Positions 1 to 64,000 of a stretch of 64,000 nt of DNA are shown in pieces. The stretch covers positions 2,421 to 66,420 of the forward strand of contig JBFWZE010000001.1 of NCBI GenBank assembly GCA_050185685.1. The letters are read 5' to 3'. The translations under genes were made by a program, and so were the position numbers. Position 1 is the stretch's first letter, and each line of letters begins with the position of its first letter. The notes below the pieces were generated by a model, which saw only the letters and a list, made by a program, of their open reading frames with translations, was not told where the DNA came from and did not search any database. The stretch is from Dehalococcoidia bacterium (GTDB taxonomy: Bacteria > Chloroflexota > Dehalococcoidia > DSTF01 > WHTK01).

Positions 1-2
1 AC

Positions 3-2033
<2,031 letters not shown>

Positions 2034-2050
2034 GCCCAGCTCGTAATCAC

Positions 2051-2090
2051 GAAAGGTCCGTCGGTAACACCGGCGGGCCTTTCTGTTTGT
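2051..2090 (+). terminator. Putative intrinsic terminator after the catalase gene
   Basis: Imperfect GC-rich inverted repeat gaaaggtccgtcgg/ccggcgggcctttc followed by the T-rich run tgtttgt, starting 18 nt after the catalase stop. Confidence 0.45.
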
Positions 2091-2202
2091 GGCCTGCGTC
2101 CTGGCCAGAGCCCGTGAAAGACGGGACGATGATGGGGAGCATAACGCCCCGCCCGGAACGGCGGGGCTGCGCCCGGCAAATCTCCGGCACTGGTCCAACG
2201 AC

Positions 2203-2384
2203 CGTAGCCGGGACGTCCCGTCTCGGCGGCCTTCATGGGCGCCGACACCTCCCAACGCGATCGTGAGCAGGCGGACCTTGAACCCTTAGCGTGTCGAGAC
2301 GCCCGTGCTGTTGGACCGGTGCGGTTCGTAGAGTCACCGTCTCGCGGATGGCCGCCGGGACGGGGACGTCCCGGCTACGGCGGC
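2203..2384. repeat. Pair of 19-bp inverted repeats, each containing the GGGACGTCCC palindrome, about 140 bp apart in a 500-bp convergent intergenic region
   Basis: ccgtagccgggacgtcccg (2203-2220) is the exact reverse complement of cgggacgtcccggctacgg (2362-2381). Direct repeats cttgctgcttcgcc lie at 2455 and 2497. Confidence 0.5.
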
Positions 2385-2528
2385 GGGGGCTTCGTTGAGG
2401 GAGGCACAGGCGTAGCCCCGGCGTTCAGGCCGGGGCGTCAGATTCTCCTCTGCCTTGCTGCTTCGCCACGGCCCCGTCTCGGCGGCAGACGGCAGGCTTG
2501 CTGCTTCGCCGTCGTCCCTCGCCGGCCG

Positions 2529-3737
2529 CTAGAGCACGTCAAGCGCTTGCGGCGCATTCGCCCGGTACTCGGCCCAGCTGTCCGCCGCCATGTATTCGTC
2601 CCAGCAGCGGTACATCCAGAGTTGCGTGTGCTCCGTCATCTTCGCGTCGATGCGGGGCGGCTTGCCCTCCTCGTGCACGATCTGGCCCCGGTTCAGGTTC
2701 ATCGCGTAGTTGAACGGGTAGCGGCGGTTGACGAGACTCTCGGTGCCGCGCGTGCAGTCCATCCAGTTCTCGCCGTCCTCGATGCCGAAGAAGCCGGCAG
2801 CGCCGAGGTGGTGGTTCTGGCGCATCCGGGTGCGCGCCGTCTTCTCTTCGTCCCACTCTTTGCCGTAGAAGCTGAAGCGCCAGAGCTCGGTGACGCCGGG
2901 GCCCTTCGGCATGCGCATCTCGATCTCGAAGCTGTTGAAGAAGACGTTGGGGAACAGGCTGCGCGCCGAGTCCGCCATCGTGCAGTGGCCGAACTCCGAG
3001 AGGTAGATCGCGCGCACCGGGTTCGGGTCGGCGTTCGGGTTCTGCGGAGGCCCACCGTACTCCGCCCGCGCCATCTTCGGCGACGCGTGGGTGATGATCA
3101 CGTGGTAGAAGTCCCAGTTGTTGTCGTGCGCCAGCTTCCAGTTCGCCGGCATCGAGTACTTCGAGACGCCGCCCCAGCACTGCATGTCGCCCTGGTCGGC
3201 GAACCCGTCGATGCCCTGGCGGCCGGCGGCGTCGAGGAAGTCGAAAAGGCTCGGCGAATCCGGGTCCATGGTCGCGAAGATCAGGCCGCGGTAGCTGTCG
3301 ACCTTCGCCGCCTTGATCAGGCCCCAGTTCTCGCGGTCGAGCTCCTCGTGGTAGACCTCTTTGAAGCCGGGGACACCGACGAGCGCGCCTTTGAGGTCGT
3401 AGGTCCAGCCGTGGTAGGTGCACATGAAGCTCGTCGCATGGCCTTCCTCGGCGCGGCAGACGGCATTGCCGCGGTGACGGCAGCTGTTCACGAGCACCTG
3501 CGGCTGCATGTCGTTGTCTCGCACGACGATGACCCTGTCTTCGCCGATGAAGGTCATGAAGAAGTCGCCGGGGTTCGGGATCTGACTGTCGTGGCACATG
3601 AAGTTCCAGCAGCGGGCGAAGATCCGTTCGAGCTCCTGCTGGTAGATCGCCTCGTCGGAGAAGATGATGCGGTCGACGAGCCCGCGCTGGGCGTCGACGT
3701 ACGTGGGCTTGCCGCTCGACCGGGTCACTGAGGCCAT
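2529..3737 (-). CDS. Rieske non-heme iron ring-hydroxylating oxygenase, alpha subunit (paralog 1)
   Basis: Rieske motif CRHRG...17 aa...CTYHGW and mononuclear Fe ligands DNNWDFYH...THAS. GGAGGAG ribosome-binding site 6 nt before the ATG at 3737. Confidence 0.85.
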   Translation of the reverse strand: MASVTRSSGKPTYVDAQRGLVDRIIFSDEAIYQQELERIFARCWNFMCHDSQIPNPGDFFMTFIGEDRVIVVRDNDMQPQVLVNSCRHRGNAVCRAEEGHATSFMCTYHGWTYDLKGALVGVPGFKEVYHEELDRENWGLIKAAKVDSYRGLIFATMDPDSPSLFDFLDAAGRQGIDGFADQGDMQCWGGVSKYSMPANWKLAHDNNWDFYHVIITHASPKMARAEYGGPPQNPNADPNPVRAIYLSEFGHCTMADSARSLFPNVFFNSFEIEMRMPKGPGVTELWRFSFYGKEWDEEKTARTRMRQNHHLGAAGFFGIEDGENWMDCTRGTESLVNRRYPFNYAMNLNRGQIVHEEGKPPRIDAKMTEHTQLWMYRCWDEYMAADSWAEYRANAPQALDVL

Positions 3738-3864
3738 GGGAGCTCCTCCGAAGGTGGATATCTGCCACTCGATGCTGACAATCGTAAGAGTGGTGTCAAC
3801 CGACCGGTAGGACTGAAGTCACAGCGTTCAGGCGCAGTAGACTTCCGGTCATGAGGAGTGCCGG

Positions 3865-6561
3865 ATGACCGCCCCGCTTCTGGAGACAAAGCTCTACCTG
3901 CCCCGGCGGAGCCGAAGCCTCGTGCCGCGGTCACGGCTTATCGACCGCCTCAACCGCGGCGCAGAGGCCAAGGTTATCCTCGTCTCCGCGCCTGCCGGCT
4001 TCGGCAAGACCACTCTGCTGGCCGACTGGCTTGCTGCCGCCTCCGAGACGCGGTCGGTGGCATGGCTGTCGCTCGACCAGCACGACAACAACGCGGCGGT
4101 CTTCTGGACATACGTCATTGCGGCGCTGCAGACCGTGGCGCCCGAGGCCGGCGCTTCCACAATGGCTCTGCTGCAGTCACCGCAGCCGCCGTCGATCGAT
4201 GCGATCCTGCCGCCGCTGCTGAACGAGCTGGGTGGCGCCGGTAACGAGGTCCTGCTGGTGCTCGACGACTACCACGTGATCGAAGACCCGGAGATCCAGG
4301 CCGGCGTCGGGTTCCTCGTCGAGCACCTGCCGCCACGTCTGCACCTCGTCATCGCCAGCCGGGCCGATCCGGCACTGCCCCTCGCCCGTCTCCGCGCACG
4401 CGGTGAGCTCACAGAGCTGCGCGCTGCCGACCTGCGATTCCGGCCCGAAGAAGCCGCGGCCTACCTCAACGAAGTCATGGGGCTCGAGCTGACTGCAGAC
4501 GACATCGCGGCTCTCGAGGCTCGTACCGAGGGCTGGATCGCCGCTCTCCAGCTCGCCGCGCTTTCGATGCAGGGGCGCGAGGATGTCAGCGGCTTTATCG
4601 CGGGTTTCACCGGGGATGACCGCTACATCGTCGACTACCTGGTCGAGGAGGTGCTGCAGCGTCAGCCCGCACCGGTCCGCGAATTCCTGCTGCAGACCGC
4701 GATCCTCGACCGGCTGTGCGGCCCGCTCTGCGATGCAGTCACCGGCCACGAAGGCGGTCAAACGATGCTCGAGGCGCTGGAGCGGGGCAATGTCTTCGTC
4801 GTCCATCTCGATGACCGCCGGCGCTGGTACCGCTACCACCACCTCTTCGCCGACGTGCTGCGTGCCCACCTGATCGATGAGCAGCCCGACCGCGTCCACG
4901 ACCTCCACCGTCGAGCGAGCGCCTGGTTCGAGCAGAACGGTGAGCGGCCGGAAGCGATCCGCCACGCGCTCGCAGCGGAGGACTTCGGCGGGGCGGCAGA
5001 CCTCATCGAGCTGTCGCTGTCGGCGTTGCTGAGTCAGCGGCAGGAGGCGCCCGTGCGCGAGTGGCTGCGGCGCATCCCGGCAGACGTGATCCGCGTTCGA
5101 CCGGTCCTCGGCGTCGGATACGTCGGGGTGTTGCTGCAAAGCGGCGACCTGCCGGCTGCTGAGCGCCAGCTGGCCGAAGTTGAGCGCCAGCTTGCGTCCA
5201 CAGCATCAGGGCAGTCCATCTACCAGGACGAGGTCGAGTTTCGCCGGCTCCCTGGCCAGGTGTCGATTTACCGGTCGGCATTCGCTCGGCTGACCGGCAA
5301 TCTGCCAGACACGGTGAGATACGCCCAGGCGGCGCTCGATGTCATGTCGGAGGACGACATCCAGGGGCGAGGCGCGGCACTATCGTTGCTCGGCCTCGCG
5401 TTGTGGGCCACAGGCGACATCGCGAACGGACGCAGGACGTTCGCGGAGGGCATCGCCCTCGTCCAGCGCGCCGGCTACGTCCCGGATTCGCTCTCCGGCA
5501 GCATCGCCATCGCGGAGATGTCGACGGCGCTGGGTCATCTCAACGAGGCGCTGCAGGTGCTCGAGCGGTCACTGAGCCTGGCATCCGAGCACGGCCCTCC
5601 GGCGCCCCTCGGCACCGCAGATGTCCACGTCGCGATCAGCGAGGTCTACCGCGAACGCAACGACCTGGACGCGGCGTTGGAGCACCTGGCGACGAGCAGG
5701 GAGCTCGGCGAAACTGCGGCTCTGCGCGAGAACCGCTATCGCTGGTTCGTCGCGATGGCGGGCGTCGAGACCGCGACAGGGCACTACGGGGAGGCTCTGG
5801 ACTTGCTTAGGCAGGCCGAAGCGCTCTACAGCCCCGGCTTCAACGCGGACACGCGTCCGATCGCGGCACTGCGGGCGAGGGTCTGGCTCATGCAGGGCAA
5901 GGTCGCCGACGCCCTCGCCTGGGCACGAGAGCGTGGACTCACCATCGAAGACGATGCTGTCTACGCCCGGGAGTTCGAGCACCTCACGCTGGTCAATGCA
6001 CTGCTCGCCCAGGCCGGAGCGGATGGCGATGCAACGCGTGACGTGCTCGCGTTCCTCGAGCGCCTCCTCCAAGCCGCCGAGGCGAACGGCCGCAACGGCA
6101 GCGTCGTCCAGGTCCTCGTCCTGCAGGCGCTGGCTCACCGGGCGGCGGGCGATATGCCTGCCGCGCTGCAGTCGCTGCGGCGGGCGTTGAGCCTCGCTGA
6201 GGTTGAGGGCTACGTCCGCGTCTTCGTCGATGAGCGCGCGCCGATGGCTGCGCTGCTCGAAGCGGCAGTGCAGCGCGGGATAGCGGTGTCCTACGCGCGG
6301 CGTCTCCTCGACGCGTTCGGTGTTGTAGACGAGAAGCCGTCGACCGCTTCGGCCTCGACAGCGCCTCAGCAGCTTCTGAGCGAGCGGGAGCTCGACGTGT
6401 TGCGCCTGCTTCGGGGCGACCTCGACGGCCCCGAGATCGCGCGGGAGCTCGTCGTGTCATTGAATACGATGCGCACCCATACGAAGAGCATCTACTCGAA
6501 GCTTGGCGTCAGCACACGGCGGGCGGCGGTGCGTCGCGCCGAAGAGCTCAATCTGATCTGA
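3865..6561 (+). CDS. LAL-family (MalT-like) large ATP-binding LuxR transcriptional regulator
   Basis: N-terminal P-loop [11 protein letters not shown], central TPR-like region, and C-terminal LuxR HTH (LSERELDVLRLL...VSLNTMRTHTKSIYSKLGV). AGGAG ribosome-binding site before the ATG. Confidence 0.85.
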   Translation: MTAPLLETKLYLPRRSRSLVPRSRLIDRLNRGAEAKVILVSAPAGFGKTTLLADWLAAASETRSVAWLSLDQHDNNAAVFWTYVIAALQTVAPEAGASTMALLQSPQPPSIDAILPPLLNELGGAGNEVLLVLDDYHVIEDPEIQAGVGFLVEHLPPRLHLVIASRADPALPLARLRARGELTELRAADLRFRPEEAAAYLNEVMGLELTADDIAALEARTEGWIAALQLAALSMQGREDVSGFIAGFTGDDRYIVDYLVEEVLQRQPAPVREFLLQTAILDRLCGPLCDAVTGHEGGQTMLEALERGNVFVVHLDDRRRWYRYHHLFADVLRAHLIDEQPDRVHDLHRRASAWFEQNGERPEAIRHALAAEDFGGAADLIELSLSALLSQRQEAPVREWLRRIPADVIRVRPVLGVGYVGVLLQSGDLPAAERQLAEVERQLASTASGQSIYQDEVEFRRLPGQVSIYRSAFARLTGNLPDTVRYAQAALDVMSEDDIQGRGAALSLLGLALWATGDIANGRRTFAEGIALVQRAGYVPDSLSGSIAIAEMSTALGHLNEALQVLERSLSLASEHGPPAPLGTADVHVAISEVYRERNDLDAALEHLATSRELGETAALRENRYRWFVAMAGVETATGHYGEALDLLRQAEALYSPGFNADTRPIAALRARVWLMQGKVADALAWARERGLTIEDDAVYAREFEHLTLVNALLAQAGADGDATRDVLAFLERLLQAAEANGRNGSVVQVLVLQALAHRAAGDMPAALQSLRRALSLAEVEGYVRVFVDERAPMAALLEAAVQRGIAVSYARRLLDAFGVVDEKPSTASASTAPQQLLSERELDVLRLLRGDLDGPEIARELVVSLNTMRTHTKSIYSKLGVSTRRAAVRRAEELNLI

Positions 6562-6721
6562 CGCAACGGCTCGTGAAGCCGCCATGCGCGGCTCGATCTC
6601 ACCATCTGCCTCGCTCAAAGAATCACCACCTCAATCACCACATGTGGTGAAGCCACCTCACCATGCCCGCTTCTATCTTCCAATCACGGCCAACGAGGCC
6701 AGGACGCAGAAGGAGACAGCG

Positions 6722-7801
6722 ATGAGCAACAGGGAGGGGAATGAGCGACGAGACGCATCGAACGCCGACAACGACCAGGCCGGGCAGTACGAAATCCGTC
6801 TCCAAGGGCATCTCGATTCGCGATGGTCCACCTGGTTCGACGGCCTGACCATCGACCGTCAGAGCAACGGAAGCACCGTCATTAGAGGCCATGTAGCGGA
6901 CCAGGCGGCGCTGCACGGATTGCTTCAGAGGATCCGCGACCTTGGCGTGGAGCTCGTCTCAGTGAACCGCCTCAAGTCCGACTGGCAAGGTCAGCGCCAA
7001 AGCGGCACGGCTGACACCAGATTCAGAGAATTGAAGGGAACAACGGCAATGAACGCAAGCATCGCAATGAAATCCGCCACCCGCACGAACCAGCGAACCC
7101 AGGTCGACTCAACTAGGAAGATTTCCCTGGTTGCCGGCATCTTCTTCCTTCTCACGTTCGTCCACGTGGGCATCCTTTTCCTCTACGAGGACGTACTCAA
7201 CGACACCGCCTTCATCCTCGGCGCCGGCAGTGACACGCCGGTCCGTATCGGGGCAATACTCGACCTGCTGACTGGCTTCTTCGGCATCGCGACCGGCGTC
7301 ATCCTGTTCCAGGTCCTCCGGCGCCAGAACCTCGCCGTTGCGCTCGGCTATGCCGCCGTCCGCACATTCGAAGCGATGATGATCGCCGTCGGTACCCTCT
7401 GTCTGCTCGCCATCGTTACCCTCCGCGACTCCGGCGCCACCGGCGCTGACGCCGCCAACCTGACCTCCATCGGTAGTGCCCTCGTCGCCGTCCGCGACTG
7501 GACCTTCGTCTTCGGCCCCGGCCTCTGCGCCGGCCTCGGCAACGGCCTGCTCCTCGGCTACCTCATGTTCCGCTCCGGCCTGGTGCCGCGGAAGATGGCG
7601 CTCCTCGGAGTCATCGGTGGCCCCCTTTCTCTCATCGGTCTGACCTTCGTCCTCTTCGGCCAGTGGGAGCAGGATGCGCCCCAGCAGTTCCTCTTCACGA
7701 TGGGCGAAATCGCCTGGGAGCTGAGCCTCAGCCTCTGGCTCATCATCAAGGGCTTCAACCGCTCGCCGATTACCGAGGCGATGAACGCAGAAGCCAACTA
7801 G
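6722..7801 (+). CDS. Hypothetical protein. An N-terminal soluble domain of about 110 aa is continuous with a C-terminal DUF4386-like polytopic membrane domain. An internal RBS and ATG at 7049 could give a stand-alone membrane protein.
   Basis: AGGAGA ribosome-binding site before the ATG at 6722. There is no stop until 7801. The C-terminal half contains four to five hydrophobic helices with the DUF4386-like motif TRKISLVAGIFFLL. A second GAAGGGA ribosome-binding site lies 9 nt before an in-frame ATG at 7049. Confidence 0.5.
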   Translation: MSNREGNERRDASNADNDQAGQYEIRLQGHLDSRWSTWFDGLTIDRQSNGSTVIRGHVADQAALHGLLQRIRDLGVELVSVNRLKSDWQGQRQSGTADTRFRELKGTTAMNASIAMKSATRTNQRTQVDSTRKISLVAGIFFLLTFVHVGILFLYEDVLNDTAFILGAGSDTPVRIGAILDLLTGFFGIATGVILFQVLRRQNLAVALGYAAVRTFEAMMIAVGTLCLLAIVTLRDSGATGADAANLTSIGSALVAVRDWTFVFGPGLCAGLGNGLLLGYLMFRSGLVPRKMALLGVIGGPLSLIGLTFVLFGQWEQDAPQQFLFTMGEIAWELSLSLWLIIKGFNRSPITEAMNAEAN

Positions 7802-7827
7802 CACCGACCCGACTCAGCCCGAATCAA

Positions 7828-7862
7828 AGGGAGCCCGGACAACCGGGCTCTCTTTGCGTTGT
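7828..7862 (+). terminator. Rho-independent terminator
   Basis: Perfect 8-bp stem gagcccgg-acaa-ccgggctc followed by tctttgcgttgtt, 27 nt after the stop at 7801. Confidence 0.6.
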
Positions 7863-7942
7863 TCGCGGCACGGCGTTGACAGCACCAGTTCGCCTCTCGA
7901 TGATCGCCGCGGTTCGAAGGTAACGAGAGAGGCGAGGCAGAG

Positions 7943-8356
7943 ATGGAACTGACCTACGAGGACGCAACGAGGGCCCTGAACGCGGCGCTGGCGAAAGCGC
8001 AGGAGATCGGCGTCGGCCTTTCGGTCGCAGTCGTCGACGCGGCGGGCAACCCGGTCGCCCTGGCGCGAATGACCGGCGCGCGGCGGGGCACCACCTCCTT
8101 CGCCTGCCAGGGCAAAGCGATGGTCGCGGCGATCTGGGGCGTCCCCAGCGCCGACGTTGCTGCCCGCATGGGAGCCGGCGGCCCAATCGCCGAGCACGCC
8201 CAGAGCCTCTACGGGCACCGGCTGCTCTTCCTCGGCGGCGGCCTGCCCCTCAAGTCCGGAGACGAGGTCGTTGGCGCGATCGCTGCCAGCGGCGGTACCG
8301 GTGAGCAGGACCTTCAGGTCGCCACAGCTGGCGTCGAGGCGTTCGACCGGGGCTAG
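7943..8356 (+). CDS. GlcG/HbpS-like heme-binding protein (DUF336)
   Basis: About 137 aa with the typical DUF336 pattern VAVVDAAGNPVALARMTGA...GGGLPL...VVGAIAASGGTGEQD. Confidence 0.7.
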   Translation: MELTYEDATRALNAALAKAQEIGVGLSVAVVDAAGNPVALARMTGARRGTTSFACQGKAMVAAIWGVPSADVAARMGAGGPIAEHAQSLYGHRLLFLGGGLPLKSGDEVVGAIAASGGTGEQDLQVATAGVEAFDRG

Positions 8357-9627
8357 GCGACGGCCACCGGCTCCGGCCGGCTCTGGCGCATCAGGATCAA
8401 TGTCGCACCGGCCGCGACCGCTGCAAGGGCGCCCATCAGCATGAACGCGACCTCGTAGCTGCCGGCGATGTCGAAGATCACGCCGCCAGCGAGGGCGCCG
8501 AGCCCGCCGCCGACCTGGTGCACCATCAGGATGAAGCTGCTGATCGTCCCGAGGTGGCGGTAGCCGAAGAGGTCGCGCGCGAAGACCGAGACCAGCGGCG
8601 CCGTAATCGGCAGCGTGAACGCGAACATCAGGCCGAACAGGTAGACCGCCACCTCCGACTGCGTCGCGATCACCATCCCGAAGATGACGACGCGCAACAG
8701 GAAGCAGAGCATCGTCGCCGCGCTGGCGCCGATGCGGTGGGCGATCGCGCCGGCCGCAAGCACCCCTGTCATCGCCAGGACGCCCATCACTGCGAGCAGC
8801 TGGCCCGCGGCACTCTGGCTCACGCCCTGGTCGGTGGCGAAGGCGACGAGGTGGGTGGTAACGAAGGTGTCGTGGAAGCCGCAGATGACATAGACGGCGG
8901 TTAGCGCCCAGAGCGAACGGTTCGTCGCGAAGGACCGCAGCGTCACCGGCGCTTCGACTGCTGCCGCCTCGACCGATGCGGCCGAGCCGCCCGTGATCCG
9001 AGGCGTGCGCGCGGCCGGCACCATCGTGACGACCAGAGGGACGACCGTCAGGAGGAAGACAAGGCCTGCTGCTGTGAACGCGGCCCGCCAGCCAAGGTCG
9101 TCGAGGAACGTCGCGATCAGGCCGATGAGGACGAGCTGTCCGAGGCTGCTGCCCGACTGCGCGACGGCGTTCGCCATGCCGTGGCCGCGCTGGAACCAGC
9201 GGCTGATCATGACCTGCACCGGAAGCAGCGCCGTGCCCGGGTTCGCCAGCGGGAAGGCGACGCCGTAGAGCAGGAAGAGCTGCCACGGCGTCTGCACGAA
9301 GCCGAGGAGCACGAGGCTGAGGCCTGAGACCAGCGTCGCGACAAGCATGACGAGGCGCAGGCTGTAGCGGTCGAGCAGGCGCCCCGTCACCAGCAGCGAA
9401 GGCGCCGCTACGACCGTCGAAATCGTGACGACGAGCGAGAGGGTGCCGCGGCTGATGTCGAGGTCCTCGCTCATCGGCTTCAAGACGAGGCCGAAGATCG
9501 CGAGACGCCCACCGCCGGCGAAGAGGATCAGGAAGCCGCCGGCGAGGACCACCCAGCGGGGGTCGACAATGCGGGGTCGGGCGGCCGGTGCCGGCTGTTC
9601 GGTCGGTGCTTCTGACATGCGCGGCAA
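8353..9627 (-). CDS. MFS transporter (oxalate/formate-antiporter-like family)
   Basis: 424 aa with 12 predicted hydrophobic helices. The conserved N-terminal LKPMSEDLDIS motif is shared with the three other MFS paralogs in the window. Confidence 0.8.
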   Translation of the reverse strand: MPRMSEAPTEQPAPAARPRIVDPRWVVLAGGFLILFAGGGRLAIFGLVLKPMSEDLDISRGTLSLVVTISTVVAAPSLLVTGRLLDRYSLRLVMLVATLVSGLSLVLLGFVQTPWQLFLLYGVAFPLANPGTALLPVQVMISRWFQRGHGMANAVAQSGSSLGQLVLIGLIATFLDDLGWRAAFTAAGLVFLLTVVPLVVTMVPAARTPRITGGSAASVEAAAVEAPVTLRSFATNRSLWALTAVYVICGFHDTFVTTHLVAFATDQGVSQSAAGQLLAVMGVLAMTGVLAAGAIAHRIGASAATMLCFLLRVVIFGMVIATQSEVAVYLFGLMFAFTLPITAPLVSVFARDLFGYRHLGTISSFILMVHQVGGGLGALAGGVIFDIAGSYEVAFMLMGALAAVAAGATLILMRQSRPEPVAVA

Positions 9628-9743
9628 TCGTGAGGGGACGCCGCGACCGCGTCAATTGTTTCCTGAGCGTAATTTCAGGTTGTTGAGGGCCTGATGAGAC
9701 GGGCGTATTGTTGCCTCGTCGTTCGGGAGGTCGAAAGCAGGCG

Positions 9744-11054
9744 ATGTCGTACAGCGCTGACGCGATCCGGGGCATGGTAGACGTCGAGAACGGTCTGATC
9801 GACCGGCGCCTCTTCGGCGACGAGGCGCTGTATCAGCTCGAGCTGGAGCGCATCTTCGCCCGCTGCTGGCTCTTCCTCGCCCACGAGTCCGAGATCCCGA
9901 ACCCAAACGACTTCATTACTACCTATATGGGCGAAGACCCGGTCCTCGTCACCCGAGACAAGAATGGCAAGGTCGGCGCCTTCCTGAACGTCTGCCGGCA
10001 CCGCGGCTCCCGCGTCTGTCTCGCCGACCACGGCAACCAGGCGACGTTCTCCTGCAATTACCACGCCTGGGCCTACGCTTCCGACGGCAGGCTCGAGGCG
10101 GTTCCGCAGCTCGAACGCTGGTACGGCGGCCTCGACCTGAAGGACTGGGGCCTCTATCCCGTCGCCCAGCTCGATACCTACCAGGGCCTCATCTTCGCGA
10201 CCTTCGATGCCGAAGCGCCGCCGCTGCTCGACTACCTGGGTGACTTCACCTGGTACATCGACTCATGGCTCGACCGGCGCGAGGGTGGTTCGGAGGTCGT
10301 CGGCCACGTGCGACGCTGGGTGCTCGACACGAACTGGAAGGTGGCGGCCGAGAACTTCATCGGCGACGGCTACCACGGCTACGCCACGCACCAGTCGGCG
10401 ATGAACGTCGGCGCCGGCGGCGGTGCGCGACCGACAGACCGGTCGACGGGGCAACAGGTCGCGACGCGGTACGGTCACGGCGTCGGCGGCGCGTTCATCA
10501 CCGACCCCTCGATCAGCGCGATGTCGTACGCGCGTCTGCCCGGCCTCGATCCGGTGCTCGACGCCTATACGCGGGAGACGCTGGCAGAGACGCGCGAGCG
10601 CCTGGGACCGAAGGCAGACCTCTTCATCTCGATCCACGGCAGCATCTTCCCGAACTTCTCCTTCCAGCCGAACTTCGCGTCGATGCACGTCTGGCACCCG
10701 CGCGGCCCGGGCCGCATCGAGGTGCGCGATTACGCCATCGTCGACAAAGCGGCGCCGCAGGAGGTCAAGGACCGCATCGCCTGGCACTGCATGTACCGCC
10801 AGGGCCCGGCCGGCACCTGGGAGCAGGATGACTCCGACAACTGGCAGCAGGTCACCGACGCGGCCCGCGGGACGATCGCGAAGCGCGTGCCGATGAACTA
10901 CATGATGGGCCTGGGCGAGCGCATCCAGCACGACGAGATGCCGGGCTCATTCGCGATCGGCGCCGACCACAACCAGCGCAACATGTACCGCTGGTGGAGC
11001 GAGTACATGACGATGCACAGCTGGCGCGACCTCGCCTACCTGACCGGCCGCTGA
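9744..11054 (+). CDS. Rieske non-heme iron ring-hydroxylating oxygenase, alpha subunit (paralog 2, NdoB-like)
   Basis: CRHRGSRVC...CNYHAWAY Rieske motif and Fe ligands [12 protein letters not shown]. Start is uncertain: the ATG at 9744 has a GGGAGG 13 nt upstream, and the ORF is open from a TTG at 9708. Confidence 0.8.
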
Positions 11055-11056
11055 GG

Positions 11057-11488
11057 CTAGCGCGCCGGCCGCATCCAGGTCTCGCCGAGGACGACGAATG
11101 CGCTGGTGCCCTGCCACTCGCCGAAGGGCTGGGGCTTTGGGCTGCCGCCGGCCTCGACGCCGTTGAGGGCAACGGTCATCTGCCGCGCCGAGACGTAGAC
11201 CGCGTAGTGGCCGTGACCGCCGAGGGCCTCCGGGACCGGCGCGTGGACGCTGGCGAACGCGGGCATGAAGTCGCTCCAGCTGCAGACGAGCTGGTCGGCG
11301 CCGGCCTCGACGCTGATCGTCAAGGTTGAGCTCAGGTCCCCTCTGGACGAGAACGTTGCTTCGGTGACGGTCGAGTCCGGATTGGTCCCATCGAGCGGGA
11401 TCTCGTCGCGTATCCACTGCGCGAGCTTCGGGTTGTCGGTGTAGATCCGGACCGCGCCGCCGGTGAGCTCGGCGCCCTGGAAGAACAT
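11057..11488 (-). CDS. Hypothetical protein. A possible N-terminal extension is interrupted by an in-frame TGA.
   Basis: 143-aa ORF tail-to-tail with Rieske paralog 2. The same frame is open a further 120 nt upstream, back to an ATG at 11634, and is interrupted only by a TGA at 11527-11529. Confidence 0.4.
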   Translation of the reverse strand: MFFQGAELTGGAVRIYTDNPKLAQWIRDEIPLDGTNPDSTVTEATFSSRGDLSSTLTISVEAGADQLVCSWSDFMPAFASVHAPVPEALGGHGHYAVYVSARQMTVALNGVEAGGSPKPQPFGEWQGTSAFVVLGETWMRPAR

Positions 11489-11783
11489 GACGTTACCGGG
11501 GCCCGCTTCGGGATTGAAGAGGACCTGTCAGAGACTGACGCTTGCCGACGCCTTGTCGGCCGACGGGTCGGCGAAGATCCGGCCAAAGGGGTGCATTCCG
11601 CTGCTGCGGATCTCGTTCGGGTCCATTTGCATCGTCACTGGGGGTCACCTTTGTCGCTGTCGTGCTGGCCGGTTGCAGTCTGAGTGTACGAGATTGCGCA
11701 GTCGCCGCCGCGGGGACGGTTGCATACCGCGAATTTGATCGAGAATCGTGGGGGACGTTCGAGACCAGGCGAGAGGAAGCATC

Positions 11784-12197
11784 ATGAACGCAATCGACAA
11801 GTTCACGCCGGCACGGCAGGCGGCGCTCGGATATGCCCGGGTCTGTCGCGTCGCATCTGTGGGTCCGAAGGGGCCGCACGTAGCGCCCTTCTGCCACGCT
11901 TTCGACGGCGACCGCACCGTTTACATCGAGACGCAGCCGACGCGGATCACGGTCCGCAACCTCACGCACACGCCGCAGCTCGAGCTGCTGGTGGACGATT
12001 ACGTCGAAGACTGGTCGAAGCTCTGGATGCTCTCGCTCACTGGTACCGGCCGTACGCTGAGCGAGGGCGACGAGTTCGACAGGGCGAAAGCCATGCTGCG
12101 GGCGAAGTTCCCTCAGTTCGACCGCATGAGCCTCGACGTGCACTTCATCCTCGCCTTCGATATCACCGGCGTACGCCACGCCGAGGGGATTGCCTGA
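11784..12197 (+). CDS. Pyridoxamine 5'-phosphate oxidase family protein (likely F420-dependent PPOX class)
   Basis: GAGAGGAAG ribosome-binding site before the ATG at 11784. About 137 aa with a split-barrel PNPOx-like pattern (VCRVASVGPKGPHVAPFCHAFDGDRTVYIET). Confidence 0.65.
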   Translation: MNAIDKFTPARQAALGYARVCRVASVGPKGPHVAPFCHAFDGDRTVYIETQPTRITVRNLTHTPQLELLVDDYVEDWSKLWMLSLTGTGRTLSEGDEFDRAKAMLRAKFPQFDRMSLDVHFILAFDITGVRHAEGIA

Positions 12198-12200
12198 CCT

Positions 12201-13229
12201 ATGACCGACCAGCTCACCATCGCCATCACAACGCCGCTCGAGGCTGAGCATGTAGCGACGATCCGCGCCGTCGACCCTCGCATCACGGTGCTCTACGAGC
12301 CCGACATTCTGCCGGTGCCGCGCTACCACGCCGACCACACCGGCGACCCCTCGTTCAGGCGAACCTCAGAGCAGGAGCAGCGCTTCCTCGCGATGCTGGC
12401 GCAGGCCGACGTTGCCTTCGACTTCGACCGCAGCCACCTCGCCGACCTGCCCGTCATCGCGCCGAAGCTGAAGTGGGTGCAGGCGACAAGCTCCGGCATC
12501 GGTCAGACGATCATGCGCGCCGGCCTGGAGGATTCGGGCATCGTCTTCACAACCGCCAGCGGCGTCCACGCCCGGCCCCTCGCCGACTTCTGCCTCATGG
12601 CGATGCTGATGTTCGCGAAGGACTACTGGCTGATGGCGCGCGACAAGGCGGCGAAGCGGTGGGAGCGGTACAGCGGTGAAGAGCTCACCGGCAAGACGCT
12701 GGCGATCATCGGCCTCGGCCGCGTCGGCAAGGAGGTCGCGAGCCACGGCAAGAAGCTGGACATGCGCGTCGTCGGCCTGCGCCGCAGCACGGAGCCGGTG
12801 GCGAACGTCGACAAGATCTACGCCCGCGCCGAGCTGCATGAGATGCTCGCCGAGGCCGACGTCCTCGTCCTGATCGCGCCGCACACGCCCGACACCGAGG
12901 GCATGATCGGCGAGGCCGAGCTTGCCGTGATGAAGCCGAGCGCCCTGTTGATCAACATCGCGCGCCACCAGCTCGTCGATGAGCCGGCCTTGATCCGCGC
13001 CCTGCAGGAGGGCCGCCTCGCCGGCGCTGCGCTCGACGTGGTCAGCTCGGAGCCTCTGCCTCCCGACTCGCCGCTCTGGGACCTGCCGAACGTGATCATC
13101 AGCCCGCATTCGGCGAGCACGGTGACGCAGGAGAACGCGCGAATCACGGCGATATTCTGCGAGAACCTGCGCCGCTACCTCGCCTGCGAGCCGCTGATCA
13201 ACGTCCTCGACACGAAGGCCCTCTACTGA
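12201..13229 (+). CDS. D-isomer-specific 2-hydroxyacid dehydrogenase, NAD-binding
   Basis: Rossmann motif GKTLAIIGLGRVGKEVA, and the catalytic R/E/H region typical of the D-2-hydroxyacid dehydrogenase family. Confidence 0.85.
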   Translation: MTDQLTIAITTPLEAEHVATIRAVDPRITVLYEPDILPVPRYHADHTGDPSFRRTSEQEQRFLAMLAQADVAFDFDRSHLADLPVIAPKLKWVQATSSGIGQTIMRAGLEDSGIVFTTASGVHARPLADFCLMAMLMFAKDYWLMARDKAAKRWERYSGEELTGKTLAIIGLGRVGKEVASHGKKLDMRVVGLRRSTEPVANVDKIYARAELHEMLAEADVLVLIAPHTPDTEGMIGEAELAVMKPSALLINIARHQLVDEPALIRALQEGRLAGAALDVVSSEPLPPDSPLWDLPNVIISPHSASTVTQENARITAIFCENLRRYLACEPLINVLDTKALY

Positions 13230-14431
13230 GGCGATAACCCCGCGGCCGGCTCACGCACCGGCGCTTTCGGCTTCGGCGTGAACAGCAGGATCGCCGAGGC
13301 GGCTGCGAGGGCGACTGCCGCTGCGATCCAGGCGAGGAGGAACTCACCGGTTTCGTCCTTGATGATGCCAGTGAGCGGGGCGCTGATCGCGCTCAGGCTG
13401 AGGCCGATCGGCATCGCGATGCCGCGGATCTTGCCGATGTTGGCCGCTCCGAAGTAGTTCGGCCAGGTCGCTGCACGGCTGACGTCGAAGCTGGCCGCAG
13501 CGACACCAAAGAGGCCGCTCGCGAGGAAGACGCCGGCGACGGTATCGGCCTGGATGATCGCGCCCAGCGTGACGACCATCGCCATTGTCGAGGCGGCGGC
13601 GAGGAAGCGCGGCGGCACACGGTCGACGGCCCAGCCGGTGGGGACGGAGATCAGCGCCGCCATCACCGCCTCGAACGAGAGCGCAAACGCGACTATCTGC
13701 GCGTCGACGCCCTGGTCGATGAAGTACGAAACGCGATAGATGCCGACCGTACCCATCGCGCCCATTCGCAGGCCGTCGACGCTTGCGAGCCGCCAGAACG
13801 CGGACGACTTCATCGCCTCTTCGCGCGTCCACGACACCTCGGCGATGACGTGGGAGGGTTTGCCGGTTTCGCCCGGCTCCGGCACAGCGCCGCCGTCAGG
13901 GAGCAGCCCCATGTCCTCCGGGCGCCGCCGGACGATCGCCGCGGCCACCATGATGATCGCCGTGCCGGTGATGCCGAGCACCAGCCACGCCTGCCGCCAG
14001 CCGATCTCGTCGATCAGGAACTGCGTGAGCGGCGGTGTGATGAAGATGCCGATCGGCAGCCCAAGGAACGTAATCGAGAGTGCCTTGCCGCGGTTCTTCA
14101 CAAACCAGGCCGAGATCGGCACCGTTGCGTACAGCGTGCCGCCCGCCATATAGAGGCCGGTGAGTCCGCTGACGAAGAGCAGAAAGATCAGCTGCCAGCC
14201 GTCGGTAATCGCCGCCAGCCCGATCACTGACGCGCCCGCGACAAGCCCGGCGATCACGAGCGGCAGTCGCGCCCCGTGGCGGTCGAGGTAGCGGCCGATC
14301 CACCAGCTCGTTGCGCTGAATCCAATCAGCCGCGCGGTCTGGCCGAAGCCGAAGACCGACTCGCCCATGCCCAGGTCCTCGGTCATCGGCTTGATGAACA
14401 GACCGAGGTTGATGCCGCCCATGCCGGTCAT
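13223..14431 (-). CDS. MFS transporter (paralog of the transporter at 24938-26258). The conserved first half of TM1 is encoded upstream of the first ATG.
   Basis: 402 aa from the ATG. The in-frame upstream sequence SRPRFFYGWVIVAALATVTGA matches the paralog N-terminus GRIFYGWWVVLGLAAISAV, but no ATG, GTG or TTG precedes it. Confidence 0.7.
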   Translation of the reverse strand: MTGMGGINLGLFIKPMTEDLGMGESVFGFGQTARLIGFSATSWWIGRYLDRHGARLPLVIAGLVAGASVIGLAAITDGWQLIFLLFVSGLTGLYMAGGTLYATVPISAWFVKNRGKALSITFLGLPIGIFITPPLTQFLIDEIGWRQAWLVLGITGTAIIMVAAAIVRRRPEDMGLLPDGGAVPEPGETGKPSHVIAEVSWTREEAMKSSAFWRLASVDGLRMGAMGTVGIYRVSYFIDQGVDAQIVAFALSFEAVMAALISVPTGWAVDRVPPRFLAAASTMAMVVTLGAIIQADTVAGVFLASGLFGVAAASFDVSRAATWPNYFGAANIGKIRGIAMPIGLSLSAISAPLTGIIKDETGEFLLAWIAAAVALAAASAILLFTPKPKAPVREPAAGLSPQ

Positions 14432-14763
14432 CGCGCCGGTGACGGTAGCTAGCGCGGCGACGATTACCCAGCCGTAGAAGAAGCGAGGGCGCGAACCAGC
14501 AGTGCTCGGTGAGGGTTCCAGGGTCGGATGTGCGTCGATGGTCTGATCCTCACCGGCCGCTCGAGGCGTTTCGCTCGCAGTGCCGGGTCAGAGCATACCG
14601 CAATACTGAACAGGTTCAGGGTCGGCGCGCGCATCCTGTAAGGCGTCGTCAGCGGCTGATCGCATGTGTTAACCAAATGCCATCAATAGTCGTTTCTTCT
14701 ACGACTGACAGTGTTGCTCAACACATCGCAGTCGAACGGCGGGGCGAGAGAGGATACGTCCTC

Positions 14764-14976
14764 ATGAGATTGGCACAGCTGGTCTGCCCGGGCTGCCGCA
14801 CGTCCTACGAGATGGCCATCGATGGAGAGGCGTTCGTCGTCGCCTGCCCCGCTTGCGGCCAGAACAACCGCGTCCCCGGCAGCGCGAGGCCGATCACCGG
14901 ACGCTGCGCCAAGTGCGGCCGGCCGATCGATGACCACGGCTTCCAGGGAGAGTCGATGAAGGGCTGTCCTGCCTGA
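14764..14976 (+). CDS. Small zinc-ribbon protein (three CxxC motifs)
   Basis: 70 aa: MRLAQLVCPGCRTSYEMAIDGEAFVVACPACGQNNRVPGSARPITGRCAKCGRPIDD. A purine-rich stretch precedes the ATG. Confidence 0.4.
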   Translation: MRLAQLVCPGCRTSYEMAIDGEAFVVACPACGQNNRVPGSARPITGRCAKCGRPIDDHGFQGESMKGCPA

Positions 14977-14985
14977 CGACAGCCT

Positions 14986-15014
14986 GAAATGACAGGAGCC
15001 CGTGATTCACGGGC
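14986..15014. terminator. Bidirectional hairpin between convergent genes
   Basis: caggagcccgtga-tt-cacgggcccctg, a near-perfect 12-bp palindromic stem, lying between the zinc-ribbon ORF (+) and the hydrolase gene (-). Confidence 0.45.
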
Positions 15015-15042
15015 CCCTGTGCAATGGTCCTGTGCGTTGTCG

Positions 15043-16152
15043 CTAGGCCGAAGCCGCGACCTCGCCGATTGCGGCGCGAAGCGTTGCCGTGTCCTTGTAC
15101 GCCTCCGGGATCGGCTGCGGGAAGCCCTCCGGCGGGGCGGCGACGAGGTCAGGGTTGATCGGGCGGCGGCGGGAAACACCCGCCCACTTCGCCGTCTCCC
15201 AGCTCACCTTGCCGTCGCGGAAGAACTCCAGGAACGTCTGGTTGAACATGTCCGGCTGGTCCGTCTGACCCTGGTGGCCGCAGTGGTCGGGGTAGAAGAA
15301 CTGGATGTTCGGGACCGCGTCTTCCTGCATGAAGCCGTTCTCGACCGGGCTCAGCACGTCGGCGAGGCCGTACATGTAGATCATCGGGATCGTCAGGCGC
15401 TGGAGACGGCCGTTCGTCGACAGGTTGGCGAGAATGTTCTCGTCGTTGGTCGCGAAGGGGGCAACCTCAGGCAGACCGGCGGCGACGCGGCCGGCGCGCT
15501 GGCGGTGAGCAGCCTTGACGCGCATCGTGATCAGCTCCGGCCAGATCGCGCCGGCCTTGTAGATGATGCCTTCCATGAGGACACGCATCGACTCCTCGGT
15601 GCCGTCGAAGCCGGGCGACACGTAGTCGCGGTTGGCGGAGAAGTTGCTGTCCTTGCTTGAGACGCGAAGGGCCGGGTCGACGACGTCGCCGAGGCTGCCG
15701 GCGATGAACGCGACGCCGAGGATGCGGTCAGGGTGAGCCATCGTCACGTTGACGGCGGTCGCGCAGCCCATCGAGTTGCCGCTGATGAAGAACTTGTCGA
15801 TGCAGAGGGCGTCGGCGAAGTCACGGATGAAGTCGACGTGGGTCTTCGGGCTCTTGCGCAGGTACTCTGCGCCGGTGTCGGCCCAGCCGAAGCCCGGCTG
15901 GTCGGGGCAGTACACGCGGAAGCCGTTGGCGCCGAGGAAGGGCGCCGTGAACCGCCAGCCTGCGGTGCCGGACGAACCCTCAATGCCGCCGTGGCAGAGG
16001 ATGACCGCCGGGCCGTCGTCGCCGGAGACGGTGTAGTGGGCCTTGGCGCCGTTGCCCAGGCGTACCCACTGGCTGGACATGCCGGGGATATGAATGATGT
16101 CTTCGTCTGTCAGTCCACGGCTGGAGCTGTCCTGTACGAGTTCCCTACCCAT
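15043..16152 (-). CDS. Alpha/beta-hydrolase fold protein (MhpC/BphD-like C-C hydrolase or epoxide-hydrolase-like)
   Basis: GNSMG nucleophile elbow, HGG oxyanion motif, and a C-terminal His in HCGHQ. GAGGTGA ribosome-binding site before the ATG at 16152. Confidence 0.75.
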   Translation of the reverse strand: MGRELVQDSSSRGLTDEDIIHIPGMSSQWVRLGNGAKAHYTVSGDDGPAVILCHGGIEGSSGTAGWRFTAPFLGANGFRVYCPDQPGFGWADTGAEYLRKSPKTHVDFIRDFADALCIDKFFISGNSMGCATAVNVTMAHPDRILGVAFIAGSLGDVVDPALRVSSKDSNFSANRDYVSPGFDGTEESMRVLMEGIIYKAGAIWPELITMRVKAAHRQRAGRVAAGLPEVAPFATNDENILANLSTNGRLQRLTIPMIYMYGLADVLSPVENGFMQEDAVPNIQFFYPDHCGHQGQTDQPDMFNQTFLEFFRDGKVSWETAKWAGVSRRRPINPDLVAAPPEGFPQPIPEAYKDTATLRAAIGEVAASA

Positions 16153-16551
16153 CGAAATTCACCTCAGATGCTATGAGCCCAGCGAGCCCCAGTTCACTCT
16201 CTGCGCTGAAAAGGTCGTGCGAGAGTCGTGGTTCGGAGTCAGGTCAATCGTCACTCCCTTCCTTCACGCACGGGGGAAGCCGGCTGTCGGCGCCTCGGCA
16301 TGATGACCGTAGCGGAGCACTCCACGGCGAAACCCGGCGCGCGCGGTGGTCTGTTCTGGAGCAGGCTGACGCCATGATGGTACCTGCGGCGGGGAGCGCA
16401 GATTAGCCCCGTATACGACAGGCCGTCAAGCTGCGGAAGCGCCGTTCGCATCCCGCCTGGCGAAAAGCAGGTTAAGAATCGAGGCCGAGGCGGGCGGTTC
16501 GATTGACACAACTTCCCCGCCTCCAGATGATCGCCGCGTCGAAAGCGGACA

Positions 16552-18213
16552 GTGTCGTCCGGCAAGCTCTTGAGGACTCCTTTGAATACCGGACTCGCAC
16601 CAGCGGACTTTTACTACCCATCGATCCGGATGCCCGTGCTGGCACGCCACGGCATGGTCAACTCCAGCTCGCCGCTGGCGGCGCAGGCCGGACTGCGCAT
16701 GCTGCTCAAGGGCGGCAACGCGGTCGACGCCGCCGTCGCGACCGCAATCACCCTGACCGTCGTCGAGCCGTGGGTGAACGGCATCGGCTCCGACTCCTTC
16801 ACGATGGTCTGGTCCGATGGCAAGCTGCACGGCCTCAACGCTTCCGGCCGCTCGCCGGCTGCGTTCACGCCGGAGCTCTTCGAAAAGCTGGGTCACAAGG
16901 TCATGCCCCAGCACGGCTGGGCCACGGTCACCGTACCCGGCGCCGTCGGAGCGTGGCGCGACCTGCACAAACGCTTCGGCCGCCTCCCCTTCGAGACGCT
17001 GTTCGAGCCGGCTCTCGATTACGCCGAGAACGGCATCGCCCTGGCCCCTGAGACGGCCTACAGCTGGGCGCTCGGGCAGCGAAACTTCAAGGCATCCCTG
17101 CACGGCCCGGAGTTCGAGGGCTGGTTCAGCACTTTCATGCCGGACGGCCGCGAGGCGCACCCCGGCGACATCTGGACCCTGCCCGACCACGCGAAAACCC
17201 TTCGCCTGATCGCCGAATCGAAGGGCGAGTCGTTCTATCGCGGCGCCCTCGCGGAGCAGTTCGCTGCGTTCGCAGCCAAGACGGGCGGCTACATCACGGT
17301 GGACGACCTCGCCGCCCACGTCTCGGAGTGGGTCGACCCGATCAGCGTCAACTACCGCGGCTATGACGTCTGGGAGATGCCGCCGAACGGCTCTGGCATC
17401 GCCGCGCTTCAGGCGCTCGCGATCATGGAGGGCTACGACGTCCCTGAGCACCCGCGAGACTCGGCCGAGACCTGGCATCGCGAGATCGAGGCGATGAAGC
17501 TCGCCTACGCCGACGCCCTCCGCTACATCGCCGACCCTGAGCATGTCGCGGTGCCGGTGGGGCTGCTGCTCGACAAGGACTACGCCGCCGCGCAGCGCGC
17601 CCTGATTGGCGACGAGGCGCTCGAGCCGACGGCAGGCGACCCGCCGCCGGGAGGCACCGTGTACCTCTGCACCGCCGACAGCGACGGCATGATGGTCTCG
17701 ATGATCCAGTCGAACTACAACGGCTTCGGCAGCGGTGTTGTCGTCCCCGGCACCGGCATCTCGCTGCAGAACCGGGCGCGCGGCTTCTCGCTGCAGCCCG
17801 GACACCCGAACCAGATTGCGCCTCGCAAGCGGCCGTACCACACGATCATTCCCGGCTTTCTGACGCAGGACGGCGCACCGATCGGACCCTTTGGCCTCAT
17901 GGGCGGCGCGATGCAGCCCCAGGGCCACCTGCAGATCCTCGTGAACCAGATCGACTACGGCATGAACCCACAGACCAGCCTCGACGCGCCGCGCTGGCGC
18001 TGGATGACCGGCAAGCAGGTCGCCGTCGAGCGCGCGACGCCGCCAGAGGTCGTCCGCGGCCTGGAGGCGAGAGGCCACCAGGTCGTCGTCGCCGAGAACG
18101 GGCCCGTGCTCAATGCGGGCTTCGGCCGCGGGCAGATCATCCGCCGCCTCGCCAACGGCACCTACGTCGGCGGCAGCGAGCCTCGTGCGGATGGGGCCTC
18201 GGTGGGCTACTGA
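16552..18213 (+). CDS. ggt: Gamma-glutamyltransferase
   Basis: GGT family signature including the autocatalytic nucleophile region GGTVYLCTADSDGMMVSMIQSNYNGFGSGVVVPGTGISLQNR. The frame is open from a GTG at 16552, and an alternative ATG lies at 16630. Confidence 0.85.
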   Translation: MSSGKLLRTPLNTGLAPADFYYPSIRMPVLARHGMVNSSSPLAAQAGLRMLLKGGNAVDAAVATAITLTVVEPWVNGIGSDSFTMVWSDGKLHGLNASGRSPAAFTPELFEKLGHKVMPQHGWATVTVPGAVGAWRDLHKRFGRLPFETLFEPALDYAENGIALAPETAYSWALGQRNFKASLHGPEFEGWFSTFMPDGREAHPGDIWTLPDHAKTLRLIAESKGESFYRGALAEQFAAFAAKTGGYITVDDLAAHVSEWVDPISVNYRGYDVWEMPPNGSGIAALQALAIMEGYDVPEHPRDSAETWHREIEAMKLAYADALRYIADPEHVAVPVGLLLDKDYAAAQRALIGDEALEPTAGDPPPGGTVYLCTADSDGMMVSMIQSNYNGFGSGVVVPGTGISLQNRARGFSLQPGHPNQIAPRKRPYHTIIPGFLTQDGAPIGPFGLMGGAMQPQGHLQILVNQIDYGMNPQTSLDAPRWRWMTGKQVAVERATPPEVVRGLEARGHQVVVAENGPVLNAGFGRGQIIRRLANGTYVGGSEPRADGASVGY

Positions 18214-18265
18214 ATCGCCTGTCCGTTTCGTGTACCTTCTCGACGAGGACGCGAAAGGGACACCG

Positions 18266-20056
18266 ATGCCGACACCGAACGAAGACGTAGAAGCCTGGCT
18301 GGCCGAGTTCGACGCAGTGCTGCGACGGTCTGACTGGACCGCGGCGGCAGACCTCTTCGCTGAGGACTCCTACTGGCGCGATTTCACCGCGTTCACCTGG
18401 AACCTCAAGACGTTGGAAGGCCCAGAGGCGATCTGTGCCATGCTCGCGGCCCGTGGCGCAGACACCGGCGCGACGAGCTGGTTTCTCGACGGGGACGCGA
18501 CGATCGACGCGACCGGTGTGACCGAGGCGTGGCTCCGCTTCGAGACGAAGGTCGGGCGCGGCCAGGGGATCCTGCGGCTGCGCGACGGCAAGGCATGGGT
18601 CCTCTTCACTGCTCTGCGCGAGCTCAAGGGCTTCGAGGAGCAGCACGACGCGTCGCGCCCCTTCGGCGTCGAGTACGGCGCCGTAAAGGACCGCGTTACC
18701 TGGCACGCAGCGCGTCAGCGGGAGCAGGCCGAGCTGGGGTACACGGAGCAGCCGTTCGTGCTGATTGTCGGCGGTGGGCAGGGCGGTATTGGCCTCGGTG
18801 CGCGGCTCAGGCAGCTCAACGTCCCGGCGATCATCGTCGAGCGGCATGCCCGCGCCGGCGACTCCTGGCGCAGCCGCTACGACTCGCTGACCCTGCACGA
18901 CACGGTCTGGTTCGACCACCTGCCCTACATCCCGTTCCCGGCGCACTGGCCTGTGTTCACGCCGAAGGACAAGATGGGCGACTGGCTCGAGGCCTACACG
19001 ACCCTCATGGAGCTCAACTACTGGACGAACACAACTTGCAAGTTGGCGTCCTACGACGAAGCTGAAGGGCGGTGGACGGTCGAGGTCGAGCGCGACGGCG
19101 TGCCGGTGACGCTGCGCCCAACGCATCTCGTGCTCGCGACCGGCATGTCGGGTATGCCGAAGCTGCCGTCCTTCACGGGTGCTGATGCCTTCGAGGGTGA
19201 GGTCTACCATTCGAGCCGCTACCGAACCGGCGCTGCGTATCGCGGTAAGCACGCGATCGTCGTCGGTTCGAACAACTCGGCGCATGACATATGCCAGGAC
19301 CTCTGGGAGCACGGCGTCGCCAGCGTGACGATGCTGCAGCGCTCGTCCTCGACGGTGATCCGGCGTCCGCGCATACCGGGCGGCACCGGCCCGTACTCCG
19401 AGGGCGCTGTCGCCGCGGGCCTGACCACCGACCGCGCCGACCTGCTCGCCGCCTCTGTGCCGCAGCGTCTCGCCCCGATCGCGGCGGCCGAAGCAACGCA
19501 GAAAATGCGCGCCGACGACGCCGAGTACTACGCCCGCGTCGAGGCCGCCGGCTTCCTCATCGACTTCGGTGAGGACAACACCGGCGTCGCGATGAAGTAC
19601 CAGCGCCGCGGCTCCGGCTACTACATCGACACCGGCGCGACGGAGTTGATCGTCAACGGCGAGATCAAGCTCCGCACACGGGTCAGCATCGAGCGGATGA
19701 AGGCGAAGTCGGTGGTCCTGAGTGACGGCTCAGAGCTGCCCGCGGACCTCGTCGTCTGCGCGACCGGCTACGGCTCGATGAACGGCTGGGCGGCGCAGCT
19801 GATCTCGCAGGAGGTCGCCGACCGCGTCGGTAAGGTGTGGGGCCTCGGCTCAGGCACTGCGTACGACCCGGGGCCGTGGGAAGGCGAGCAGCGCAACATG
19901 TGGAAGCCGACGCAGCAGCCGGGGCTCTGGTTCCACGGCGGCAACCTCGCGCAGTCGCGGCACTTCTCGCTCTACCTGGCGTTGCAGCTCAAGGCGCGCC
20001 TCGAGGGCATCCCGACGCCGGTGTACGAGCTGGCGCCGGTGCACCACCTGAGCTAA
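18266..20056 (+). CDS. Flavin-containing monooxygenase (class B FMO/BVMO-like) with an N-terminal NTF2/SnoaL-like domain
   Basis: FAD motif LIVGGGQGGIGLGARL and NADPH motif IVVGSNNSAHDI. The ATG at 18266 is preferred because the longer ORF would overlap ggt. The first 130 aa (EAWLAEFDAVLRRSDW...WLRFETKVGRGQGILRLRDGKAWV) look NTF2-like. Confidence 0.8.
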   Translation: MPTPNEDVEAWLAEFDAVLRRSDWTAAADLFAEDSYWRDFTAFTWNLKTLEGPEAICAMLAARGADTGATSWFLDGDATIDATGVTEAWLRFETKVGRGQGILRLRDGKAWVLFTALRELKGFEEQHDASRPFGVEYGAVKDRVTWHAARQREQAELGYTEQPFVLIVGGGQGGIGLGARLRQLNVPAIIVERHARAGDSWRSRYDSLTLHDTVWFDHLPYIPFPAHWPVFTPKDKMGDWLEAYTTLMELNYWTNTTCKLASYDEAEGRWTVEVERDGVPVTLRPTHLVLATGMSGMPKLPSFTGADAFEGEVYHSSRYRTGAAYRGKHAIVVGSNNSAHDICQDLWEHGVASVTMLQRSSSTVIRRPRIPGGTGPYSEGAVAAGLTTDRADLLAASVPQRLAPIAAAEATQKMRADDAEYYARVEAAGFLIDFGEDNTGVAMKYQRRGSGYYIDTGATELIVNGEIKLRTRVSIERMKAKSVVLSDGSELPADLVVCATGYGSMNGWAAQLISQEVADRVGKVWGLGSGTAYDPGPWEGEQRNMWKPTQQPGLWFHGGNLAQSRHFSLYLALQLKARLEGIPTPVYELAPVHHLS

Positions 20057-20082
20057 GACGGGGCGTCAGGGCGCCCTCACCC

Positions 20083-20104
20083 TAACCCTCTCCCGCGCCC
20101 GGGA
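20083..20104. terminator. Hairpin between the convergent FMO and FKBP genes
   Basis: ctctcccg-cgc-ccgggagag, a perfect 8-bp stem. Confidence 0.45.
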
Positions 20105-20138
20105 GAGAGGACCCGTGGTTGCTGCCAATCGTCAGGGG

Positions 20139-20480
20139 TTACTTGATGGCGATGAGCTCGATCTCGAAGATCAGGTCGGCGTTTGGCGGGATCGGACCGG
20201 CGCCGCCGGGGCCGTAGCCGAGGTCCGACGGGATGTAGACCGTGCGCTTGCCGCCGACCTTCATCGTCGACAGGCCCTGAGAGAAGCCGGGGATCACGCC
20301 GTTCATCGGGAAGCTGATCGGCGCTCGGCCGACGGAGCTGTCGAAGACTTTATCGTTGTCCGCGAGCTTGCCCGTGTAGTGGACGGTGACCTGCTGGTCC
20401 ATGCGGGGCGACTCGCCCTCGCCGACGACATCGTCGATGTATTCCAGCCCGTTCGGCATCTTGGTGCTGCCTTCCAGCAT
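20139..20480 (-). CDS. FKBP-type peptidyl-prolyl cis-trans isomerase
   Basis: The FKBP domain (VTVHYTGKLADNDKVFDSS...GVIPGFSQGLSTMKVGGKRTVYIPSDLGYG) follows the ATG at 20480, which has a GAAGGGA ribosome-binding site. Confidence 0.8.
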   Translation of the reverse strand: MLEGSTKMPNGLEYIDDVVGEGESPRMDQQVTVHYTGKLADNDKVFDSSVGRAPISFPMNGVIPGFSQGLSTMKVGGKRTVYIPSDLGYGPGGAGPIPPNADLIFEIELIAIK

Positions 20481-20618
20481 GATCCGTCCCTTCTCACTAT
20501 CGCCCCGCACGCCCATGGTGAGAGCCATCTGGCCGAGTATACCCGGCGCTTTGCATTTGGCTCGACATCATCACTCGGCAGCCTCCGCACCTGCTGACAC
20601 CCGCAGTAAACTTCGGCC

Positions 20619-21803
20619 ATGGAGAGCGTCAGCCGCTTCCTGAGGGGACTCGATCCGCGCGTACTCGACGCGGTCGTCGCGATCGCGCTCAGCCTCGGCG
20701 CGGTCGCCATCGTGGCAGGCCGGGACGGCGGTGGCGGTGACTTGCGCAGCGATGACGTCCTCGGGCTCGTCCTCGCCCTTGCCCAGACTCTGCCGCTGGC
20801 CGTCCGACGCAATCATCCCCTGGGCGTCGCGTTCGCGATCAGCATCGCGCTGGTGGCGCACTCGGCGATCGGCTATGAGGTCGTGCAGGCCGGCACCTTC
20901 AGCTCGCTGGTCGCGGTGTACGGCGCGGGGACCCTCTGCGACCGGCGTGGGAGCCTGCTGACGCTCGGTATCACCTTTGCTGCAATCGCCGGGTTCTACG
21001 CCACGAACCGCGAGGACTGGGCGACGGGAGACATCGTAGCGACCACAGGAACCTGGGTGGCGGCCTGGCTGCTCGGTGTCTTTGTGCGCATCCGCGGCCA
21101 GCAGGCAGATGCGGCGGGCGCACGCGTCGCGAGCCTGGAGCTGGAGCAGGAAATGCGCGCTCGGGAAGCAGTCGCCGATGAGCGGGCGAGGATGGCTCGC
21201 GAGCTGCACGACATCGTTGGTCATGCGCTGAACATCATCGTGCTCCAGGCCTCAGGTGCCCAGCGTGTCTTCGATACGCGGCCTGAGGTTTCACGCGAGA
21301 CGCTGTCCTCGATCGAATCCACGGGCCGCGAGGCGCTCGCCGACATGGAGCGCATGCTGGGCGTCCTGCGCGCTGCAGATCTGGAGAACCAGCGCTCGGA
21401 GCCCCAGCCGGGCCTGGCTCAGCTCGAGGGCCTTGCCGCCCACGTCTCGGAGGCCGGCATCCCTGTGGAGGTTGTGATCGAGGGGGAGCCGGTCGACGTT
21501 CCCGCGAGCGTCGACCTCTCCGCTTACCGCATTGTCCAGGAATCCCTCACGAACTGCCTTAAGCACTCCGGCGCCTCCCACGCCACGGTCACCGTGCGCT
21601 ACAGTCCGCACGACGTGGAAGTTACGGTTGTCGATAACGGGCGTGGCCGGACGAACGGCGCCTCAAGTACAGGCGGCCGCGGTCACCTGGGCATGCGCGA
21701 GCGTGCCGGGCTCTTCGGCGGTGAGATCAGCATGGGCCCGGTCGAAAAGAGCCAGGGATACGCAGTGAAGGCGCGCTTGCCGTTCAAAGGACCGCCGCAA
21801 TGA
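20619..21803 (+). CDS. Two-component sensor histidine kinase (HisKA_3/NarX-like)
   Basis: N-terminal transmembrane segments, an H-box ERARMARELHDIVGHALNII, and HATPase_c N/G boxes. Its stop overlaps the response-regulator start by 4 nt. Confidence 0.8.
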   Translation: MESVSRFLRGLDPRVLDAVVAIALSLGAVAIVAGRDGGGGDLRSDDVLGLVLALAQTLPLAVRRNHPLGVAFAISIALVAHSAIGYEVVQAGTFSSLVAVYGAGTLCDRRGSLLTLGITFAAIAGFYATNREDWATGDIVATTGTWVAAWLLGVFVRIRGQQADAAGARVASLELEQEMRAREAVADERARMARELHDIVGHALNIIVLQASGAQRVFDTRPEVSRETLSSIESTGREALADMERMLGVLRAADLENQRSEPQPGLAQLEGLAAHVSEAGIPVEVVIEGEPVDVPASVDLSAYRIVQESLTNCLKHSGASHATVTVRYSPHDVEVTVVDNGRGRTNGASSTGGRGHLGMRERAGLFGGEISMGPVEKSQGYAVKARLPFKGPPQ

Positions 21804-22465
21804 CGATTCGCGTGCTGCTGGCCGACGACGAGAACCTGGTGCGCTCCGGCCTCCGCCTGATCCTCGAGGCTGAGCCGGACATCGAGGTGGTCGCCGAGGC
21901 TTCGAACGGCGCCGAAGCCCTTGAGGCGACGACGAGGCTCGACCCCGACGTCGTGCTGATGGACGTGCAGATGCCGGTGAAGAACGGCCTCGACGCCACC
22001 CGCGAGGTTGTCGCCCTGGGCCGCCAGGAGAGCTCCCGCGTCATAATCCTGACCACGTTCGAGCTCGACGAGTACGTCTACGAGGCCCTGCGGGCGGGCG
22101 CGAGCGGGTTCCTCCTGAAGCGAGCGCCAGCCGCAGATCTCGTCTCCGGCGTCCGGGTCGTCGCCTCGGGTGATGCGCTGCTGGCGCCGTCGGTCACGCG
22201 GCGTCTGCTCGACCGCTTCGCCTCTCAGGCCACCCCCGGCCGGGACGTCTCCCTCCTCAGGACGCTGACCGACCGCGAGCGCGATGTCTTCGAGCTGATC
22301 GCGCAGGGGCTGTCGAACGCAGAGATCGCCGGCCGCCTCGTCCTCAGCGAAGGCACGGTGAAGACGCACGTCAAGCACGTCTTCGAGAAGCTGGACGCGC
22401 GTGACCGGACGCAAGTGGTCATCCTCGCCTATGAGCTGGGGGTCGTGAAGCCGCGAAGCAGCTGA
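21800..22465 (+). CDS. NarL/LuxR-family response regulator
   Basis: Receiver domain VLLADDENLVRSGLRLIL...D, and a C-terminal LuxR HTH LTDRERDVFELIAQGLSNAEIAGRLVLSEGTVKTH. Confidence 0.9.
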   Translation: MTIRVLLADDENLVRSGLRLILEAEPDIEVVAEASNGAEALEATTRLDPDVVLMDVQMPVKNGLDATREVVALGRQESSRVIILTTFELDEYVYEALRAGASGFLLKRAPAADLVSGVRVVASGDALLAPSVTRRLLDRFASQATPGRDVSLLRTLTDRERDVFELIAQGLSNAEIAGRLVLSEGTVKTHVKHVFEKLDARDRTQVVILAYELGVVKPRSS

Positions 22466-22620
22466 CCTCCCGTCCTGGTGATCTACCCCCCAAGAGGTAG
22501 GCGCCACGTCTGAAATCTCCCTCCAGAGTTGACCCCAGGACATCCCTACCGGGAGACGCCGCGGCAACGGTCCGGGCCTAGCCTCTGCATGTACCCAAAT
22601 TCATTCAGAGGAGAACCAAC

Positions 22621-23487
22621 ATGAACCGCACAGAAACGTTCGACCCCAGGTGGAATAGCATCGGCTCCGCCCTTGCGGCAGAGGCCGTCCCGGTTGACGG
22701 CTCGGCGACGGACCAGTATTCACTTCGCAAGATCCTGTCGATCTGGGCCGCAGCCGCCCTGCCGATGGCATTCCTCGGCTGGGTGCTCCCCGCGCTGGTC
22801 GGCCCACTAGACCTCGGCGTTGGCGATGCGAACAACGTTGCTTTCACACGCGCCCTCTTCCTGACGCTCGGTCTTATCTGGCAGTTCGTCCTGTCGATGG
22901 CGATCATCCGCCACGAAGAGGGAGACCTGCGCTGGTCCACGATTCGCCGGCGCTGCTGGCTCAACAAGCCGCGAGACCCGAAGACCGGGCAGGGCCGTCG
23001 GAAGCTCTGGCTCTGGCTCGTGCCGGTGGTGTTCCTCGCCGCGGCGATTCAGATGGCGCCGTTGCAGGACGCCTGGAACGCACTCTTCCCGTTCCTCGGC
23101 GAGCCCAGCAAGTACAGCTTCGAGAGCGTGGTCAACTCGGACGAGCGGAAGGCGGCCCTCGAAGGCGCCTGGCAGGTGCTCGGTCTCTTCGTCGTCCTCG
23201 GCGTCTTCAACACGATCCTCGGCGAGGAGCTACTGTTCCGCGGGATCCTCCTCCCGAAGATGCTGGGTGTGTTCGGCAAGCGCGACTGGCTGGCGAACGG
23301 CGTGCTTTTCGGCCTCTACCACCTGCACCAGCCCTGGTCGATCTTCGGCTCGGCGATTGGTGGCACCCTTACCTACGCACTCCCGTCGCGGCGCTTCCGC
23401 AGTGCCTGGATGGGCATCATCATCCACTCCGTCGAGACCGTCTTCTTCATCTTCCTCGCCCTCGGCCTCGTGCTCGGCATGGCCTAG
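22621..23487 (+). CDS. CPBP family intramembrane metalloprotease (CAAX protease/Abi)
   Basis: EELLFRG motif 1 and the FGLYHLHQ and HS motifs in a polytopic membrane protein. AGAGGAGAA ribosome-binding site. Confidence 0.75.
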   Translation: MNRTETFDPRWNSIGSALAAEAVPVDGSATDQYSLRKILSIWAAAALPMAFLGWVLPALVGPLDLGVGDANNVAFTRALFLTLGLIWQFVLSMAIIRHEEGDLRWSTIRRRCWLNKPRDPKTGQGRRKLWLWLVPVVFLAAAIQMAPLQDAWNALFPFLGEPSKYSFESVVNSDERKAALEGAWQVLGLFVVLGVFNTILGEELLFRGILLPKMLGVFGKRDWLANGVLFGLYHLHQPWSIFGSAIGGTLTYALPSRRFRSAWMGIIIHSVETVFFIFLALGLVLGMA

Positions 23488-23511
23488 TGACGCAAGAGAC
23501 GGACAGTTGTA

Positions 23512-23548
23512 GAGGGCGACCAACCGACGTCGGTCGCCCTCTTTCTAT
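23512..23548. terminator. Bidirectional terminator hairpin
   Basis: agagggcgacc-aaccgacgtc-ggtcgccctct, an 11-bp perfect stem followed by ttctatt, between convergent genes. Confidence 0.6.
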
Positions 23549-24375
23549 TGGTGCGGCTGACCACGAATAGCCCATACGCGGATGCGGGCGCCGTTTGTCT
23601 CGGTCAGGGGCAGCAGTTTGCCGGTGGCCTGGCCGTTTTCGAGCTGGAGGACGACCTCGTATGGGCCCTCGCCGCGCGCCTCGAGGTGCTCGCTGATTGA
23701 CGCGCCGTCGACCGTCGTCCCGTCGGGCTCGACGAGCCGCAGCCGGTGGCCGCCGGTTGTGAACAGCGCCTCGCCGCCATGGCCTTCAGCCCTTGCCTCA
23801 ATGCTCTCCGGCTTCTGCCCGAGCATCGTCTCCAGGTCTCGCGACGCAACATGGATATCGCGGACGGCAATCACCAGCTCGGCGACGCCGGTGACCCCGA
23901 GGCGGTGCTTCGCCGCGCTGCCGCCCGGGACGCGGGCCTCGCGAGACGTGACGTCCTCGATTGCGAAGGGCAGCGAGCTTGTGCCGATCGGGCGGCCCGA
24001 GGTGATGCTGCGCCAGGCGATCAGCTCACCGTCCGGCCGCCGTCTGCTGCCATCGACCGGAGCTGCGAGCTCGAGGCCCCGCGAGCGCGCTTCGTCGACG
24101 ACTGCCTCGGCGTTTTCCGCCCGCAGCGCGTAGTCGACGAGGCCTTCGCCCTTCGCGAGCCGTGCCCACCACCGGTGGTCGTGTGTCTTCGAGGGGTCTT
24201 TGAAGGCGATGAGCTCGAAGTAGGTGCCGTCCTCGAAACCAATCAGCGTGTTGTGGGTGGCGCCACCAGCGTGCTCACCGCCGGGCGTGACGGTGAACCC
24301 CAGGGCTTCGTAGCCCGCCGTCGCGCTCTCCAGGTCCCGTACGAGGACAACGATATGGTCGATTCCCGAAAGCAT
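23545..24375 (-). CDS. VOC (glyoxalase/bleomycin-resistance/dioxygenase) family protein with tandem domains
   Basis: Two beta-alpha-beta-beta-beta modules (IDHIVVLVRDLESATAGYEALGF... and VAELVIAVRDIHVASRDLETMLG...). GAGAGAGG ribosome-binding site. Confidence 0.7.
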   Translation of the reverse strand: MLSGIDHIVVLVRDLESATAGYEALGFTVTPGGEHAGGATHNTLIGFEDGTYFELIAFKDPSKTHDHRWWARLAKGEGLVDYALRAENAEAVVDEARSRGLELAAPVDGSRRRPDGELIAWRSITSGRPIGTSSLPFAIEDVTSREARVPGGSAAKHRLGVTGVAELVIAVRDIHVASRDLETMLGQKPESIEARAEGHGGEALFTTGGHRLRLVEPDGTTVDGASISEHLEARGEGPYEVVLQLENGQATGKLLPLTETNGARIRVWAIRGQPHQ

Positions 24376-24523
24376 TGCCTGGCCTCTCTCTACTTCGCTG
24401 CAGTGAAGCGCATTCTAGCGCTGGTCCTCAGCAAGACGAGCAGGACGGGCGCGATACACGACCGACGCAGAGAGAGGAGAGCCGGTAGGCTCTCCTCTCG
24501 GGTGCGGTGGTCGGCAGTGCGGG

Positions 24524-24850
24524 CTAGTCGCCGATGGCGGCTCCGAGGGCTTCGACGGGAAGCTGCACCGGGTGGGCGGCCGGGGCGCTGTGGCCCTCGA
24601 CGTCGATGCGGGGCAGCCACTCGAGCCAGCTCGGCAGGTACCAGTTTCGGGCGCCCAGCAGCTCCATGCTCGCCGGGACGAGAATCGACCGGATGAGCGT
24701 CGCGTCGATGAAGACCGCGACGGCGAGGCCGAAGCCCATCTCCTGCATGTCGATCATGTCGCCGAGAGCGAAGGCACCGAAGACGACGACCATGATGGCG
24801 GCGGCGCCGGTGATGATGTGGGCGGTCGACTGCAGACCGGAGGCGACGGA
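24524..24850 (-). pseudogene. C-terminal remnant of an MmpL/RND-family transporter gene
   Basis: AIMVVVFGAFALGDMIDMQEMGFGLAVAVFIDATLIRSILVPASMELLGARNWYLPSWL matches the last transmembrane region and C-terminus of MmpL proteins. No upstream body, about 900 aa long, is present. A GC hairpin follows at 24471-24498. Confidence 0.5.
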
Positions 24851-24937
24851 CTTGCGGTTGTCACCTGAATCCGCCGCATCGCCCCGCTTCTCTCTGAGCC
24901 GGCGTGCTCCTGTCTCCTGCATCCTCTATCGTCTGCT

Positions 24938-26258
24938 GATGATGAAACCGAGTTCAGCCGTTCCTGGCCGCATCTTCTACGGCTGGTGGGTCGTCCTGGG
25001 CCTGGCGGCGATCAGTGCCGTCATGACCGCGATGGGCAGCATCAACCTCGGCTTATTCATTGCGCCGATGAAGGAAGAGCTCGGCATCGGTCAGTCGATG
25101 TTCGGTCTCGCGCAGACCGCCCGCCTGATCGGCTTCAGCGTCACCGGATGGCTGATCGGGCGATACCTCGACCGCCACGGTGCGCGCATACCGATCGCTG
25201 CGGCCAGTCTTATCGTCGGCGTTACGGTCGCCGGCATGGCGTTCATCGAGGCCGGGTGGCAGATGATCGTCCTGCTCCTGATCAGTGGTATGACCGGCTT
25301 GCAGGGACAGGGCGGCAACCTCTACACGACGGTGCCGATCGCGCGCTGGTTCCTGCGCAAGCGCGGCCAGGCGTTTGCGGTCGCGTTCATGGGTATCCCG
25401 GTAGGCGTCTTCATCCTGGCCCCTCTGACCCAGGTGCTGATCGACAGCATCGGCTGGCGCGAGACCTGGCTCTTCTTCGGCATCTCCGGCACCGTGGTCT
25501 GTGTCCTCATCGCCCTGCTGGTGATCCGCCGCGACCCCGCAGAGATGGGTCTGCTGCCCGACGGCGACCTCGAACCCGCGGTGCGGCCGCAGGGCAGCAG
25601 CATCGAGCAGGTCAGGCGGGAACGGTCATGGACGCGTGAGGAGGCAATGCAGTCCTCGACGTTCTGGCGCCTCGCGCTGGTCGACGGCATGCGCATGGGT
25701 TCGATGAGCACGCTCGGCCTCTTCCGCATCCCGTACTACATCGACAACGGCGTCAGCCCCCAGGCGGTCGCGTTTGCGCTCTCGTTCGAGGCCGCCGTCG
25801 CCGCCGTTGCGGGGCTTGCGACGGGATGGATGGTCGACCGCTTCCCGGCGCGGTTCATCTCCGCCGGCTCTAACGTGCCGATGATCCTCGCGTTTCTGCT
25901 GACGATCGGCGCCGACAGTGTGTGGCAGGTCTTCCTCGCCGCCGGTATGTTTGGCATCGCCGCCCAGAGCTTCTCGATCAGCCAGGGCACGCTCTGGCCG
26001 TCGTACTTTGGCTCCGCAAACATCGGCAAGATCCGCGGTATCGCGATGCCGCTGGGCCTCGGCTTGAGTGCCGTCAGCGCTCCCCTCACCGGCCTCGTCA
26101 AAGACACGACCGGCAGCTTCATAATCGCCTGGGTGGCCGCCTGCGTTGCGTTGACCCTGTGCACGCTGCTGCTGCTCGTCACCGTGCAGCCGAAGGACCG
26201 CCGGACCGACGATGCTGCATCAGGCCGGACCGACGCGGAGACCGCCGCCGTGCCGTAG
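24938..26258 (+). CDS. MFS transporter (oxalate/formate-antiporter-like family)
   Basis: MMKPSSAVPGRIFYGWWVV N-terminus with 12 predicted helices, paralogous to the transporter at 13223-14431. Confidence 0.8.
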
Positions 26259-26319
26259 CCGGTCGCGTATTCTTTGGAAACGCCCCGCGACAAAACGGCA
26301 GCAGCGCAGAGGAGTCTTC

Positions 26320-27090
26320 ATGGCAATCCGTCTCATCATCCAGAGCAACCCGGCGGACTGGGAAGCACGTCTCCCCGACCTGCGCAGCTTCACTACCGCC
26401 CTTCGCGAGGAGCCCGGCTGCGTCCTCGCTGAGGACTTCCGCAGCGTCGAAGTCGCCGAGAACCTGATGCACATGGAGCTCTGGGAAAGCGCAGAGGCCT
26501 GGGATGCGTACTGGGCACGCGGCCGAAACGACGACGGTGGTCACGCTCATCTCCTCGACCTCATGGGCCTTAACCCGGCGGTGCATGACGGCGGCCTCGA
26601 GTCGCCCCGGACCGTGGGGCAGAACGGCGTCGAGATCTACGACTTCGCGCCTGCCGTCTTCGTCAACGGCGCCTGGCAGCCCGACGACGGACGAGACCGG
26701 CCTCGGTCAGTCGAATGGCCGGCGTGGGGCGGCGTACGCATCATCTACACGAGCACCTCAGACCCGGCGGGCGACCGCCCTGAGAACCTCGAGCATTCGA
26801 TGCGCCGGCGCGGTATGGCCGGCTGCGACCAGTTCGAGCGCTTTCGCGGCATCGAGTTCCCCGAGAATAACGTCCTCATGGAGACCTGGACGCCCGCCGC
26901 ATTCGACCTGCAGTGGGAAGTCCTACAGCGCGAATCAGCGAGCCGGGCGCCGAGGCCGCGCCCGATCCCCGCTCAGCACCGCTATGGCTTCCAGGGCGGT
27001 GAGTGGTACCACCACTGCTTCTTCGTGCTGGTCGACGGCGTCTGGCAGCCGGAGGACCCGCGCCTTCGCTCCGTCCGAGTGCACTGGTAG
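26320..27090 (+). CDS. Tandem ABM (antibiotic biosynthesis monooxygenase-like) domain protein
   Basis: AGAGGAG ribosome-binding site before the ATG at 26320. Two ferredoxin-like ABM repeats (LIIQSNP...MHMELWESAEAWDAYW and NNVLMETWTPAAFDLQW). Confidence 0.55.
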   Translation: MAIRLIIQSNPADWEARLPDLRSFTTALREEPGCVLAEDFRSVEVAENLMHMELWESAEAWDAYWARGRNDDGGHAHLLDLMGLNPAVHDGGLESPRTVGQNGVEIYDFAPAVFVNGAWQPDDGRDRPRSVEWPAWGGVRIIYTSTSDPAGDRPENLEHSMRRRGMAGCDQFERFRGIEFPENNVLMETWTPAAFDLQWEVLQRESASRAPRPRPIPAQHRYGFQGGEWYHHCFFVLVDGVWQPEDPRLRSVRVHW

Positions 27091-27113
27091 ACACGATCCA
27101 GAGCGCGTAGCGG

Positions 27114-28037
27114 TCAGGCCGGCGATGAGCCCGCGGCATCGAGGCGGCGCTTGGCCTCTTCGACGACGTCCGCGGGCAGCGGTCCCTTCTCCGCCGCCTC
27201 GATGTTGGCGCGGAGGTGCTCCAGGTTGCTCGTGCCGACAATCGTGGTGTCGAGGTCCGGGTTCGAAAGCGTGAAGCGGAGGATGAACTCCATCGGCGTC
27301 ATGCCGTTGAGCAGCTCGTCCAGCTTCGCGGCCTCCCAGATTCCCTGCCACTTGCCGCGACTGCGGAAGTTCCAGTCGTAGGGGCGTTCGAGGGCCCAGT
27401 CGGACGGCCCGCCCCGGGCGACGCCGCCGCGCACGATGATGCCGGCGCCCGCTGCTGAGGCCCTTGCGATGATCGCCTCGTGGGCGCGATCGACGGCGGA
27501 ATACGGCACCTGGTAGGCGTCGAACACCCCCATCGCGAGGTGGTCCTCCATGTTCGGCAGCGTCGAGGACATGCCGATGAAGCGCGCCTTGCCCTCCTGC
27601 TTGATCTTCAGGAGCTCCTCGAGTGCTCCGTTCGATTCGAGCTGCTCCCGCGTGATGCTGTGGTGTACGAGGAGGAGGTCGAGGTAGTCGGTCTTGAGCG
27701 TGCGAAGGCTGTGCTCGATGTCGGCGCGGAAATTCGCTGCGCTGAAGACGTGGGGGACGTTGTCCATTTCGCCCGGGATGCAACCGCACTTCGAGGTGAT
27801 GAGGAACTCTGAGCGCCGGTGAGAGATGTAGGTGCCGATCAACTCCTCGCTGCGGCCGTAGTCGAGCGCCGTGTCGATGAAGTTGATGCCCGCGTCGAGC
27901 ACTGCGTTGAGGACCTCGCCCGCCTGGGCGTCCGGGATGTCGGGGCCCCACATCTTGCCGCCACGGAGCTCGCTGGCGCCGAAGCCGAGCTCGGTGACGT
28001 CGAGGCCGGTGTTGCCAAGTGGACGCGTCGTGGGCAT
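27114..28037 (-). CDS. Aldo/keto reductase
   Basis: AKR signature LGFGASEL...INFIDTALDYG...SKCG. GGAGGAATA ribosome-binding site. Confidence 0.85.
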   Translation of the reverse strand: MPTTRPLGNTGLDVTELGFGASELRGGKMWGPDIPDAQAGEVLNAVLDAGINFIDTALDYGRSEELIGTYISHRRSEFLITSKCGCIPGEMDNVPHVFSAANFRADIEHSLRTLKTDYLDLLLVHHSITREQLESNGALEELLKIKQEGKARFIGMSSTLPNMEDHLAMGVFDAYQVPYSAVDRAHEAIIARASAAGAGIIVRGGVARGGPSDWALERPYDWNFRSRGKWQGIWEAAKLDELLNGMTPMEFILRFTLSNPDLDTTIVGTSNLEHLRANIEAAEKGPLPADVVEEAKRRLDAAGSSPA

Positions 28038-28226
28038 GGGGGTATTCCTCCGGATGGCTGATTGCGGCGTTCAGGGTTCAGCTTCGCATTATGCCGCGAG
28101 GCGTGCGTCTGCGGCTCGCCGTTGCGGCCGTGGGTTGTAATGAGAGGAAAACCTCCAGGCCCCGATCGCTAACCGTGCGTTGCAGGCTGTCCGCTGATTC
28201 TTTGCAGGTAGAGCAAAGGAGCAGAC

Positions 28227-29879
28227 ATGCCGGGCGAAACGCTTCACGACCTCTGGTGGAAAAACGCTGTGATCTACTGTCTCGACGTCGAGACCTTTCT
28301 CGATGGCAACGGCGACGGAATTGGGGACTTCAAGGGCCTGAGCGAGCGAGTCGATTATCTCGCGGGGATCGGCGTTACCTGCATCTGGCTGATGCCGTTC
28401 TTCCCCAGCGTCAACCGCGACGACGGCTACGACATCTGCGACTACTACACGGTGGACCCGCGTCTCGGTGACATGGGTGATTTCGTCGACTTCATTCACA
28501 CGGCCGACGCCCACGGGATTCGCGTGATCGCCGACCTGGTCATGAACCACACTTCCGACCAGCACCCGTGGTTTCAGTCGGCCCGCTCCGACCCGAAATC
28601 CCCGTACCGCCGCTTCTACGTCTGGCGTGATGAGCCGCCGGACGAGAAGCCATCCCTCGTCTTCCCCGGCGAGCAGATCTCGAACTGGACCTACGACGAG
28701 GTCGCGAAGCAGTACTACTTCCATCACTTCTACCGCCATCAGCCCGACCTCAACCCAGACGAGCCCGCCGTCCGCGAGGAGATGACCCAGATCATGGGCT
28801 TCTGGTTGCAGCAGGGGCTGGCAGGCTTCCGCGTCGATGCCGTGCCGTTCCTTATCGAGCTCGAGAATGAGAACGCGGCGGAGGAGCTAACGCCGCACGG
28901 ATTCCTGAAGGACCTGCGCCGGTTCCTGGGCCGCCGCCGCGGCGACGCTGTGATGCTCGGCGAGGTGAACCTGCCGCCGCACGAGCAGGTAACCTACTTT
29001 GGCGAGGACGATGAGCTGTCGCTGGTCTTCAACTTCTATGTGAACCAGCACCTCTATCTCTCGCTCGTCCGAGAGGACCCGGACCCGCTGCGCAAAGCCC
29101 TGGAGGCACTTCCGCCGATCCCGGGCGCCTGCCAGTGGGCGAACTTTGTGCGGAACCACGACGAGCAGAACCTCGACAAGCTGACCCCCTCAGAGCGGCA
29201 GGAGGTGTTCGACGCGTTCGCGCCCCAGAAGTCGATGCAGTCGTTCGGACGCGGCATCCGGCGCCGGCTGCCCACGATGCTCGGTGGCGACCAGCGAAAG
29301 CTCAAGCTGACCTATAGCCTGCTGTTCTCCCTGCCCGGCACGCCGGTGCTGTTCTACGGCGAGGAGATCGGGATGGGCGACAACCCGCGGCTGCCTGGGC
29401 GCCTCGCGGTCCGCAGCCCGATGCAGTGGAAACCAAGGCCGAACGGCGGCTTCTCAACTGCGCGGCCGAAAGACCTGCTGCGCGGCCTGCCGGCGGGCGA
29501 GTTCGGCCCCGCCCAGGTCAACGTGCAGGCTCAGCGTGACGACGCCCTGTCGATGCTCAACTGGACGGAGAGCCTGATCCGCCGTCGCAAAGAAGCGGGA
29601 GAGTTCGGCTTCGGCAAGTACCGGCTCGTCGACGGCGGCAAAGCCCGGGTCCTCGCGCATGCGTGTGAGTGGGAGACGCGCACCGTCATCGCCCTGCACA
29701 ACTTCAGCAGCCGCGCCGAGGTGGTCAACCTCTCGGCCGAAATCGACGATGACGTCATCGAGGTCAACGACATGTGGGCGGACCAGCGCTATCCGGCAGT
29801 GACGAAGACGGCCCGCATCGGCCCTTACGGCTACCGCTGGCTCCGTGTGATCAAGAAGGGGCAGGAGCTTCTCCTCTGA
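28227..29879 (+). CDS. GH13 alpha-amylase-family enzyme (trehalose synthase or alpha-glucosidase-like)
   Basis: GH13 regions [40 protein letters not shown] and ELENEN, with catalytic residues. AAGGAG ribosome-binding site. Confidence 0.85.
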
Positions 29880-30841
29880 TGCTGGTCGGTTACCACTGCT
29901 CCCATGAACAGTTCCCACCGGATGATCTGCTGAAGTACGTCGTGAGGGCGGAGCAGGCGGGCTTCCGGGCTGCGATGGCGTCGGACCACTTCGCCCCGTT
30001 CAGTTTGCGCCAGGGAGAGGCGGGCTTCGTCTGGAGCTGGCTCGGCGCCGCGTTGGCGAAGACGTCGCTCAGCTTCGGGACGGTAAACGCGCCCGGCCAG
30101 CGCTATCACCCGGCGATCATCGCCCAGGCAGCAGCGACGGTCTCACGCATGTTTCCCGGCCGGTTCTGGATGGCGCTCGGCTCGGGACAGCTGATCAACG
30201 AGGTGATCACCGGTGATGCATGGCCGTCGGAGGACGACCGCGACCGGCGGCTTCTCGAGTGCGTCGACGTTATTCGCCGCCTCCTGAACGGCGAGGCCGT
30301 GAGGCACCACGGCCTCGTTCATGTCGAGAAGGCGCGTCTGTACACCTTGCCGGAGACACCGCCGCTGCTCTTCGGCGCTGCACTCACGCCCGAGACGGCA
30401 GCGCTCGCCGCGACCTGGGCAGACGGGCTGATCACGGTGGTCCAGGACGAGGGGAAGATGCGCGAGATTGTGTCGGCGTTTCGCTCGAACGGCGGTCGAC
30501 ATAAGAAGCTCTACCTCCAGGCCCAGGTCTCCTATGCGCCGTCCTATGAGGAGGCCCTCAAGGGCGCCCACGACCAGTGGCGCATGAGCGTCCTCACGAG
30601 CGACGTGATGAACGAGCTGAAGACGCCCGAGGAGATCGACGCCCGCACTGAGGCCGTCGGTATCGAAGAGGTTGCCGGGCGCATTCGGATATCGGCGAGT
30701 GCGGAAGACTACCTCGCGTGGCTCGATCAGGACGCGGCGATGGGCTTCGACGCCGTCTATATGCACAACGTGAACCGCGAGCAGGAGCGTTTCATCGACT
30801 TCTTCGGCAGCCACGTCCTCCCGCACTTCAATCCCGCCTGA
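29879..30841 (+). CDS. LLM-class F420-dependent oxidoreductase (luciferase-like)
   Basis: TGATG stop/start overlap with the GH13 gene. [14 protein letters not shown]...SDHFAP is typical of the F420-dependent LLM family. Confidence 0.8.
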   Translation: MLVGYHCSHEQFPPDDLLKYVVRAEQAGFRAAMASDHFAPFSLRQGEAGFVWSWLGAALAKTSLSFGTVNAPGQRYHPAIIAQAAATVSRMFPGRFWMALGSGQLINEVITGDAWPSEDDRDRRLLECVDVIRRLLNGEAVRHHGLVHVEKARLYTLPETPPLLFGAALTPETAALAATWADGLITVVQDEGKMREIVSAFRSNGGRHKKLYLQAQVSYAPSYEEALKGAHDQWRMSVLTSDVMNELKTPEEIDARTEAVGIEEVAGRIRISASAEDYLAWLDQDAAMGFDAVYMHNVNREQERFIDFFGSHVLPHFNPA

Positions 30842-31020
30842 CCAGCACGCAAGCGTTCTCCCGCCTTGCTCGCATTCATGTGCCGCAGGGTACATCCCGG
30901 TGAGGCGGCAGCCAGGTCAGCTCTGCGTCGAATTCCTGAAGGCCTGTGCTCCTTTACATCTTTGGAGAGAGGTATACCCTACCCGGTACTCCGCCCGAAT
31001 CGAAAAGGAGGCTCCCCTCA

Positions 31021-31121
31021 TGGGTGACAAGAGTCCCAAGAACAACGACAAGGCGAAAAAGCAAAAGGAAAACAAGAAGAACGCGGCCAAGTCACCACCG
31101 CCGGCGGCGAAGGCCAAGTAA
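31021..31121 (+). CDS. Small lysine-rich basic protein (33 aa)
   Basis: Strong AAAGGAGG ribosome-binding site 8 nt before the ATG. MGDKSPKNNDKAKKQKENKKNAAKSPPPAAKAK. The locally AT-rich coding region is set in a GC-rich genome. Confidence 0.4.
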
Positions 31122-31230
31122 CCGTCAGGGTCGCTTCATCGCTGAGTCGGCGCCCCGATGCGGTCCTCGCTCCGTCACAACCGGCATCACGTCGAAGCGG
31201 GAATCTCGTGTGATGCTCGCACGCCGGGAG

Positions 31231-32241
31231 TCACGGTGCGTGCTGGCTGCTCCGCCGCGGTACGAGAACAGGGGCGACCATCGTATGCTCGTCCCGCGGT
31301 GCACCCGCGATTCCGCGTAACAGGCGGGCGATTGCCTGCCGGCCGATCGCGGCGAAGTCTTGCCGGACGGTCGTGAGCGGTGGGCTGAAGAATGCGGCCT
31401 CGGGAATGTCATCGAATCCCGCGATGAGGATGTCATCGGGCACGCGCACCCCGAGTTCGTCGAACGCAGAGAGGACACCCAGCGCCATCTGATCATTCGC
31501 GACGAAGACGGCATCGACATCGTCGCGCCTGCCCAGGTGGAGCCCATGACGGTAGCCGGAAGCGGGACTCCAGTCGCCCAGAAGCGGCTCGAATACCGGG
31601 GCGTTGCGGGCGGTAAGCGCACGCCGCCAGCCTTCGATGCGTAATTGCGCTTCAATCCAGTCGGCAGGACCTGCGATATGCCAGACGTTCTTCGCTCCCT
31701 GATCGAGGAGATGGGAGGTTACGAGCTCGCCGCCATGGACCTGGTCGACGGCGACCGTCTCCCGCGCCCCTCTATGGGCATCGGCTGCCTGGGCTATGAC
31801 GACGGGAATTTCGGCGGCGACGGCCGAGAGCGCATCGCTGACCCCCACGAGCGGGACGATTGCGACGACGCCCTCGACGCCCTGCAGCGTCAACCGGTCG
31901 AGTGCGTCGGCGATTCCTCTCGCCGATCCTGCCTCGACGACAGCGACACTGACGAAGTAGCCGGCCTCGCGCGCGGAGCGTTCGATTGCGTAGAGCGTGC
32001 TTGCGGGGCCATAGAGAGTCGACTCCAGGGCGAGGACGCCGATCACACCGGAGCGTCGAGAAGCCAGCGCGCGGGCCGAGGCGTTCGGGCGGTACCCCAG
32101 CGTCGTCATCGCGTCCAGTACGCGGGTCCTTGTCGACTCGAGGACGGCGGGACTCCCGTTGAGAACGCGCGAAACCGTCTGGTGGGAGACGCCTGCTACC
32201 CGCGCTACGTCTGCAATCCCGGGGCGTTTGCTGGTGCTCAC
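31231..32241 (-). CDS. LacI-family transcriptional regulator
   Basis: N-terminal HTH IADVARVAGVSHQTVSRVLNG and a periplasmic-binding-protein-like effector domain. GTG start. Confidence 0.85.
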   Translation of the reverse strand: MSTSKRPGIADVARVAGVSHQTVSRVLNGSPAVLESTRTRVLDAMTTLGYRPNASARALASRRSGVIGVLALESTLYGPASTLYAIERSAREAGYFVSVAVVEAGSARGIADALDRLTLQGVEGVVAIVPLVGVSDALSAVAAEIPVVIAQAADAHRGARETVAVDQVHGGELVTSHLLDQGAKNVWHIAGPADWIEAQLRIEGWRRALTARNAPVFEPLLGDWSPASGYRHGLHLGRRDDVDAVFVANDQMALGVLSAFDELGVRVPDDILIAGFDDIPEAAFFSPPLTTVRQDFAAIGRQAIARLLRGIAGAPRDEHTMVAPVLVPRRSSQHAP

Positions 32242-32302
32242 GCCGACAGGATACGCCCGGAGAGCGCGAGCGAGAGGCCACCTTCTGAGGGTTGCGGCGC
32301 AG

Positions 32303-32320
32303 AAATGTGAGCGCTAACAT
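32303..32320. promoter_or_regulatory. Candidate LacI-family operator, near-palindromic and lac-operator-like
   Basis: aaaTGTGAGCGCTAACAt has 12 of 14 positions symmetric and resembles the ideal lacO TGTGAGCGCTCACA. It lies in the divergent intergenic region between lacI and the catabolic genes. Confidence 0.45.
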
Positions 32321-32379
32321 GGCGGCCATTGCCGGCTCTTCTCAGAGGGCCAACCAGTCGATCGGACCGCGACCCAGCC

Positions 32380-33282
32380 ATGTTCAACTCACCCTTTGCC
32401 CTGCCGGACTCGCCGCACCGCTTTCCCGATGGTGGCGCCTGGCGAATCGAAATCCCTTCAGTCGAAGGCCCTGAGGCGATGGCCGCCGTGCTCGAAGAGG
32501 CCGACCGCCTGAACGTGCCGTTGCACCGGATCAGCCAGGGCAGCGGCGTCATGATGCTGACTGACGCCGAGATCGAGGCGATGGTCGACATGGGCGCGCA
32601 GCACAGGACAGAGGTGTCGCTGTTCCTCGGCCCGCGCGGAACATGGGATGTCGGCGCAGCTGTGAAGTCATCCAGCGGCGGCGGGGGCACACGGGTCCGT
32701 GGCCTCGATCAAGTGCGCTTCTCCTACGAGGACGCAAAACGAGCGGCAAGCCTCGGCATCCGTAACGTCCTTGTTGCCGACGAGGGCTTGCTCTGGCTCC
32801 TCCATGAAGCACGCAGCAACGGCGAGTTGCCGGCAGACATGCGGTTCAAGATCAGCGTCCTGATCGGGCCGGTGAATCCGATGGGCTTTCGCGTCATGGC
32901 TGCTCTCGGCGGAGACTCGATTAACGTCCCCAGCGACCTCAGCCTGTCGCAGTGCGCCGAGATTCGCGCTGCCTCGAACGCGGCGCTCGATATGTACGTC
33001 GAGGCGCCCGATGACATTGGCGGATTCGTGCGGCTCTACGAAGCGTCGGAGCTGATCCGCGTCGCTGCGCCGATCTACCTGAAGTTTGGCCTGCGGAACG
33101 CACCGCCGCTGTATCCCGCCGGCCAGCACCTGAAGCAGGTGGCGATTAGCAGCGCCCGCGAGCGTGTCCGTCGAGCACGCCTGACTCTCGACATCATCGA
33201 GCGGGCGGGCGGTGCGCCTCTGCCGATGTCGCCGGTTGGTGAGCCGTCGTTGCCGGTACCGGAGCGCTTCGTTGTTCGCTGA
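32380..33282 (+). CDS. Conserved hypothetical protein, first gene of the sugar-acid cluster
   Basis: 300-aa ORF with good codon bias and no recognised motif. Start is ambiguous: ATG at 32380, or TTG at 32329. Confidence 0.5.
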   Translation: MFNSPFALPDSPHRFPDGGAWRIEIPSVEGPEAMAAVLEEADRLNVPLHRISQGSGVMMLTDAEIEAMVDMGAQHRTEVSLFLGPRGTWDVGAAVKSSSGGGGTRVRGLDQVRFSYEDAKRAASLGIRNVLVADEGLLWLLHEARSNGELPADMRFKISVLIGPVNPMGFRVMAALGGDSINVPSDLSLSQCAEIRAASNAALDMYVEAPDDIGGFVRLYEASELIRVAAPIYLKFGLRNAPPLYPAGQHLKQVAISSARERVRRARLTLDIIERAGGAPLPMSPVGEPSLPVPERFVVR

Positions 33283-34111
33283 GCAGGTCACGCGGCCCGA
33301 CGCCTACCACGCTGAGGGACCGATCTGGGACGCGCGCTCTGGCCGTCTCATGTGGGTCGATCTGCTGCGCGGCGATGTCCTCTCCCTCGCTCCGGGTTCG
33401 ACGGATATCACGCGAGTACATGTCGACGACCGGGTCGCCGGATGCATCGTGCCGCGCGCAGCCGGCGGGTGGGTCGTTGCCACGGAGCGCGGCTTTGCAT
33501 TCCTGGACGAGGCGGGCAGGATCGAGCGCCTCGAAGACGTCTGGAGCGACCCGGCGATCCGCATGAACGATGGCGCATGCGACGCAGAGGGCCACTTCTT
33601 CTGCGGCTCAATGGCCTACGACGCGTCCCCAGGCCAAGGCGCCCTCTACCGGCTCGATCCGGATCGCTCCGTCTACACGGTGCATACCGGCGTCACGATT
33701 TCGAACGGCATCGGCTGGGCTCCCGACGGCGAAGTCGCCTACTACATCGATTCGCCGACCCACCGCATCGACGTCTGCAGCCCCGACCTGAGCATCAGGC
33801 GCCCGTTCGTCGAGATTCCCGCCGAGCTCGGCCTGCCGGATGGCCTCACGGTCGATGCCGAGGGCGGTATCTGGGTTGCGCTCTGGGGAGGCAGCGCGGT
33901 GCATCGTTACACTGCGGCGGGCGCCCTCGACGCCGTTATCGAGCTGCCGGTTCGCCAGCCGTCCTCCTGTACCTTTGGCGGCGATGACCTTGGCACGCTC
34001 TTCATCACTACGTCGGCCCTCGATCTCGCCGATCCCGAGCCCGAGGCCGGGGCGATCTTCGCCGTGCGGCCTGGTGTCAGGGGCCTGCCGGCGAATCCAT
34101 TCGCAGGCTAG
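33272..34111 (+). CDS. SMP-30/gluconolactonase/LRE-family sugar lactonase
   Basis: AEGPIWDARSGRLMWVDL..., a beta-propeller lactonase signature. A likely TTG start overlaps the upstream gene end. Confidence 0.75.
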   Translation: MFAEQVTRPDAYHAEGPIWDARSGRLMWVDLLRGDVLSLAPGSTDITRVHVDDRVAGCIVPRAAGGWVVATERGFAFLDEAGRIERLEDVWSDPAIRMNDGACDAEGHFFCGSMAYDASPGQGALYRLDPDRSVYTVHTGVTISNGIGWAPDGEVAYYIDSPTHRIDVCSPDLSIRRPFVEIPAELGLPDGLTVDAEGGIWVALWGGSAVHRYTAAGALDAVIELPVRQPSSCTFGGDDLGTLFITTSALDLADPEPEAGAIFAVRPGVRGLPANPFAG

Positions 34112-34143
34112 CTGTCGCTGCACAGCTTCCGAGGAGACATGCC

Positions 34144-35307
34144 ATGAAGATTGCTGAGCTCTCGGTCCACGTCCTGGGTACCCCCTGGCGAGACCTCACC
34201 TACGTCGTCCTGCGGACCGATGACGGTCTGACCGGCGTCGGCGAAACCAGGATGCTCAGCCACACGGGGGCGCTCAAAGGCTACCTGGCCGAAGCTGCAT
34301 CGAATCATGTCCTCGGCTCGGACCCGTTCGACACCGAATCGCTGGTGCAGCGGATGAAGTACGGCGACTACGGCCGCTCTGGCGAAATCGTCATGTCGGG
34401 CATCGCCTGCGTGGAGATGGCCTGCTGGGACATCGTTGGTAAGGCCCTCGGTCAGCCCGTCTGGCGTCTGCTCGGGGGGAAAGTACGCGACCGGGTCAGG
34501 GCGTATGCCAACGGCTGGTACACGGTGGAGCGAACGCCCGAGGAGTTCCACGCCTCGGCACGGAGGGTGATCGATCGGGGCTACACGGCTTTGAAGCTCG
34601 ATCCCTTCGGTCCGGGACGCTGGGAGCTGGATCATGAAGAGACCCGGCGATCGGTCTCGCTGGTCGAAGCGGTCCGAGACGCGGTGGGTCCTGACGTAGA
34701 CATCCTCGTCGAGATGCACGGGCGCTTTGCGCCGCACGAGGCTCTGCGTCTTGCGCATCTGCTTGAGCCGGTCCGGCCGTCGTGGATTGAGGAGCCGGTG
34801 CCAGCTGCCAACCTGAAATCACTCGCCAAGGTGTCGGCTCACACGATCGTCCCGATCGCCACCGGTGAGCGGATACACGACCGCATCGAATTCCGGGAGC
34901 TGTTCGAATCGCAGGCCGCTGACATCATCCAGCCCGACATCGGTCATCTTGGCGGCCTCCTCGAGACTCGCAAGCTGGCTGCCACCGCCGAAACCTACGA
35001 TGTCCTCGTCGCGCCACACAACGTCGCCGGCCAGGTGCTGACCGCGGCAAACCTGCATCTTGCCGCCTGCACGCCGAACTTCAAGATCCAGGAGTACTTC
35101 AACGACTTCGCCGACGAGTACGTGAAGCAGGCGGCTCCCGGCCTGCCCGCGGTGGTCGATGGATGGTTCGACCTGCCGATTGCACCCGGTCTCGGCGTTG
35201 AGCTGGACCTCGCCTTCATCGCCGAGCACCCGCCCACCGGCGCTCACTTCGACCTCCATGCGGTCGACTGGCACCTCCGCGATACCACGAAGCGCTCGGC
35301 TGTGTGA
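34144..35307 (+). CDS. Enolase-superfamily sugar-acid dehydratase (mandelate racemase/muconate-lactonizing enzyme family, galactonate or arabinonate dehydratase-like)
   Basis: N-terminal capping domain, metal ligands in DILVEMHGRF...EEP...EYF, and MR/MLE signature. Confidence 0.85.
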   Translation: MKIAELSVHVLGTPWRDLTYVVLRTDDGLTGVGETRMLSHTGALKGYLAEAASNHVLGSDPFDTESLVQRMKYGDYGRSGEIVMSGIACVEMACWDIVGKALGQPVWRLLGGKVRDRVRAYANGWYTVERTPEEFHASARRVIDRGYTALKLDPFGPGRWELDHEETRRSVSLVEAVRDAVGPDVDILVEMHGRFAPHEALRLAHLLEPVRPSWIEEPVPAANLKSLAKVSAHTIVPIATGERIHDRIEFRELFESQAADIIQPDIGHLGGLLETRKLAATAETYDVLVAPHNVAGQVLTAANLHLAACTPNFKIQEYFNDFADEYVKQAAPGLPAVVDGWFDLPIAPGLGVELDLAFIAEHPPTGAHFDLHAVDWHLRDTTKRSAV

Positions 35308-36308
35308 TGAGGGCTGTCCGCATCGAACAGCCCGGTGTCCTGCAGATCGTCGACCTTCCGAAGCCGGAGCCGGCGCCCGGCGAGGCCCTTGTGGCGGTGG
35401 CCTTCAGCGGCATCTGCGGCTCTGACCTGGACATCTTCACCGGGCAGCGTCCCGCGGACTTCGTCCAGTATCCGGTCATTCCGGGGCACGAGTGGTCTGG
35501 AACGATAGCCGCCGTCGGTGAACTCGTTGACCCGTCACTCGTCGGCAAGAAGGTCGCCGGTGAGGGTTTCAGCTCCTGTCAGCGCTGCGGTCCCTGCGAA
35601 CGGGGCGACACGGTCCTCTGCGAAACGCGCTATGACGAGACCGGCTTCACCCGGCCCGGCGCCTGGGCTGACTTCCTCGCGATACGAGCCGAACAACTTC
35701 ATCTCCTTGACGACGCCGCTGATCTTCGGGCCGCGGCCTGCCTGGAGCCGGCTGCCTGTGCTGCCGATGCCGTCACCCGCGCGGCGGTCCTGCGGGGTGA
35801 GACGGTTGCGGTCGTTGGGGCCGGCACCGTCGGCGCCCTCGTCGTGCAGTTTCTCCGCGGCCTCGAGCCGTCAGAGCTGACGGTCATGGAGCCTGACGAG
35901 CGTGCCGCCCGGATGGCCCTCGAATGTGGCGCTACTGCCACATGTGCCCCGGTTTCGGCTGCCGAGCTGGCGGGCCGCTTCGACGTTGTGATTGAAACAG
36001 CAGGAGCAGCCTCGACGGCGCAAGCGAGCCTCGACCTGGTTCGGCGCGGCGGCCGCGTCGTCCTGGTGGGCATTCCCGAGGCTGGGGAACGACTCGGCGT
36101 TGCAAGCCTGGTCAGCAAACGGGTAGAGATTCAGACGGTCTTTGGCGCTCCGCGTATAGCATGGAAGGCGGCCGTTGATGCGTTCACGGGTGGTCAGCTC
36201 AATCTGGGGATTCTCGTCACGCGCGAATTCGATCTTTCGGAGGCAGGGCGGGCGCTCAACCTTCTGCAGAACTCCTCAAGTGTGGGAAAGATCTTGCTGC
36301 GCCCGTGA
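35304..36308 (+). CDS. Zinc-dependent medium-chain alcohol or sugar dehydrogenase
   Basis: GICGSDL and GHEWSG zinc motifs, and Rossmann motif VVGAGTVG. ATGA overlap with the upstream gene. Confidence 0.85.
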   Translation: MMRAVRIEQPGVLQIVDLPKPEPAPGEALVAVAFSGICGSDLDIFTGQRPADFVQYPVIPGHEWSGTIAAVGELVDPSLVGKKVAGEGFSSCQRCGPCERGDTVLCETRYDETGFTRPGAWADFLAIRAEQLHLLDDAADLRAAACLEPAACAADAVTRAAVLRGETVAVVGAGTVGALVVQFLRGLEPSELTVMEPDERAARMALECGATATCAPVSAAELAGRFDVVIETAGAASTAQASLDLVRRGGRVVLVGIPEAGERLGVASLVSKRVEIQTVFGAPRIAWKAAVDAFTGGQLNLGILVTREFDLSEAGRALNLLQNSSSVGKILLRP

Positions 36309-36348
36309 CTTCCTGGACCGGCGAACCTCAATAGGCATGGAGGCGAAC

Positions 36349-37878
36349 ATGAAGGCAACCGTCACCGCGCACCGCGACTTCACCATCGCACCGATTGACG
36401 ATCGACTCTACGGTGCGTTCCTGGAGCATCTTGGCCGGGCCATCTACACGGGCGTCTATGAGCCGGGGCATCAGACGGCGGACGCGGACGGTATGCGCGG
36501 TGACGTAGCCCGGCTTGTCCGAGAGCTCAACGTTCCGCTGGTCAGATACCCCGGCGGCAATTTCGTCTCTGCCTACAACTGGGAGGATGGCATCGGGCCG
36601 CGAGAGGAGCGTCCGACGCGCCTGGACCTCGCCTGGCATACGTCCGAAAGCAATGCGGTGGGCATCCATGAGTTCATCGCCTGGTGCCGCACGGTTGGGA
36701 CCGAGCCGATGCTGGCGATCAACCTCGGCTCTCGTGGCCTCGACGAAGCACGGAATTTCGTCGAGTACGTGAACGGCCCGGCCGGGAGCTACTGGGGCGA
36801 CCTGCGGGGGAAGAACGGCCAGCCGGAGCCGTTCGGAGTCAGGTACTGGTGCCTCGGCAATGAAGTGGACGGTCCGTGGCAGATCGGTCACAAGACCGCT
36901 GACGAGTACGGCCGCCTCGCGAACGAAACGGCGAAAGCGCTCCGGGCCTTCGACAGTTCGCTGCAGCTCGTCGTCTGCGGCTCATCCCATTCCTACATGC
37001 CGACGTTCCCCGAGTGGGAGCGCACCGTCCTGGAGCACACCTACGACGTCGTCGACCACATCTCGTTGCACATGTACTTCAACAACCGCGAACAGAACAC
37101 GGCGAACTACCTGGCGATGAATGCGCGGCTGGACGACTACATCGGCACGGTGGCCTCGACCATCGAGTACGTTCGCGCAAAGAAGCGTTCGTCGAAGAAG
37201 GTCACGATCTCATTCGATGAGTGGAACGTGTGGTATCACTCGAATGAGCAGGACCGCGCGATTCGCGACGGCAGCCTCGGCTGGCCACATGCGCCCCGTC
37301 TCCTGGAGGACGTCTACAACTTCGAAGACGTCCTCCAGGTGGGCTGTATCATCAACACCTTCATCCGCCGCGCTGACGTTGTGAAGATCGCCTGCATCGC
37401 GCAGCTCGTCAATGTCATTGCGCCGATCATGACGGAACCGGGTGGCGATGCCTGGCGCCAGACGATTTACTACCCGTTCTTCTTTGCCTCGCAGTTCGGG
37501 CGCGGCACTGCCCTGCGGCTCGCCGTGGAGTCGCCCGGCTACGACGCCGCGGTTGCCGCCGACGTCCCGTATCTCGACATCTCCGGCGTGTACAACAGTG
37601 ACGACGGCACGCTGACCTTCTTCGCGGTCAATCGCCATCCAGATGAGGAAGCCCAGGTCGAGATCAGCCTGGTAGGATTCGGTCCTGCCGAAGTCATCGA
37701 CCACCGGGTGATGGTCCACCCCGATCTGCAGGCAACGAACACGCTGACCGATCAGACGAGGGTCGTGCCGGGCAAAGGCTTTGGCGCCACGGTCGAGGGC
37801 AGTCAGCTCCGCTTCACGATGCAGCCCTACTTGTACCAGGTGCTGCGAATGAAGCTGGCGGGCGCGCCTGCGGGCTGA
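36349..37878 (+). CDS. abfA: GH51 alpha-L-arabinofuranosidase
   Basis: GGAGG ribosome-binding site. GH51 signature LRYPGGNFVSAYNWEDGIGP...WCLGNEVDGPWQIGH, carrying the catalytic acid/base Glu. Confidence 0.85.
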   Translation: MKATVTAHRDFTIAPIDDRLYGAFLEHLGRAIYTGVYEPGHQTADADGMRGDVARLVRELNVPLVRYPGGNFVSAYNWEDGIGPREERPTRLDLAWHTSESNAVGIHEFIAWCRTVGTEPMLAINLGSRGLDEARNFVEYVNGPAGSYWGDLRGKNGQPEPFGVRYWCLGNEVDGPWQIGHKTADEYGRLANETAKALRAFDSSLQLVVCGSSHSYMPTFPEWERTVLEHTYDVVDHISLHMYFNNREQNTANYLAMNARLDDYIGTVASTIEYVRAKKRSSKKVTISFDEWNVWYHSNEQDRAIRDGSLGWPHAPRLLEDVYNFEDVLQVGCIINTFIRRADVVKIACIAQLVNVIAPIMTEPGGDAWRQTIYYPFFFASQFGRGTALRLAVESPGYDAAVAADVPYLDISGVYNSDDGTLTFFAVNRHPDEEAQVEISLVGFGPAEVIDHRVMVHPDLQATNTLTDQTRVVPGKGFGATVEGSQLRFTMQPYLYQVLRMKLAGAPAG

Positions 37879-37902
37879 ATCGCCGGTCTCACATCCCTGG
37901 CG

Positions 37903-38955
37903 TCAGGAGTCGCAGGGCAGCGGGATCCGGTCGAAGAGTGCTTCGGCCCACTCGTCGTAGGCATCGGCGGTCGGATGCAGGCCGTCATCGACCCATTCCT
38001 TGTTATCCGCCTGCTTCTTGTAGATTGACCGCAGGTCCATCATTTCGAGACCCCGGGATTTCGCTTCCTCTTCCAGGATCTTGTTGTAGGTTTCGCGCAG
38101 CTGGCGCGTGCCGCCATAGCTCGGACCATCCGGCGAACGGTCCCACTCGTTCTGGTACAGCACGTACACTTCGGCGCCGCTATCGACTGCCTCGTCGAGG
38201 ATCTTGCCGACGTTGCGCCGGTAATCCCGCTCGGTTACGCCGTTCGCAATGTCATTGGCGCCGGTCTGAAACGTGATAATGGTCGGCCGGAAGTCCGCCA
38301 CGTTTGGCAGCTGATCGGAGATGATCTGCGCAGCGGTGTAGCCGGAGATGCCGGCGTTGAGCAAATCGACCGTGCAGCCGCCATCGCGCCAGCGCTCGGC
38401 GAGGCGGGCCGGGAAGGCGCCGTCATCGTCGTCCGCGCCGATGCCCTGGGTGAGCGAGTCACCCATGGAGAGGTACCGGACCTCGGCTTCCTCACCTGCC
38501 TCACCGCTGATGCTCTCGTCCTCGCCATCGAGCTCGTCGGCTACGCCCCTGCTGATCCGCGGGGTCAGGCCGTCGTCGCTACTGTCACCGCCGGCAAAGA
38601 GGACGTAGGCGCCAATCGCGAGCGCTGCGACTACGACCACGCCGATGATTGCGGGTAGGGGAAGTTTGCTGCCACTACCGGATTTCGCCGCACTCGGCGT
38701 CGCGTTGTGTGGCTGCGAGGCCGCACTCCCTGCCGCCACGCCCGGATCCGGCTGAGGTGCCGGAGTAGAAGCTACGGGCTGAGCTGCCTGGGGCTGTGAA
38801 AGCGGTGCTGCGGGAGGCGCATCGGCCGGCGGCGGGAACGGCATCGAGGGGTCGGGAGTGACCCAGCGATTCGTTGCTTCGTCCCAGCGGAGCCAGCTCT
38901 GGTCATCCTGTTGCACCCACCAAACGCCATCACGTCGAACTGGTTCACTGGGCAC
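37903..38955 (-). CDS. Membrane-anchored SGNH/GDSL hydrolase with a Pro/Ala/Gln-rich N-terminal region
   Basis: SMGDSLTQG block I, GxND block, and DGLHP block V. A single transmembrane segment LPLPAIIGVVVVAALAIGAYVLFA follows a low-complexity P/A/Q linker. Confidence 0.7.
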   Translation of the reverse strand: MPSEPVRRDGVWWVQQDDQSWLRWDEATNRWVTPDPSMPFPPPADAPPAAPLSQPQAAQPVASTPAPQPDPGVAAGSAASQPHNATPSAAKSGSGSKLPLPAIIGVVVVAALAIGAYVLFAGGDSSDDGLTPRISRGVADELDGEDESISGEAGEEAEVRYLSMGDSLTQGIGADDDDGAFPARLAERWRDGGCTVDLLNAGISGYTAAQIISDQLPNVADFRPTIITFQTGANDIANGVTERDYRRNVGKILDEAVDSGAEVYVLYQNEWDRSPDGPSYGGTRQLRETYNKILEEEAKSRGLEMMDLRSIYKKQADNKEWVDDGLHPTADAYDEWAEALFDRIPLPCDS

Positions 38956-39394
38956 TGCTGGTCCCTCCTGGGACTACAAGCGCTGGCGTGGCCCGTGCCA
39001 ATACCCGGCGCGACAAGCAAGTCATGGCAACTATAGGGGATGCGCTAAATCGGATGAGGATAAGAGTCGCAACCCGAAAGCTCAGGCGATAACTACTGCA
39101 ATTCGTACAATATCGATTCGGGAAATCTGCAGGTCAAGCACTATCAAGTTACAGTTCGACCGCGCCCGCCACGCGGCAAACGTGCTGGCCGCATCTCTCT
39201 GCTTCGGATCCATAAGACCTCGAGTCGCATTCTCTGATACTTCCAACGCACCAGCTCGACGCCGCCTGCGGCCGGCCTTCGGCAAAGGCGTCCTCATCTC
39301 AAAGGGCCCATGCCCTGAGTCGCCGTCTGTGTATCGGGCGAGGAGAAACACGCGAGGTCATCGCCTGTCTGAAGTGTCTGCCTTTGTGGCCCTT

Positions 39395-40687
39395 CTAGAC
39401 CTTCGAGGCTTCCAGGACGGGCGCATGTGCCGGAAGGGCCGGTCGCTTTGCGAGCAGAAAGAATACGGAGCCGAGGCCGGATAGGAGCGCCAGCACGGTG
39501 AAACCAAACACGTAATCGCCGGTCCTATCGGCGAGATAGCCGGCCGCCACGGGTCCTGAGATCGTGCCGAACGTAATGATCAAAGACGACACCCCAAGGA
39601 TGGCACCGTACGCAGTCCTGCCGAAATAGTCTGCCCGAATCGCTTGCATCATCGGGCCCCTCAGTCCCCACGCCGTGCCGTGGAGCAGGGCGAAGAGGAT
39701 CACGACCCCAAGCAGCGCAGAGTGGGCGACCATGAGCAGCGCCAGCGTGTGAAAGAGCATGCAGCCCACAGCGATCATGCGCTTGTCGAACCGGTCGCCG
39801 ATGATGCCCCCGAGCAAGGTGCCAAGAATCTGGCCGGCAGTGATCAGAGCAACCACCGTGGCGGCACCGCTGAAGGAGTAGCCGGGGCCCTCGGTCAGGT
39901 GGAAGACGATGTGGACGTTTACTACCGAGACGATCAGCAAGGCAGAACCGTGACCAAGCGAGATCAGCCAGAACGCCGGAGTATGCATGGCTTCTCTCAG
40001 GGTGAAGTCTCGCTGCGGGGAGTCGACAGACGTGACTGGCCGTTCTATCTCGGGAGCTGGAGGAAGGCCGTCAACCTGGAGCCCGTGATCCTCAGGGCGG
40101 CGCCGAATGACTTCGTTGATGGGTAGACCCACGCAGAGGATGACCACGCCGGAGATGAGCGCCGTCGTACGCCAACCCAACGTTTCGAGCATTATTGCGA
40201 CAATTGGGATAAGCAGGCCGCCGATCGCACCGCCGAGCTGTGAAATCGAGAACGCCCGGGCTCGCTGGCGGTGGAACCAGTTCGCAATCACGACGTTGAC
40301 GGGAAAGAAGCCACCCAGGCTCGAGCCAATGGCGAGCATCAAGTAGCAGACGTAGAACATCGTCAGGGTGTTGATCTGGCTGAAGGCGATGAACCCGAGA
40401 CCGAAGAGGAGAATGCCGAATCGCATGCTGGCTTTCGGCCCAAACCGGTCGATGAGAGTCCCCTGCACAGGACCGAGGAGCCCGCTCTCGACCTGTTGCA
40501 GCGAGTAGGCGCCGGAAAGTGCCGTCTTGCTCCAGCCGAAGTCGTTCTCGAGCAGGACAGCATATGAGCCGAACGCCCGCCCGATGGTCAGAGTAATGAG
40601 GCCCTGGTTTATGCAGCCGGCTGCAACAATCCACCAGCCATAGAAGATTCGACTTTTCTCTGCTCCAAAGGGGAGAGGTTTATTCAC
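39395..40687 (-). CDS. MFS transporter (oxalate/formate-antiporter-like family)
   Basis: 12 predicted hydrophobic helices, and an IFYGWWIVAAG N-terminus shared with the paralogs. Confidence 0.8.
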   Translation of the reverse strand: MNKPLPFGAEKSRIFYGWWIVAAGCINQGLITLTIGRAFGSYAVLLENDFGWSKTALSGAYSLQQVESGLLGPVQGTLIDRFGPKASMRFGILLFGLGFIAFSQINTLTMFYVCYLMLAIGSSLGGFFPVNVVIANWFHRQRARAFSISQLGGAIGGLLIPIVAIMLETLGWRTTALISGVVILCVGLPINEVIRRRPEDHGLQVDGLPPAPEIERPVTSVDSPQRDFTLREAMHTPAFWLISLGHGSALLIVSVVNVHIVFHLTEGPGYSFSGAATVVALITAGQILGTLLGGIIGDRFDKRMIAVGCMLFHTLALLMVAHSALLGVVILFALLHGTAWGLRGPMMQAIRADYFGRTAYGAILGVSSLIITFGTISGPVAAGYLADRTGDYVFGFTVLALLSGLGSVFFLLAKRPALPAHAPVLEASKV

Positions 40688-40978
40688 AGGCGCCGGAGCC
40701 AGGGAAATGCTGCACCACGATGGGCCGAATTATAGGGAGCGACCATTGCTATGGACAGCAGATCTGCCGCCCCCGAGGTCGCTCCTGACCTCGGCTTGAC
40801 GAAGCCTCAGGGCGGCTAAACGCGGTCGATGCACCTGTGGGGCGGTTTGGCGGCCTGCTGTCTGGTTCGGTTTCTGCCTTCAGCCCGACGCGTGCAATAC
40901 GGGGGCTGATGCTAGACTCCTGCGGACGGGTCCCGTCAGCGGACAATACCTCAGGTCACATCGGGAAGAGGACAGACT

Positions 40979-41947
40979 GTGAAGATCGGCATTGAGCTCC
41001 ATCATCGTCTCGGCGTCGACTACGTCCTGGAAGAGGCGCGGAGCGCCGATGACCAGGGCTTTGACTCCGTATGGCTCAGCGATCACCTCTTCCGAGGCCG
41101 TGGTCAAGACGTGCCGGACGGACCGCTGGAGATGATGACTCTGGCCACCGCCATCGGTGCAGTCACGAAGCAGACGCGAATTGCGTGGGGCGCGCTGAAC
41201 ATTACCCTGCGCCCGCCGGCTCTGCTCGCGAAGATGCTTGCCAGCCTCGACCAGCTGACTCATGGCCGGGTTATCGCCACGCTCGGCTCGGGCTGGAACA
41301 CACCTGAGTGGACCGCCTATGACCTCCCGCACATCGAGGACCACGATGAGCGAGCTGCCTATGCCCGTGAGGTGATCCAGCTCTTCAAGCATCTCTGGAC
41401 CCATCCCGCACCCGAGCTCACGACGTTCGAGGGCAAGTACGTGAAGGTGAAGGATTTGCCCTTCAACCCGCAGCCCTTCCAGAAGCCCCACCCGCCGATC
41501 TGGTTTGGCGGCGAGTCCCCCGCCACGATGCAGACCGTCAAATCGCTCTGCGATGGCTGGATGAACATGCCATCGCACAACAACCCTGCGCGGCTGAAGG
41601 AGTACCTCGACACGGGGGATTGGCCAGACCGGCCGTTTACGATCCACCAGCGCAGTCACATCATTGTCGCCAGAGACCGCGCGACCGCGATCGAGGCCGC
41701 CAGGGAAGACTACGAATCCCTCAAGGCGACCGAGGCGATCTTCGCGCCCCCATCATTTGAAGACTTCTTGAATGAAGAGGTGGTCGGGACTCCGGACGAG
41801 TGCATTCAGCAGCTCCGGAGCATGCAGGCCCGCGGCGTCAACCACCTCCGAATACGGTTCACCAGCGAGGCCCGGCGCGAAGCTGCCGCCCTCATGGTCC
41901 TTCCTCGCCTGGCAGAGGTGGACGAAGAGGAACTCATAAGGTCCTAG
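40979..41947 (+). CDS. LLM-class flavin/F420-dependent oxidoreductase
   Basis: MKIGIELHHRLGVDYVLEEARSADDQGFDSVWLSDHLF, a luciferase-like monooxygenase fold. GTG start with an AAGAGGA ribosome-binding site. Confidence 0.8.
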   Translation: MKIGIELHHRLGVDYVLEEARSADDQGFDSVWLSDHLFRGRGQDVPDGPLEMMTLATAIGAVTKQTRIAWGALNITLRPPALLAKMLASLDQLTHGRVIATLGSGWNTPEWTAYDLPHIEDHDERAAYAREVIQLFKHLWTHPAPELTTFEGKYVKVKDLPFNPQPFQKPHPPIWFGGESPATMQTVKSLCDGWMNMPSHNNPARLKEYLDTGDWPDRPFTIHQRSHIIVARDRATAIEAAREDYESLKATEAIFAPPSFEDFLNEEVVGTPDECIQQLRSMQARGVNHLRIRFTSEARREAAALMVLPRLAEVDEEELIRS

Positions 41948-42111
41948 ACGGCACACGATTCGTTCACGGTGTCAGTCGCCCCACCGTCGCGACCGCTTAC
42001 TCAGGGGGATGGCGCGGGCGGTCGGCCCTAAACTTCCTGATTGCCGGACAACACGGATGGGCCGGTGCAAACCAGCCCATCCGTCATCGTTCGGTCGAAG
42101 TGCCCAGCTTG

Positions 42112-43716
42112 TTAGACCTCGATTGGCTTCAAAATGAGCGCCGTGTCAGGGACCACCTGCGAAGCACCGGCAATCGCCTGCTCGGTGCGGACCTTGCCCG
42201 GCACGACGACCGCTGCGAACACCGCAGCCAAACCGAGGAGCACCGCGCTGGCAATGAAGCCCGTCGTGAATGCGTCGACGAAGCTCGCCTGGGCCGCAGC
42301 CAGCAGAGTCGACTGCATGTCGGCGGGGAGCGATTGCGCGAGGACGGTCGCAACTCCGATGCCCTCGCTCGCCGGGTGCGCTACTTCGTGAGGCACGGTC
42401 GCGGCGAGTGCCGCCTCGACGTTGGCGCGATAGAGGGAGCTGACGAAGCTGCCTACTGCTGCGATACCGAGCGCGGACCCGAGCTCGCGGCTCACGTCAT
42501 TCAGGGCCGAACCGACACCGGCGTCGTCAACGGGGACGGCCGCCATCACCATGTCGGTCAGTGGCGCCATGCCGAGGCCGCCGGCGAGGCCGAACAGTGC
42601 GAGGTTGAGGATGATGCGAATCGTCGAGCTGTCAGCTTCGATCTGCGAGAGCAGCGCGACCGCAACCGCAACAACAGCAACCGCTGAACTGATAAGAAGC
42701 TTCGGTCCGACTCGGTGGACGACAGCGCCGGAGATCGGGGCGCCGATCATCATCGCGAATGCACAGGGAAGTCCCAGCAGGCCGGCCTCGAAGGCGGAGC
42801 GGCCCTGCACAAGCTGGTAGAACTGTGTCAGGAAGAAGAACACGACGGAGATGGCGAAGAAGACCGTGCCGACGATGACCACGCCGGCGGTGAAGTCACG
42901 TTCGCGGAAGAACTGCATCGGCAGCATTGGAGAAGACGCGCGGCGTTCGACGATGAAGAACAGGAGGCCTGCGACCGCCGACACTGCCAGGGATGCGAGG
43001 ACCTGGACGTCGGTCCAGCCGTGCTCGCCGCCGGCGATGATGCCGTAGACGAGAGTGCCGAGCGTAATGGTCCCGGTGATCGCGCCGGGGATGTCCAGGG
43101 CGCGGGGGCGCGGGTCGCGAGATTCCGGGACGATGGTGAGACCTGCGAGCGCGGCCAGGACGACCGGGACGTGCAGGAAGAAGATTGATGACCAGCCGGT
43201 GTGGTCGACGAGGTAGCCGCCGAAGGCCGGACCCATGCCCATCGCAAGGGCGCTGACGCCGGTCCAGATGCCGATGGCCTTGGCGCGCTCATCACGCGGG
43301 AAGACGTTGGTAATGATTGAAAGGGTTGCTGGCATGACGAGCGCGCCGCCGACACCTTGCAGGGCACGGAAGCCGATGAGCTGCTCTGCGCTCGTCGCGA
43401 GGCCTGCGCCAACAGACGCAGCGCCAAAGATGACCATGCCGGCAGTCAGCCAGCGCCGCCGGCCAAAGATGTCACCGATCGTCCCGCCTACCAGCAGGAG
43501 GCCGGCAAGCATCAGGACGTAGCCGTCGACGATCCACTGCATCTCGCCGGTGGACGCGCGCAGGTCGCGTGCCATTGACGGCAGCGCCGTGTTCACAATC
43601 GTGTTGTCGAGCATCAGCATGAAGATGCTGAGCGACATGACTGCGAGGATGGCCCAGCGGCGCGGGTGGCCGCTGGACTCCTCGAACTGCTCAAGGACAT
43701 TGTTCGTGGTCTTCAT
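42112..43716 (-). CDS. DHA2-family (EmrB/QacA-like, 14-TMS) MFS efflux transporter
   Basis: 534 aa. MLMLDNTIVNTALP and GDIFGRRR motifs of drug:H+ antiporter-2. 40-nt gap to the upstream Cys-rich gene. Confidence 0.85.
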   Translation of the reverse strand: MKTTNNVLEQFEESSGHPRRWAILAVMSLSIFMLMLDNTIVNTALPSMARDLRASTGEMQWIVDGYVLMLAGLLLVGGTIGDIFGRRRWLTAGMVIFGAASVGAGLATSAEQLIGFRALQGVGGALVMPATLSIITNVFPRDERAKAIGIWTGVSALAMGMGPAFGGYLVDHTGWSSIFFLHVPVVLAALAGLTIVPESRDPRPRALDIPGAITGTITLGTLVYGIIAGGEHGWTDVQVLASLAVSAVAGLLFFIVERRASSPMLPMQFFRERDFTAGVVIVGTVFFAISVVFFFLTQFYQLVQGRSAFEAGLLGLPCAFAMMIGAPISGAVVHRVGPKLLISSAVAVVAVAVALLSQIEADSSTIRIILNLALFGLAGGLGMAPLTDMVMAAVPVDDAGVGSALNDVSRELGSALGIAAVGSFVSSLYRANVEAALAATVPHEVAHPASEGIGVATVLAQSLPADMQSTLLAAAQASFVDAFTTGFIASAVLLGLAAVFAAVVVPGKVRTEQAIAGASQVVPDTALILKPIEV

Positions 43717-43756
43717 CTCGTTATCCCTTTCGCTTGTCTCTGACTGACCGAGGGGG

Positions 43757-44149
43757 CTAGGCGTGAGTCACGGCCATGCCGGCGCAGGTGCAAGACGCCT
43801 GCTCACACCCGCAAGCGCTGCAGGTGTTGACGCCCGCGCAGGAGCACTTCACGCACTCGCAGACGCCGGCCGATGCCGCGCAGGTGCAGGTTTCGCCCGA
43901 CGCGCACGAGCACTCGCCGAGGTGGCAGGAAGCGCCGCAGAAGCAGGGGTCGCAGGCGCATCCGCCGAGCGAGTCGCAGTCGCAGGCTTCGTTCGATGAG
44001 CAGATGCAGGCGGCGCTGGTTGCGACGACGCCGCAAGAGCAGTCAGTACAGCCGCAGGTCGTGCAGTCGCACTGCTCGGTGCAGGAGCACTCGTTGCAGA
44101 TGCAGACGGCGTCGATCCGGTTCGGGAGGGTCCTGGCGATGGTGTTCAT
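43757..44149 (-). CDS. Cysteine-rich protein (130 aa, 32 Cys, about 15 CxC motifs), metallothionein-like
   Basis: AAGGAG ribosome-binding site 9 nt before the ATG at 44149. MNTIARTLPNRIDAVCICNECSCTEQCDCTTCGCTDCSC...CSACGCEQASCTCAGMAVTHA. GC-rich TGC codons match host usage. Sits between the GNAT and the MFS genes on the same strand. Confidence 0.6.
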   Translation of the reverse strand: MNTIARTLPNRIDAVCICNECSCTEQCDCTTCGCTDCSCGVVATSAACICSSNEACDCDSLGGCACDPCFCGASCHLGECSCASGETCTCAASAGVCECVKCSCAGVNTCSACGCEQASCTCAGMAVTHA

Positions 44150-44219
44150 TTCGAGGTTCTCCTTGCTTTCTTGCTGATGTGCTGGGTGGATTTCGATGGA
44201 CGTCACTTGAGGTGTCTCC

Positions 44220-44864
44220 TTAACGGGCCGGCACGATGGCGCAGGCGCAGCCACCGGATGCTGTCTGAGGCCGCTCGCAGCAGCAGCCGTCGCAGCCCCA
44301 GCAGGGGTCGAGGTCGCTGTCCGCAAGCCGGATGCGGAAGACCTGGCTTGCCACTTCGGTGCGCTCCTGGTCTTCAAAGGGAGCGAGGGCCGACCTGCCG
44401 CTCTCGTCGAAGGACAGCTCAGCCACCGGCACGAAGCCGGCGCGCTCGATGCCGATCCCGGAGGGAAGGTTCTCGGGGGCGAAGAGGATCCAGACCCTTG
44501 TTGCCGGAGGGCATTCGCGGCGGATGATCTCGGCCAGGAGCTGCGGGTAGATCCCGCGGCCACGAAAGCCAGGCAGCGTCGCGAAGTCCCACAGGTAGCG
44601 GTGACCGGCAGGCAGCTGGACTTCGAGGTCCAGCTCGCCGATCGAGGCGTTTCGCGTCGCCACCCAGCCATAGCCGGCCGGCTTGCCTTCCAGCATCGCG
44701 AGGTACGGCCGGTGTCCGTCCCGCCTCCGCCGCGTCACTTCGTCAATTGAGAGGTTGGCGATGCGGGCCAGCAGACCGTCATCGGCGGCCGCTTCGACCG
44801 TCAGGCCGGGCTGCAGCGCCAGGTGAGGAAGTCCGTCTTCGTACCACCAGGTTGCGAGTGCCAT
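44220..44864 (-). CDS. GNAT-family N-acyltransferase with a Cys-rich C-terminal tail
   Basis: GGAAGGAGA ribosome-binding site. GNAT motif A LPGFRGRGIYPQLL. The C-terminus DPCWGCDGCCCERPQTASGGCACAIVPAR has 8 Cys in 30 residues. Confidence 0.65.
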   Translation of the reverse strand: MALATWWYEDGLPHLALQPGLTVEAAADDGLLARIANLSIDEVTRRRRDGHRPYLAMLEGKPAGYGWVATRNASIGELDLEVQLPAGHRYLWDFATLPGFRGRGIYPQLLAEIIRRECPPATRVWILFAPENLPSGIGIERAGFVPVAELSFDESGRSALAPFEDQERTEVASQVFRIRLADSDLDPCWGCDGCCCERPQTASGGCACAIVPAR

Positions 44865-45031
44865 CTACTTGTCTCCTTCCTGTTTGTTTCTGCAGTCAGG
44901 CTAGGAGTGGCACGAGAGGGTGAAATCACACCGATGGGTGAAGCCGAAGGGTGATTGCGAGCGATTGAACGGGTGGGTACACACCCGGGGTTGGTAGACT
45001 TGCGATCGTTCTGAGGGAGGAACCCCGATCC

Positions 45032-47689
45032 ATGGTCGAGTCGGCGCCGGCTCCGCTACTCGAGACCAAGCTGCGGCCGCCGCACGCGCGAGAGTCCGTT
45101 CTGGCTCGACCTCGCCTCGTCGAATTGACTCAGCGCGTCCTCGAAGTGCCGCTCACCCTGGCGGCGGCGCCCGCCGGGTTCGGAAAGACGACGCTTCTTC
45201 TCGATTGGTACAACCGGCTACATCCGCATGCACGGGCCTGGGTGTCACTCGACGAGACCGATAACGATGCGGACCAGCTGGCGCTGTATCTGCGTACCGC
45301 TGTGGGCCGGACCCTGAAAGACGCGGTGCTGGAAGGCGAGCAGTTCTCGCTCGAGGCGACCGTCGCGGAGTTCGTGAACCGAACGGCGGCCAGCAATGAG
45401 CCGCTCATCCTCTTTCTCGACGACTATCACCTCATCGAATCCCCTCGGGCTCACGCGGCGCTAACCTTCCTCCTCGAGCATCAGCCGCCGGCGTTCCACC
45501 TCGTCCTGGGCACCCGTCATGACCCGCCGCTGCCCCTGGCTCGTCTGCGCGCTCGCGGGCGTCTGCTCGAGGTACGTGCCGAGGACTTGAGGTTCACGTC
45601 CGAGGAAGCGGACGGCATGCTCCAGGAACTGATCCCTTTCGACCTCTCCAGCGAGCAGCTGCGGGCACTCGAAGAGAAGACGGAGGGGTGGGCGGCAGCG
45701 CTGCAGCTCGCGGCGCTTTCACTGCAACGTTCGACGAACGCCGGCGCCTTCATCGAGGCGTTCAGCGGCTCGAATCGATTCGTCTTCGACTACCTGGCCG
45801 AGGAGGTCTTTCAGCGGCAGGACGCGGAGACGCAGACCTTCCTTCAGCAAACGGCGATCCTCGAGCGCCTCACCGGTGGCCTCTGTGACGCCGTCACCGG
45901 GTTGCCACGGGGCGACGTACGGCTGTCGGATCTGCTCAGGGCGAATCTCTTCCTGAATGCCCTCGGGGACGAAGAGCGCTGGTATCGCTACCATCACCTC
46001 TTTCGCGATTTCCTTCGCCGCACGCTTGAACAGCGCATGCCCGATGGGGTCCGTGGCCTGCACCGGCGCGCTTCCGAGTGGTTCTCTGCGAACGGCTTGC
46101 TGGACGAGGCGGTGGCACACGCGGTTGAGTCGGGCGATCAGGCCCTCGCCCTCACGCTGATCGAGCGGGGAATGCCTGCAGTGACGATGCGCGGCGACTT
46201 CCTTACGCCTGCTTTCGAGCGATGGATGGGGAGCTTGCCGCGGGACGAGGTCTATCGGCGGCCTCGCCTTGCGTTACCTCGGGCGCTAGCCTCTGCCCTG
46301 AGAGGCAGAGTCACAGAGGCGGAGCAAGTCGTAGACCGCGTCTCGAGGGTGGTCCTGGGGCAGGAGGCGCTGCCGCATGAAGCCGATGAAGACGAGCGCC
46401 GTGCGTTCTTCGGAATGCTGCAGACGGCAAGGGTCTACATCGCACGGTTCCGCGGCCGCCCGGACGAAGCGCTGGAGATCGCGGACGCGACGATGACCGA
46501 ACTCCCGCCTGAGGAGCCCGCACGCGCCTGGCTCGGCATGGTGCGACAGATGGTGCTGTTCGAGAAGTGGGCGCCGGACCTCGACGTGACGCTGGAGCAG
46601 GCGGCGCGAGTGTGTTTCAGCCAGGGGCACCTCGGGGGCGCAGTTGGCCTCCTCAATTTCGAGTTTTATCGCCTCGTCCTCTGCGGGCGGCTCGTCGACG
46701 CCGGAGACCACCTTCGCCGGTCCTTCCAGCGTGCGTATGACCATCATGCTCTGCCCGTCGTAGGCATGCTTCACGGAGCCCAGTCTGAGCTTCACTACGA
46801 GCGCGGTGAGCTGGACGACGCGGAAGAGGAAGCAAACCGCTGCCTTTCTTTTGGCGCGCCCGGTTTCACTCCCGGTGTCTTCACTCCGCCGGAGCTGACG
46901 CTCGCTCGTCTGCAGATCGCGGATGGCAGGAGCGACGAAGCGCGGGAATCGCTGCGGCGGCTCGAGGACCGGGCGCGACCGGTTGAAACGGTGCAGGGCC
47001 TGCGCTCCTACCCCGCCTTCATCGCCGACGTCCGCCTTCGGCTCGGTGACCTCGAAGGTGCGATGCGCTGGGCTGAGGCGTGCGGCGTCGGTCCCGACAC
47101 GCAACCCGATTTCGAAAACGAGTTCGTCTGTCTTGTCTACGCGCGTGTGCTCCAGGCTTCGGGCCGCGGCAGTGAGGTACTGTCGCTCCTCGCCCGCCTT
47201 CGGGAGGCGGCGAGCGATGCCGGGCGCCAGGGCCGCGTCGTGGACGCGTGGCTCATCGAGGCATGCATCCACTGGCGCAACGGTGACCAGCGAACGGCGA
47301 TGAGCACCCTAAACCGAGTGCTTCCCGTTGTGGAGCGTGAAAGGTATGTGAGGACACTCCTCGACCTCGGCCCGCCGATGCTGACGATGCTACATGAGGC
47401 CGCCGTCGGCGGCCCGCACGCCGCCTACGCATCGCAGCTGCTTTCGCTTGCCGGTGAAGAGGTATCGCCGTCAGCGCGTGCTCGGACAGCGAGCCCGGAC
47501 GATCTCAGCGAACGTGAGCAGGACGTGATCCGCCTGCTGGCGAAGGGCTACGCGAACCGCGAGATCGCCGACGAGCTTGTAGTCTCGCTTGATACGGTGA
47601 AGACGCACCTTCGCAATGCCTACATGAAGCTTGGCGTTCACAGCCGCACCCAGGCGATCACCAGGGCCCAGGAGCGCAAGCTGATCTAG
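45032..47689 (+). CDS. LAL-family (MalT-like) large ATP-binding LuxR regulator (paralog 2)
   Basis: P-loop [11 protein letters not shown], and a C-terminal Lux[47 protein letters not shown] ribosome-binding site. Confidence 0.85.
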
Positions 47690-47728
47690 CTCTCAGGCGC
47701 GTTAATTGAGCCAGAACGTCTGGTGTCT

Positions 47729-47815
47729 TGGTGCCGGGAGTGGGGATCGAACCCACATGTCATTGCTGACGGCGGATTTTAAGTCCGCTGCGTTTGCCAA
47801 TTTCGCCATCCCGGC
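47729..47815 (-). tRNA. tRNA-Leu (anticodon TAA), with a long variable arm and encoded CCA
   Basis: The reverse complement gives GCCGGGATGGCGAAATTGGCAAACGCAGCGGACTTAAAATCCGCCGTCAGCAATGACATGTGGGTTCGATCCCCACTCCCGGCACCA. It has a 7-bp acceptor stem, anticodon loop CTTAAAA and T-loop GGTTCGATCC. Confidence 0.8.
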
Positions 47816-48023
47816 CCGAGCGCGACGGAGACGATTTCGAGGTCGTTCGGCACGTCGAAGCCGGCGTGGTTATTCGTGCGCCGGCATCTAGCACCAGGGG
47901 AATCTCCGAGCATGCCAATTATAGCCGGGCGCTGAACTCAGACTCCCGAAACACGTCCGGATTGGAGCGTGAGTACTCCTTATGACGGCCGCCGGGATGA
48001 CGTTTGACGCGGCAGGCAGGGCG

Positions 48024-48060
48024 GCGGGCTCTGGAGGTCCATAAGGCCGCCAGAGCCCGC
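48024..48060. terminator. Terminator hairpin downstream of Rieske paralog 3
   Basis: gcgggctctgg-(15 nt)-ccagagcccgc, an 11-bp perfect stem 18 nt beyond the stop at 48078. Confidence 0.55.
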
Positions 48061-48077
48061 TACTGCGAGGCTTCCGC

Positions 48078-49400
48078 TCAGACGCGGTCCTCGGGAAGCG
48101 ATGGCCGGTTGCTCTTCAGGTCTTCCCAGCTCTCAGCCGCCATCCAGGCCGCCCAGTTGCGGTAGTGCCAGAGCTGCGCATGCTCGTTCACGCCGGTGAG
48201 GATGTAGCCCGGGCCGGTCTCGTCGCGCGTCACTTCGCCGTGGCCGAGGTTCATCGCGTAGTGGAGCGGGAACTTCGAGCTCATTACGCCCGACATCGCC
48301 CGCGTGCTCTCGCCCCAGTTCTCGCCGTCCTCCTGCTCCAGCATGCCTGCCGGGCCGAAGACGTGGTTCGCCATGCCGACGAGCATGCGGTGGTGCTGCG
48401 GCGGCAGCTCCTTGTTGAGGACCGTGAACCACCAGATCTCGGTGCTGTAGGGGCCTTTGGGGTGGCGCAGGCTGATCTGGCTGCTGCCGGTTGCGACCCA
48501 CATGTTCGGGAAGATATGCGGGTGACCGGCCGCCTTTGCGCCGACGGTACCGAGCGCCTGCTTCGCCTCCGGCCGCTCCTGCCATGAGGGGTCGTTGCCA
48601 ATCTTGCGCAGGAGCCGCTCGCTCTCGCCGAGCATCGCTGGGCCGCCGATCGCGTGGCCGTAGTCACCCAGCACGGCGATGTGCTCCGGGAAGTACTGGT
48701 TGTCCTTGCGCTCGAAGGGGAACATGCCGGTGAGCACCGCGGACGAGTGAGTCAGCGGCGCGTGGTACCAGTCCCAGACGTTGTCGGCGGCGAACTTCCA
48801 GTTGCAGGGGATCGTGAACTTCTGAATGCCGCCGACGATCGCCATATCGCCGCGCATTGCCAGCTCATCGATCGAAAGCCGGCCGACGTCGCCGAGGTAC
48901 TCGTCGAGGTCCGGCGCCGTCTCGTCCATCGTCGCAAAGACGAAGCCGTGGTAGCTGTCGACCTTCGCCGCCTTGATCAGGCCCCAGTTCTCGCGGTCAA
49001 GCTCCTCGTGGTAGACCTCCTTGAAGCCCGGTACACCGACGAGGTTGCCCTTCAGGTCGTACGTCCAGCCGTGGTAGGTGCACATGAATGACGTCGCATG
49101 ACCTTCTTCGGCGCGGCAGACGGCATTGCCTCGGTGACGGCAGCTGTTGATCAGCACCTGCGGCTGCATGTCGTTGTCGCGAACGACGATGACGCGGTCT
49201 TCGCCGATGAAGGTCATGAAGAAGTCGCCGGGGTTCGGGATCTGGCTGTCGTGGCACATGAAGTTCCATGCGCGCGCGAAGATGCGCTCTAGCTCGACCT
49301 GGTAGATGTCGGGGTCGGTGAAGATACGCCGGTCGACGACCGCCTTCTCGCCATCCACGAAGCGCAGGAAGTCTTTCGGCTGGTTCAGTTGTAGTGTCAC
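48078..49400 (-). CDS. Rieske non-heme iron ring-hydroxylating oxygenase, alpha subunit (paralog 3). Its N-terminal Rieske domain is near-identical to paralog 1.
   Basis: CRHRGNAVC...CTYHGW motif and Fe ligands DNVWDWYH...THSS. GTG start with an AAGGGAGA ribosome-binding site. It lies 34 nt downstream of the solute-binding-protein gene. Confidence 0.85.
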   Translation of the reverse strand: MTLQLNQPKDFLRFVDGEKAVVDRRIFTDPDIYQVELERIFARAWNFMCHDSQIPNPGDFFMTFIGEDRVIVVRDNDMQPQVLINSCRHRGNAVCRAEEGHATSFMCTYHGWTYDLKGNLVGVPGFKEVYHEELDRENWGLIKAAKVDSYHGFVFATMDETAPDLDEYLGDVGRLSIDELAMRGDMAIVGGIQKFTIPCNWKFAADNVWDWYHAPLTHSSAVLTGMFPFERKDNQYFPEHIAVLGDYGHAIGGPAMLGESERLLRKIGNDPSWQERPEAKQALGTVGAKAAGHPHIFPNMWVATGSSQISLRHPKGPYSTEIWWFTVLNKELPPQHHRMLVGMANHVFGPAGMLEQEDGENWGESTRAMSGVMSSKFPLHYAMNLGHGEVTRDETGPGYILTGVNEHAQLWHYRNWAAWMAAESWEDLKSNRPSLPEDRV

Positions 49401-49434
49401 GTATGGTCTCCCTTGTTGTCGGCCGGCAACGCGC

Positions 49435-51138
49435 CTAGCCCTGCTTGAGCCACATGTCGAGCCAGTATGACGGCGCGACGGTGGTCTGTTCGAAGTTCTG
49501 CGTCCTGCCGCTCAGCAGGGTGTTCGTGTTGGCGGTCAGGATCTGGTACGAGGACGTGAACTTCTGAATGCAGAGCATCTGCACCTGCTTCACGAGCTTC
49601 ACGTTCTCCTCGAAGTTGGTGGTTTCTTCCGACTTCTCGATGAGCTTGTCGATCTCGGAGTCGTGCAGGGCGAACCGGCGGTAGACGTCCGACCAGCCGG
49701 CGCTGTGCTGGTTACGCAGCGCCTGCCCCGGTGTGTCGCTGCCGGGCGAGCTCTGCACCATCAGCACCCAGTTGTTGTCCGACCAGCGCTGGAAGAGGTC
49801 GGCGCCAATCACGTTCGAGATGCTGATCTTGATGCCGGCGCGTGAGAGCTGCTGCTTCCAGACCTGCGCCGCGGCGTCGTTCGTGCCAGATGCCAGGCTG
49901 CCCATGCAGTCGAACTCCTTGCTCGTGTCGAAGTTCGCGGCGGAGAGGAGCTGCGTCGCCTTCTGGACGTCTTCCTTGTAGTACTGCTCGACGTCGCTGT
50001 TCTGGAGCTGGTACGCCTTCAGGCCCGCGGGCAGCACGCCCACCGGCAGCACCCCGAGCGAGTCCACCGCGAGATCGAGCATTTGCTGGCGGTTCGTCAG
50101 ACGCCAGAACGCTTCGCGCACCCTGACGTCTGTCTGCCAGGGGTAGTTGCGTTCCATGTTCATGTGCCAGAAGAAGTTCTCGAGCCCGGGAAGGCTGATC
50201 AGTCGAGCCTTGTCGCCCATGTCCTTCGGGATCGTCTTGACCTGCGTCGGCGTTGCCAGGCCCCAGCGGTCGATCTGGCCGCCTCGGAAGGCTGCCTCCT
50301 GGGCTGCGTTGTCGGGCAGTACCTTCGCCTGACGCTCGGCGATGTAGGGGAGACCCTTCGAAGCTTCGCGGAACTTGTCGAACTTCTTGTAGATGTAGCT
50401 CAGACCCAGCTGTGAGCTCTCCAAGTAGTAGGGGCCGGTGCCAATCTGCTTTCCCGTGTCGAGGCCGTCGAAGGTCTCTGGCGCCATGATCGGCTGGCCG
50501 GTGCCGCTGCCGAGCATGTTCTGGCTGTAGAGGTAGGCGTTCGGCTTCTTCAGCTTGTAGGTCACCGTCCGGTCATCGGCTGACTCGGCGCGGTCGAGGA
50601 ACTGCCCCTGGAAGACCTTGTCGAACGCCTGGGGCAGATCGCTGATGTACTTCTGACTGGCGACGATGTCAGAGCCCTTGAGTGCCCGGCCGTTGACCGG
50701 GGCGAAGTTGTGGAAGACCTGGTTCGCCTTCAGCTTCATGACGACGGTCATCGCGTCCGGCGTCTCGATGCTCTCCATCGCTTCGAGGACGTAGCGGCGC
50801 TCGTCTTCGCGCGAGGTCAGCGGGCGGTCGAACACGTGGGCGCCGCCGAGCCAGGTTCCTTCGCTCCAGTTCGAGACCGGGTTGAAGTTGGCGCTCGTCG
50901 GCCAGGTCCAGACGAAGGTCCCGCCGGGCTGCGGCGTACCGCTGCTCGGTGAAAAGCTGCCGCGCTGCTGCGTGGAGGCCGGTGTGCCGCCGCCGGCGCT
51001 GCCACCATTTCCGCCGCCTTCATCGTCGTCATTGCTGCAGGCCGCGAGGACAGCAGCGAGCCCCGCGCCCGCCGCCATGCCGAGCGTGCGCCGTCGAGTG
51101 AGCCGATCTTGCATGATGCGGTCCCAATAGGAGCTCAT
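49435..51138 (-). CDS. Tat-exported solute-binding lipoprotein, ABC transporter SBP family 5 (peptide/opine/nickel type)
   Basis: Twin-arginine signal [22 protein letters not shown] with a lipobox. About 540-aa mature cluster C SBP fold. AGGAGAGAGGG ribosome-binding site. Confidence 0.8.
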
Positions 51139-51245
51139 TCCCTCTCTCCTGTCGTTCCCTGCGTGCCTCGAGATGGTTTCTTGAGCGCACGAGCCATTTG
51201 CATATGAAGTAATTGAATTTGTGTAGCTGATGAGTTATTTCCCGA

Positions 51246-51279
51246 GGAAAGTACACCTCTTACTTTCCTAGTCACTAGG
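51246..51279. promoter_or_regulatory. Two adjacent perfect palindromes in the SBP/marR divergent promoter region (candidate MarR operators)
   Basis: ggaaagta-cacctct-tactttcc is an 8-bp inverted repeat, and cctagtcactagg is a 13-bp palindrome. The intergenic region is AT-rich relative to the genome and lies 55-85 nt upstream of the marR ATG. Confidence 0.45.
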
Positions 51280-51332
51280 GGCGGCCGGAAAGTTTGTAAA
51301 ATCAGAGGGACGACGCAAAAGGAGCGGCAGGA

Positions 51333-51911
51333 ATGGCATCAGACAGCCATCGGGCAACAGAAGTGTTCAACGAGGTACCGCTCGAACGGCAGCACGCCTG
51401 GATGGTGTTTCTCCAGGCCTACAAGGTCGTGATCGACGAGGTCGAGGATGTGCTCGATGGCGCCGCCGACCTCACGCTGCCCGAGTTCGAGGTGCTCGCC
51501 TGGCTGTACTACCGCGAGGACCGGCGCATGCGGATGCAGGACGTCGCTGAGATGCTGCTCCTGAGCAAGGGCCGCGTCAGCCGCCTGATCGCCGGGCTCG
51601 AATCCGACGGTTGTGTACGGCGCGAGGTGTTCGATGCCGACCGCCGCGGGGTCTTCGCCGTGATCACCGATAAGGGCGCGGCGTTGTTCGAGAAAGCGGC
51701 GACGGTGTTCGTCAACGCGTACAACCGGACGTTCTCCCGGCATCTCTCGGACGAGGACGTTGTTCAGATCAACGGGCTGATGGAGAAAATCGTCGTCGGC
51801 AACGGGCGCATCGCGTTCATTCGCCCCTGCGACGACATCGACCTTGCGCGTACCACTGGTGTCGCGGCTTCCGCAGGCTCCTGGTTGCGAGCCGATAACG
51901 AGGCACTCTAG
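51333..51911 (+). CDS. MarR-family transcriptional regulator
   Basis: Winged-helix core LTLPEFEVLAWLYY...RMQDVAEMLLLSKGRVSRLIAGLESDGCVRR. AAAAGGAG ribosome-binding site. Confidence 0.8.
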   Translation: MASDSHRATEVFNEVPLERQHAWMVFLQAYKVVIDEVEDVLDGAADLTLPEFEVLAWLYYREDRRMRMQDVAEMLLLSKGRVSRLIAGLESDGCVRREVFDADRRGVFAVITDKGAALFEKAATVFVNAYNRTFSRHLSDEDVVQINGLMEKIVVGNGRIAFIRPCDDIDLARTTGVAASAGSWLRADNEAL

Positions 51912-52591
51912 ACCGCGCCGCGCACTCCGACCTCGTCGAGGTGCTCGAGGAGGTCTGACGGGTCGTCGTAGACCCGGTAGGCGCCGGCGACCTCGAGCTC
52001 ACTGCGGCCGTAACCGCCGGAGAGCAGTCCAACGCTGAGCGCCCGGGCCCGCCGCGCCGCCAGGAGGTCCCAGACGCTGTCGCCGACGACCACCGAGCCT
52101 TCGATGTCGACGCCGAGGCGCTGTGCCGCGGCAAGGAAGAGGTCCGGGTCCGGCTTCGCGTGGGCGACCTCGGTGCGTGTGATGATCGGCGTCTCGGCCG
52201 GAAGCTCGAGCAAGTCGAGGACGGGCTGGGCGACTTCTCGGCGTCCGCTGGTCGCGATTGCCCACGGCACACCGTAGGCGGTCAGCGTATGCAGGAGCTC
52301 ACGCGCGCCGGGGAGCGGCCGCACCTGCGGCAGCATGCGGGCGTAGGCCTCGGTGTGGATCTGGTGAATGCGGGCGACTTCTTCGCTGTTCACGGGCCGG
52401 CCTGTCTCCCGCAGCAGCGCGTTCACCAGCAGACCGCCACTCATGCCGATGCGGCGATGGATGCGCCACACCGCGAGCTGGATGTCCACGCTCTCGAGGG
52501 CTTCGCGCCAGGCGAGGACATGCTGGTACACGCTGTCGACCAGGGTGCCGTCGAGGTCGAAGAGGAATGCGGGGCCGTTGTCCGCTGCCAT
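51908..52591 (-). CDS. HAD-superfamily hydrolase (beta-phosphoglucomutase/phosphatase-like)
   Basis: Motif I FLFDLDGTLVDS, motif II ATSG, and motif IV VGDSVWD. The ATG at 52591 is preferred over the longer ORF. Confidence 0.75.
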   Translation of the reverse strand: MAADNGPAFLFDLDGTLVDSVYQHVLAWREALESVDIQLAVWRIHRRIGMSGGLLVNALLRETGRPVNSEEVARIHQIHTEAYARMLPQVRPLPGARELLHTLTAYGVPWAIATSGRREVAQPVLDLLELPAETPIITRTEVAHAKPDPDLFLAAAQRLGVDIEGSVVVGDSVWDLLAARRARALSVGLLSGGYGRSELEVAGAYRVYDDPSDLLEHLDEVGVRGAV

Positions 52592-52769
52592 CGAGTACCG
52601 CCGAATGCTTCGTGTCGTGATCTCATGTTGGGCGCCACAGACTTGTGCTGCCAAGCATCGCGGCCGCGGCGCCTTGCAGGAGCATGCCAATACCGGCCGT
52701 GTGAGAAAGAAGAAAGGGCCGCGAATCGAAACCCGCGGCCCTTCTTGCTGTTGAGCGTCGCTGCGCGCG

Positions 52770-53618
52770 TTAGTGGGTCGAGATGAAGAGGTCGACGAGC
52801 TTGTTGAACTCGTCGGCGTGCTCGATCTGGGCCCAGTGGCCGCAGTGGTTGAAGACCACCAGGGTGGAGTTCGGCAGCATGCTCAGGAGGCGGATGCTGC
52901 CCTCCATCGGCACGGTGCGGTCGTCGCGTCCCTGGATGATCAGAGCCGGGGTGGTGACCTTCATCAGCTGCTCGGTGAGCGAGGCCGGGAAGCCACCGTC
53001 CGCGGGCTTCATCCAGTTCGTCAGGTGGGTGCGGTTCTTCAGCGCGGCGTCGGAGCGCGCCTTGACCAGCTCGTCCGTGACGAAGGAGCTGTCGTAGACC
53101 ATGACGCGGACCAGCTTGCGGAAGTTCTCCGGCGACGGGTCGGCGTACGTCTCACGCAGGACCTGCATGCCTTCGCTCCAGCCACCGACCTGGAAGCCGT
53201 TCGGGCCCGGGGCGGGAGCGCCCATCGTGATGAAGTGGGAGATGCGGTCCGGGTAGTCGACGGCGAACTGCTCGACGCACATACCGCCCATCGAGTTGCC
53301 GACGAGGGCTGCCTTCTCGAGGCCGAGCTCATCCATCAGCTGAACGACGGCGCGGGCGTTTGCCTTGGTGCGCGGCTCCGTGGTGGGGTCGAACTCGCTG
53401 GAGTCGCCCCAGCCGGGGAACGTCATCGCGATTGCGCGGTACTTCTCGGAGAGAGGGCCAATGTTCGGGTAGAAGTTGCTCCAGCCCGTGGCGCCGGCGC
53501 CGGTGCCGTGGAGCATGATTACCGGGTGTCCCTGCCCGGCCTCGTAGTACTCAATCGTGAAGTCTTTAGTCTTTACGAGCTTCTTGGTGCTCTCTGCCGT
53601 AATCGGAGCAGCGGTCAA
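52770..53618 (-). CDS. Meta-cleavage product (C-C bond) hydrolase, BphD/TodF/MhpC family
   Basis: Alpha/beta-hydrolase fold with GNSMGG nucleophile, HG oxyanion motif, and C-terminal HCGHWAQ. AGGAGGAA ribosome-binding site before a TTG start at 53618. Confidence 0.85.
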   Translation of the reverse strand: MTAAPITAESTKKLVKTKDFTIEYYEAGQGHPVIMLHGTGAGATGWSNFYPNIGPLSEKYRAIAMTFPGWGDSSEFDPTTEPRTKANARAVVQLMDELGLEKAALVGNSMGGMCVEQFAVDYPDRISHFITMGAPAPGPNGFQVGGWSEGMQVLRETYADPSPENFRKLVRVMVYDSSFVTDELVKARSDAALKNRTHLTNWMKPADGGFPASLTEQLMKVTTPALIIQGRDDRTVPMEGSIRLLSMLPNSTLVVFNHCGHWAQIEHADEFNKLVDLFISTH

Positions 53619-53790
53619 TTGATTCCTCCTGAGGTGAAACAACGCGGGGGAGCTTCAGAGTTATAGCATTTCTTTGAGCACTACGACCGATTGACCGCTA
53701 CTGCGACCTCCCAAAGTCTTCTCAATGTCGCTAAGATGGCCTCGCCTCGATATGAGGCACGTCCCGCGCAACTCATTGGAGGAAGGTCTC

Positions 53791-54732
53791 ATGGGAGTAA
53801 CGCAACTCGGTTACCTCGGCATTGGCGTCAGCGACCTTGACGCGTGGAGCGACTACGTCACCAACGTCCTGGGCCTCGAAATTGCCCAGCGCGAGGAGGA
53901 TGGCTCGATGCGCCTGCGCATGGACCAGTACTCCTACCGCTTCATTCTGCACCCGAGTGGTGAGGACGACCTTGTCTTCACGGGCTGGGAGGTCAAGGAC
54001 GAAGAGAACCTTCGCGACGTCGCCGCTACCCTGCGCGCGAACGGCGTCGAGGTCACCGAGGGCACGCCGGACGATCTGCGCGCCCGCAACGTCATCGGAC
54101 TGATCAAGTTCACCGACCCGGCGGGCCTCGCGACCGAGGTCTTCTACGGCCCGTACCTCGACAAGGTGCGGCCGTTCAACTCGCCGCGCGGCATCACCGG
54201 CTTTGAGACCGGCAACAACGGCAACATGGGCCTCGGCCACATCGTCGTCGGCGTGCCGGACCTCGGCGAATGCATGCACTTCTACCGTGACCTCCTCGGC
54301 TTGAAGATCAGCGACTACATCGACCTCAGCTTCGGCCCGATGGAGATGCGCGTCGCCTTCTTCCACGCGAACGAGCGCCACCACTCGATTGCCTTCGGCG
54401 GGCCGCTCAACCCCGGTGCCGGTCCGGCGACCCTCGGCGGCGCCGGCCGCAAGCGCCTCAACCACTTCATGCTCGAGCTGAAGTCGATCGACGACGTCGG
54501 CATCACCTACGACATGATCAACGAGAAGGGCATCAGCGCCGGCAAGCTCGGCCGCCACACCAACGACCACATGTTCAGCTTCTACATGCAGACGCCCTCC
54601 GGGTTTAACGTCGAGTACGGCTGGGGCGGCCGCCACGTCGACGACAACGACTGGCAGGTGCAGTACTACAAGGACGCAAGCATCTGGGGCCACGGCTTCG
54701 CGCCGCCGCCGAAGGACCCGGTCACTGCCTAG
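53791..54732 (+). CDS. Type I extradiol ring-cleavage dioxygenase (catechol 2,3-dioxygenase/2,3-dihydroxybiphenyl 1,2-dioxygenase-like, VOC fold)
   Basis: GGAGGAAGG ribosome-binding site. MGVTQLGYLGIGVSDLDAW...LGHIVVGVPDL...HHSIAF...HFMLE, with two VOC modules and the Fe ligands His, His and Glu. Confidence 0.85.
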   Translation: MGVTQLGYLGIGVSDLDAWSDYVTNVLGLEIAQREEDGSMRLRMDQYSYRFILHPSGEDDLVFTGWEVKDEENLRDVAATLRANGVEVTEGTPDDLRARNVIGLIKFTDPAGLATEVFYGPYLDKVRPFNSPRGITGFETGNNGNMGLGHIVVGVPDLGECMHFYRDLLGLKISDYIDLSFGPMEMRVAFFHANERHHSIAFGGPLNPGAGPATLGGAGRKRLNHFMLELKSIDDVGITYDMINEKGISAGKLGRHTNDHMFSFYMQTPSGFNVEYGWGGRHVDDNDWQVQYYKDASIWGHGFAPPPKDPVTA

Positions 54733-54752
54733 CACTCGCGTCTAGTCTCTCG

Positions 54753-54792
54753 AACAAGCGCGCCCGGTTATCCCGAGGCGCGCTTGTTTACG
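54753..54792 (+). terminator. Terminator hairpin after the extradiol dioxygenase gene
   Basis: aacaagcgcgcc-(12 nt)-ggcgcgcttgtt, a 12-bp perfect stem, then ta. Confidence 0.55.
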
Positions 54793-54892
54793 AGTTCCTT
54801 ACTTCATCTAATCGCTGCTCAGGAGCAGGAGGAGTACACTCGACATGCATGTCCGGCGCATACCGTAACGGCGGGCTAGGATAGTCGAGTTT

Positions 54893-57019
54893 ATGAGTCC
54901 AACAGACGGCGATACCCCGGACGAGACAAAAGCAAGCGGTACTGGCAGCAACGGCACGGGTGAACCCCGGATCGTGCGTGTCAGCCGCCAGCGAGGCGAG
55001 AACCAGGAAACCTCCCCGATCGAACCGGAGCTGAATCCGACGATCCGGGGTAGCAAGCCCGGCACGCGCTTCGTCCGGATCACACGTAACCCCAAGCTCC
55101 GTCGCGTCCGTGCCGGCGAGTACGAAGCGACCCGAGAGGTCCTGGCCGCCGACACGAAGCTCGGACGTTTCTGGGACAAGACGCGCGGAATCCTGATCGG
55201 TAAGCCGCTCGCCAGCTCTGAGCTGAGCCACGAGCGACTGAGCAAGACCAAAGCGCTCGCCATCTTCTCCTCGGACAACCTGTCTTCATCCGCCTATGCG
55301 ACGGAGGAGATCCTCCTTATCCTCGTCCTGGCCGGCACCGGTGCGCTGGTCTACTCGATCGAGATTGCCCTCGCGATCGGCGTCCTCGCGGCGATTGTTG
55401 CCACGTCGTACCGGCAGACGATCAAGGCGTACCCCAACGGTGGCGGCGCCTACATCGTCGCGAAAGAGAACCTCGGCGTTGCGTCGAGCCTGATTGCCGG
55501 CTCTGCCCTGTTCGTCGACTACATTCTGACCGTGGCGGTATCGACCGCTGCCGGCGTCGCTGCAGTCACATCGGCCTTCCCTGAGGTCTACGACTACAAA
55601 ATCGAGCTGGCGGTCTTCTTCGTCGCGCTGCTGACGCTGGGAAACCTCCGCGGCGTACGTGAGTCCGGCACCATCTTCGCGATCCCGACCTACTTCTTCC
55701 TCTTCACCTTTGCCGGGATGATTGGCTTCGGCCTCTTCCGCGTCTTCGTCCTCGGCGACGAGCTGCATGCAACCCACGACGAGGCACCCCTCGCCGTCGC
55801 CAGCCTCGGCCCGATTCTGCTGCTGCGGGCGTTCTCCTCAGGTGCTTCCGCGCTGACCGGTATCGAGGCGATTGCGAACGGTGTGCCCTACTTCAAGCCG
55901 CCGGAGGCAAAGAACGCCGCTACCACCCTCGTATGGATGGCAGTGCTCCTCTGCTCATTCTTCATCGGCATCACCGTGCTCGCCCACGAAATCGAGGTCA
56001 TCCCCTCGCACGACAAGACGGTTGTGGCGCAGGTAGCCGAGGCGGTCTTCGGCGAGGGCAACATCCTCTTCTACATGGTGCAGGCTGCGACCGCCCTGAT
56101 CCTGATCCTCGCGGCAAATACCTGCTTCTCCGGTCTGCCGACGGCCGCGTCTGTGATGGCGCGCGACAAAGTCATGCCGAGCCAGTTCGCGTTCCGCGGT
56201 GACCGCCTGGGTTACTCGAACGGTATCCTCGTCGTCGGTGTCCTCTCGTCAGTCCTGCTCGTGATCTTCAGCGCCGACACCCACAAGCTAATCCCGCTGT
56301 ACGCCGTTGGTGTGTTCACCGCCTTCACGTTCTCGCAGGCAGGCATGGTGGTCCACTGGCGACGTAACCGTGAGCCCGGCTGGCGCGGGGCGATGATCGT
56401 CAACGGCGTCGGCGCCGTGGCCACGGGTGTGGTCGCCGTAATCATCGGGGCGACGAAGTTTGTCGACGGCGCCTGGCTGTCGATGCTCTTCATGGGCTTG
56501 CTTGCCCTGATCCTGTACGGCATCAAGAACCACTACGAAGATGCCCAGCGTCAGCTCGGCTACGGACTCGACAGCGATGGCGGCGTCGCGGAGCAGTTCT
56601 ACTTCGCCTCGGCGGGCCGCCCTCAGACCGTCGTCGTCCCGGTTGAGACGATCGACCGCTCAGTGCTGCGCACGATTGCCTACGCGCGTACGCTCTCGGA
56701 GAACGCCGTGGCGATCCACGTCACCGACGAGCGCGAGAACGCCGAGGAGCTGCGCAGGGCCTGGGATGACAACATTCCGGACGTGCCGCTGGTGATCGTG
56801 GAATCGCCATACCGTTCTCTCATCGAGCCGATCATGGCCTACATCGAGGGCATGGACCGGACGCAGCCGAACCACATGGTGACGGTCGTCCTGCCGGAGT
56901 TCCTCACGAAGCGCTCCTGGCAGCGCATCCTCCACAACCAGCTCGCCTCGAAGCTCAAGAAGGAGCTCATGGACCGCCCGAACACGGTCGTCGTCGAGGT
57001 CCCCTTCCACTTCCACTAG
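54893..57019 (+). CDS. APC-superfamily amino-acid/polyamine permease with a C-terminal cytoplasmic domain of about 170 aa
   Basis: 12 predicted transmembrane segments with GGAYIVAKENLG-type APC motifs. The C-terminal soluble domain (VVVPVETIDRSVLRTIAYARTL...VIVESPYRSL) is alpha/beta, universal-stress-protein-like. Confidence 0.8.
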   Translation: MSPTDGDTPDETKASGTGSNGTGEPRIVRVSRQRGENQETSPIEPELNPTIRGSKPGTRFVRITRNPKLRRVRAGEYEATREVLAADTKLGRFWDKTRGILIGKPLASSELSHERLSKTKALAIFSSDNLSSSAYATEEILLILVLAGTGALVYSIEIALAIGVLAAIVATSYRQTIKAYPNGGGAYIVAKENLGVASSLIAGSALFVDYILTVAVSTAAGVAAVTSAFPEVYDYKIELAVFFVALLTLGNLRGVRESGTIFAIPTYFFLFTFAGMIGFGLFRVFVLGDELHATHDEAPLAVASLGPILLLRAFSSGASALTGIEAIANGVPYFKPPEAKNAATTLVWMAVLLCSFFIGITVLAHEIEVIPSHDKTVVAQVAEAVFGEGNILFYMVQAATALILILAANTCFSGLPTAASVMARDKVMPSQFAFRGDRLGYSNGILVVGVLSSVLLVIFSADTHKLIPLYAVGVFTAFTFSQAGMVVHWRRNREPGWRGAMIVNGVGAVATGVVAVIIGATKFVDGAWLSMLFMGLLALILYGIKNHYEDAQRQLGYGLDSDGGVAEQFYFASAGRPQTVVVPVETIDRSVLRTIAYARTLSENAVAIHVTDERENAEELRRAWDDNIPDVPLVIVESPYRSLIEPIMAYIEGMDRTQPNHMVTVVLPEFLTKRSWQRILHNQLASKLKKELMDRPNTVVVEVPFHFH

Positions 57020-57105
57020 GAGTCGCCCGCGCGAATATCGGTATCGATAGCTGAAGGCTAGCCGTTTGTCAGCCCTTGGCGCATGCTCGCTGGTAGCCTT
57101 CAATC

Positions 57106-58389
57106 ATGAATCGTCGCGTAGTCCTGATCGCATCGATCTGCGCCCTCACCGTGCTTCTCGTGGCCTGCAGGAGCGATATCGACGAGCCCGAGGGCACATC
57201 GCCGACCGCCGAGGCGGAGCTGACAGCGACCTCGCATCGGGTAGTCGTAGCTACGGCAACGCCCGCGCCACTGGCGCCTGCGGGCATCGCACTCTTCGAC
57301 GTCCGCAGCGGCAGCCGATCGATGATCCCCGCCACGCAGCCGCAGGCCAGCGCGGAATTTGGTCCCGGCGATTTGATCACCGTCTTTGACGCACCTGCAC
57401 TCAAAACGTACGACTTCGGCGGCCGTGAAGTCACGCCGCCCGTGGTGAACGCGCACACCTTTACCTGTGAGGTCATCAACGGCTCGGCGGTGGTCATCGG
57501 CCTCACTTACCCGGGCGTCCCGAGCTGTGGTCCAGGCGTGTCGCCTGATATCAGTGGCACATGGATGCTCTATTCCGTACCTGCGGCCGATGTCAGCATG
57601 GACGGCCGGACCTTTTCTACCTGGGACCAATGGGTGCTCAACCGCCACACTGATGAACGGCGGCTCCTGCAGAGCGGCCTCGTCCACTGCGGCGGCTGCG
57701 ACGGGCGCTTCGGGCCGCTGTGGTCGCACGACGGCCGTTTCGTGGTGTTCTCGGAGTTGGTGCAGCAGGGCCGCATCTTCCTCAGCGACCTGGAGGGCGG
57801 GACGACACGTCTGCTCTCCCGTGGCTCCACTGAGAGCAGCGTCCGCCCGAGCTGGACGCCAGACAACCGCCTCGTCCATCGCGCTTCCAGCGGCGAGGCG
57901 GTACTCGAAGACGCTGTTTCCGGTTCGAGAATGACGCTGACGGCGCTCCGCTGGCCTGCCTGTCTCGACTCATCCGGCAGCTACATCGTTGGAACTTCTG
58001 CGGGAGGCAGCAACGTCTCGGTCTATTCCGTTGTGGAGCAGCGCGTCGTCGCCACGCTCGCCGGCACCTTTGAGACCAACGGCAACGGCTACCCGATGCC
58101 TTGCCCGGAGCCGCCGCCGGTGCAGCGCCAGAATGACACCTTCGTCACCGTCCTCGCCGGCGCGACCGACTGCCCCGGTGTAGCGATCTATCGAGAGTCG
58201 GCCCGTGTGGCCTGCATCGACCTGCCTATCGCGGGCGCCGGAGTGAAGGAGAACCTGCGCCAAGATGCCCGCACCGTGCTGTCCAGCAACGGCAAAGCGG
58301 TTGCAATTGCGCGCCTCACGGAGTTGGCGGCCCGGTACCCTGCACGCCAGGGCAGCCACCCTGCAACGCCGCGACGGTTGAGGCGCTGA
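57106..58389 (+). CDS. Lipoprotein, beta-propeller-like (TolB/PD40-like blades). It probably continues to 58579 after a frameshift.
   Basis: Lipobox LTVLLVAC. After the stop at 58389, the +2 frame continues with protein-like sequence TVEALNRARPGTPFAPEHTYEVLIVDATTGLTRTLATGLKGPTPPALTFNADGSHLLVRWPFETFSWP until 58579, and has no start codon of its own. Confidence 0.6.
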   Translation: MNRRVVLIASICALTVLLVACRSDIDEPEGTSPTAEAELTATSHRVVVATATPAPLAPAGIALFDVRSGSRSMIPATQPQASAEFGPGDLITVFDAPALKTYDFGGREVTPPVVNAHTFTCEVINGSAVVIGLTYPGVPSCGPGVSPDISGTWMLYSVPAADVSMDGRTFSTWDQWVLNRHTDERRLLQSGLVHCGGCDGRFGPLWSHDGRFVVFSELVQQGRIFLSDLEGGTTRLLSRGSTESSVRPSWTPDNRLVHRASSGEAVLEDAVSGSRMTLTALRWPACLDSSGSYIVGTSAGGSNVSVYSVVEQRVVATLAGTFETNGNGYPMPCPEPPPVQRQNDTFVTVLAGATDCPGVAIYRESARVACIDLPIAGAGVKENLRQDARTVLSSNGKAVAIARLTELAARYPARQGSHPATPRRLRR

Positions 58390-58584
58390 ACCGAGCCCGC
58401 CCCGGTACTCCGTTTGCGCCGGAGCATACTTATGAGGTCCTCATCGTCGATGCGACCACGGGATTGACGCGGACGCTGGCGACAGGGCTAAAGGGCCCAA
58501 CGCCGCCAGCGCTGACCTTCAACGCCGACGGTAGCCACCTGCTGGTGCGCTGGCCATTCGAGACTTTCAGCTGGCCATGAGTTC

Positions 58585-59319
58585 CTACAGCTTCGTCTTC
58601 TTGAAGACGCGCTCGGGGACGCTGCGGATGATTTGCATGATCGGCGCCCAGAACCACGGCACGTATACGACGTCCTCGCCCTTGAGCATCGCCTCGTAGA
58701 TACGGCGACCGACCTTGTCGGGCTTCGCCATCAGCGGGCCCTTCTTCACGTGCACCGTCATCGGCGTGTCGACGAAGCCGGGCTTGATCGTGACGACGGA
58801 GACGCCGACCTTGCTCAGGCGGGCGCGCAGGCCGCTTGTGAACGCGGTGACCGCGGCCTTCGCCGAGCCGTAGACGTAGTTGCTGCCGCGGCCGCGCTCG
58901 CCGGCGACCGACGAAATGACGCAGATGCAGCCGCCGCGCTTCTGCTCGAAGTAGTTGCCGAGGATCGTCAGCAGCGACATCCAGCTCAGGGCGTTCGTGT
59001 TCATCTGGCGCAGCATCTCGTTGACGTCCGCCTCCGACTTCGGCTGGTCGCCGAGGGTGCCGTAGGCGAGGAGGACGGCATCGAGGCCGCCGAACTTCTC
59101 TGCTGCCTCGGTGATCAACGATTCGTGAGTGCTGAGGTCGGCGAGGTCGGCGACGATCGACGCTACCTGGTGAGCGCCGCGCACTTTCAGGTCATCGCCG
59201 ACCTGGGTGAGGCGCTCGGCGTTGCGGCCGACGAGGATGAGGTCAGCGCCGTCGCCGGCGAAGCATTTTGCGGTTTCCTGAGCAATCGCCGAGGTGGCGC
59301 CAAGGATGAGGATCTTCAA
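58585..59319 (-). CDS. dprE2: DprE2-like short-chain dehydrogenase (decaprenylphospho-2-keto-ribose reductase homolog)
   Basis: TTG start overlaps the dprE1 stop (TTGA). ILILGATSAIAQ Rossmann motif, and SSVAGERGRGSNYVYGSAKAA and the C-terminal VYVPWFWAPIMQIIRSVPERVFKK closely parallel Rv3791. Confidence 0.75.
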   Translation of the reverse strand: MKILILGATSAIAQETAKCFAGDGADLILVGRNAERLTQVGDDLKVRGAHQVASIVADLADLSTHESLITEAAEKFGGLDAVLLAYGTLGDQPKSEADVNEMLRQMNTNALSWMSLLTILGNYFEQKRGGCICVISSVAGERGRGSNYVYGSAKAAVTAFTSGLRARLSKVGVSVVTIKPGFVDTPMTVHVKKGPLMAKPDKVGRRIYEAMLKGEDVVYVPWFWAPIMQIIRSVPERVFKKTKL

Positions 59320-60710
59320 GTGGGTGTCATTTCTCCTGAGCTGGCGGCGGGCTCGCCTGCGGTCACGCGGCGCCAGAAGCTGGATGAGAAGCGCGGGTCG
59401 ACGTACTTCGAGAACTCCTGCCAGCGCGGGAAGCTCGCTTTGAACGTCGCCGGTGCCATGCGGGCGTCTTTCGCCGGGTAGATGGCGCCGCCGTATTTGA
59501 GGACGACCTCGTCCATGCGGTCGCAAAGGTCGAGCGTCCGCGCGCCCTTCATCGGGAAGTCGAGCGCGAGCGTGAGGCCGGGACGCGGGAACGAGAGTAT
59601 GCCGGGCGATTCGAGCTCGCCGAACTTTTTGAGCACCGCGAGCATCGCCGCCTCGCCGCTCGACGCGATCAGGTCGAAGAGCTCGTACATCGCGTCGGCG
59701 CCGTGCTCTGGCGGGACGACGCACTGGTGCTGGATGAAGCCGCGCGTGCCGTACATGCGGTTCCAGTTGCCGATGCTATCGAGCGGGTAGAAGAAAGGGT
59801 CGAAGGGCACGGTCGCGCTGACCCGCTTCGCCGGCTGCTTGTAGTAGAGCAGGTTGTTCACAAGCGTCACGCTCAGCTTGTTGAGCAGGAAGCCGGGCGC
59901 CATCACGGGGAAGTTGAGGCGCTGGCGGGAGACGCCGCTCTTGCCGGGGATGTGCTTCTGCCACGCGTGGTTGCCGCGCATGAAGAGGCCGCGTCCCGCT
60001 GCCTTGCCGGTCGTGGCGGCATCGACGAACGACATCGTGAACTCGTAGTGCTCCTCCGATTCAGCCTCGATCTCGAAGAACTCGCTGAGGTTGCTGAACC
60101 GGATCGACTCCATATCGATGAAGGGGCCGTCGACTTTGCGCAGGCGGATCTCGGCCCAGAGGATCAGGCCGGTGAGGCCGAGGCCGCCGATCGTCGCCTG
60201 GAAGAGCTCTCGGTTCTTCGACGGTGAACAGACGAGCCGCTCGCCGTTCGACCGCAGCAACTCGAGCTGGGTGACATGGCGGCCGAAGGTGCCGGCGACG
60301 TGGTGGTTCTTGCCGTGCACGTCGTTCGCGATCGCGCCGCCGACGGTGACGAACTTCGTCCCGGGCGAGGTCGGCAGGAACCAGCCGCGCGGAATGCCGA
60401 GCTCGAGGATGTCTCCCAGCGTGACGCCCGCCTCGCAGCGCAGCGTCCCCGTCAGCTCGTCGAAGCTGATGAACCGCCGCAGGCTCGAGGTGTCGAGCAG
60501 TGTGCCGCCCTCGTTGAGGCAGGAGTCGCCGTAGCTGCGTCCGAGGCCGTAGGGCAGGAGCGGTCCGTGGCCGGCAAAGAGGCCCTCGGTGTCATCCCGT
60601 CCTGCTACGACGGTCACGTCCTGTGCACCGATGTGGGGATACAGGCCCCAGGAGCGGTGGTCGGCGCCGGCGGTGGCAGGGTCGGCAGAGAGCTTCGAAC
60701 GATCGATCAT
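59316..60710 (-). CDS. dprE1: DprE1-like FAD-dependent oxidoreductase (decaprenylphosphoryl-beta-D-ribose 2'-oxidase homolog)
   Basis: GLGRSYGDSCLN, PGTKFVTVGGAIANDVHGKNHH and the C-terminal YGGAIYPAKDARM blocks match the Rv3790 family. Confidence 0.8.
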   Translation of the reverse strand: MIDRSKLSADPATAGADHRSWGLYPHIGAQDVTVVAGRDDTEGLFAGHGPLLPYGLGRSYGDSCLNEGGTLLDTSSLRRFISFDELTGTLRCEAGVTLGDILELGIPRGWFLPTSPGTKFVTVGGAIANDVHGKNHHVAGTFGRHVTQLELLRSNGERLVCSPSKNRELFQATIGGLGLTGLILWAEIRLRKVDGPFIDMESIRFSNLSEFFEIEAESEEHYEFTMSFVDAATTGKAAGRGLFMRGNHAWQKHIPGKSGVSRQRLNFPVMAPGFLLNKLSVTLVNNLLYYKQPAKRVSATVPFDPFFYPLDSIGNWNRMYGTRGFIQHQCVVPPEHGADAMYELFDLIASSGEAAMLAVLKKFGELESPGILSFPRPGLTLALDFPMKGARTLDLCDRMDEVVLKYGGAIYPAKDARMAPATFKASFPRWQEFSKYVDPRFSSSFWRRVTAGEPAASSGEMTPT

Positions 60711-60769
60711 CCCGATCCAGTTTCGACCCGGGCGCCATTGCCTGCAACTAGGGAAGCTCCTGACGGCGA

Positions 60770-60804
60770 CGCATATAGGAGACGCAGGGCTCCGGAACGT
60801 CCTG
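60770..60804. terminator. Hairpin downstream of the small membrane-peptide gene
   Basis: gacgcagggc-(15 nt)-gccctgcgtc, a 10-bp perfect stem. Confidence 0.45.
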
Positions 60805-60833
60805 GGCCCTGCGTCAGGTCGAGTCTACGTTCG

Positions 60834-60929
60834 ACTACCAGCGCCCCCAGCGACCGCGGCCACCGTAGCCAACCGCCCCGAGGACAAGGAGCACAACGAG
60901 GATGATGAGAAGCAGAGTCAAAAGGTCCA
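60834..60929 (-). CDS. Small hydrophobic peptide (31 aa) with a C-terminal GYGGRGRWGRW tail
   Basis: Strong AAGGAGGG ribosome-binding site 4 nt before the ATG. MDLLTLLLIILVVLLVLGAVGYGGRGRWGRW has one transmembrane helix plus a Gly/Arg/Trp tail. It is followed by a hairpin. Confidence 0.45.
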
Positions 60930-61007
60930 TAAAGCCCTCCTTTTCCTCAGCCTATGGGGCTTGCCCTTCTTATTCTCCAAACGTTGAGAAGTATCTGATT
61001 ACATCTG

Positions 61008-61340
61008 CTATCTGCGGGAGTCGCAGGTCCATCTACATCGGTCAAAGCCGGGAGACGACTCGACGAGCTCCAGGTTGGCGTTCATGGCGTCTTCGAACAA
61101 ACGCCGTGCCTTCCTCACCGCCAGCGGCAGGACCACCCGTGGATGTTGTCGACGAGGCTGCGCAAGGCATGGAGGGTGTTCGACACGACAGTCTTGTTGC
61201 AGCGCGGTCTCCGCATGACGCGCGGCGATGACTGCCCAGCCGCTTGCCAGCCAGCCCGTGGTCAGCGGTTTGAGGCTCTTGGTCTCCTCGATCGATGTCT
61301 GGCGGCCCTCGGGTAGAAGAGCAGGTGGATGGTTGAGCAT
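61008..61340 (-). CDS. Hypothetical protein (110 aa) in a locally AT-rich patch
   Basis: AAGGAGA ribosome-binding site 7 nt before the ATG at 61340. There is no recognisable domain, and the composition is atypical, with no strong codon-usage signal. Confidence 0.3.
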   Translation of the reverse strand: MLNHPPALLPEGRQTSIEETKSLKPLTTGWLASGWAVIAARHAETALQQDCRVEHPPCLAQPRRQHPRVVLPLAVRKARRLFEDAMNANLELVESSPGFDRCRWTCDSRR

Positions 61341-61483
61341 TGTCCGGTCTCCTTCGCTCGGCTTCTGGTTCTACCTGGACGTCGATCGGCCAGGTGCCCG
61401 TTCGACAAAGTGACCGTAAATGGGGCGAATTTGTGACACGGCGTCTCGGCCGGGAGCTCACGAGGCGGTGCTATAGTCTGGCC

Positions 61484-62302
61484 ATGACCCCTGAACTCAT
61501 CGCGAAACGAGAGCGCCTCGACGCGATCCTGCGCGAGATGGGCTCAGTCGTCGTTGCCTTCTCCGGCGGCGTCGATAGCACCTTTGTCGCCGCTGCCGCC
61601 CACGACGCGCTCGGCTCGAAGGCGATCGCGGTGACCGGCGTATCGCCCTCGCTGGCGGCCTCGGAGCTGGCAGAGGCGAAGGAGTTGGCCGCGTCGATCG
61701 GCATCGAGCACCGCCTGATCGAGACGCACGAGATGGAGCGCGAGGGCTACGTCGAGAACTCACCGGAGCGGTGCTTCTTCTGCAAAGACGAGCTCTATTC
61801 GCTGCTCGACCAGCTGCTGGCAATCGACGGCTTCGACAACGTCTGCGACGGCGCCAACCTCGACGACCTCGGCGACCACCGCCCCGGGCGTCGTGCTGCC
61901 TCCGGTCACGGCGTGCGCAGCCCCCTGATCGAGGCGGACCTGACGAAGGCGGAAATCCGGGAGCTATCCCGCGAGCGCGGCCTGCCGACCTGGGACAAGC
62001 CGGCAATGGCCTGCCTTTCATCGCGCATCCCCTACGGCTCGCCGGTGACGATCGAAGCGCTGGACCAGATCGAGGCTGCGGAGGCGTTCCTGCGCTCACT
62101 CGGCCTGCGCGAGCTGCGCGTCCGTCACCACGGCTCCGTCGCCCGCATCGAGCTCGACGAGAGCGGCATGGCGGTGCTGATGCGCAACGGCCGACGCCAG
62201 TCGGTGGTCGAGCGCTTCAAGCAGCTCGGCTTCGCCTATGTGACTCTCGACCTCGCCGGCTTCCGCTCCGGCAGCATGAATGAGGTCCTGAAGAAGGGCT
62301 GA
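61484..62302 (+). CDS. LarE-like ATP-dependent sulfur transferase (PP-loop ATP pyrophosphatase, TIGR00268-like)
   Basis: PP-loop VVAFSGGVDS, and CLSSRIPYG with a conserved Cys corresponding to the sacrificial Cys of LarE. Confidence 0.75.
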   Translation: MTPELIAKRERLDAILREMGSVVVAFSGGVDSTFVAAAAHDALGSKAIAVTGVSPSLAASELAEAKELAASIGIEHRLIETHEMEREGYVENSPERCFFCKDELYSLLDQLLAIDGFDNVCDGANLDDLGDHRPGRRAASGHGVRSPLIEADLTKAEIRELSRERGLPTWDKPAMACLSSRIPYGSPVTIEALDQIEAAEAFLRSLGLRELRVRHHGSVARIELDESGMAVLMRNGRRQSVVERFKQLGFAYVTLDLAGFRSGSMNEVLKKG

Positions 62303-62333
62303 CGGCCTTGCCTGTCCCGTCGAAACCCTGAGG

Positions 62334-63002
62334 CTACGTCGCTGCCGTGACGTGGAAGCTGCCGCCGCAGCTGTTGCAGTGCGTGCTAACGCCCTCGCCG
62401 AGCTCGCTGCCGCAGAAGGGACAGAAGCGTACCGCCAGTGGCGTCAGGCGAGTGCTTCCGCGAGACGCCCACTGCAGGACGGGAACCAGGACACTGGTTG
62501 AGAGCAGCAGGATCGTTGTGACACCGAGCAGCCGCCATTCCGGCTCGACGTCGGTCCATACGCCGATGAGGAGCTGCGCACCGAGCAGGGCCGTGAGACC
62601 CATCGCTGCCAGGCCGGGTGCGGTGGGCCGTGCGAGACCGAGCAGGCAGAGATGCGAGAGCCCAATCGCCAGAATGACCAGGCTCGCGAGCGCGTTGACC
62701 GCCCCGTCGCCGTCCTCTTCGGACCAGAGAATGATGATGCCCAGGAGCGTCGCGCTGACCGTGGCAGCGGCAGCCGCGCCGGGGATGACCGGAAGCCCTT
62801 CGATGCGAACCTTGCTCCACGCCTGGATTGGGGGCATGAGGCCGATGCTGCAGAGCGAGAACGCAACAGCGGTCAGCAAGACCTGGACGTCGGCCGGGCC
62901 AAACGGGTCCGCGTCCAGGAACGTGATGATGCCGAGGAAGGCGTTCACCGAAACGCCGATCACGGCGAATCGGAGGACTAGCAGTCTGAGATCAGGCGCC
63001 AC
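62334..63002 (-). CDS. Polytopic membrane protein with a C-terminal zinc ribbon
   Basis: About six hydrophobic helices, then FCPFCGSELGEGVSTHCNSCGG. Confidence 0.5.
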   Translation of the reverse strand: MAPDLRLLVLRFAVIGVSVNAFLGIITFLDADPFGPADVQVLLTAVAFSLCSIGLMPPIQAWSKVRIEGLPVIPGAAAAATVSATLLGIIILWSEEDGDGAVNALASLVILAIGLSHLCLLGLARPTAPGLAAMGLTALLGAQLLIGVWTDVEPEWRLLGVTTILLLSTSVLVPVLQWASRGSTRLTPLAVRFCPFCGSELGEGVSTHCNSCGGSFHVTAAT

Positions 63003-63041
63003 CCCGGCATCATATCGTCACGAGGACTACTGGGGACGAGA

Positions 63042-63800
63042 CTAGTCCATTCGCACCGGGATCGTCATGTCGGTGCGGGGGCCTTCGGGGACCTGGACCT
63101 GGATGTGGGTCGCCGCCTCGTTGCTGGTGTTGAGGAAGGTGTGGGGGACACCCGCCTCGACGAAGACGTAGGTGTTCGGTGCGATCGTGTGACGCTCGCG
63201 GCCGATCGTGAAGACCTGCTCGCCGGTCATCGTGTAGAAGACCTCGTCGTAGGGCGTGACGTAGATGTCGCCGCCCCCCTTGCCCGCGGGCACGTTGACG
63301 ATGTCGATGCGGCAGTGGTGGCTGCCGGTCGCGTAGCTCGCCATCGTCACGTGGGAGGTCTCGAACTTGTCGAATTTCGTGCGGTCGAGGTGGCGGACGT
63401 AGTGGTCGTTCACCGCTTCTTTGAGCTCGAACTCCGGCCACTGCGCGCGGTAGCTGCGGGCGAGACCGGGGAAGGCGCCGGGGACGATGAACTCCCAGTG
63501 GATCTCGTCCCTGTCGCTGGTGTTGAAGTTCTTGTGCGGCACCGCCGTCGGGATGTAGATCAGGTCGTCCTTCGTCGCCTTGAGGACCTGGTCGGCGAGC
63601 TGGAGGTTCATGTCGCCATCGAAGATGAAGTAGAACTGGTCGCCCAGGTGGGTGTGGACGGCCGACGTGCCGGTGCCCGGGGGGACGCGCGTCACGATCA
63701 GGAAGCAGCCGTTGATGCCGGTCTCTTCCGTGCCGACCCACTGGCTGTGGAACTCGGTCGGCTTGAATTGGGAAAAGTCGACAGGAATGATCTTGGGCAT
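63042..63800 (-). CDS. Bicupin protein (gentisate or quercetin dioxygenase-like cupin fold)
   Basis: Two cupin modules (HTHLGDQFYFIFDG...IPTAVPHKN and VTPYDEVFYTMTGEQ...VEAGVPHTFLN). The ATG at 63800 is preferred over the longer ORF. Confidence 0.7.
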   Translation of the reverse strand: MPKIIPVDFSQFKPTEFHSQWVGTEETGINGCFLIVTRVPPGTGTSAVHTHLGDQFYFIFDGDMNLQLADQVLKATKDDLIYIPTAVPHKNFNTSDRDEIHWEFIVPGAFPGLARSYRAQWPEFELKEAVNDHYVRHLDRTKFDKFETSHVTMASYATGSHHCRIDIVNVPAGKGGGDIYVTPYDEVFYTMTGEQVFTIGRERHTIAPNTYVFVEAGVPHTFLNTSNEAATHIQVQVPEGPRTDMTIPVRMD

Positions 63801-64000
63801 AGGAAATCGCACCCCTTCTATGACTGGCAGGGACGCTTCGCTCCGGGCAAAGCGCCGCTCCGGCAAGCTGCCGCCGCAGAATCTAGCAGATTTGGCGAAG
63901 GGCTGCTGTTGTCATCAGCCACGAAAGCAGCCCGGTGCAGCGGGTGTCTGGCTACAGGTCGAGCGCGGCGGCCTTGTTGCTGCTGGAGCGCCGGCGATCG

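Follow-up and report, generated by a model that had tools for sequence, protein, structure and literature searches.

Copper metallothioneins of considerable length and modular build are known from ciliates and fungi. Those of the ciliate subfamily 7b, such as the Tetrahymena CuMTs, and the long modular fungal proteins comprise 100-180 aa with 24-30% Cys, nearly all of it in repeated CxC pairs lying 2-6 residues apart, and change in length via duplication of repeat units (PMC4862169). Metallothioneins fold only upon metal binding; among bacteria, Csp1 and Csp3 act as high-capacity cytosolic thiolate stores for Cu(I), and the mycobacterial copper metallothionein MymT was first missed as a 'non-annotated open reading frame' (PMC7558416). 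MymT is a copper-induced protein of 4.9 kDa taking up to about 6 Cu(I). BmtA/SmtA (PF02069; PDB 1JJD, 6GV7) likewise represent cytosolic bacterial Cys-rich metal-binding proteins.

The 64-kb stretch of DNA from an uncultured Dehalococcoidia bacterium analysed here as a whole (the window) encodes a 130-aa protein of similar length and Cys content to the CxC-dominated Tetrahymena proteins (PMC4862169). Its ORF (43757-44149, minus strand; ATG at 44149, stop at 43757) is absent from public annotation. Cys accounts for 32 of its 130 residues (24.6%), compared with 0.8% in the window's long ORFs, and 30 of the 32 (94%) form 15 CxC pairs in which x is Ser, Thr, Ala, Asp, Glu, Ile or Gly. The protein contains one aromatic residue, two His and no Tyr, and in related genomes its length varies through internal duplication (130 vs 205 aa, 32-43 Cys). 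It shares no sequence homology with the ciliate proteins and differs from them in its acidic character (K+R = 3 vs D+E = 13), in the x position, which in ciliates is mostly Lys (CKC), and in belonging to a bacterial operon together with a GNAT acyltransferase and a major facilitator superfamily (MFS) pump; its metal binding is putative.

The protein's central motif GGCAC(D/A)PC(F/L)CG locally resembles the SmtA N-terminus KCACEPCLCN(VDP) with a pairwise BLASTP E=0.003 over 19-23 residues, while the BmtA/SmtA family gave no Pfam match even at E<=10 and an hhalign probability of 4.6% over 13 columns. BmtA/SmtA have His ligands and a zinc-finger-like GxxYCSxxCA core, both missing from the protein described here, which is also 2.5-4 times longer than they are. 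MymT is also small and Cys-rich but unrelated in sequence, and we know of no GNAT or MFS operon partners of MymT. In Csps, Cys residues line the helices of a pre-folded four-helix bundle, whereas the CxC-bearing protein described here yielded a single-sequence AF2 model with a pLDDT of 47.6, no helices and no autonomous or confident fold. It matched no entry in Pfam, NCBIfam, PDB or the HMMER databases, which agrees with an earlier note on this DNA that placed it in a candidate undescribed thiol or metal-handling module, and its composition is metallothionein-like. Since HMMER-based searches are blind to such a composition, a relation to a known family may stay hidden. Judged by its composition, the protein is best read as a metallothionein-like buffer of thiols or metals that is new, restricted to one clade and may bind metals or electrophiles.

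Gene arrangement and predicted operator

The metallothionein-like gene lies between the GNAT gene (44220-44864, minus strand, 214 aa), which is the first of the operon, and the last gene (42112-43716, minus strand, 534 aa), encoding an MFS efflux permease of the DHA2 family (EmrB/LfrA/QacA-like). The gaps between the genes amount to 70 nt and 40 nt, SD-like sequences (GGAAGGAG, AAGGAG and AAAGGGA) precede all three, and no terminator-like sites were found between them on the operon strand. The operon is real and common to a few close relatives, and its genes are presumably co-transcribed. Apart from the Cys-rich gene, the components of the system are ordinary. A gene encoding a regulator of the LAL type (45032-47689, plus strand, 885 aa) diverges from the GNAT gene across 167 nt. 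Its stop codon is followed after 39 nt by a tRNA-Leu(UAA) (taa; 47729-47815, minus strand; ARAGORN and Rfam), which forms a boundary only and lies outside the conserved module. The coordinates, the spacings, the divergent regulator and the adjoining tRNA-Leu(TAA) given in the earlier note proved exact to the base, and its claim of a separate SD sequence for each operon gene held as well.

The regulator combines the Pfam domains AAA_16, TPR_MalT (8e-40) and GerE (4e-19) with a Walker A motif, APAGFGKTT, read directly from the sequence. It thereby shares the N-terminal STAND/AAA ATPase, the MalT-type TPR region and the C-terminal LuxR/GerE HTH with MalT of E. coli and with PikD, GdmR and AveR of Streptomyces. 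Its assignment as a MalT equivalog was rejected (NCBIfam MalT 399.7 bits, cut-off 537). LAL regulators are ligand- and ATP-dependent activators of adjoining operons. The one described here differs from known members in its putative target, an operon for a GNAT, a metallothionein-like protein and an efflux pump. SmtA is under the control of the ArsR-family repressor SmtB, unlike the Cys-rich gene with its presumed LAL regulator. Neither a metal-sensing regulator of the ArsR/SmtB, MerR or CsoR type nor a metal transporter was found within the conserved module, which counts against a metal role.

A conserved predicted operator (44918-44955, minus strand) is located in the divergent promoter region and reads ATCACCC-N7-TCACCC-ATCG-GTGTGA-TT-TCACCC, with the consensus TCACCC-N4-GKGTGA, which we take to be unlike the MalT box. 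The midpoint of its imperfect palindrome (44926-44941) falls about 70 nt before the GNAT start codon (ATG). The operator is the sole conserved block in an alignment of 12 LAL/GNAT intergenic regions, and, with the exception of L010, all close loci examined that span this region matched the corresponding regular expression at the same position (18 locus ids, some contigs being represented twice). It occurs once in the window; second copies were detected beside the LAL gene in the related loci L089/L091 and L096 and otherwise nowhere else in about 1 Mb of loci. In L096 the second copy precedes an ABC-2 exporter operon beside the LAL gene; in L091 it precedes what remains of that operon. The LAL regulator presumably binds to this operator.

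Proposed function of the module

The GNAT protein exceeded the Pfam Acetyltransf_1 cut-off (27.4 vs 20.7 bits), and its AF2 model (pLDDT 87.8) has a GNAT fold with a tail of low confidence (residues 190-214). Foldseek matches in the PDB were generic GNATs with TM about 0.45-0.5, the nearest including AAC(6') aminoglycoside and polyamine acetyltransferases. The C-terminal Cys tail, which the earlier note singled out in proposing the tailed GNAT as a synteny anchor, is not special to the module; its motif PCWxC...C...CxC is conserved across at least 696 homologues, mostly from Chloroflexota and nearly all without a Cys-rich neighbour. Within this family C188, W189 and C191 are invariant, and 90% or more of the members keep C196, C206 and C208. 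The extension is probably metal-binding. The usual partners of the family are a LAL regulator, an alpha/beta-hydrolase and a beta-lactamase-fold protein, a combination suggestive of a chemistry of organic compounds rather than metals. This habitual pairing with hydrolases counts against a metal role.

The pump matched Pfam MFS_1 (1.2e-53) and passed the NCBIfam model TIGR00711 of the DHA2/EmrB subfamily (260 bits vs cut-off 230), aligning over its full length with the DHA2 drug:H+ antiporters EmrB, LfrA, QacA, SmvA and TcmA. Unlike the DHA2 equivalogs it remained under every specific cut-off (LfrA, SmvA, TcmA and QacA models), and because of this no substrate can be assigned to it. DHA2 pumps are known as exporters of organic compounds, not of metals, which likewise speaks against a metal role.

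We tentatively propose, as a plausible rather than a probable reading, that the module is a LAL-activated stress operon or divergon which joins acetylation and efflux with a metallothionein-like buffer. The LAL regulator, sensing a small-molecule signal, would bind the operator, which shares sequence with the -35 region of the divergent promoter, and turn on the three-gene operon. The GNAT with its Cys-rich extension may then modify an amine-bearing toxic or signalling compound, and the DHA2 proton-antiport exporter may expel this compound or its acetylated form. The cytoplasmic 130-aa protein would serve as a high-capacity thiolate sink by means of its CxC-paired cysteines, with an estimated capacity of some 10-12 Zn/Cd(II) or at most about 19 Cu(I) if the stoichiometry of mammalian metallothioneins applies.

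A defence against antibiotics or electrophiles instead of a metal-ion system seems unlikely. In that case the Cys-rich protein would buffer zinc or offer sacrificial thiols, protecting against organic toxicants that react with thiols or chelate metals; the GNAT would inactivate the toxicant through acylation, and the MFS pump, in relatives together with the ABC-2 exporter, would expel it. This would suit the drug exporters LfrA, EmrB, QacA and TcmA as the nearest models of the pump, the AAC(6') and polyamine acetyltransferases among the nearest GNAT folds, the hydrolase and beta-lactamase-fold partners, the second operator that appears to drive the ABC-2 operon in L096 and the lack of a metal sensor in the module. 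However, no substrate can be inferred, the Foldseek matches are generic (TM <=0.5) and in L091 genes for a multicopper oxidase, a YHS protein and a P-type ATPase are located 1-5 kb past the LAL gene, which also favours the metallothionein-like role proposed above. Against that role, copper genes adjoin the module in only one of the three lineages, and none were found in the 64-kb window. To our knowledge, no bacterial protein that acts as a thiol sink for organic electrophiles has been characterised.

Module boundaries and coding frame

A synteny search as suggested in the earlier note recovered the LAL / GNAT-Cys-MFS module, at short range, in two more lineages of the Dehalococcoidia, each with unrelated flanking genes. 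In L089/L091 the GNAT has 91% and the Cys-rich protein (L089:5001-5393) 75% identity; in L096/L097 the GNAT has about 70% identity and the Cys-rich homologue (L096:5606-6223) 205 aa. The pump gene immediately follows the Cys-rich gene in every case there, and its product is 86.5% (L089) and about 84% (L096) identical.

The homology to L091 and L096 breaks off at the MFS stop and, on the other side, no more than about 25 nt from the LAL stop. This sharp limit, the unrelated flanks in all three lineages and the adjoining 3' end of the tRNA-Leu in the window would suit a small, horizontally acquired genomic island. We nevertheless consider the tRNA-associated accessory DNA suggested in the earlier note improbable, since neither an integrase or transposase nor an att duplicate of the tRNA 3' end was found in the window, the GC content of the module (0.64-0.66) shows no anomaly against the window mean of about 0.65 and its codon usage resembles that of its neighbours. 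Moreover, the relatives lack the tRNA at this position and carry the ABC-2 transporter operon (L096) or an ABC ATPase remnant (L091) instead. The tRNA adjacency is incidental.

The Cys-rich ORF is a genuine gene, missing from protein databases because gene callers take an antisense Gln-rich ORF (43776-44177, plus strand, 133 aa), which we judge to be spurious. This ORF was called in L001, L091-L095 and one JGI contig (an NCBI example is 'hypothetical protein AB7T32_06210'). Gene callers preferred it in at least three lineages, and it is open in all of them. It equals the sense ORF in GC3 (both 0.89), has a better generic codon score (+0.13 vs -0.12 per codon) and a dN/dS of 0.32, that of the sense frame being 0.25. 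Its openness, however, merely results from the missing Tyr in the sense protein, and the two frames share third codon positions. Each of the 32 TGN codons of the Cys-rich ORF is TGC or TGT (P~1e-6 on the assumption of antisense coding). The antisense third base is unconstrained at 22 sites and is a purine at every one of them, preserving sense Cys over Trp or stop (P about 1e-6). The selective conservation of Cys between 75%-identical orthologues (31 of 32 retained despite differences at 33 of 130 residues; P=3e-4) argues for the sense frame as well. The sense ORF has AAGGAG 9 nt upstream of its ATG, its SD and start context (AAGCAAGGAGAAnCTCGAnATG) is conserved between the window and L096, and its orientation fits the operon. 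The antisense ORF has no SD at a functional distance, converges with the GNAT gene (43-nt gap) and diverges from the MFS gene (59 nt to the start at 43716). In L096 the gene caller selects the sense ORF, and the antisense frame there gains an internal stop. Taking all this into account, it is very improbable that the antisense ORF is the real gene or that the spacer is non-coding.

RiPP precursors usually have a short leader-plus-core layout. Scarcely any credence can be given to a RiPP precursor or, as the earlier note considered, a secreted Cys-rich product tailored by the GNAT and exported by the pump: a small Cys-rich ORF with a moderately conserved N-terminus (15 residues, MNTI...) does lie between GNAT and exporter genes, but its product of 130-205 aa with variable repeat units has, as read from the sequence, no signal-peptide-like N-terminus or leader-cleavage motif, none of the three contexts contains a radical-SAM, YcaO, lanthipeptide synthetase, MNIO or protease gene, and hundreds of genomes have a member of the GNAT family but no such ORF.

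Distribution in the Chloroflexota

The Cys-rich gene was not found outside one Dehalococcoidia clade, where it is known from a handful of contigs; GNAT relatives of <=68% identity lack it and have the MFS gene on the opposite side of the LAL gene. The divergent LAL/GNAT pairing is kept in L003-L011, L083, L089 and L096, and this pairing, like the Cys tail of the GNAT, is a trait of the whole family in the Chloroflexota. The Cys-rich protein evolves faster than its neighbours (75% vs 87-91% identity). The LAL-GNAT(-MFS) core is old and widespread in the Chloroflexota. The metallothionein-like gene was added recently within one Dehalococcoidia clade, evolves fast and varies in its number of repeat units.

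Gene content and conservation of the locus

The module comprises three genes on the minus strand, predicted to encode a GNAT acetyltransferase (44220-44864; 214 aa), a Cys-rich protein (43757-44149 with the ATG at 44149 and the stop at 43757; 130 aa) and a DHA2 MFS transporter (42112-43716; 534 aa), and a divergent plus-strand gene predicted to encode a LAL regulator (45032-47689; 885 aa). The minus-strand genes are separated by gaps of 70 nt (GNAT to Cys-rich) and 40 nt (Cys-rich to MFS) and are all preceded by SD-like sequences (GGAAGGAG, AAGGAG and AAAGGGA), the LAL gene lies across an intergenic region of 167 bp, and a minus-strand tRNA-Leu(UAA) gene (47729-47815) begins 39 nt past the LAL stop. 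The features lie exactly at the places given in the earlier note. Its claim that the genes correspond to no described metal-resistance system also holds, since the module consists only of LAL, GNAT, Cys-rich and DHA2 MFS genes; neither a metal-sensing regulator nor a metal transporter of a known metal-resistance operon (cop, czc, ars, mer, smt) was found within it. DNA of 99.87% identity over 6 kb is present in the assembly GCA_050179895.1. No tandem DNA repeat and no sigma-70 consensus promoter were detected at the locus, and Rfam revealed no riboswitch or other family besides the tRNA.

The regulator, acetyltransferase and pump all belong to large families and are ordinary representatives of them. 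The LAL protein has the make-up of a LAL regulator of ~900 aa, namely an ATPase domain (Pfam AAA_16) in which the Walker A motif GFGKTT can be read directly from the sequence, a MalT-like TPR region (TPR_MalT, 8e-40) and a C-terminal GerE/LuxR HTH (GerE, 4e-19). Its alignment to the MalT model covers residues 2-782 of the 903 in that model, and its score of 399.7 bits lies below the NF003420 cut-off of 537, so it was not regarded as a MalT equivalog. The pump scores 260.2 bits against the TIGR00711 cut-off (DHA2/EmrB subfamily) of 230.2 with residues 24-494 aligned, which identifies it as a DHA2 MFS efflux transporter, and it remains below every specific drug-pump equivalog cut-off in NCBIfam. 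A STAND-based anti-phage defence system was rejected, as the only PADLOC match was that of CARF3 models to the HTH region of the LAL protein, and the GNAT, Cys-rich and MFS proteins had none.

Elsewhere in the window, a second MalT-like LAL paralogue (3865-6561, plus strand; 898 aa) is encoded divergently from the alpha-subunit gene of a Rieske ring-hydroxylating oxygenase (2529-3737, minus strand). A second LAL, encoded beyond the MFS gene in the related locus L083, shares 56% identity with this paralogue. The window also carries two more Rieske oxygenase genes (9708-11054 and 48078-49400), several MFS genes and a gene for a large catalase (132-2033).

An exact copy of the GNAT protein is found in the databases as ‘MAG: GNAT family N-acetyltransferase [Dehalococcoidia bacterium]’. 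Profile, fold and acetyl-CoA motif all identify it as a GNAT acyltransferase: it scores 27.4 bits against the PF00583 (Acetyltransf_1) cut-off of 20.7, its AF2 model has a standard GNAT domain (pLDDT 87.8) with 175 PDB GNAT matches at E<=1e-3, and the RGRG at residues 101-104 includes the nearly invariant G102 and G104 of the R/QxxGxG acetyl-CoA pyrophosphate-binding motif. Since the PDB matches are generic (VipF, AAC(6'), polyamine acetyltransferases; TM 0.45-0.5), no substrate can be deduced. The C-terminal motif PCWxC...C...CxCA (window 44220-44310; residues 187-214) is the Cys tail mentioned in the earlier note. Among 113 GNAT sequences it turned out to be conserved across the whole family, with P187-C188-W189-x-C191 invariant or nearly so and C196, C206 and C208 kept in at least 90%. 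This tail probably forms a metal-binding (zinc-knuckle-like) extension; the restriction of low model confidence to the tail is as expected for a metal-dependent element. To our knowledge, no GNAT with such a Cys-motif tail has been described.

At least 696 GNAT homologues were found, almost all of them in Chloroflexota, and 80 genomic loci were fetched for these homologues in addition to contigs for the closest proteins. The proposed module stood up to this synteny comparison, as it recurs in two further Dehalococcoidia lineages. The identities to the window are 88% (LAL), 91% (GNAT), 75% (Cys-rich protein) and 87% (MFS) in loci L089/L091 (GCA_016307145.1), and ~70% (GNAT) and ~84% (MFS) in loci L096/L097; the short contig encoding the database protein P0123 is consistent with the same gene order. 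Homology to the window ends at ~42148 and ~47713, and each of the three lineages has its own, unrelated flanking genes; the four genes therefore behave as a cohesive unit.

Beyond this clade, neither a tblastn match to the Cys-rich gene nor a comparable Cys-rich ORF beside the GNAT gene was detected in ~85 other loci (1.03 Mb), among them L098, whose GNAT is 65% identical. In L098 an ORF of 119 aa (L098:3245-3604) occupies the position of the Cys-rich gene; next to it come another GNAT gene, unrelated to the first, and an MFS gene of 445 aa that differs from the one in the module. In L003-L011 and L083 (56-62% identity) the LAL and GNAT genes remain divergently arranged; the orthologous MFS gene is located there on the opposite side, past the end of the LAL gene, sometimes together with an alpha/beta-hydrolase gene. 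An ancestral order MFS<-LAL | GNAT followed by inversion of the divergent pair would be compatible with the gene order, but was rejected as it is unsupported by tRNA identity (tRNA-Met and tRNA-Lys by the GNAT gene in L004 and L009 versus tRNA-Leu in the window). The commonest one-strand order in distant Chloroflexota is LAL, alpha/beta-hydrolase, GNAT and beta-lactamase-fold protein (PF00144), a cluster spanning Anaerolineae, Chloroflexia, Caldilineae and related groups (L014-L082; e.g. L085:4032-10290). Within the fetched flanks a LAL gene was present in 47 of the 80 loci and a hydrolase gene in 38.

Coding strand of the Cys-rich gene

At the position of the Cys-rich gene the NCBI record annotates an antisense, Gln-rich ORF of 133 aa on the plus strand (43776-44177), which also occurs at L001:6599-7000 and L091:10001-10402 and corresponds to the database proteins P0121-P0123 (131-133 aa). 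In three lineages this antisense ORF was called publicly by NCBI PGAP as well as by the callers used for the JGI and Logan records, and the calls on every related contig take the antisense strand except in the L096 lineage. The Cys-rich protein is thus missing from the protein databases because the callers annotate the antisense ORF. This placement of the public annotation accounts for the lack of any match to the Cys-rich query in a word-indexed database of 5.8 billion proteins and by phmmer against 1.84 billion representatives. Homologues were recovered solely via a six-frame scan of metagenome contigs and via searches that used the antisense ORF as query; composition-corrected HMM searches fail to detect even the correctly called family members.

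GC3 is 0.89 in both frames, and because the two share their third codon positions, GC3 and codon score could not tell them apart. The generic codon score favours the antisense frame since Cys is rare (0.8%) in the training genes. A test of TGY codons was used in place of these measures. All 32 TGN codons of the sense frame are TGC (30) or TGT (2) and never TGG or TGA, and at none of the 22 positions where the antisense frame could take a synonymous pyrimidine does it do so. Under antisense coding with the codon usage of the window, such a bias has a probability of ~10^-6.1, and of 10^-6.7 for the orthologue. The TGN pattern is also retained after back-decoding in a third lineage, known only via the antisense protein P0123.

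The comparison with the L089 orthologue (75% identical) revealed differences at 33 of 130 residues, yet at only one of the 32 Cys (hypergeometric P=3e-4). Both differences between window and L001 within the ORF are non-synonymous in either frame and hence do not discriminate between the frames; the dN/dS of 0.25 for the Cys-rich gene indicates that the region is under purifying selection. The Cys-rich ORF is preceded by an SD at a distance of 9 nt, its start context (AAGCAAGGAGAAnCTCGAnATG) is kept in L096 and it is co-oriented with both operon neighbours. In L096 a stop is present in the antisense frame and the gene caller picks the sense ORF, giving a Cys-rich protein of 205 aa. Considering the TGY bias, the conservation of Cys, the translation signals and orientation, and the L096 version, the Cys-rich gene is very probably real and the database ORF a wrong-strand call. 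The opposite view, that the Cys-rich ORF is not a gene or lies on the wrong strand, agrees with the generic codon score and with most gene calls, but it seems very unlikely in the light of these features. Peptides of the sense-frame product would include TLPNR and IDAVCICNECSCTEQ.

Relation of the Cys-rich protein to metallothioneins

The predicted protein of 130 aa contains 32 Cys (24.6%), of which 30 are arranged in 15 CxC pairs 2-8 residues apart, together with 1 Phe, no Tyr or Trp, 2 His, 3 Lys+Arg and 13 Asp+Glu, and has no hydrophobic N-terminus. This composition falls within the operational definition of a metallothionein as a small protein with ~15-30% Cys in CxC, CxxC or CC clusters and few or no aromatics. 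Pfam gave no family at E<=10 for the Cys-rich proteins of the window, L089 or L096, NCBIfam gave none for the Cys-rich protein, and a PDB profile search detected no relative, only chance matches to viral glycoproteins. The single-sequence AF2 model is disordered with almost no helix (pLDDT 47.6).

The L096 homologue (L096:5606-6223; 205 aa, 43 Cys, 20 CxC and one CC pair) matches the window protein with a tblastn E of ~6e-7 under composition correction. It carries an internal duplication of the central motif block (NLDGCACAPCLCGAVCQIDPCAC vs SVGGCTCDPCLCGASSQIDLCAC), thus the family expands by duplicating repeat units. The most conserved family motif, GGCAC(D/A)PC(F/L)CG, spans residues 59-73 (window 43930-43975), and this region has counterparts in L096 at 5810-5870 and 6005-6060. 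The Cys-rich protein evolves faster than its neighbours (75% vs 87-91% identity) with its Cys retained. Judged by sequence, such Cys-keeping fast evolution in combination with a Cys-rich composition is the operational signature of a metallothionein. An origin by amplification of the sequence encoding the GNAT Cys tail, suggested by the repeat families D3 and D14, was rejected because Smith-Waterman scores were no better than those of shuffled controls (P=0.13-0.69); the two share no significant similarity beyond composition.

Characterised bacterial metallothionein families are few, those known to us being BmtA/SmtA, MymT and a recent thioredoxin chimera. Only six prokaryotic sequences were named metallothionein in UniProt in 2022 (PMC11705764). 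The closest described pattern is that of the CxC-dominated, repeat-built copper metallothioneins of Tetrahymena, which have a length of ~100-180 aa, 24-30% Cys, 92% of the Cys in CxC pairs and CKCX2-5CXC repeats (PMC4862169). The family motif GGCAC(D/A)PC(F/L)CG resembles the N-terminal metal-binding motif KCACEPCLCN of the cyanobacterial SmtA (sequence checked against PDB 1JJD), with a pairwise BLASTP E of 0.003 over ~20 residues reflecting a local motif of 13-23 residues. BmtA/SmtA proteins are structurally defined by a YCSxxCA core and His ligands in a protein of ~55 aa; the Cys-rich protein lacks both this zinc-finger-like core and these ligands, which can be seen in 1JJD and 6GV7. No Pfam match to the family (PF02069) was obtained at E<=10, similarity being confined to the N-terminal CxCxxCxC motif. 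Due to the hhalign probability of 4.6% against the SmtA/PflQ2 alignment and the missing core and ligands, membership of the BmtA family was rejected. The same applies to the Csp copper storage proteins (four-helix bundle with a Cys-lined core, DUF326-type), given the lack of a Pfam match and the almost helix-free model. By its sequence features, the Cys-rich protein constitutes a new sequence family among the metallothionein-like proteins, which are a known and polyphyletic kind. Its putative metal binding is suggested by its composition and by one circumstantial neighbour, the copper genes beside the module in L091; the latter and the lack of a predicted autonomous fold are indirect hints of possible metal-thiolate clusters.

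Regulation and possible function of the operon

Alignment of 12 LAL|GNAT intergenic regions revealed a single conserved block, [A/T]TCACCC-N5-8-TCACCC-N4-GKGTGA, followed ~22 nt downstream by another conserved block, a hexamer. This putative operator is located at 44918-44955, its palindrome (44926-44941) being centred ~70 nt upstream of the GNAT ATG, and it is unique within the 64-kb window. Apart from one extra copy next to the LAL gene in each of L096 and L091, the pattern is confined, across the ~1 Mb of DNA fetched, to this position in the close loci. The second copy precedes an intact ABC-2 exporter operon (118-1907) by 86 nt in L096 (1978-1993), and a degraded ABC ATPase remnant of 122 aa (ORF 14026-14394) in L091 (13942-13957). 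Both sit on the far side of the LAL gene, the place filled by tRNA-Leu in the window. The element looks like a LuxR-HTH activator site overlapping the -35 region, to which the LAL protein may bind, and its distribution suggests a small LAL regulon consisting of the GNAT operon and export systems.

The reading we prefer, with some reservation, is that of a stress operon which the LAL regulator would activate, whose old part would be an acetylation-plus-efflux core, and to which a new metallothionein-like thiolate buffer would have been added within one clade. In L091 genes encoding a multicopper oxidase, a YHS-domain protein and a P-type ATPase (L091:14823-19137) were detected 1-5 kb beyond the LAL gene. 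This copper-resistance-like cluster lies outside the conserved module and is missing from the window and L096. No metal-homeostasis genes were found in the window, which is rich in Rieske oxygenases and MFS transporters and contains a second LAL. Handling of organic compounds is suggested by the type of pump, by the GNAT and by the hydrolases that accompany the GNAT family as a whole. The main rival, though a less likely reading, is a thiol buffer whose targets would be organic toxicants (thiol-reactive or metal-chelating) and not free metal ions.

It appears rather improbable that the operon represents an unrecognised bacterial defence with a repeat-expandable poly-CxC protein, recently born in Dehalococcoidia, as its working part. 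In such a defence the thiolates would capture soft metals, metal-ionophore antibiotics or electrophiles, the load would be handed to or processed with the GNAT and its metal-binding tail, and proton-driven efflux would remove it. Control would be exerted by a ligand-sensing STAND/LuxR activator instead of a classical metal sensor, and the family would be invisible to standard annotation as gene finders prefer the antisense strand.

A tRNA-linked genomic island is improbable as well. Since the flanks are unrelated, some mobility of the module is conceivable, yet no feature identified a mobility mechanism. The proposal of tRNA-associated accessory DNA found no support: the window contains no second copy of the tRNA 3' end or att repeat and no evident recombinase among its 50 candidate ORFs (17 of them Pfam-scanned), the GC content of the module is normal with no compositional anomaly, and tRNA-Leu is not conserved beside the LAL gene, where relatives carry ABC genes. 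A tRNA-Met (L004:6697-6773) and a tRNA-Lys (L009:6938-7013) are each located just downstream of the GNAT gene; together with the tRNA-Leu they indicate that the LAL|GNAT pair tends to adjoin tRNAs without a conserved partner. A RiPP precursor is highly unlikely, since no rSAM, YcaO, LanB/C/M, MNIO or protease was called in three contexts and the only conserved neighbours are LAL, GNAT and MFS (plus ABC-2).

The systematic wrong-strand annotation of the Cys-rich gene serves as a useful warning. Where a genome is high in GC, the antisense ORF of a TGC-rich gene equals it in GC3 and surpasses it in generic codon score, and callers then annotate the wrong strand. TGC-rich genes in such genomes may be generally prone to wrong-strand calls, in which case further Cys-rich genes may have been overlooked there in the same way. 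The narrow distribution of the Cys-rich gene limits the claim. Its regulatory and operonic setting is unusual. The known range of bacterial thiol and metal buffering would be extended by a metallothionein-like family of long CxC-repeat proteins in Chloroflexota, and further still by their control through a LAL activator and by the operon shared with an acetyltransferase and a drug-type pump. The operator and the Chloroflexota-wide LAL/hydrolase/GNAT/beta-lactamase-fold cluster give experimental access to a regulon not yet characterised, in a phylum that has received little study.

Follow-up and report, generated by a model that had tools for sequence, protein, structure and literature searches.

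Gene organization of the locus

The window analyzed here is the whole stretch of 64,000 nucleotides taken from a contig (JBFWZE010000001.1) of a Dehalococcoidia bacterium. On its minus strand, a gene for a GNAT acetyltransferase (214 aa; 44220..44864) is the first operon gene, followed by an open reading frame that is extremely rich in cysteine codons (43757..44149; 130 aa plus stop codon), in the following referred to as Cys ORF, and by a gene encoding a DHA2-family MFS efflux transporter of the EmrB/QacA type with 14 TMS (534 aa; 42112..43716). The gaps amount to 70 nt between the GNAT stop codon and the Cys ORF and to 40 nt between the Cys ORF and the MFS start, in agreement with the tight operon spacing that an earlier note on this DNA had claimed. 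No terminator-like site was found on the minus strand of the operon, and the Cys gene appears to be co-transcribed with the genes for GNAT and DHA2 MFS. A gene for a MalT-like STAND/LuxR (GerE) regulator of 885 aa is situated divergently from the GNAT gene on the plus strand (45032..47689). This regulator adjoins the GNAT in every locus examined, and the divergent MalT-type activator probably controls the operon.

Besides the MalT-type regulator, the generic GNAT and the drug-type MFS, the locus contains catabolic genes. Neither genes for P-type ATPases, CDF, CopZ, ars or mer functions nor metal-sensing regulators of the ArsR/SmtB, MerR or CsoR types occur in the locus, and this lack of any metal-related gene or sensor speaks against a metallothionein (MT) reading of the Cys ORF. 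The Rfam search of positions 43500-45200 returned no RNA families. PADLOC gave no defense-system match for the Cys protein, the GNAT or the MFS, and only weak matches for the regulator, confined to its C-terminal residues 822-880.

The GNAT itself carries a C-terminal tail with 7 Cys (about 44223-44309, minus strand; DPCWGCDGCCC...GGCACAIVPAR), which confirms the Cys-tailed GNAT described before, and a related motif, PCWxC...C...CxCA, is conserved in most of about 700 GNAT homologues. Its structure was predicted with a pLDDT of 89. Foldseek found generic GNAT matches only (VipF, AAC(6')) and gave no pointer to the substrate, while the PDB sequence search with the GNAT yielded spurious or weak matches only. 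A derivation of the Cys gene from this tail was unsupported, because their similarity does not exceed composition (z <= 3.1).

Features of the Cys-rich protein

Translation of the minus strand reproduced the proposed 130-aa protein with 32 Cys (24.6%), which has a mass of 12.8 kDa and a pI of about 4.1. Given the 0.76% Cys in nine neighboring genes, a chain of 130 residues would reach 32 or more Cys with a probability of about 2e-38. As stated earlier, the Cys residues stand mostly in CxC, CxxC and CxxxC motifs, of which 15, 6 and 2 were counted; CC does not occur. A Cys-free N-terminus (residues 1-15) precedes an N-terminal block with 10 Cys (residues 16-39), a central module with 9 Cys that includes GGCACDPCFCGASC (residues 56-82), and a C-terminal module, likewise with 9 Cys (residues 88-115), after which the protein ends in a C-terminal CTC tail. 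The single His within CHLGEC (H76) and the C-terminal His (H129), both pointed out before, are the two His of the protein; neither is kept in the homologues.

The expected ribosome-binding site AAGGAG was found on the minus strand at 44159..44164, 9 nt 5' of the ATG (44147-44149). An in-frame GTG with its own AAGGAG (44204..44206, minus strand) is located 19 codons before the ATG and is a possible alternative start, which would add a Cys-free N-terminal extension. We judge it less likely than the ATG to be the true start, because the indels between lineages in this region are not multiples of three. The Cys residues are encoded by 30 TGC and 2 TGT codons, and the GC content by codon position is 0.45/0.69/0.89. 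The GC3 of 0.89 is in line with the genome, as the claim of a native GC-rich codon usage implied, while GC1 and GC2 are skewed by the TGC codons.

Discrimination from the antisense reading frame

The plus strand carries a further ORF of 133 aa (43776..44177), the third codon positions of which coincide with those of the Cys frame. It is rich in Q and H, because TGC read backwards gives CAx. This antisense ORF is the frame called by the NCBI pipeline in two MAGs, and it is annotated as hypothetical protein (MGE0685142.1, MGE3984069.1; cluster representative MGE0057560.1). Hence, one has to consider that expression is limited to the Q-rich ORF or is missing altogether, and that the Cys reading is only a shadow of this ORF. 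In addition to the pipeline choice, the antisense frame is closer to typical coding sequence in its GC profile (0.66/0.46/0.87) than the Cys frame, and its dN/dS in the comparison of the window with the related locus L007 (0.34) is only modestly worse than the 0.25 of the sense frame. However, 0.25 is the minimum among all six frames, and the antisense frame is interrupted by in-frame stops in L009 and L018, lacks a conserved start and a conserved Shine-Dalgarno sequence, and would sit convergently within a three-gene operon. The Cys frame, in contrast, is open in all four lineages at differing lengths (130-205 aa), keeps a common Shine-Dalgarno-ATG block (AAGCAAGGAGAAnnTCGAr-ATG) in all of them, and was picked by the Logan gene calls in L002, L009, L010 and L018. 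The richness in Q and H is a mechanical result of the backwards TGC codons. Collectively, these sequence comparisons indicate that the Cys ORF is a genuine protein-coding gene, as the earlier note had assumed, and we judge that the antisense Q-rich ORF is not the gene; the chance that the Cys frame is not a gene appears very small.

A family of modular Cys-rich proteins

Homologues at the same position were identified in four lineages, with lengths of 130, 130, 137 and 205 aa. The relatives of the window protein are those of L007/L008 (75% identity), L018 (137 aa) and L009/L010 (205 aa), and the pairwise scores within the family exceed composition-matched shuffles by z = 9-16. Family members contain 21-25% Cys (29-43 residues) with 12-20 CxC motifs, 1-3 aromatic residues and at most one Lys (0-1), the position of which is not conserved. 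Their masses range from 12.8 to 20.9 kDa and a hydrophobic signal sequence is missing. The two halves of the L009 protein align to each other at z = 11, from which we conclude that the 205-aa member is the product of a tandem module duplication. Across the four lineages, 26 of the 32 Cys are invariant vs 12 of the 98 other residues. Between the window and L007, one of the 32 Cys was changed vs 32 of the 98 non-Cys residues (Fisher p = 4e-4). The non-Cys dN of the Cys protein is 0.20 vs 0.05 for the adjacent GNAT, i.e., the residues between the Cys evolve fast, which is one of the MT-like features of the family. The conservation of the Cys shows that their positions are under selection. By sequence, the ORF defines a small family, not recorded before, of acidic cytoplasmic proteins of 130-205 aa that are rich in Cys and modular in build, and that occur in uncultured Dehalococcoidia-like Chloroflexota.

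The family shares the motif L-G-G-C-x-C-D-P-C-x-C-G-A, which includes non-Cys positions. This conservation also bears on the assumption that the ORF is a regulatory device, in which 32 Cys codons would sense the supply of Cys-tRNA and tune the downstream MFS. The Cys-codon-rich ORF belongs to one operon with the MFS gene and ends 40 nt ahead of its start, and cysteine-responsive attenuation through Cys-rich upstream ORFs has been documented for the mycobacterial polycysteine sORFs, which are likewise rich in Cys codons and situated upstream of operon genes (bioRxiv 10.1101/834739). However, the known attenuators are very short and have their Cys codons in direct succession, whereas the ORFs found here have 130-205 codons and the window copy has no CC. 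Moreover, the Cys register and the non-Cys motif are conserved, which indicates selection at the protein level, and the MFS gene is preceded by a purine-rich ribosome-binding region of its own. An attenuator function is therefore very improbable.

The Cys gene occupies the slot exactly between the genes for GNAT and MFS in the four lineages. The question raised earlier, whether homologues are always found beside GNAT and MFS genes, can be affirmed to this extent, but the GNAT-MalT-MFS module is widespread and usually lacks the Cys gene, which therefore has an accessory role in it. This finding is also relevant for the proposal that the neighboring GNAT has the Cys protein as its substrate or partner, either as a protein that is N-terminally acetylated or as a ribosomal precursor peptide that is modified and then exported by the MFS. 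Such a relation would fit to the constant position directly 3' of the GNAT and 5' of the exporter gene, to the Cys-free, leader-like N-terminal segment of 15-23 residues (about 35 from the upstream start), and to the N-terminus MN(T/I)I, which is conserved in the family. However, most of the GNAT homologues occur without a Cys gene, therefore the Cys protein cannot be the primary substrate of the GNAT. The rare and non-conserved Lys also counts against this proposal. Genes for RiPP maturation, i.e., radical SAM enzymes, cyclodehydratases, LanM-type/lanthionine synthetases or peptidases, were found in none of the examined loci, and the Cys-rich core of 115-180 residues is well above typical RiPP cores, which are far smaller. 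Finally, MFS pumps are not known to export proteins of 13 kDa. We regard this proposal as improbable.

Searches in sequence and structure databases

The earlier note had suggested searching for membership in known MT families with profiles. This membership was not confirmed, because the four family members gave no Pfam matches at E<=10, while the controls SmtA and Ec-1 were assigned to PF02069 (4.5e-21) and PF02068 (1.9e-26), respectively. NCBIfam did not give a match of any kind for the Cys protein. No match was obtained in a word-indexed protein search with the single sequence, nor with phmmer against 1.84 billion representatives, nor with a three-member profile. The exact look-up in the protein collection revealed that the Cys proteins are absent while the antisense ORF is present, and the zero-match protein searches are therefore uninformative; local phmmer between family members reaches 41-48 bits, which is enough to pass search thresholds. 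Single-protein and profile scans of the contigs of GTDB species representatives detected no relative, tblastn against plasmids gave no match, and the PDB sequence search with the Cys protein gave nothing at E<=10. Literature searches on Chloroflexota and metallothionein gave nothing relevant.

The absence from the collection points to a blind spot of genome annotation. In high-GC genomes, a TGC-rich Cys gene gives rise to a credible Q/H-rich ORF on its antisense strand, and the pipelines prefer the latter, hence Cys-rich proteins can be wholly missing from protein databases. Further Cys-rich families may be concealed in the same way.

AlphaFold modeling of the single Cys-protein sequence resulted in a mean pLDDT of 47.6, with no confident apo fold and almost no helix. 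Such an apo model of low confidence is to be expected if folding of the protein requires metal. Copper storage proteins (Csp) form four-helix bundles with Cys lining the core. A Csp was rejected, because the low-confidence model is almost devoid of helix and the Cys spacing is CxC rather than the helical i/i+3-4.

Relation to known metallothioneins

To our knowledge, bacterial metallothioneins are few, small (about 55-80 aa) and limited to a handful of families. The canonical ones have about 60 aa and about 16% Cys (PMC13578184). SmtA comprises 55-56 aa with 9 Cys and 2 His, which bind a Zn4 cluster in a zinc-finger-like fold with a conserved Tyr31/Ala37 contact (PMC3323870, PMC10119931). The new family resembles the SmtA/BmtA proteins in being bacterial, cytoplasmic and Cys-rich, and annotation tends to miss both; SmtA/BmtA proteins are easily overlooked and need TBLASTN-type searches (PMC3323870). 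The stretch CACEPCLC of SmtA (1JJD) resembles C[AT]C[DA]PC[FL]CG of the family, but the rest does not align. Unlike SmtA/BmtA, the family members have 130-205 aa and 21-25% Cys, and they lack a conserved His, a hairpin/helix segment, a PF02069 match and an SmtB-type regulator. Likewise, CGCNPCACG of the plant type-4 MTs (Ec-1/PEC; PF02068, 2KAK) resembles GGCACDPCFCG of the family and both are rich in CxC, but the PF02068 match and the conserved His ligands of Ec-1 are missing. Compared to SmtA, Ec-1 and the Pseudomonas MT, the family scores only z = 1.5-3.6 over shuffles, which is barely above composition; apart from the motif of 8-9 residues, homology to them was rejected. These low scores and the lack of an MT match in Pfam and NCBIfam count against the MT reading.

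More similar in design are the giant MTs of eukaryotes, for example CnMT1 and CnMT2 of Cryptococcus (122 and 186 aa), TmMT of Tremella (257 aa) and the CdMTs of Tetrahymena (up to 193 aa) (PMC4755600, PMC4862169). The family shares with these fungal and ciliate proteins the size range, the Cys content, repeated modules and growth by tandem duplication. The eukaryotic modules differ, however, since they contain 7 Cys in CXCX3CSCPPGXCXCAXCP or consist of CCC/CXCCX. Lys is far more common than Arg in known MTs (PMC4862169), whereas the family is acidic, and the window protein, with a pI near 4, is nearly devoid of basic residues, which is another observation against the MT reading. The likeness to the giant eukaryotic MTs is one of design, with no homology detectable at the sequence level, and is probably convergent. 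The statement that the protein is far larger than any known bacterial MT can be maintained. The family also exceeds the classical MTs in size, but not the modular MTs of eukaryotes, for which lengths of 122-257 aa are known (PMC4755600, PMC4862169). The term metallothionein-like is justified by the Cys content, which falls within the MT range of 16-32% (PMC4862169), the CxC/CxxC spacing, the few aromatic residues and the missing signal peptide, while the family stands outside every described MT family.

Possible functions and implications

Regarding the function, we favor the reading that the Cys ORF encodes a metal-thiolate protein of a new kind, metallothionein-like, modular and acidic, which by sequence criteria would be the largest in bacteria, and assign it a probability of roughly 55%. 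Soft metal ions, namely Zn(II), Cd(II) or Cu(I), would be enclosed in metal-thiolate clusters by the reduced thiolates of the modules, which have 9-10 Cys each and are rich in CxC/CxxC, and folding of the chain would require the metal. If the stoichiometry is taken from known MTs, 32 Cys could accommodate some 10-11 divalent ions or as many as about 20 Cu(I). The protein would then probably represent a sequestering or buffering part that was added onto a pre-existing stress/efflux module. The binding of metal, the kind of metal and a possible connection with the GNAT or MFS are inferred. Given that the GNAT-MalT-MFS module usually lacks the Cys gene, the link of this gene to metals is likewise pure inference.

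Alternatively, the protein could act as a thiol-rich, sacrificial scavenger of an electrophile, an oxidant or a thiol-reactive toxin, with the GNAT and MFS forming a detoxification or self-resistance cassette. The combination of a MalT-type regulator, a GNAT and a DHA2 drug-type MFS, to which an ABC-2 exporter may be added, indeed resembles a cassette for small-molecule resistance and efflux, into which the Cys gene is precisely inserted between GNAT and MFS in the four lineages. Metal-related genes are absent nearby, and aminoglycoside acetyltransferases of the AAC(6') type are among the closest GNAT folds. However, the strict positions of the CxC pairs and of GGCxCDPCxCGA suit a cluster geometry, which a bulk thiol store does not need. 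A reduced Cys-rich protein of this type would bind Zn or Cu in the cell anyway by its thiolate chemistry, and no precedent for such a scavenger was found in literature searches. Hence, this explanation is rather unlikely.

Going beyond the metal-thiolate reading of the single protein, the data might reflect an unrecorded high-capacity family of bacterial MTs (13-21 kDa, 29-43 Cys, duplicating 9-Cys modules), which was hidden by antisense annotation and absence from databases, and which is wired to a MalT-type regulator, a Cys-tailed acetyltransferase and a drug-type exporter rather than to a metal sensor. We propose this broader notion tentatively, at slightly short of even odds. If true, a modular protein of 130-205 aa with 25% Cys would be by far the largest bacterial MT and would show that the design of tandem Cys modules, so far known in fungi and ciliates, was invented a further time independently. 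The wiring would also mean that a metal-thiolate protein serves the cell in a new way, e.g., by sequestration in concert with an efflux or detoxification module. Furthermore, if metal binding holds, the unusual operon context could reveal that efflux systems of Chloroflexota are connected with thiol-rich proteins in a new manner, and the capacity of 10-20 ions per chain, estimated from known MTs, might be of interest for bioremediation and metal capture.

The cysteine-rich frame is the gene

The minus strand at window 43757-44149 translates without interruption into 130 residues (MNTIARTLPNRIDAVCICNECSCTEQCDCTTCGCTDCSCGVVATSAACICSSNEACDCDSLGGCACDPCFCGASCHLGECSCASGETCTCAASAGVCECVKCSCAGVNTCSACGCEQASCTCAGMAVTHA), among them 32 Cys (24.6%) arranged in 15 CxC, 6 CxxC and 2 CxxxC motifs with no CC, together with 1 Phe, 2 His, 1 Lys and 2 Arg. 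The protein has a mass of 12.8 kDa and a pI of ~4.1, and the ribosome-binding site AAGGAG (44159-44164, minus) is situated 9 nt 5' of its ATG. The earlier note had described this ORF by its 32 Cys in 130 aa, its CxC/CxxC spacing and the AAGGAG, which was accurate in all details open to checking. The nine neighbouring proteins contain 0.76% Cys, giving P ~2e-38 for 32 Cys in 130 residues, hence, chance cannot explain this number. The copy in a closely related strain (locus L001, 6627-7019, on a contig of GCA_050179895.1) differs only by K101T and G114W; every Cys is retained and the sole Lys is lost.

The coding strand needed testing, because a plus-strand frame at 43776-44177 (133 aa) is likewise open, its GC content by codon position (0.66/0.46/0.87) looks closer to a normal profile than the 0.45/0.69/0.89 of the Cys frame, and this antisense ORF is the gene called in the near-identical contig of the Dehalococcoidia MAG GCA_050179895.1. 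The two frames have third codon positions in common, and the antisense product is rich in Gln and His because TGC read backwards gives CAx. It is deposited as an NCBI hypothetical protein (MGE0685142.1, MGE3984069.1, MGE0057560.1) in two Dehalococcoidia MAGs and lies at 6599-7000 of L001.

Homologues, whose existence had been raised as a check, were found in three further lineages. A scan of metagenome contigs, confirmed by tblastn, yielded a 130-aa orthologue of 75% identity (L007/L008), and the neighbourhoods of homologues of the adjacent GNAT acetyltransferase gave two further members of 137 aa (L018) and 205 aa (L009/L010). The Cys frame is open in all four lineages, though lengths differ, whereas the antisense frame contains internal stops in L009 and L018 and its start is not conserved. 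Invariant across the family are 26 of the 32 Cys versus 12 of the 98 other positions, and amino-acid changes between the window and L007 affect 1/32 Cys codons versus 32/98 others (Fisher p = 4e-4). The sense frame has the lowest dN/dS of the six frames (0.25, compared with 0.34 for the antisense frame), and family members scored 9-16 standard deviations higher than composition-preserving shuffles. The block AAGCAAGGAGAAnnTCGAr-ATG precedes the Cys gene nearly invariantly in all four lineages, and the gene calls of the Logan assemblies chose the Cys frame in L002, L009, L010 and L018. These comparative data settle the question: the Cys frame, not the antisense ORF, is the gene, which is real and mis-annotated. 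The preference expressed earlier for this frame over the Q-rich ORF is thus borne out by the stops, the conserved SD-ATG block, the Cys invariance and dN/dS, and it is extremely unlikely that the antisense ORF is the real gene. In high-GC genomes, annotation may systematically place TGC-rich genes on the wrong strand, and such calls may leave their products missing from protein databases.

Distribution and genomic context

A word-indexed protein search, an exhaustive phmmer search of 1.84 billion representatives and a three-member profile returned no matches. Local phmmer comparisons between members reached 41-48 bits after bias correction, enough to pass thresholds. The collection of 15 billion proteins does not contain the Cys protein, therefore the empty protein searches are not evidence of rarity. 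No match was obtained among GTDB species representatives or plasmids either, and the known distribution is narrow, comprising uncultured Dehalococcoidia-like bacteria.

In the window, the gene for the 214-aa GNAT (44220-44864, minus), which has a Cys-rich C-terminus (DPCWGCDGCCC...GGCACAIVPAR), is located 70 nt upstream and that for a 534-aa DHA2/EmrB-type MFS exporter (42112-43716, minus) 40 nt downstream of the Cys gene, with no terminator-like site on the operon (minus) strand; a MalT-like STAND/LuxR regulator (45032-47689) is divergently oriented. The Cys gene lies between GNAT and MFS, on the same strand as both, in 4/4 lineages. The constant association considered in the earlier note holds when viewed from the Cys gene but not from the GNAT. 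Among ~10 distinct GNAT loci read, four carry the Cys gene, their GNATs being at least 70% identical to that of the window, while it is absent from six (L003, L005, L011, L013, L015, L019) with GNATs of 58-65% identity. The GNAT family comprises ~700 homologues, mostly from Chloroflexota; its module of regulator, acetyltransferase and exporter is thus the older one, to which the Cys gene was added in a restricted set of lineages. It is improbable that the Cys protein serves as GNAT substrate or RiPP-like precursor, because the GNAT usually occurs without the Cys gene and no maturation enzymes are present. At the locus of the GNAT homologue P0006 (JGI 3300071358, 5512-nt contig; 66% identity), a 130-aa opposite-strand call lies 18 nt past the GNAT stop and extends into the contig end. 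It may likewise be a Cys-rich gene called on the antisense strand, in which case the family would reach more distant GNATs.

An in-frame GTG further upstream (44204-44206, minus), which has an AAGGAG of its own, could extend the protein by 19 residues. However, inter-lineage indels within this stretch are not multiples of three, so it is more likely a conserved non-coding leader than a coding extension. The 70 nt that separate the GNAT stop from the Cys ORF (44150-44219, minus; alignment A3) form a spacer that is well conserved at the nucleotide level, e.g. CA(C/T)CAGCAAGAAAGCAAGGAG, and in each lineage includes a second AAGGAG followed by an in-frame GTG, ATG or TTG. It may provide an alternative start or act as a regulatory leader. 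The Rfam search matched no family, the spacer included. PADLOC gave no match for the Cys protein, GNAT or MFS, and weak matches only for the regulator, across its C-terminal region (residues 822-880).

A putative metallothionein-like protein of modular design

The first 15-23 residues contain no Cys; they open with MN(T/I)I, which is conserved in three lineages, and with MTNI in L018. Next comes an N-terminal block of ~10 Cys (CxCxxCxCxxxCxCxxCxCxxCxC), then a central module of 9 Cys that holds the motif conserved best within the family (E-A-C-x-C-x-x-L-G-G-C-[AT]-C-[DA]-[PS]-C-[FL]-C-G-A-x-C-x-[LI]-x-x-C-x-C). Another module of 9 Cys and a short tail with CxC complete the protein. In the 205-aa member the central module is clearly duplicated in tandem (z = 11), indicating that the family expands through amplification of modules. 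Neither His of the window protein is conserved. The residues between the Cys change fast, dN being 0.20 at non-Cys positions versus 0.05 in the adjacent GNAT when the same two genomes are compared. That the ORF attenuates the MFS through its Cys codons, as polycysteine sORFs do in mycobacteria (bioRxiv 10.1101/834739), is very improbable, because it is too long, lacks CC runs and has its motif conserved at the protein level.

The Cys protein is probably a metallothionein (MT)-like metal-thiolate cluster protein, to which we assign a probability of roughly 0.55. This reading is based on the Cys fraction and CxC/CxxC spacing, the strictly conserved Cys register with freely varying residues in between, the near absence of aromatic residues, the modular duplication and the lack of a signal peptide. 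A reduced cytoplasmic protein of such composition would bind Zn(II), Cu(I) or Cd(II) by chemistry, and, extrapolating from the stoichiometries of known MTs, each chain might carry ~10-11 divalent ions or up to ~20 Cu(I). AlphaFold2 with the single sequence gave a mean pLDDT of 47.6 and no confident fold, which is uninformative by itself but would be expected of a protein folding only around metal ions.

The weak point of the MT-like reading is the genomic context. No metal-related genes were found among the neighbours, which encode a luciferase-like monooxygenase, a Rieske oxygenase, a peptide-binding protein, a MarR regulator, hydrolases and an extradiol dioxygenase; the regulator is of the MalT type, not ArsR, MerR or CsoR, and the MFS is a drug-type DHA2 pump. 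This context, including the GNAT, keeps alive as a serious, albeit rather unlikely, alternative that the protein is a thiol-rich scavenger of an electrophile, oxidant or thiol-reactive toxin, acting in concert with acetyltransferase and pump. The Rieske ring-hydroxylating oxygenase alpha subunit (48078-49400, minus), an alpha/beta hydrolase (52770-53642, minus) and the extradiol (BphC-like) dioxygenase (53725-54732, plus) suggest an aromatic-compound degradation region flanking the operon.

Relation to known metallothioneins

Membership in the Pfam MT families such as PF02069, proposed as a test, was not supported: none of the four members matched a Pfam or NCBIfam model even at E<=10, while the same tool assigned SmtA to PF02069 (4.5e-21) and wheat Ec-1 to PF02068 (1.9e-26), both control sequences having been checked as identical to PDB chains 1JJD and 2KAK. 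In Smith-Waterman alignments with SmtA, Ec-1 and a Pseudomonas MT, the family scored only 1.5-3.6 standard deviations over shuffled controls, therefore homology to these MTs is not demonstrated. Locally, CACEPCLC of SmtA and CGCNPCACG of Ec-1 strikingly echo the C[AT]C[DA]PC[FL]CG of the family, but the rest of the zinc-finger-like SmtA core (hairpin, helix, Tyr31/Ala37, His ligands; PMC3323870) is missing.

Canonical bacterial MTs have ~60 aa and ~16% Cys (PMC13578184), hence, judged by sequence criteria, the Cys protein would far exceed all other bacterial MT-like proteins in size. The earlier claim that it is far larger than the known bacterial MTs holds for these but does not extend to eukaryotic modular MTs (122-257 aa). 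Such giants arose by tandem duplication in Cryptococcus (CnMT1/2, 122/186 aa), Tremella (TmMT, 257 aa) and Tetrahymena (up to 193 aa, 16-32% Cys) (PMC4755600, PMC4862169). The present family differs from them in module pattern, and the shared modular design is probably convergent. Moreover, described MTs contain far more Lys than Arg (PMC4862169), whereas this family is acidic with almost no Lys. It is a small, new family that has the composition by which MTs are defined but falls within none of the MT families described. Its significance lies in this size, should the MT-like reading be correct, in the modular, probably convergent design and in an annotation blind spot for TGC-rich genes of high-GC genomes.

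The GNAT family and its module

Most of the listed GNAT homologues (P0001-P0120) share a C-terminal motif PCWxC...C(W)...CxCA with 5-8 Cys. In the window GNAT this tail (44223-44309, minus) was left disordered by AlphaFold, and it may bind metal or sense redox state as an appendage of the acetyltransferase. The predicted GNAT fold is generic, with VipF and AAC(6') as nearest structures. A derivation of the Cys gene from the GNAT tail found no support (similarity z <= 3.1). Genes near the GNAT homologues almost always include a MalT-like regulator in divergent orientation together with a DHA2 MFS and/or ABC-2 exporter, and this module looks like a resistance/efflux cassette. The combination of MalT-like regulator and Cys-tailed GNAT recurs across Chloroflexota MAGs with rearranged gene order (window 42112-47689; L003, L005, L009, L011, L013).

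Follow-up and report, generated by a model that had tools for sequence, protein, structure and literature searches.

The window, the whole 64,000-nucleotide stretch of Dehalococcoidia bacterium DNA that we analyzed, contains a GNAT acyltransferase gene that would be the first of three cotranscribed genes and that lies divergent from a regulatory gene. The genes and features discussed below are these, with positions counted from the first letter of the window:

42112 to 43716, minus strand: DHA2 (EmrB/QacA-type) MFS efflux permease, 534 aa, third gene of the predicted operon (Pfam MFS_1 and TIGR00711)

43757 to 44149, minus strand: metallothionein-like Cys-rich gene, 130 aa with 32 Cys (translation, Shine-Dalgarno sequence, homologs, and frame tests)

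43776 to 44177, plus strand: Gln-rich antisense shadow ORF, GenBank hypothetical protein MGE0685142.1, which we do not regard as the real gene

44220 to 44864, minus strand: GNAT acyltransferase gene, 214 aa, first gene of the predicted operon (ORF, Pfam, AF2/Foldseek, and homologs)

44223 to 44306, minus strand: C-terminal Cys motif of the GNAT, PCWGC-DGCCC-(9)-CAC-AIVPAR, residues P187 to R214, with 7 Cys (113-sequence alignment)

44923 to 44955, minus strand: operator-like element ATCACCC-N7-TCACCC-N4-GTGTGATT, with two direct half-sites and one inverted half-site

45032 to 47689, plus strand: MalT/LAL-type regulator (AAA_16, TPR_MalT, and GerE), 885 aa, divergent from the GNAT gene (Pfam and NCBIfam)

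The GNAT, Cys-rich, and permease genes lie on one strand. The Cys-rich ORF begins 70 nt downstream of the GNAT gene, and the permease gene follows after a further gap of 40 nt; we infer cotranscription of the three genes from this spacing. We found no predicted terminator on that strand, and a scan for σ70 promoters found none.

The product of positions 44220 to 44864 is a genuine GNAT. Its ATG is preceded by a Shine-Dalgarno sequence, GGAAGGAGA, and residues 46 to 115 match the superfamily profile Acetyltransf_1 (PF00583) with 27.4 bits, above the Pfam gathering cutoff of 20.7. Motif A occupies residues 97 to 110 (LPGFRGRGIYPQLL); compared with the pattern R/Q-x-x-G-x-G/A, it reads R101-G-R-G104-I-Y106, in which R-x-x-G is present but the final position is an invariant Tyr, not G/A. 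The AF2 model has the GNAT α/β fold (pLDDT of 85.6 with 28 sequences; pLDDT of 88.7 and pTM of 0.84 with 113 sequences), and a Foldseek search of the PDB with this model (E ≤ 1e−3) gave 148 matches; all 50 of the 50 listed are GNATs. The profile score, the fold, and these matches together bear out the initial annotation, which had called the ORF a GNAT. The top Foldseek matches of the core (VipF, 4ius, 3frm, AAC(6′), and DpA) have TM scores of ∼0.5 and identities below 20%. MshD, which had been proposed as an analogy, is found at rank 42 among generic GNAT fold matches, and the analogy gains no specific support.

A search of 5.8 billion proteins yielded 696 homologs of the GNAT. The best 120 of these are 47 to 100% identical to the query, with coverage of at least 90% in most, and the 100%-identical protein is annotated "GNAT family N-acetyltransferase [Dehalococcoidia bacterium]". 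A near-invariant N terminus, MALATWW, characterizes the family. No sequence relative in the PDB was found by a family profile search, and no NCBIfam model matched the protein. By the fold matches of the model, the core is a generic GNAT, with no substrate to be read from them. Because the core shows no close likeness to characterized enzymes and has no PDB relative, the "detoxification" reading that we develop below draws on the gene neighborhood alone.

The core is followed by a Cys-rich tail: the last 27 residues are PCWGCDGCCCERPQTASGGCACAIVPAR. The initial annotation was right that a Cys-cluster tail is present and that such a tail is unusual for GNATs in general, but it placed eight Cys there; the tail has seven (C188, C191, C194, C195, C196, C206, and C208), and the one remaining Cys of the protein, C118, belongs to the core. 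It had also allowed that the tail might be a frame artifact or might prove to be missing uniformly from homologs. Neither was found. Tail and core share one reading frame, and the synonymous-codon score of the tail is normal (0.445, versus a mean of 0.394 ± 0.235 for genes in the window). CWxC with a later CxC, in the form P-C-W-x-C ... C ... C-x-C-A, occurs in 113 of the best 120 homologs. Since the tail has been kept in homologs, it is due neither to chance nor to a frameshift, and this conservation together with the normal codon usage rules out a frame artifact.

The alignment of 113 sequences shows no variation at C188, W189, C191, C206, and C208 and almost none at C196; the tail is also visible in an alignment of 28 sequences. 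Among the best 120 homologs, tails with five, six, and seven Cys number 36, 61, and 19, respectively. The CCC triplet, which the initial annotation emphasized, is not conserved: it is present only in the window protein and in P0002, and the closest relative, P0003 (81% identity), has CRC in a six-Cys tail. We also collected 80 loci from species genomes in GTDB, almost all from Chloroflexota (Dehalococcoidia, Anaerolineae, Caldilineae, Roseiflexaceae, and Thermomicrobia). We found the motif in ∼74 of the 77 complete loci, the only exceptions being truncated contigs or broken ORFs. Across these loci the two Cys pairs are fixed, the first of them embedded in P-C-W-x-C-G, while the loop that separates them ranges from ∼9 to ∼30 residues and is free in sequence; sub-types among the 80 loci include CWRCVDQVVCTCQRDPESCSCAVEIR and CWHCGG-x14-CWPP-x11-CTCA. 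The tail is thus the hallmark of an uncharacterized, mainly Chloroflexota GNAT family, with five conserved Cys and five to seven in total. Pfam, NCBIfam, and the PDB have no entry that describes it, and a literature search found no report of a GNAT with such a tail.

The divergent gene encodes a protein with the domains of LAL/MalT regulators: TPR_MalT (E = 8e−40), GerE (E = 4e−19), and a weak AAA_16 match, with WHD_MalT recognized in orthologs. Of 61 GTDB loci with 5 kb or more of upstream sequence, 47 contain a full-length MalT-like gene by tblastn. In the close clade this gene is divergent from the GNAT gene and 150 to 190 bp away; elsewhere it is codirectional and lies 0.2 to 6 kb upstream. 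When 12 GNAT-MalT intergenic regions were aligned, one block stood out as strongly conserved, (A/T)TCACCC-N6-7-TCACCC-N4-G(G/T)GTGAT, with the rest variable; the close clade has a TCACCC-N4-GKGTGA operator-like element between regulator and GNAT. In the 64-kb window, TCACCCNNNNGKKTGA occurs once, compared to 0.03 occurrences expected by chance. The family-wide partner of the GNAT is the MalT/LAL-type regulator, not the Cys-rich protein.

At the other end of the predicted operon, the permease scores 260.2 bits against TIGR00711 (cutoff, 230.2), which places it among DHA2 transporters. Its orthologs are 82 to 91% identical in L088 and L092, the two loci whose gene order matches that of the window, and 55 to 62% identical elsewhere in the close clade. 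In that clade, genes for a 536-aa MFS protein and an ABC-2 exporter also lie beside the regulator gene. ORF clustering across 81 loci identified the recurrent neighbors of the family. Directly upstream are an α/β hydrolase (41 loci) and a Zn-ADH/quinone oxidoreductase (39 loci), directly downstream is a beta-lactamase-family hydrolase (33 loci), and nearby are DJ-1/PfpI (24 loci), an ABC ATPase (16 loci), a di-heme cytochrome c peroxidase (12 loci), a YtkA-like protein (12 loci), and DUF4386 (9 loci); ABC and MFS exporters are among the recurrent neighbors. From this gene context we infer that the theme of the neighborhood is an inducible xenobiotic/stress module.

The gene between the GNAT and the permease has been read in two ways. 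In GCA_050179895.1, PGAP called the Gln-rich ORF on the plus strand, and this ORF can be found in the collection of 15 billion proteins, from which the exact Cys-rich sequences are absent. If the plus-strand ORF were the real gene, the GNAT would have no Cys-rich partner. We consider this highly improbable, although PGAP chose that strand and GC3 is powerless to decide, because both frames have their third codon positions in common (TGC is antisense to CAG). Other measures separate the frames. In all three homologs the Cys frame runs uninterrupted between conserved ends, whereas in L088 the shadow frame contains an internal stop. Were the Gln frame coding, third-position usage in the window would make about half of the TGN codons TGG; the three Cys-frame genes have 103 TGY, 1 TGG, and 0 TGA codons, which favors the Cys frame. 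Synonymous-codon scores point the same way: the Cys frame scores 0.50 and its shadow 0.31, against averages of 0.39 for real genes and 0.15 for shadow frames. AAGGAG lies 9 nt ahead of the Cys-frame ATG, the gene has the same orientation as the genes on either side, from which it is separated by 40 to 89 nt, and gene callers picked the Cys strand in Logan contigs. The window and L006 differ here by two substitutions, which alter an amino acid in both frames. By these sequence measures, the Cys-rich ORF is almost certainly a real gene that GenBank annotates on the wrong strand, and the initial annotation was correct in placing a Cys-rich protein next to the GNAT, an order kept in three lineages.

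Cys makes up 24.6% of the window protein, which has 16 CxC and 6 CxxC spacings, 1 Phe, 2 His, and no Tyr or Trp. In L088, whose GNAT is 70% identical to that of the window, the divergent regulator and the GNAT gene are followed by a gene for a 205-aa protein with 43 Cys and then by the DHA2 MFS gene; in L092 (GNAT 73% identical), a 137-aa protein with 29 Cys is encoded between GNAT and MFS. The window and L088 proteins match by BLASTP (E = 2e−11). All three proteins begin with MN(T/I)I and contain the block EACxC[SD]xLGGC[AT]CDPC[LF]CGASC, which is duplicated internally in the L088 protein; the family evolves by modular duplication. The P0006 contig has, in the same slot, a 130-aa gene called on the opposite strand, which is probably the shadow of a fourth member. 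A neighbor-joining tree of GNAT cores groups the window protein with P0002, P0004, P0006, and P0005, the last of these from a rearranged locus without the Cys-rich gene. The Cys-rich neighbor is confined to one clade of this tree, the small subclade of the window itself: none of the 80 GTDB loci has a comparable Cys-rich ORF, and neither do L001, L003, L004, L090, L094, and L095. The simplest history is that the Cys-rich gene was acquired once in this subclade.

By composition, the protein would qualify as a metallothionein. Metallothioneins are expected to have ∼15 to 33% Cys in CxC, CxxC, and CC arrangements, and the three proteins are within that range (32 of 130, 29 of 137, and 43 of 205 residues); the window protein also has the expected scarcity of aromatic residues. 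At 130 to 205 aa (∼13 to 21 kDa), the family exceeds the expected size of less than 10 kDa, and we refer to it as metallothionein-like. It matched no described metallothionein family in Pfam or NCBIfam even at E ≤ 10, by a method (HMMER) that is also blind to the family's own members. Similarly, phmmer and hmmsearch returned no matches to the Cys-rich protein in 5.8 billion and 1.84 billion proteins, the PDB, Pfam, and NCBIfam, a result that is uninformative because the alignment-based search missed the two homologs of the family itself. Metagenome scans with back-translated peptides or the pattern GGNTGYRCNTGYGMNCCNTGYYTNTGYGGNGC gave no Cys-rich relatives, and a literature search for the family found nothing.

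The initial annotation noted that the tail echoes the composition of this neighbor and allowed that it might serve it. The likeness of composition is real, but it does not extend to homology: the Smith-Waterman score of the tail against the Cys-rich protein is 41, compared to a mean of 42.4 for shuffled tails, and 581 of 1,000 shuffled tails align at least as well as the real one. A tie between tail Cys count and the metallothionein-like neighbor was also rejected, as P0005, P0013, and P0020 have seven-Cys tails without it. Tail and neighbor differ in distribution, the tail being family-wide and the Cys-rich neighbor restricted to the window's subclade. The tail is older than the neighbor, occurs without it, and did not evolve for a Cys-rich partner. 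Within the subclade, a functional link between GNAT and Cys-rich protein is possible, via coregulation, via metal/thiol buffering, or possibly as enzyme and substrate.

A second GNAT homolog near a small Cys-rich ORF was found apart from the GTDB and top-120 sets. Plasmid 2 of Gemmatirosa kalamazoonensis, a cultured member of the Gemmatimonadota, encodes a GNAT homolog that is 43.5% identical and has a CWRC...C...CRC tail; 2.2 kb downstream, at positions 9825 to 9992 of that locus (L093), is a 55-aa ORF with 15 Cys and GAGGGA ahead of it. This ORF follows genes for a flavin monooxygenase and an AraC regulator and precedes one for a cytochrome c peroxidase. A masked tblastn search for the Cys-rich family found no members, which is uninformative because it missed the Gemmatirosa ORF in its own record. 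The Gemmatirosa case hints that the link between GNAT and Cys-rich proteins may be less incidental than our preferred explanation holds.

What, then, might the tail do? Fixed Cys pairs that flank a variable loop are the architecture of zinc knuckles and ribbon-type Cys4 sites, and the tail has this arrangement, with C188-x2-C191 and C206-x-C208 on either side of a loop in 113 sequences. The conserved paired Cys appear suited to a metal-binding appendage: the CxxC and CxC pairs would chelate one metal ion across the variable loop, most likely in a Zn(Cys)4 knuckle, which would have the structural role of anchoring the extension to the enzyme and may be redox-labile. We regard a metal (zinc) knuckle as the most likely reading of the tail, although AF2 gave no confident knuckle geometry (pLDDT below 50 at residues 194 to 205, even with 113 sequences) and the tail matched no known zinc-binding domain in Pfam or NCBIfam. 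It is possible, but rather unlikely, that the tail is instead a thiol-based zinc/redox (or soft-metal) sensor that switches acyltransferase activity in the manner of Hsp33, with the operon answering oxidative, electrophile, or metal stress. Hsp33 has a C-terminal CxC...CxxC zinc center that releases its zinc on oxidation, and the CxxC and CxC pairs of the tail mirror that motif in composition. Redox- or electrophile-related neighbors recur (DJ-1/PfpI, quinone oxidoreductase, and di-heme cytochrome c peroxidase), a metallothionein-like gene was recruited in one subclade, and the conserved C196, with the extra Cys of some clades, is more than one structural site needs. However, the tail has no homology to Hsp33 or to known redox-switch domains in Pfam and NCBIfam, and neighbors this heterogeneous fit general xenobiotic metabolism equally well. 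An iron-sulfur cluster in place of zinc is very unlikely. The CxxCxxCxC of the window's clade resembles ferredoxin-type CxxCxxC spacing and at least five Cys are conserved, but that spacing is missing in other clades (CWRCVDQVVCTC or CWxC-x14-CW), and invariance is limited to the outer two pairs.

Two further explanations concern the neighbor. The initial annotation would have the tail dock the Cys-rich protein, or the GNAT acylate that protein on its N terminus, on Lys, or on a thiol. The GNAT, Cys-rich, MFS order with short gaps in three lineages is consistent with this, as are the conserved MN(T/I)I start, the Gemmatirosa pair, and the seven-Cys tails of the metallothionein-linked GNAT clade, though P0003, the closest relative, has six. 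We nevertheless find such a link doubtful, with a tail that is family-wide, a neighbor missing from the loci listed above, seven-Cys tails in proteins without that neighbor, and a resemblance that is compositional only. A RiPP pathway, in which the Cys-rich protein would be the precursor, tailored by the GNAT and exported by the MFS protein, is barely conceivable. The N-terminal stretch of the Cys-rich protein is Cys-free and leader-like, and RiPP clusters typically include accessory genes for a GNAT, an exporter, and a LuxR-type regulator, but no maturase (radical SAM, YcaO, LanB/C/M, or protease) is encoded nearby, the proteins are long and one is internally duplicated, and the core of GNAT, regulator, and MFS exists without the Cys-rich gene. 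Two features of the tail sit apart from a single zinc site: its second pair is CxC, which is less canonical than CxxC, and the conserved fifth Cys (C196) and the extra Cys are left unexplained.

In the explanation that we prefer, the GNAT would head a three-gene operon, followed by the metallothionein-like protein and the DHA2 MFS exporter, and the operon would be divergent from the MalT/LAL-type regulator via the conserved TCACCC-N4-GKGTGA operator. Such a module may act as an inducible "acylate and export" unit for stress or detoxification, with the GNAT-regulator pair as its ancient core; the metallothionein-like gene would be a single addition, made in the common ancestor of the window's subclade, and its product may be a metal/thiol buffer or, less probably, the substrate of the enzyme. 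We hold with moderate confidence that a GNAT with a Cys knuckle, probably a zinc knuckle, is the primary LAL target and heads an acylate-and-export operon, joined by a metallothionein-like protein in one subclade. A bolder version is more speculative and, in our estimate, unlikely: the C-terminal module of five to seven Cys would confer metal/redox sensitivity on the GNAT, and a new bacterial family of large metallothioneins would provide, in one clade, its partner or substrate in a LAL-controlled metal/thiol-stress operon. If that version were true, the small Cys-rich ORF in Gemmatirosa would be no coincidence.

A GNAT family of at least 696 proteins is now defined by an undescribed Cys motif, a regulator, and an operator, which makes its function testable; metal/redox dependence could be checked with four point mutants. 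The metallothionein-like family was missed twice, since an antisense shadow was called in its place and composition-corrected searches give zero matches, even to its own members. GC-rich genomes may contain other such Cys-rich genes that are systematically underannotated. The practical impact is moderate, as both proteins have only putative functions.

With solved single-domain, small-molecule acyltransferases of the GNAT superfamily, including AAC(6′), the polyamine acetyltransferase DpA, VipF, and 4ius/3frm/3ec4, the window GNAT shares the fold (Foldseek probability of 1.0) and the R-x-x-G part of the acetyl-CoA motif A, at identities below 20% and TM scores of ∼0.5; the MALATWW N terminus and the C-terminal Cys motif belong to its own family, and those known GNATs lack the Cys motif. 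The regulator has the domain order of LAL/MalT regulators (AAA_16, WHD_MalT, TPR_MalT, and GerE) and, like them, is divergent from its presumed target with a repeat-type operator. It scores below the MalT equivalog cutoff (400 versus 537 bits), and its operator, TCACCC-N4-GGGTGA, differs from the Escherichia coli MalT box.

For the tail, the closest parallels are zinc knuckle/ribbon Cys4 sites and the Hsp33 center, which likewise have two tight Cys pairs, a variable loop, and a position at the protein terminus. The tail has no sequence or profile similarity to described zinc-binding domains, its second pair is CxC, it has a conserved fifth Cys, and its metal site is putative; its first pair, CWxCG, is similar to a CPxCG knuckle. 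Few bacterial metallothioneins are known, and these are ∼50 to 80 aa long. The family described here is larger (130 to 205 aa), has its own conserved block, matches no metallothionein Pfam model, and has no known homolog beyond three contigs. It nonetheless resembles SmtA/BmtA, MymT, and the eukaryotic metallothioneins in its 21 to 25% Cys content, its CxC and CxxC spacings, its near-absence of aromatic residues, and its modular duplication.

The frame annotated in GenBank in place of the metallothionein-like Cys-rich gene (130 aa, 32 Cys; window 43757-44149, minus strand) is a Gln-rich antisense shadow ORF on the plus strand (43776-44177), with entries MGE0685142.1, MGE3984069.1, and MGE0057560.1; the exact Cys-rich protein sequences were not found in a collection of 15 billion proteins. 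We compared the window with L006, a 13.7-kb contig from a Dehalococcoidia metagenome-assembled genome (GCA_050179895.1) that is 99.7 to 99.8% identical. Over 11.8 kb, 24 substitutions separate the two, two of which lie inside the Cys-rich gene (43810 and 43848), and each of these alters an amino acid in both the Cys-rich and the shadow frame. An in-frame GTG (44204-44206, minus strand), 19 codons 5' of the ATG, is an alternative start for the Cys-rich gene and has its own AGGAGA, the latter overlapping the GNAT stop codon; we prefer the ATG because the homologues begin at its equivalent, MN(T/I)I.

In the window's subclade, the DHA2 MFS gene (42112-43716 in the window) lies 3' of the GNAT and Cys-rich genes, whereas in relatives with 59 to 63% identity (L001, L003, and L004) the orthologous gene is located behind the regulator. 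Thus, the rearrangement coincides with gain of the Cys-rich gene. Between the GNAT gene and the divergently transcribed MalT-like regulator gene lies a conserved element common to 12 close-clade loci:

Window 44923-44955, between the GNAT and MalT-like regulator genes: conserved operator-like element, ATCACCC-N7-TCACCC-N4-GTGTGATT

An extra copy of TCACCC (44919-44924) is found directly downstream of this element.

GNAT residues 1 to 7, MALATWW (44844-44864), show almost no variation across the family and are predicted by modeling to form a β-strand; such strong conservation at the extreme N terminus is unusual. At the other end of the protein, the frame continues far beyond the Cys tail in two GTDB loci, L010 (8001-9311; 436 aa) and L069 (8001-9158; 385 aa), which points to a lost stop codon, a fusion, or misassembly.

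Cys-rich proteins used as queries gave no matches in either HMMER-based searches or masked tblastn, and a profile of the family missed its own homologues. Another Cys-rich ORF lies on plasmid 2 of Gemmatirosa kalamazoonensis (L093; NZ_CP007130.1), where it carries no annotation in the copy of the record that was searched:

L093 9825-9992, plus strand: Cys-rich ORF of 55 aa with 15 Cys, MTSSTTSCACTSCHATTCACG...CCCGSACGCDVCACPPNCGCAV

The gene on one side of this ORF encodes an AraC regulator and that on the other side a di-haem cytochrome c peroxidase; a tailed GNAT homologue is encoded 2.2 kb upstream. As a masked query, this ORF did not match even its own record; for Cys-rich sequences of this kind, negative search results are not evidence of absence.

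The Cys-rich homologue encoded at L088 (5606-6223), another of the compared loci, is larger, at 205 aa, and its C-x-C...GGC-x-C-D/A-P-C-L-C-GA block is duplicated internally. By analogy, this duplication represents modular growth like that of multidomain metallothioneins.
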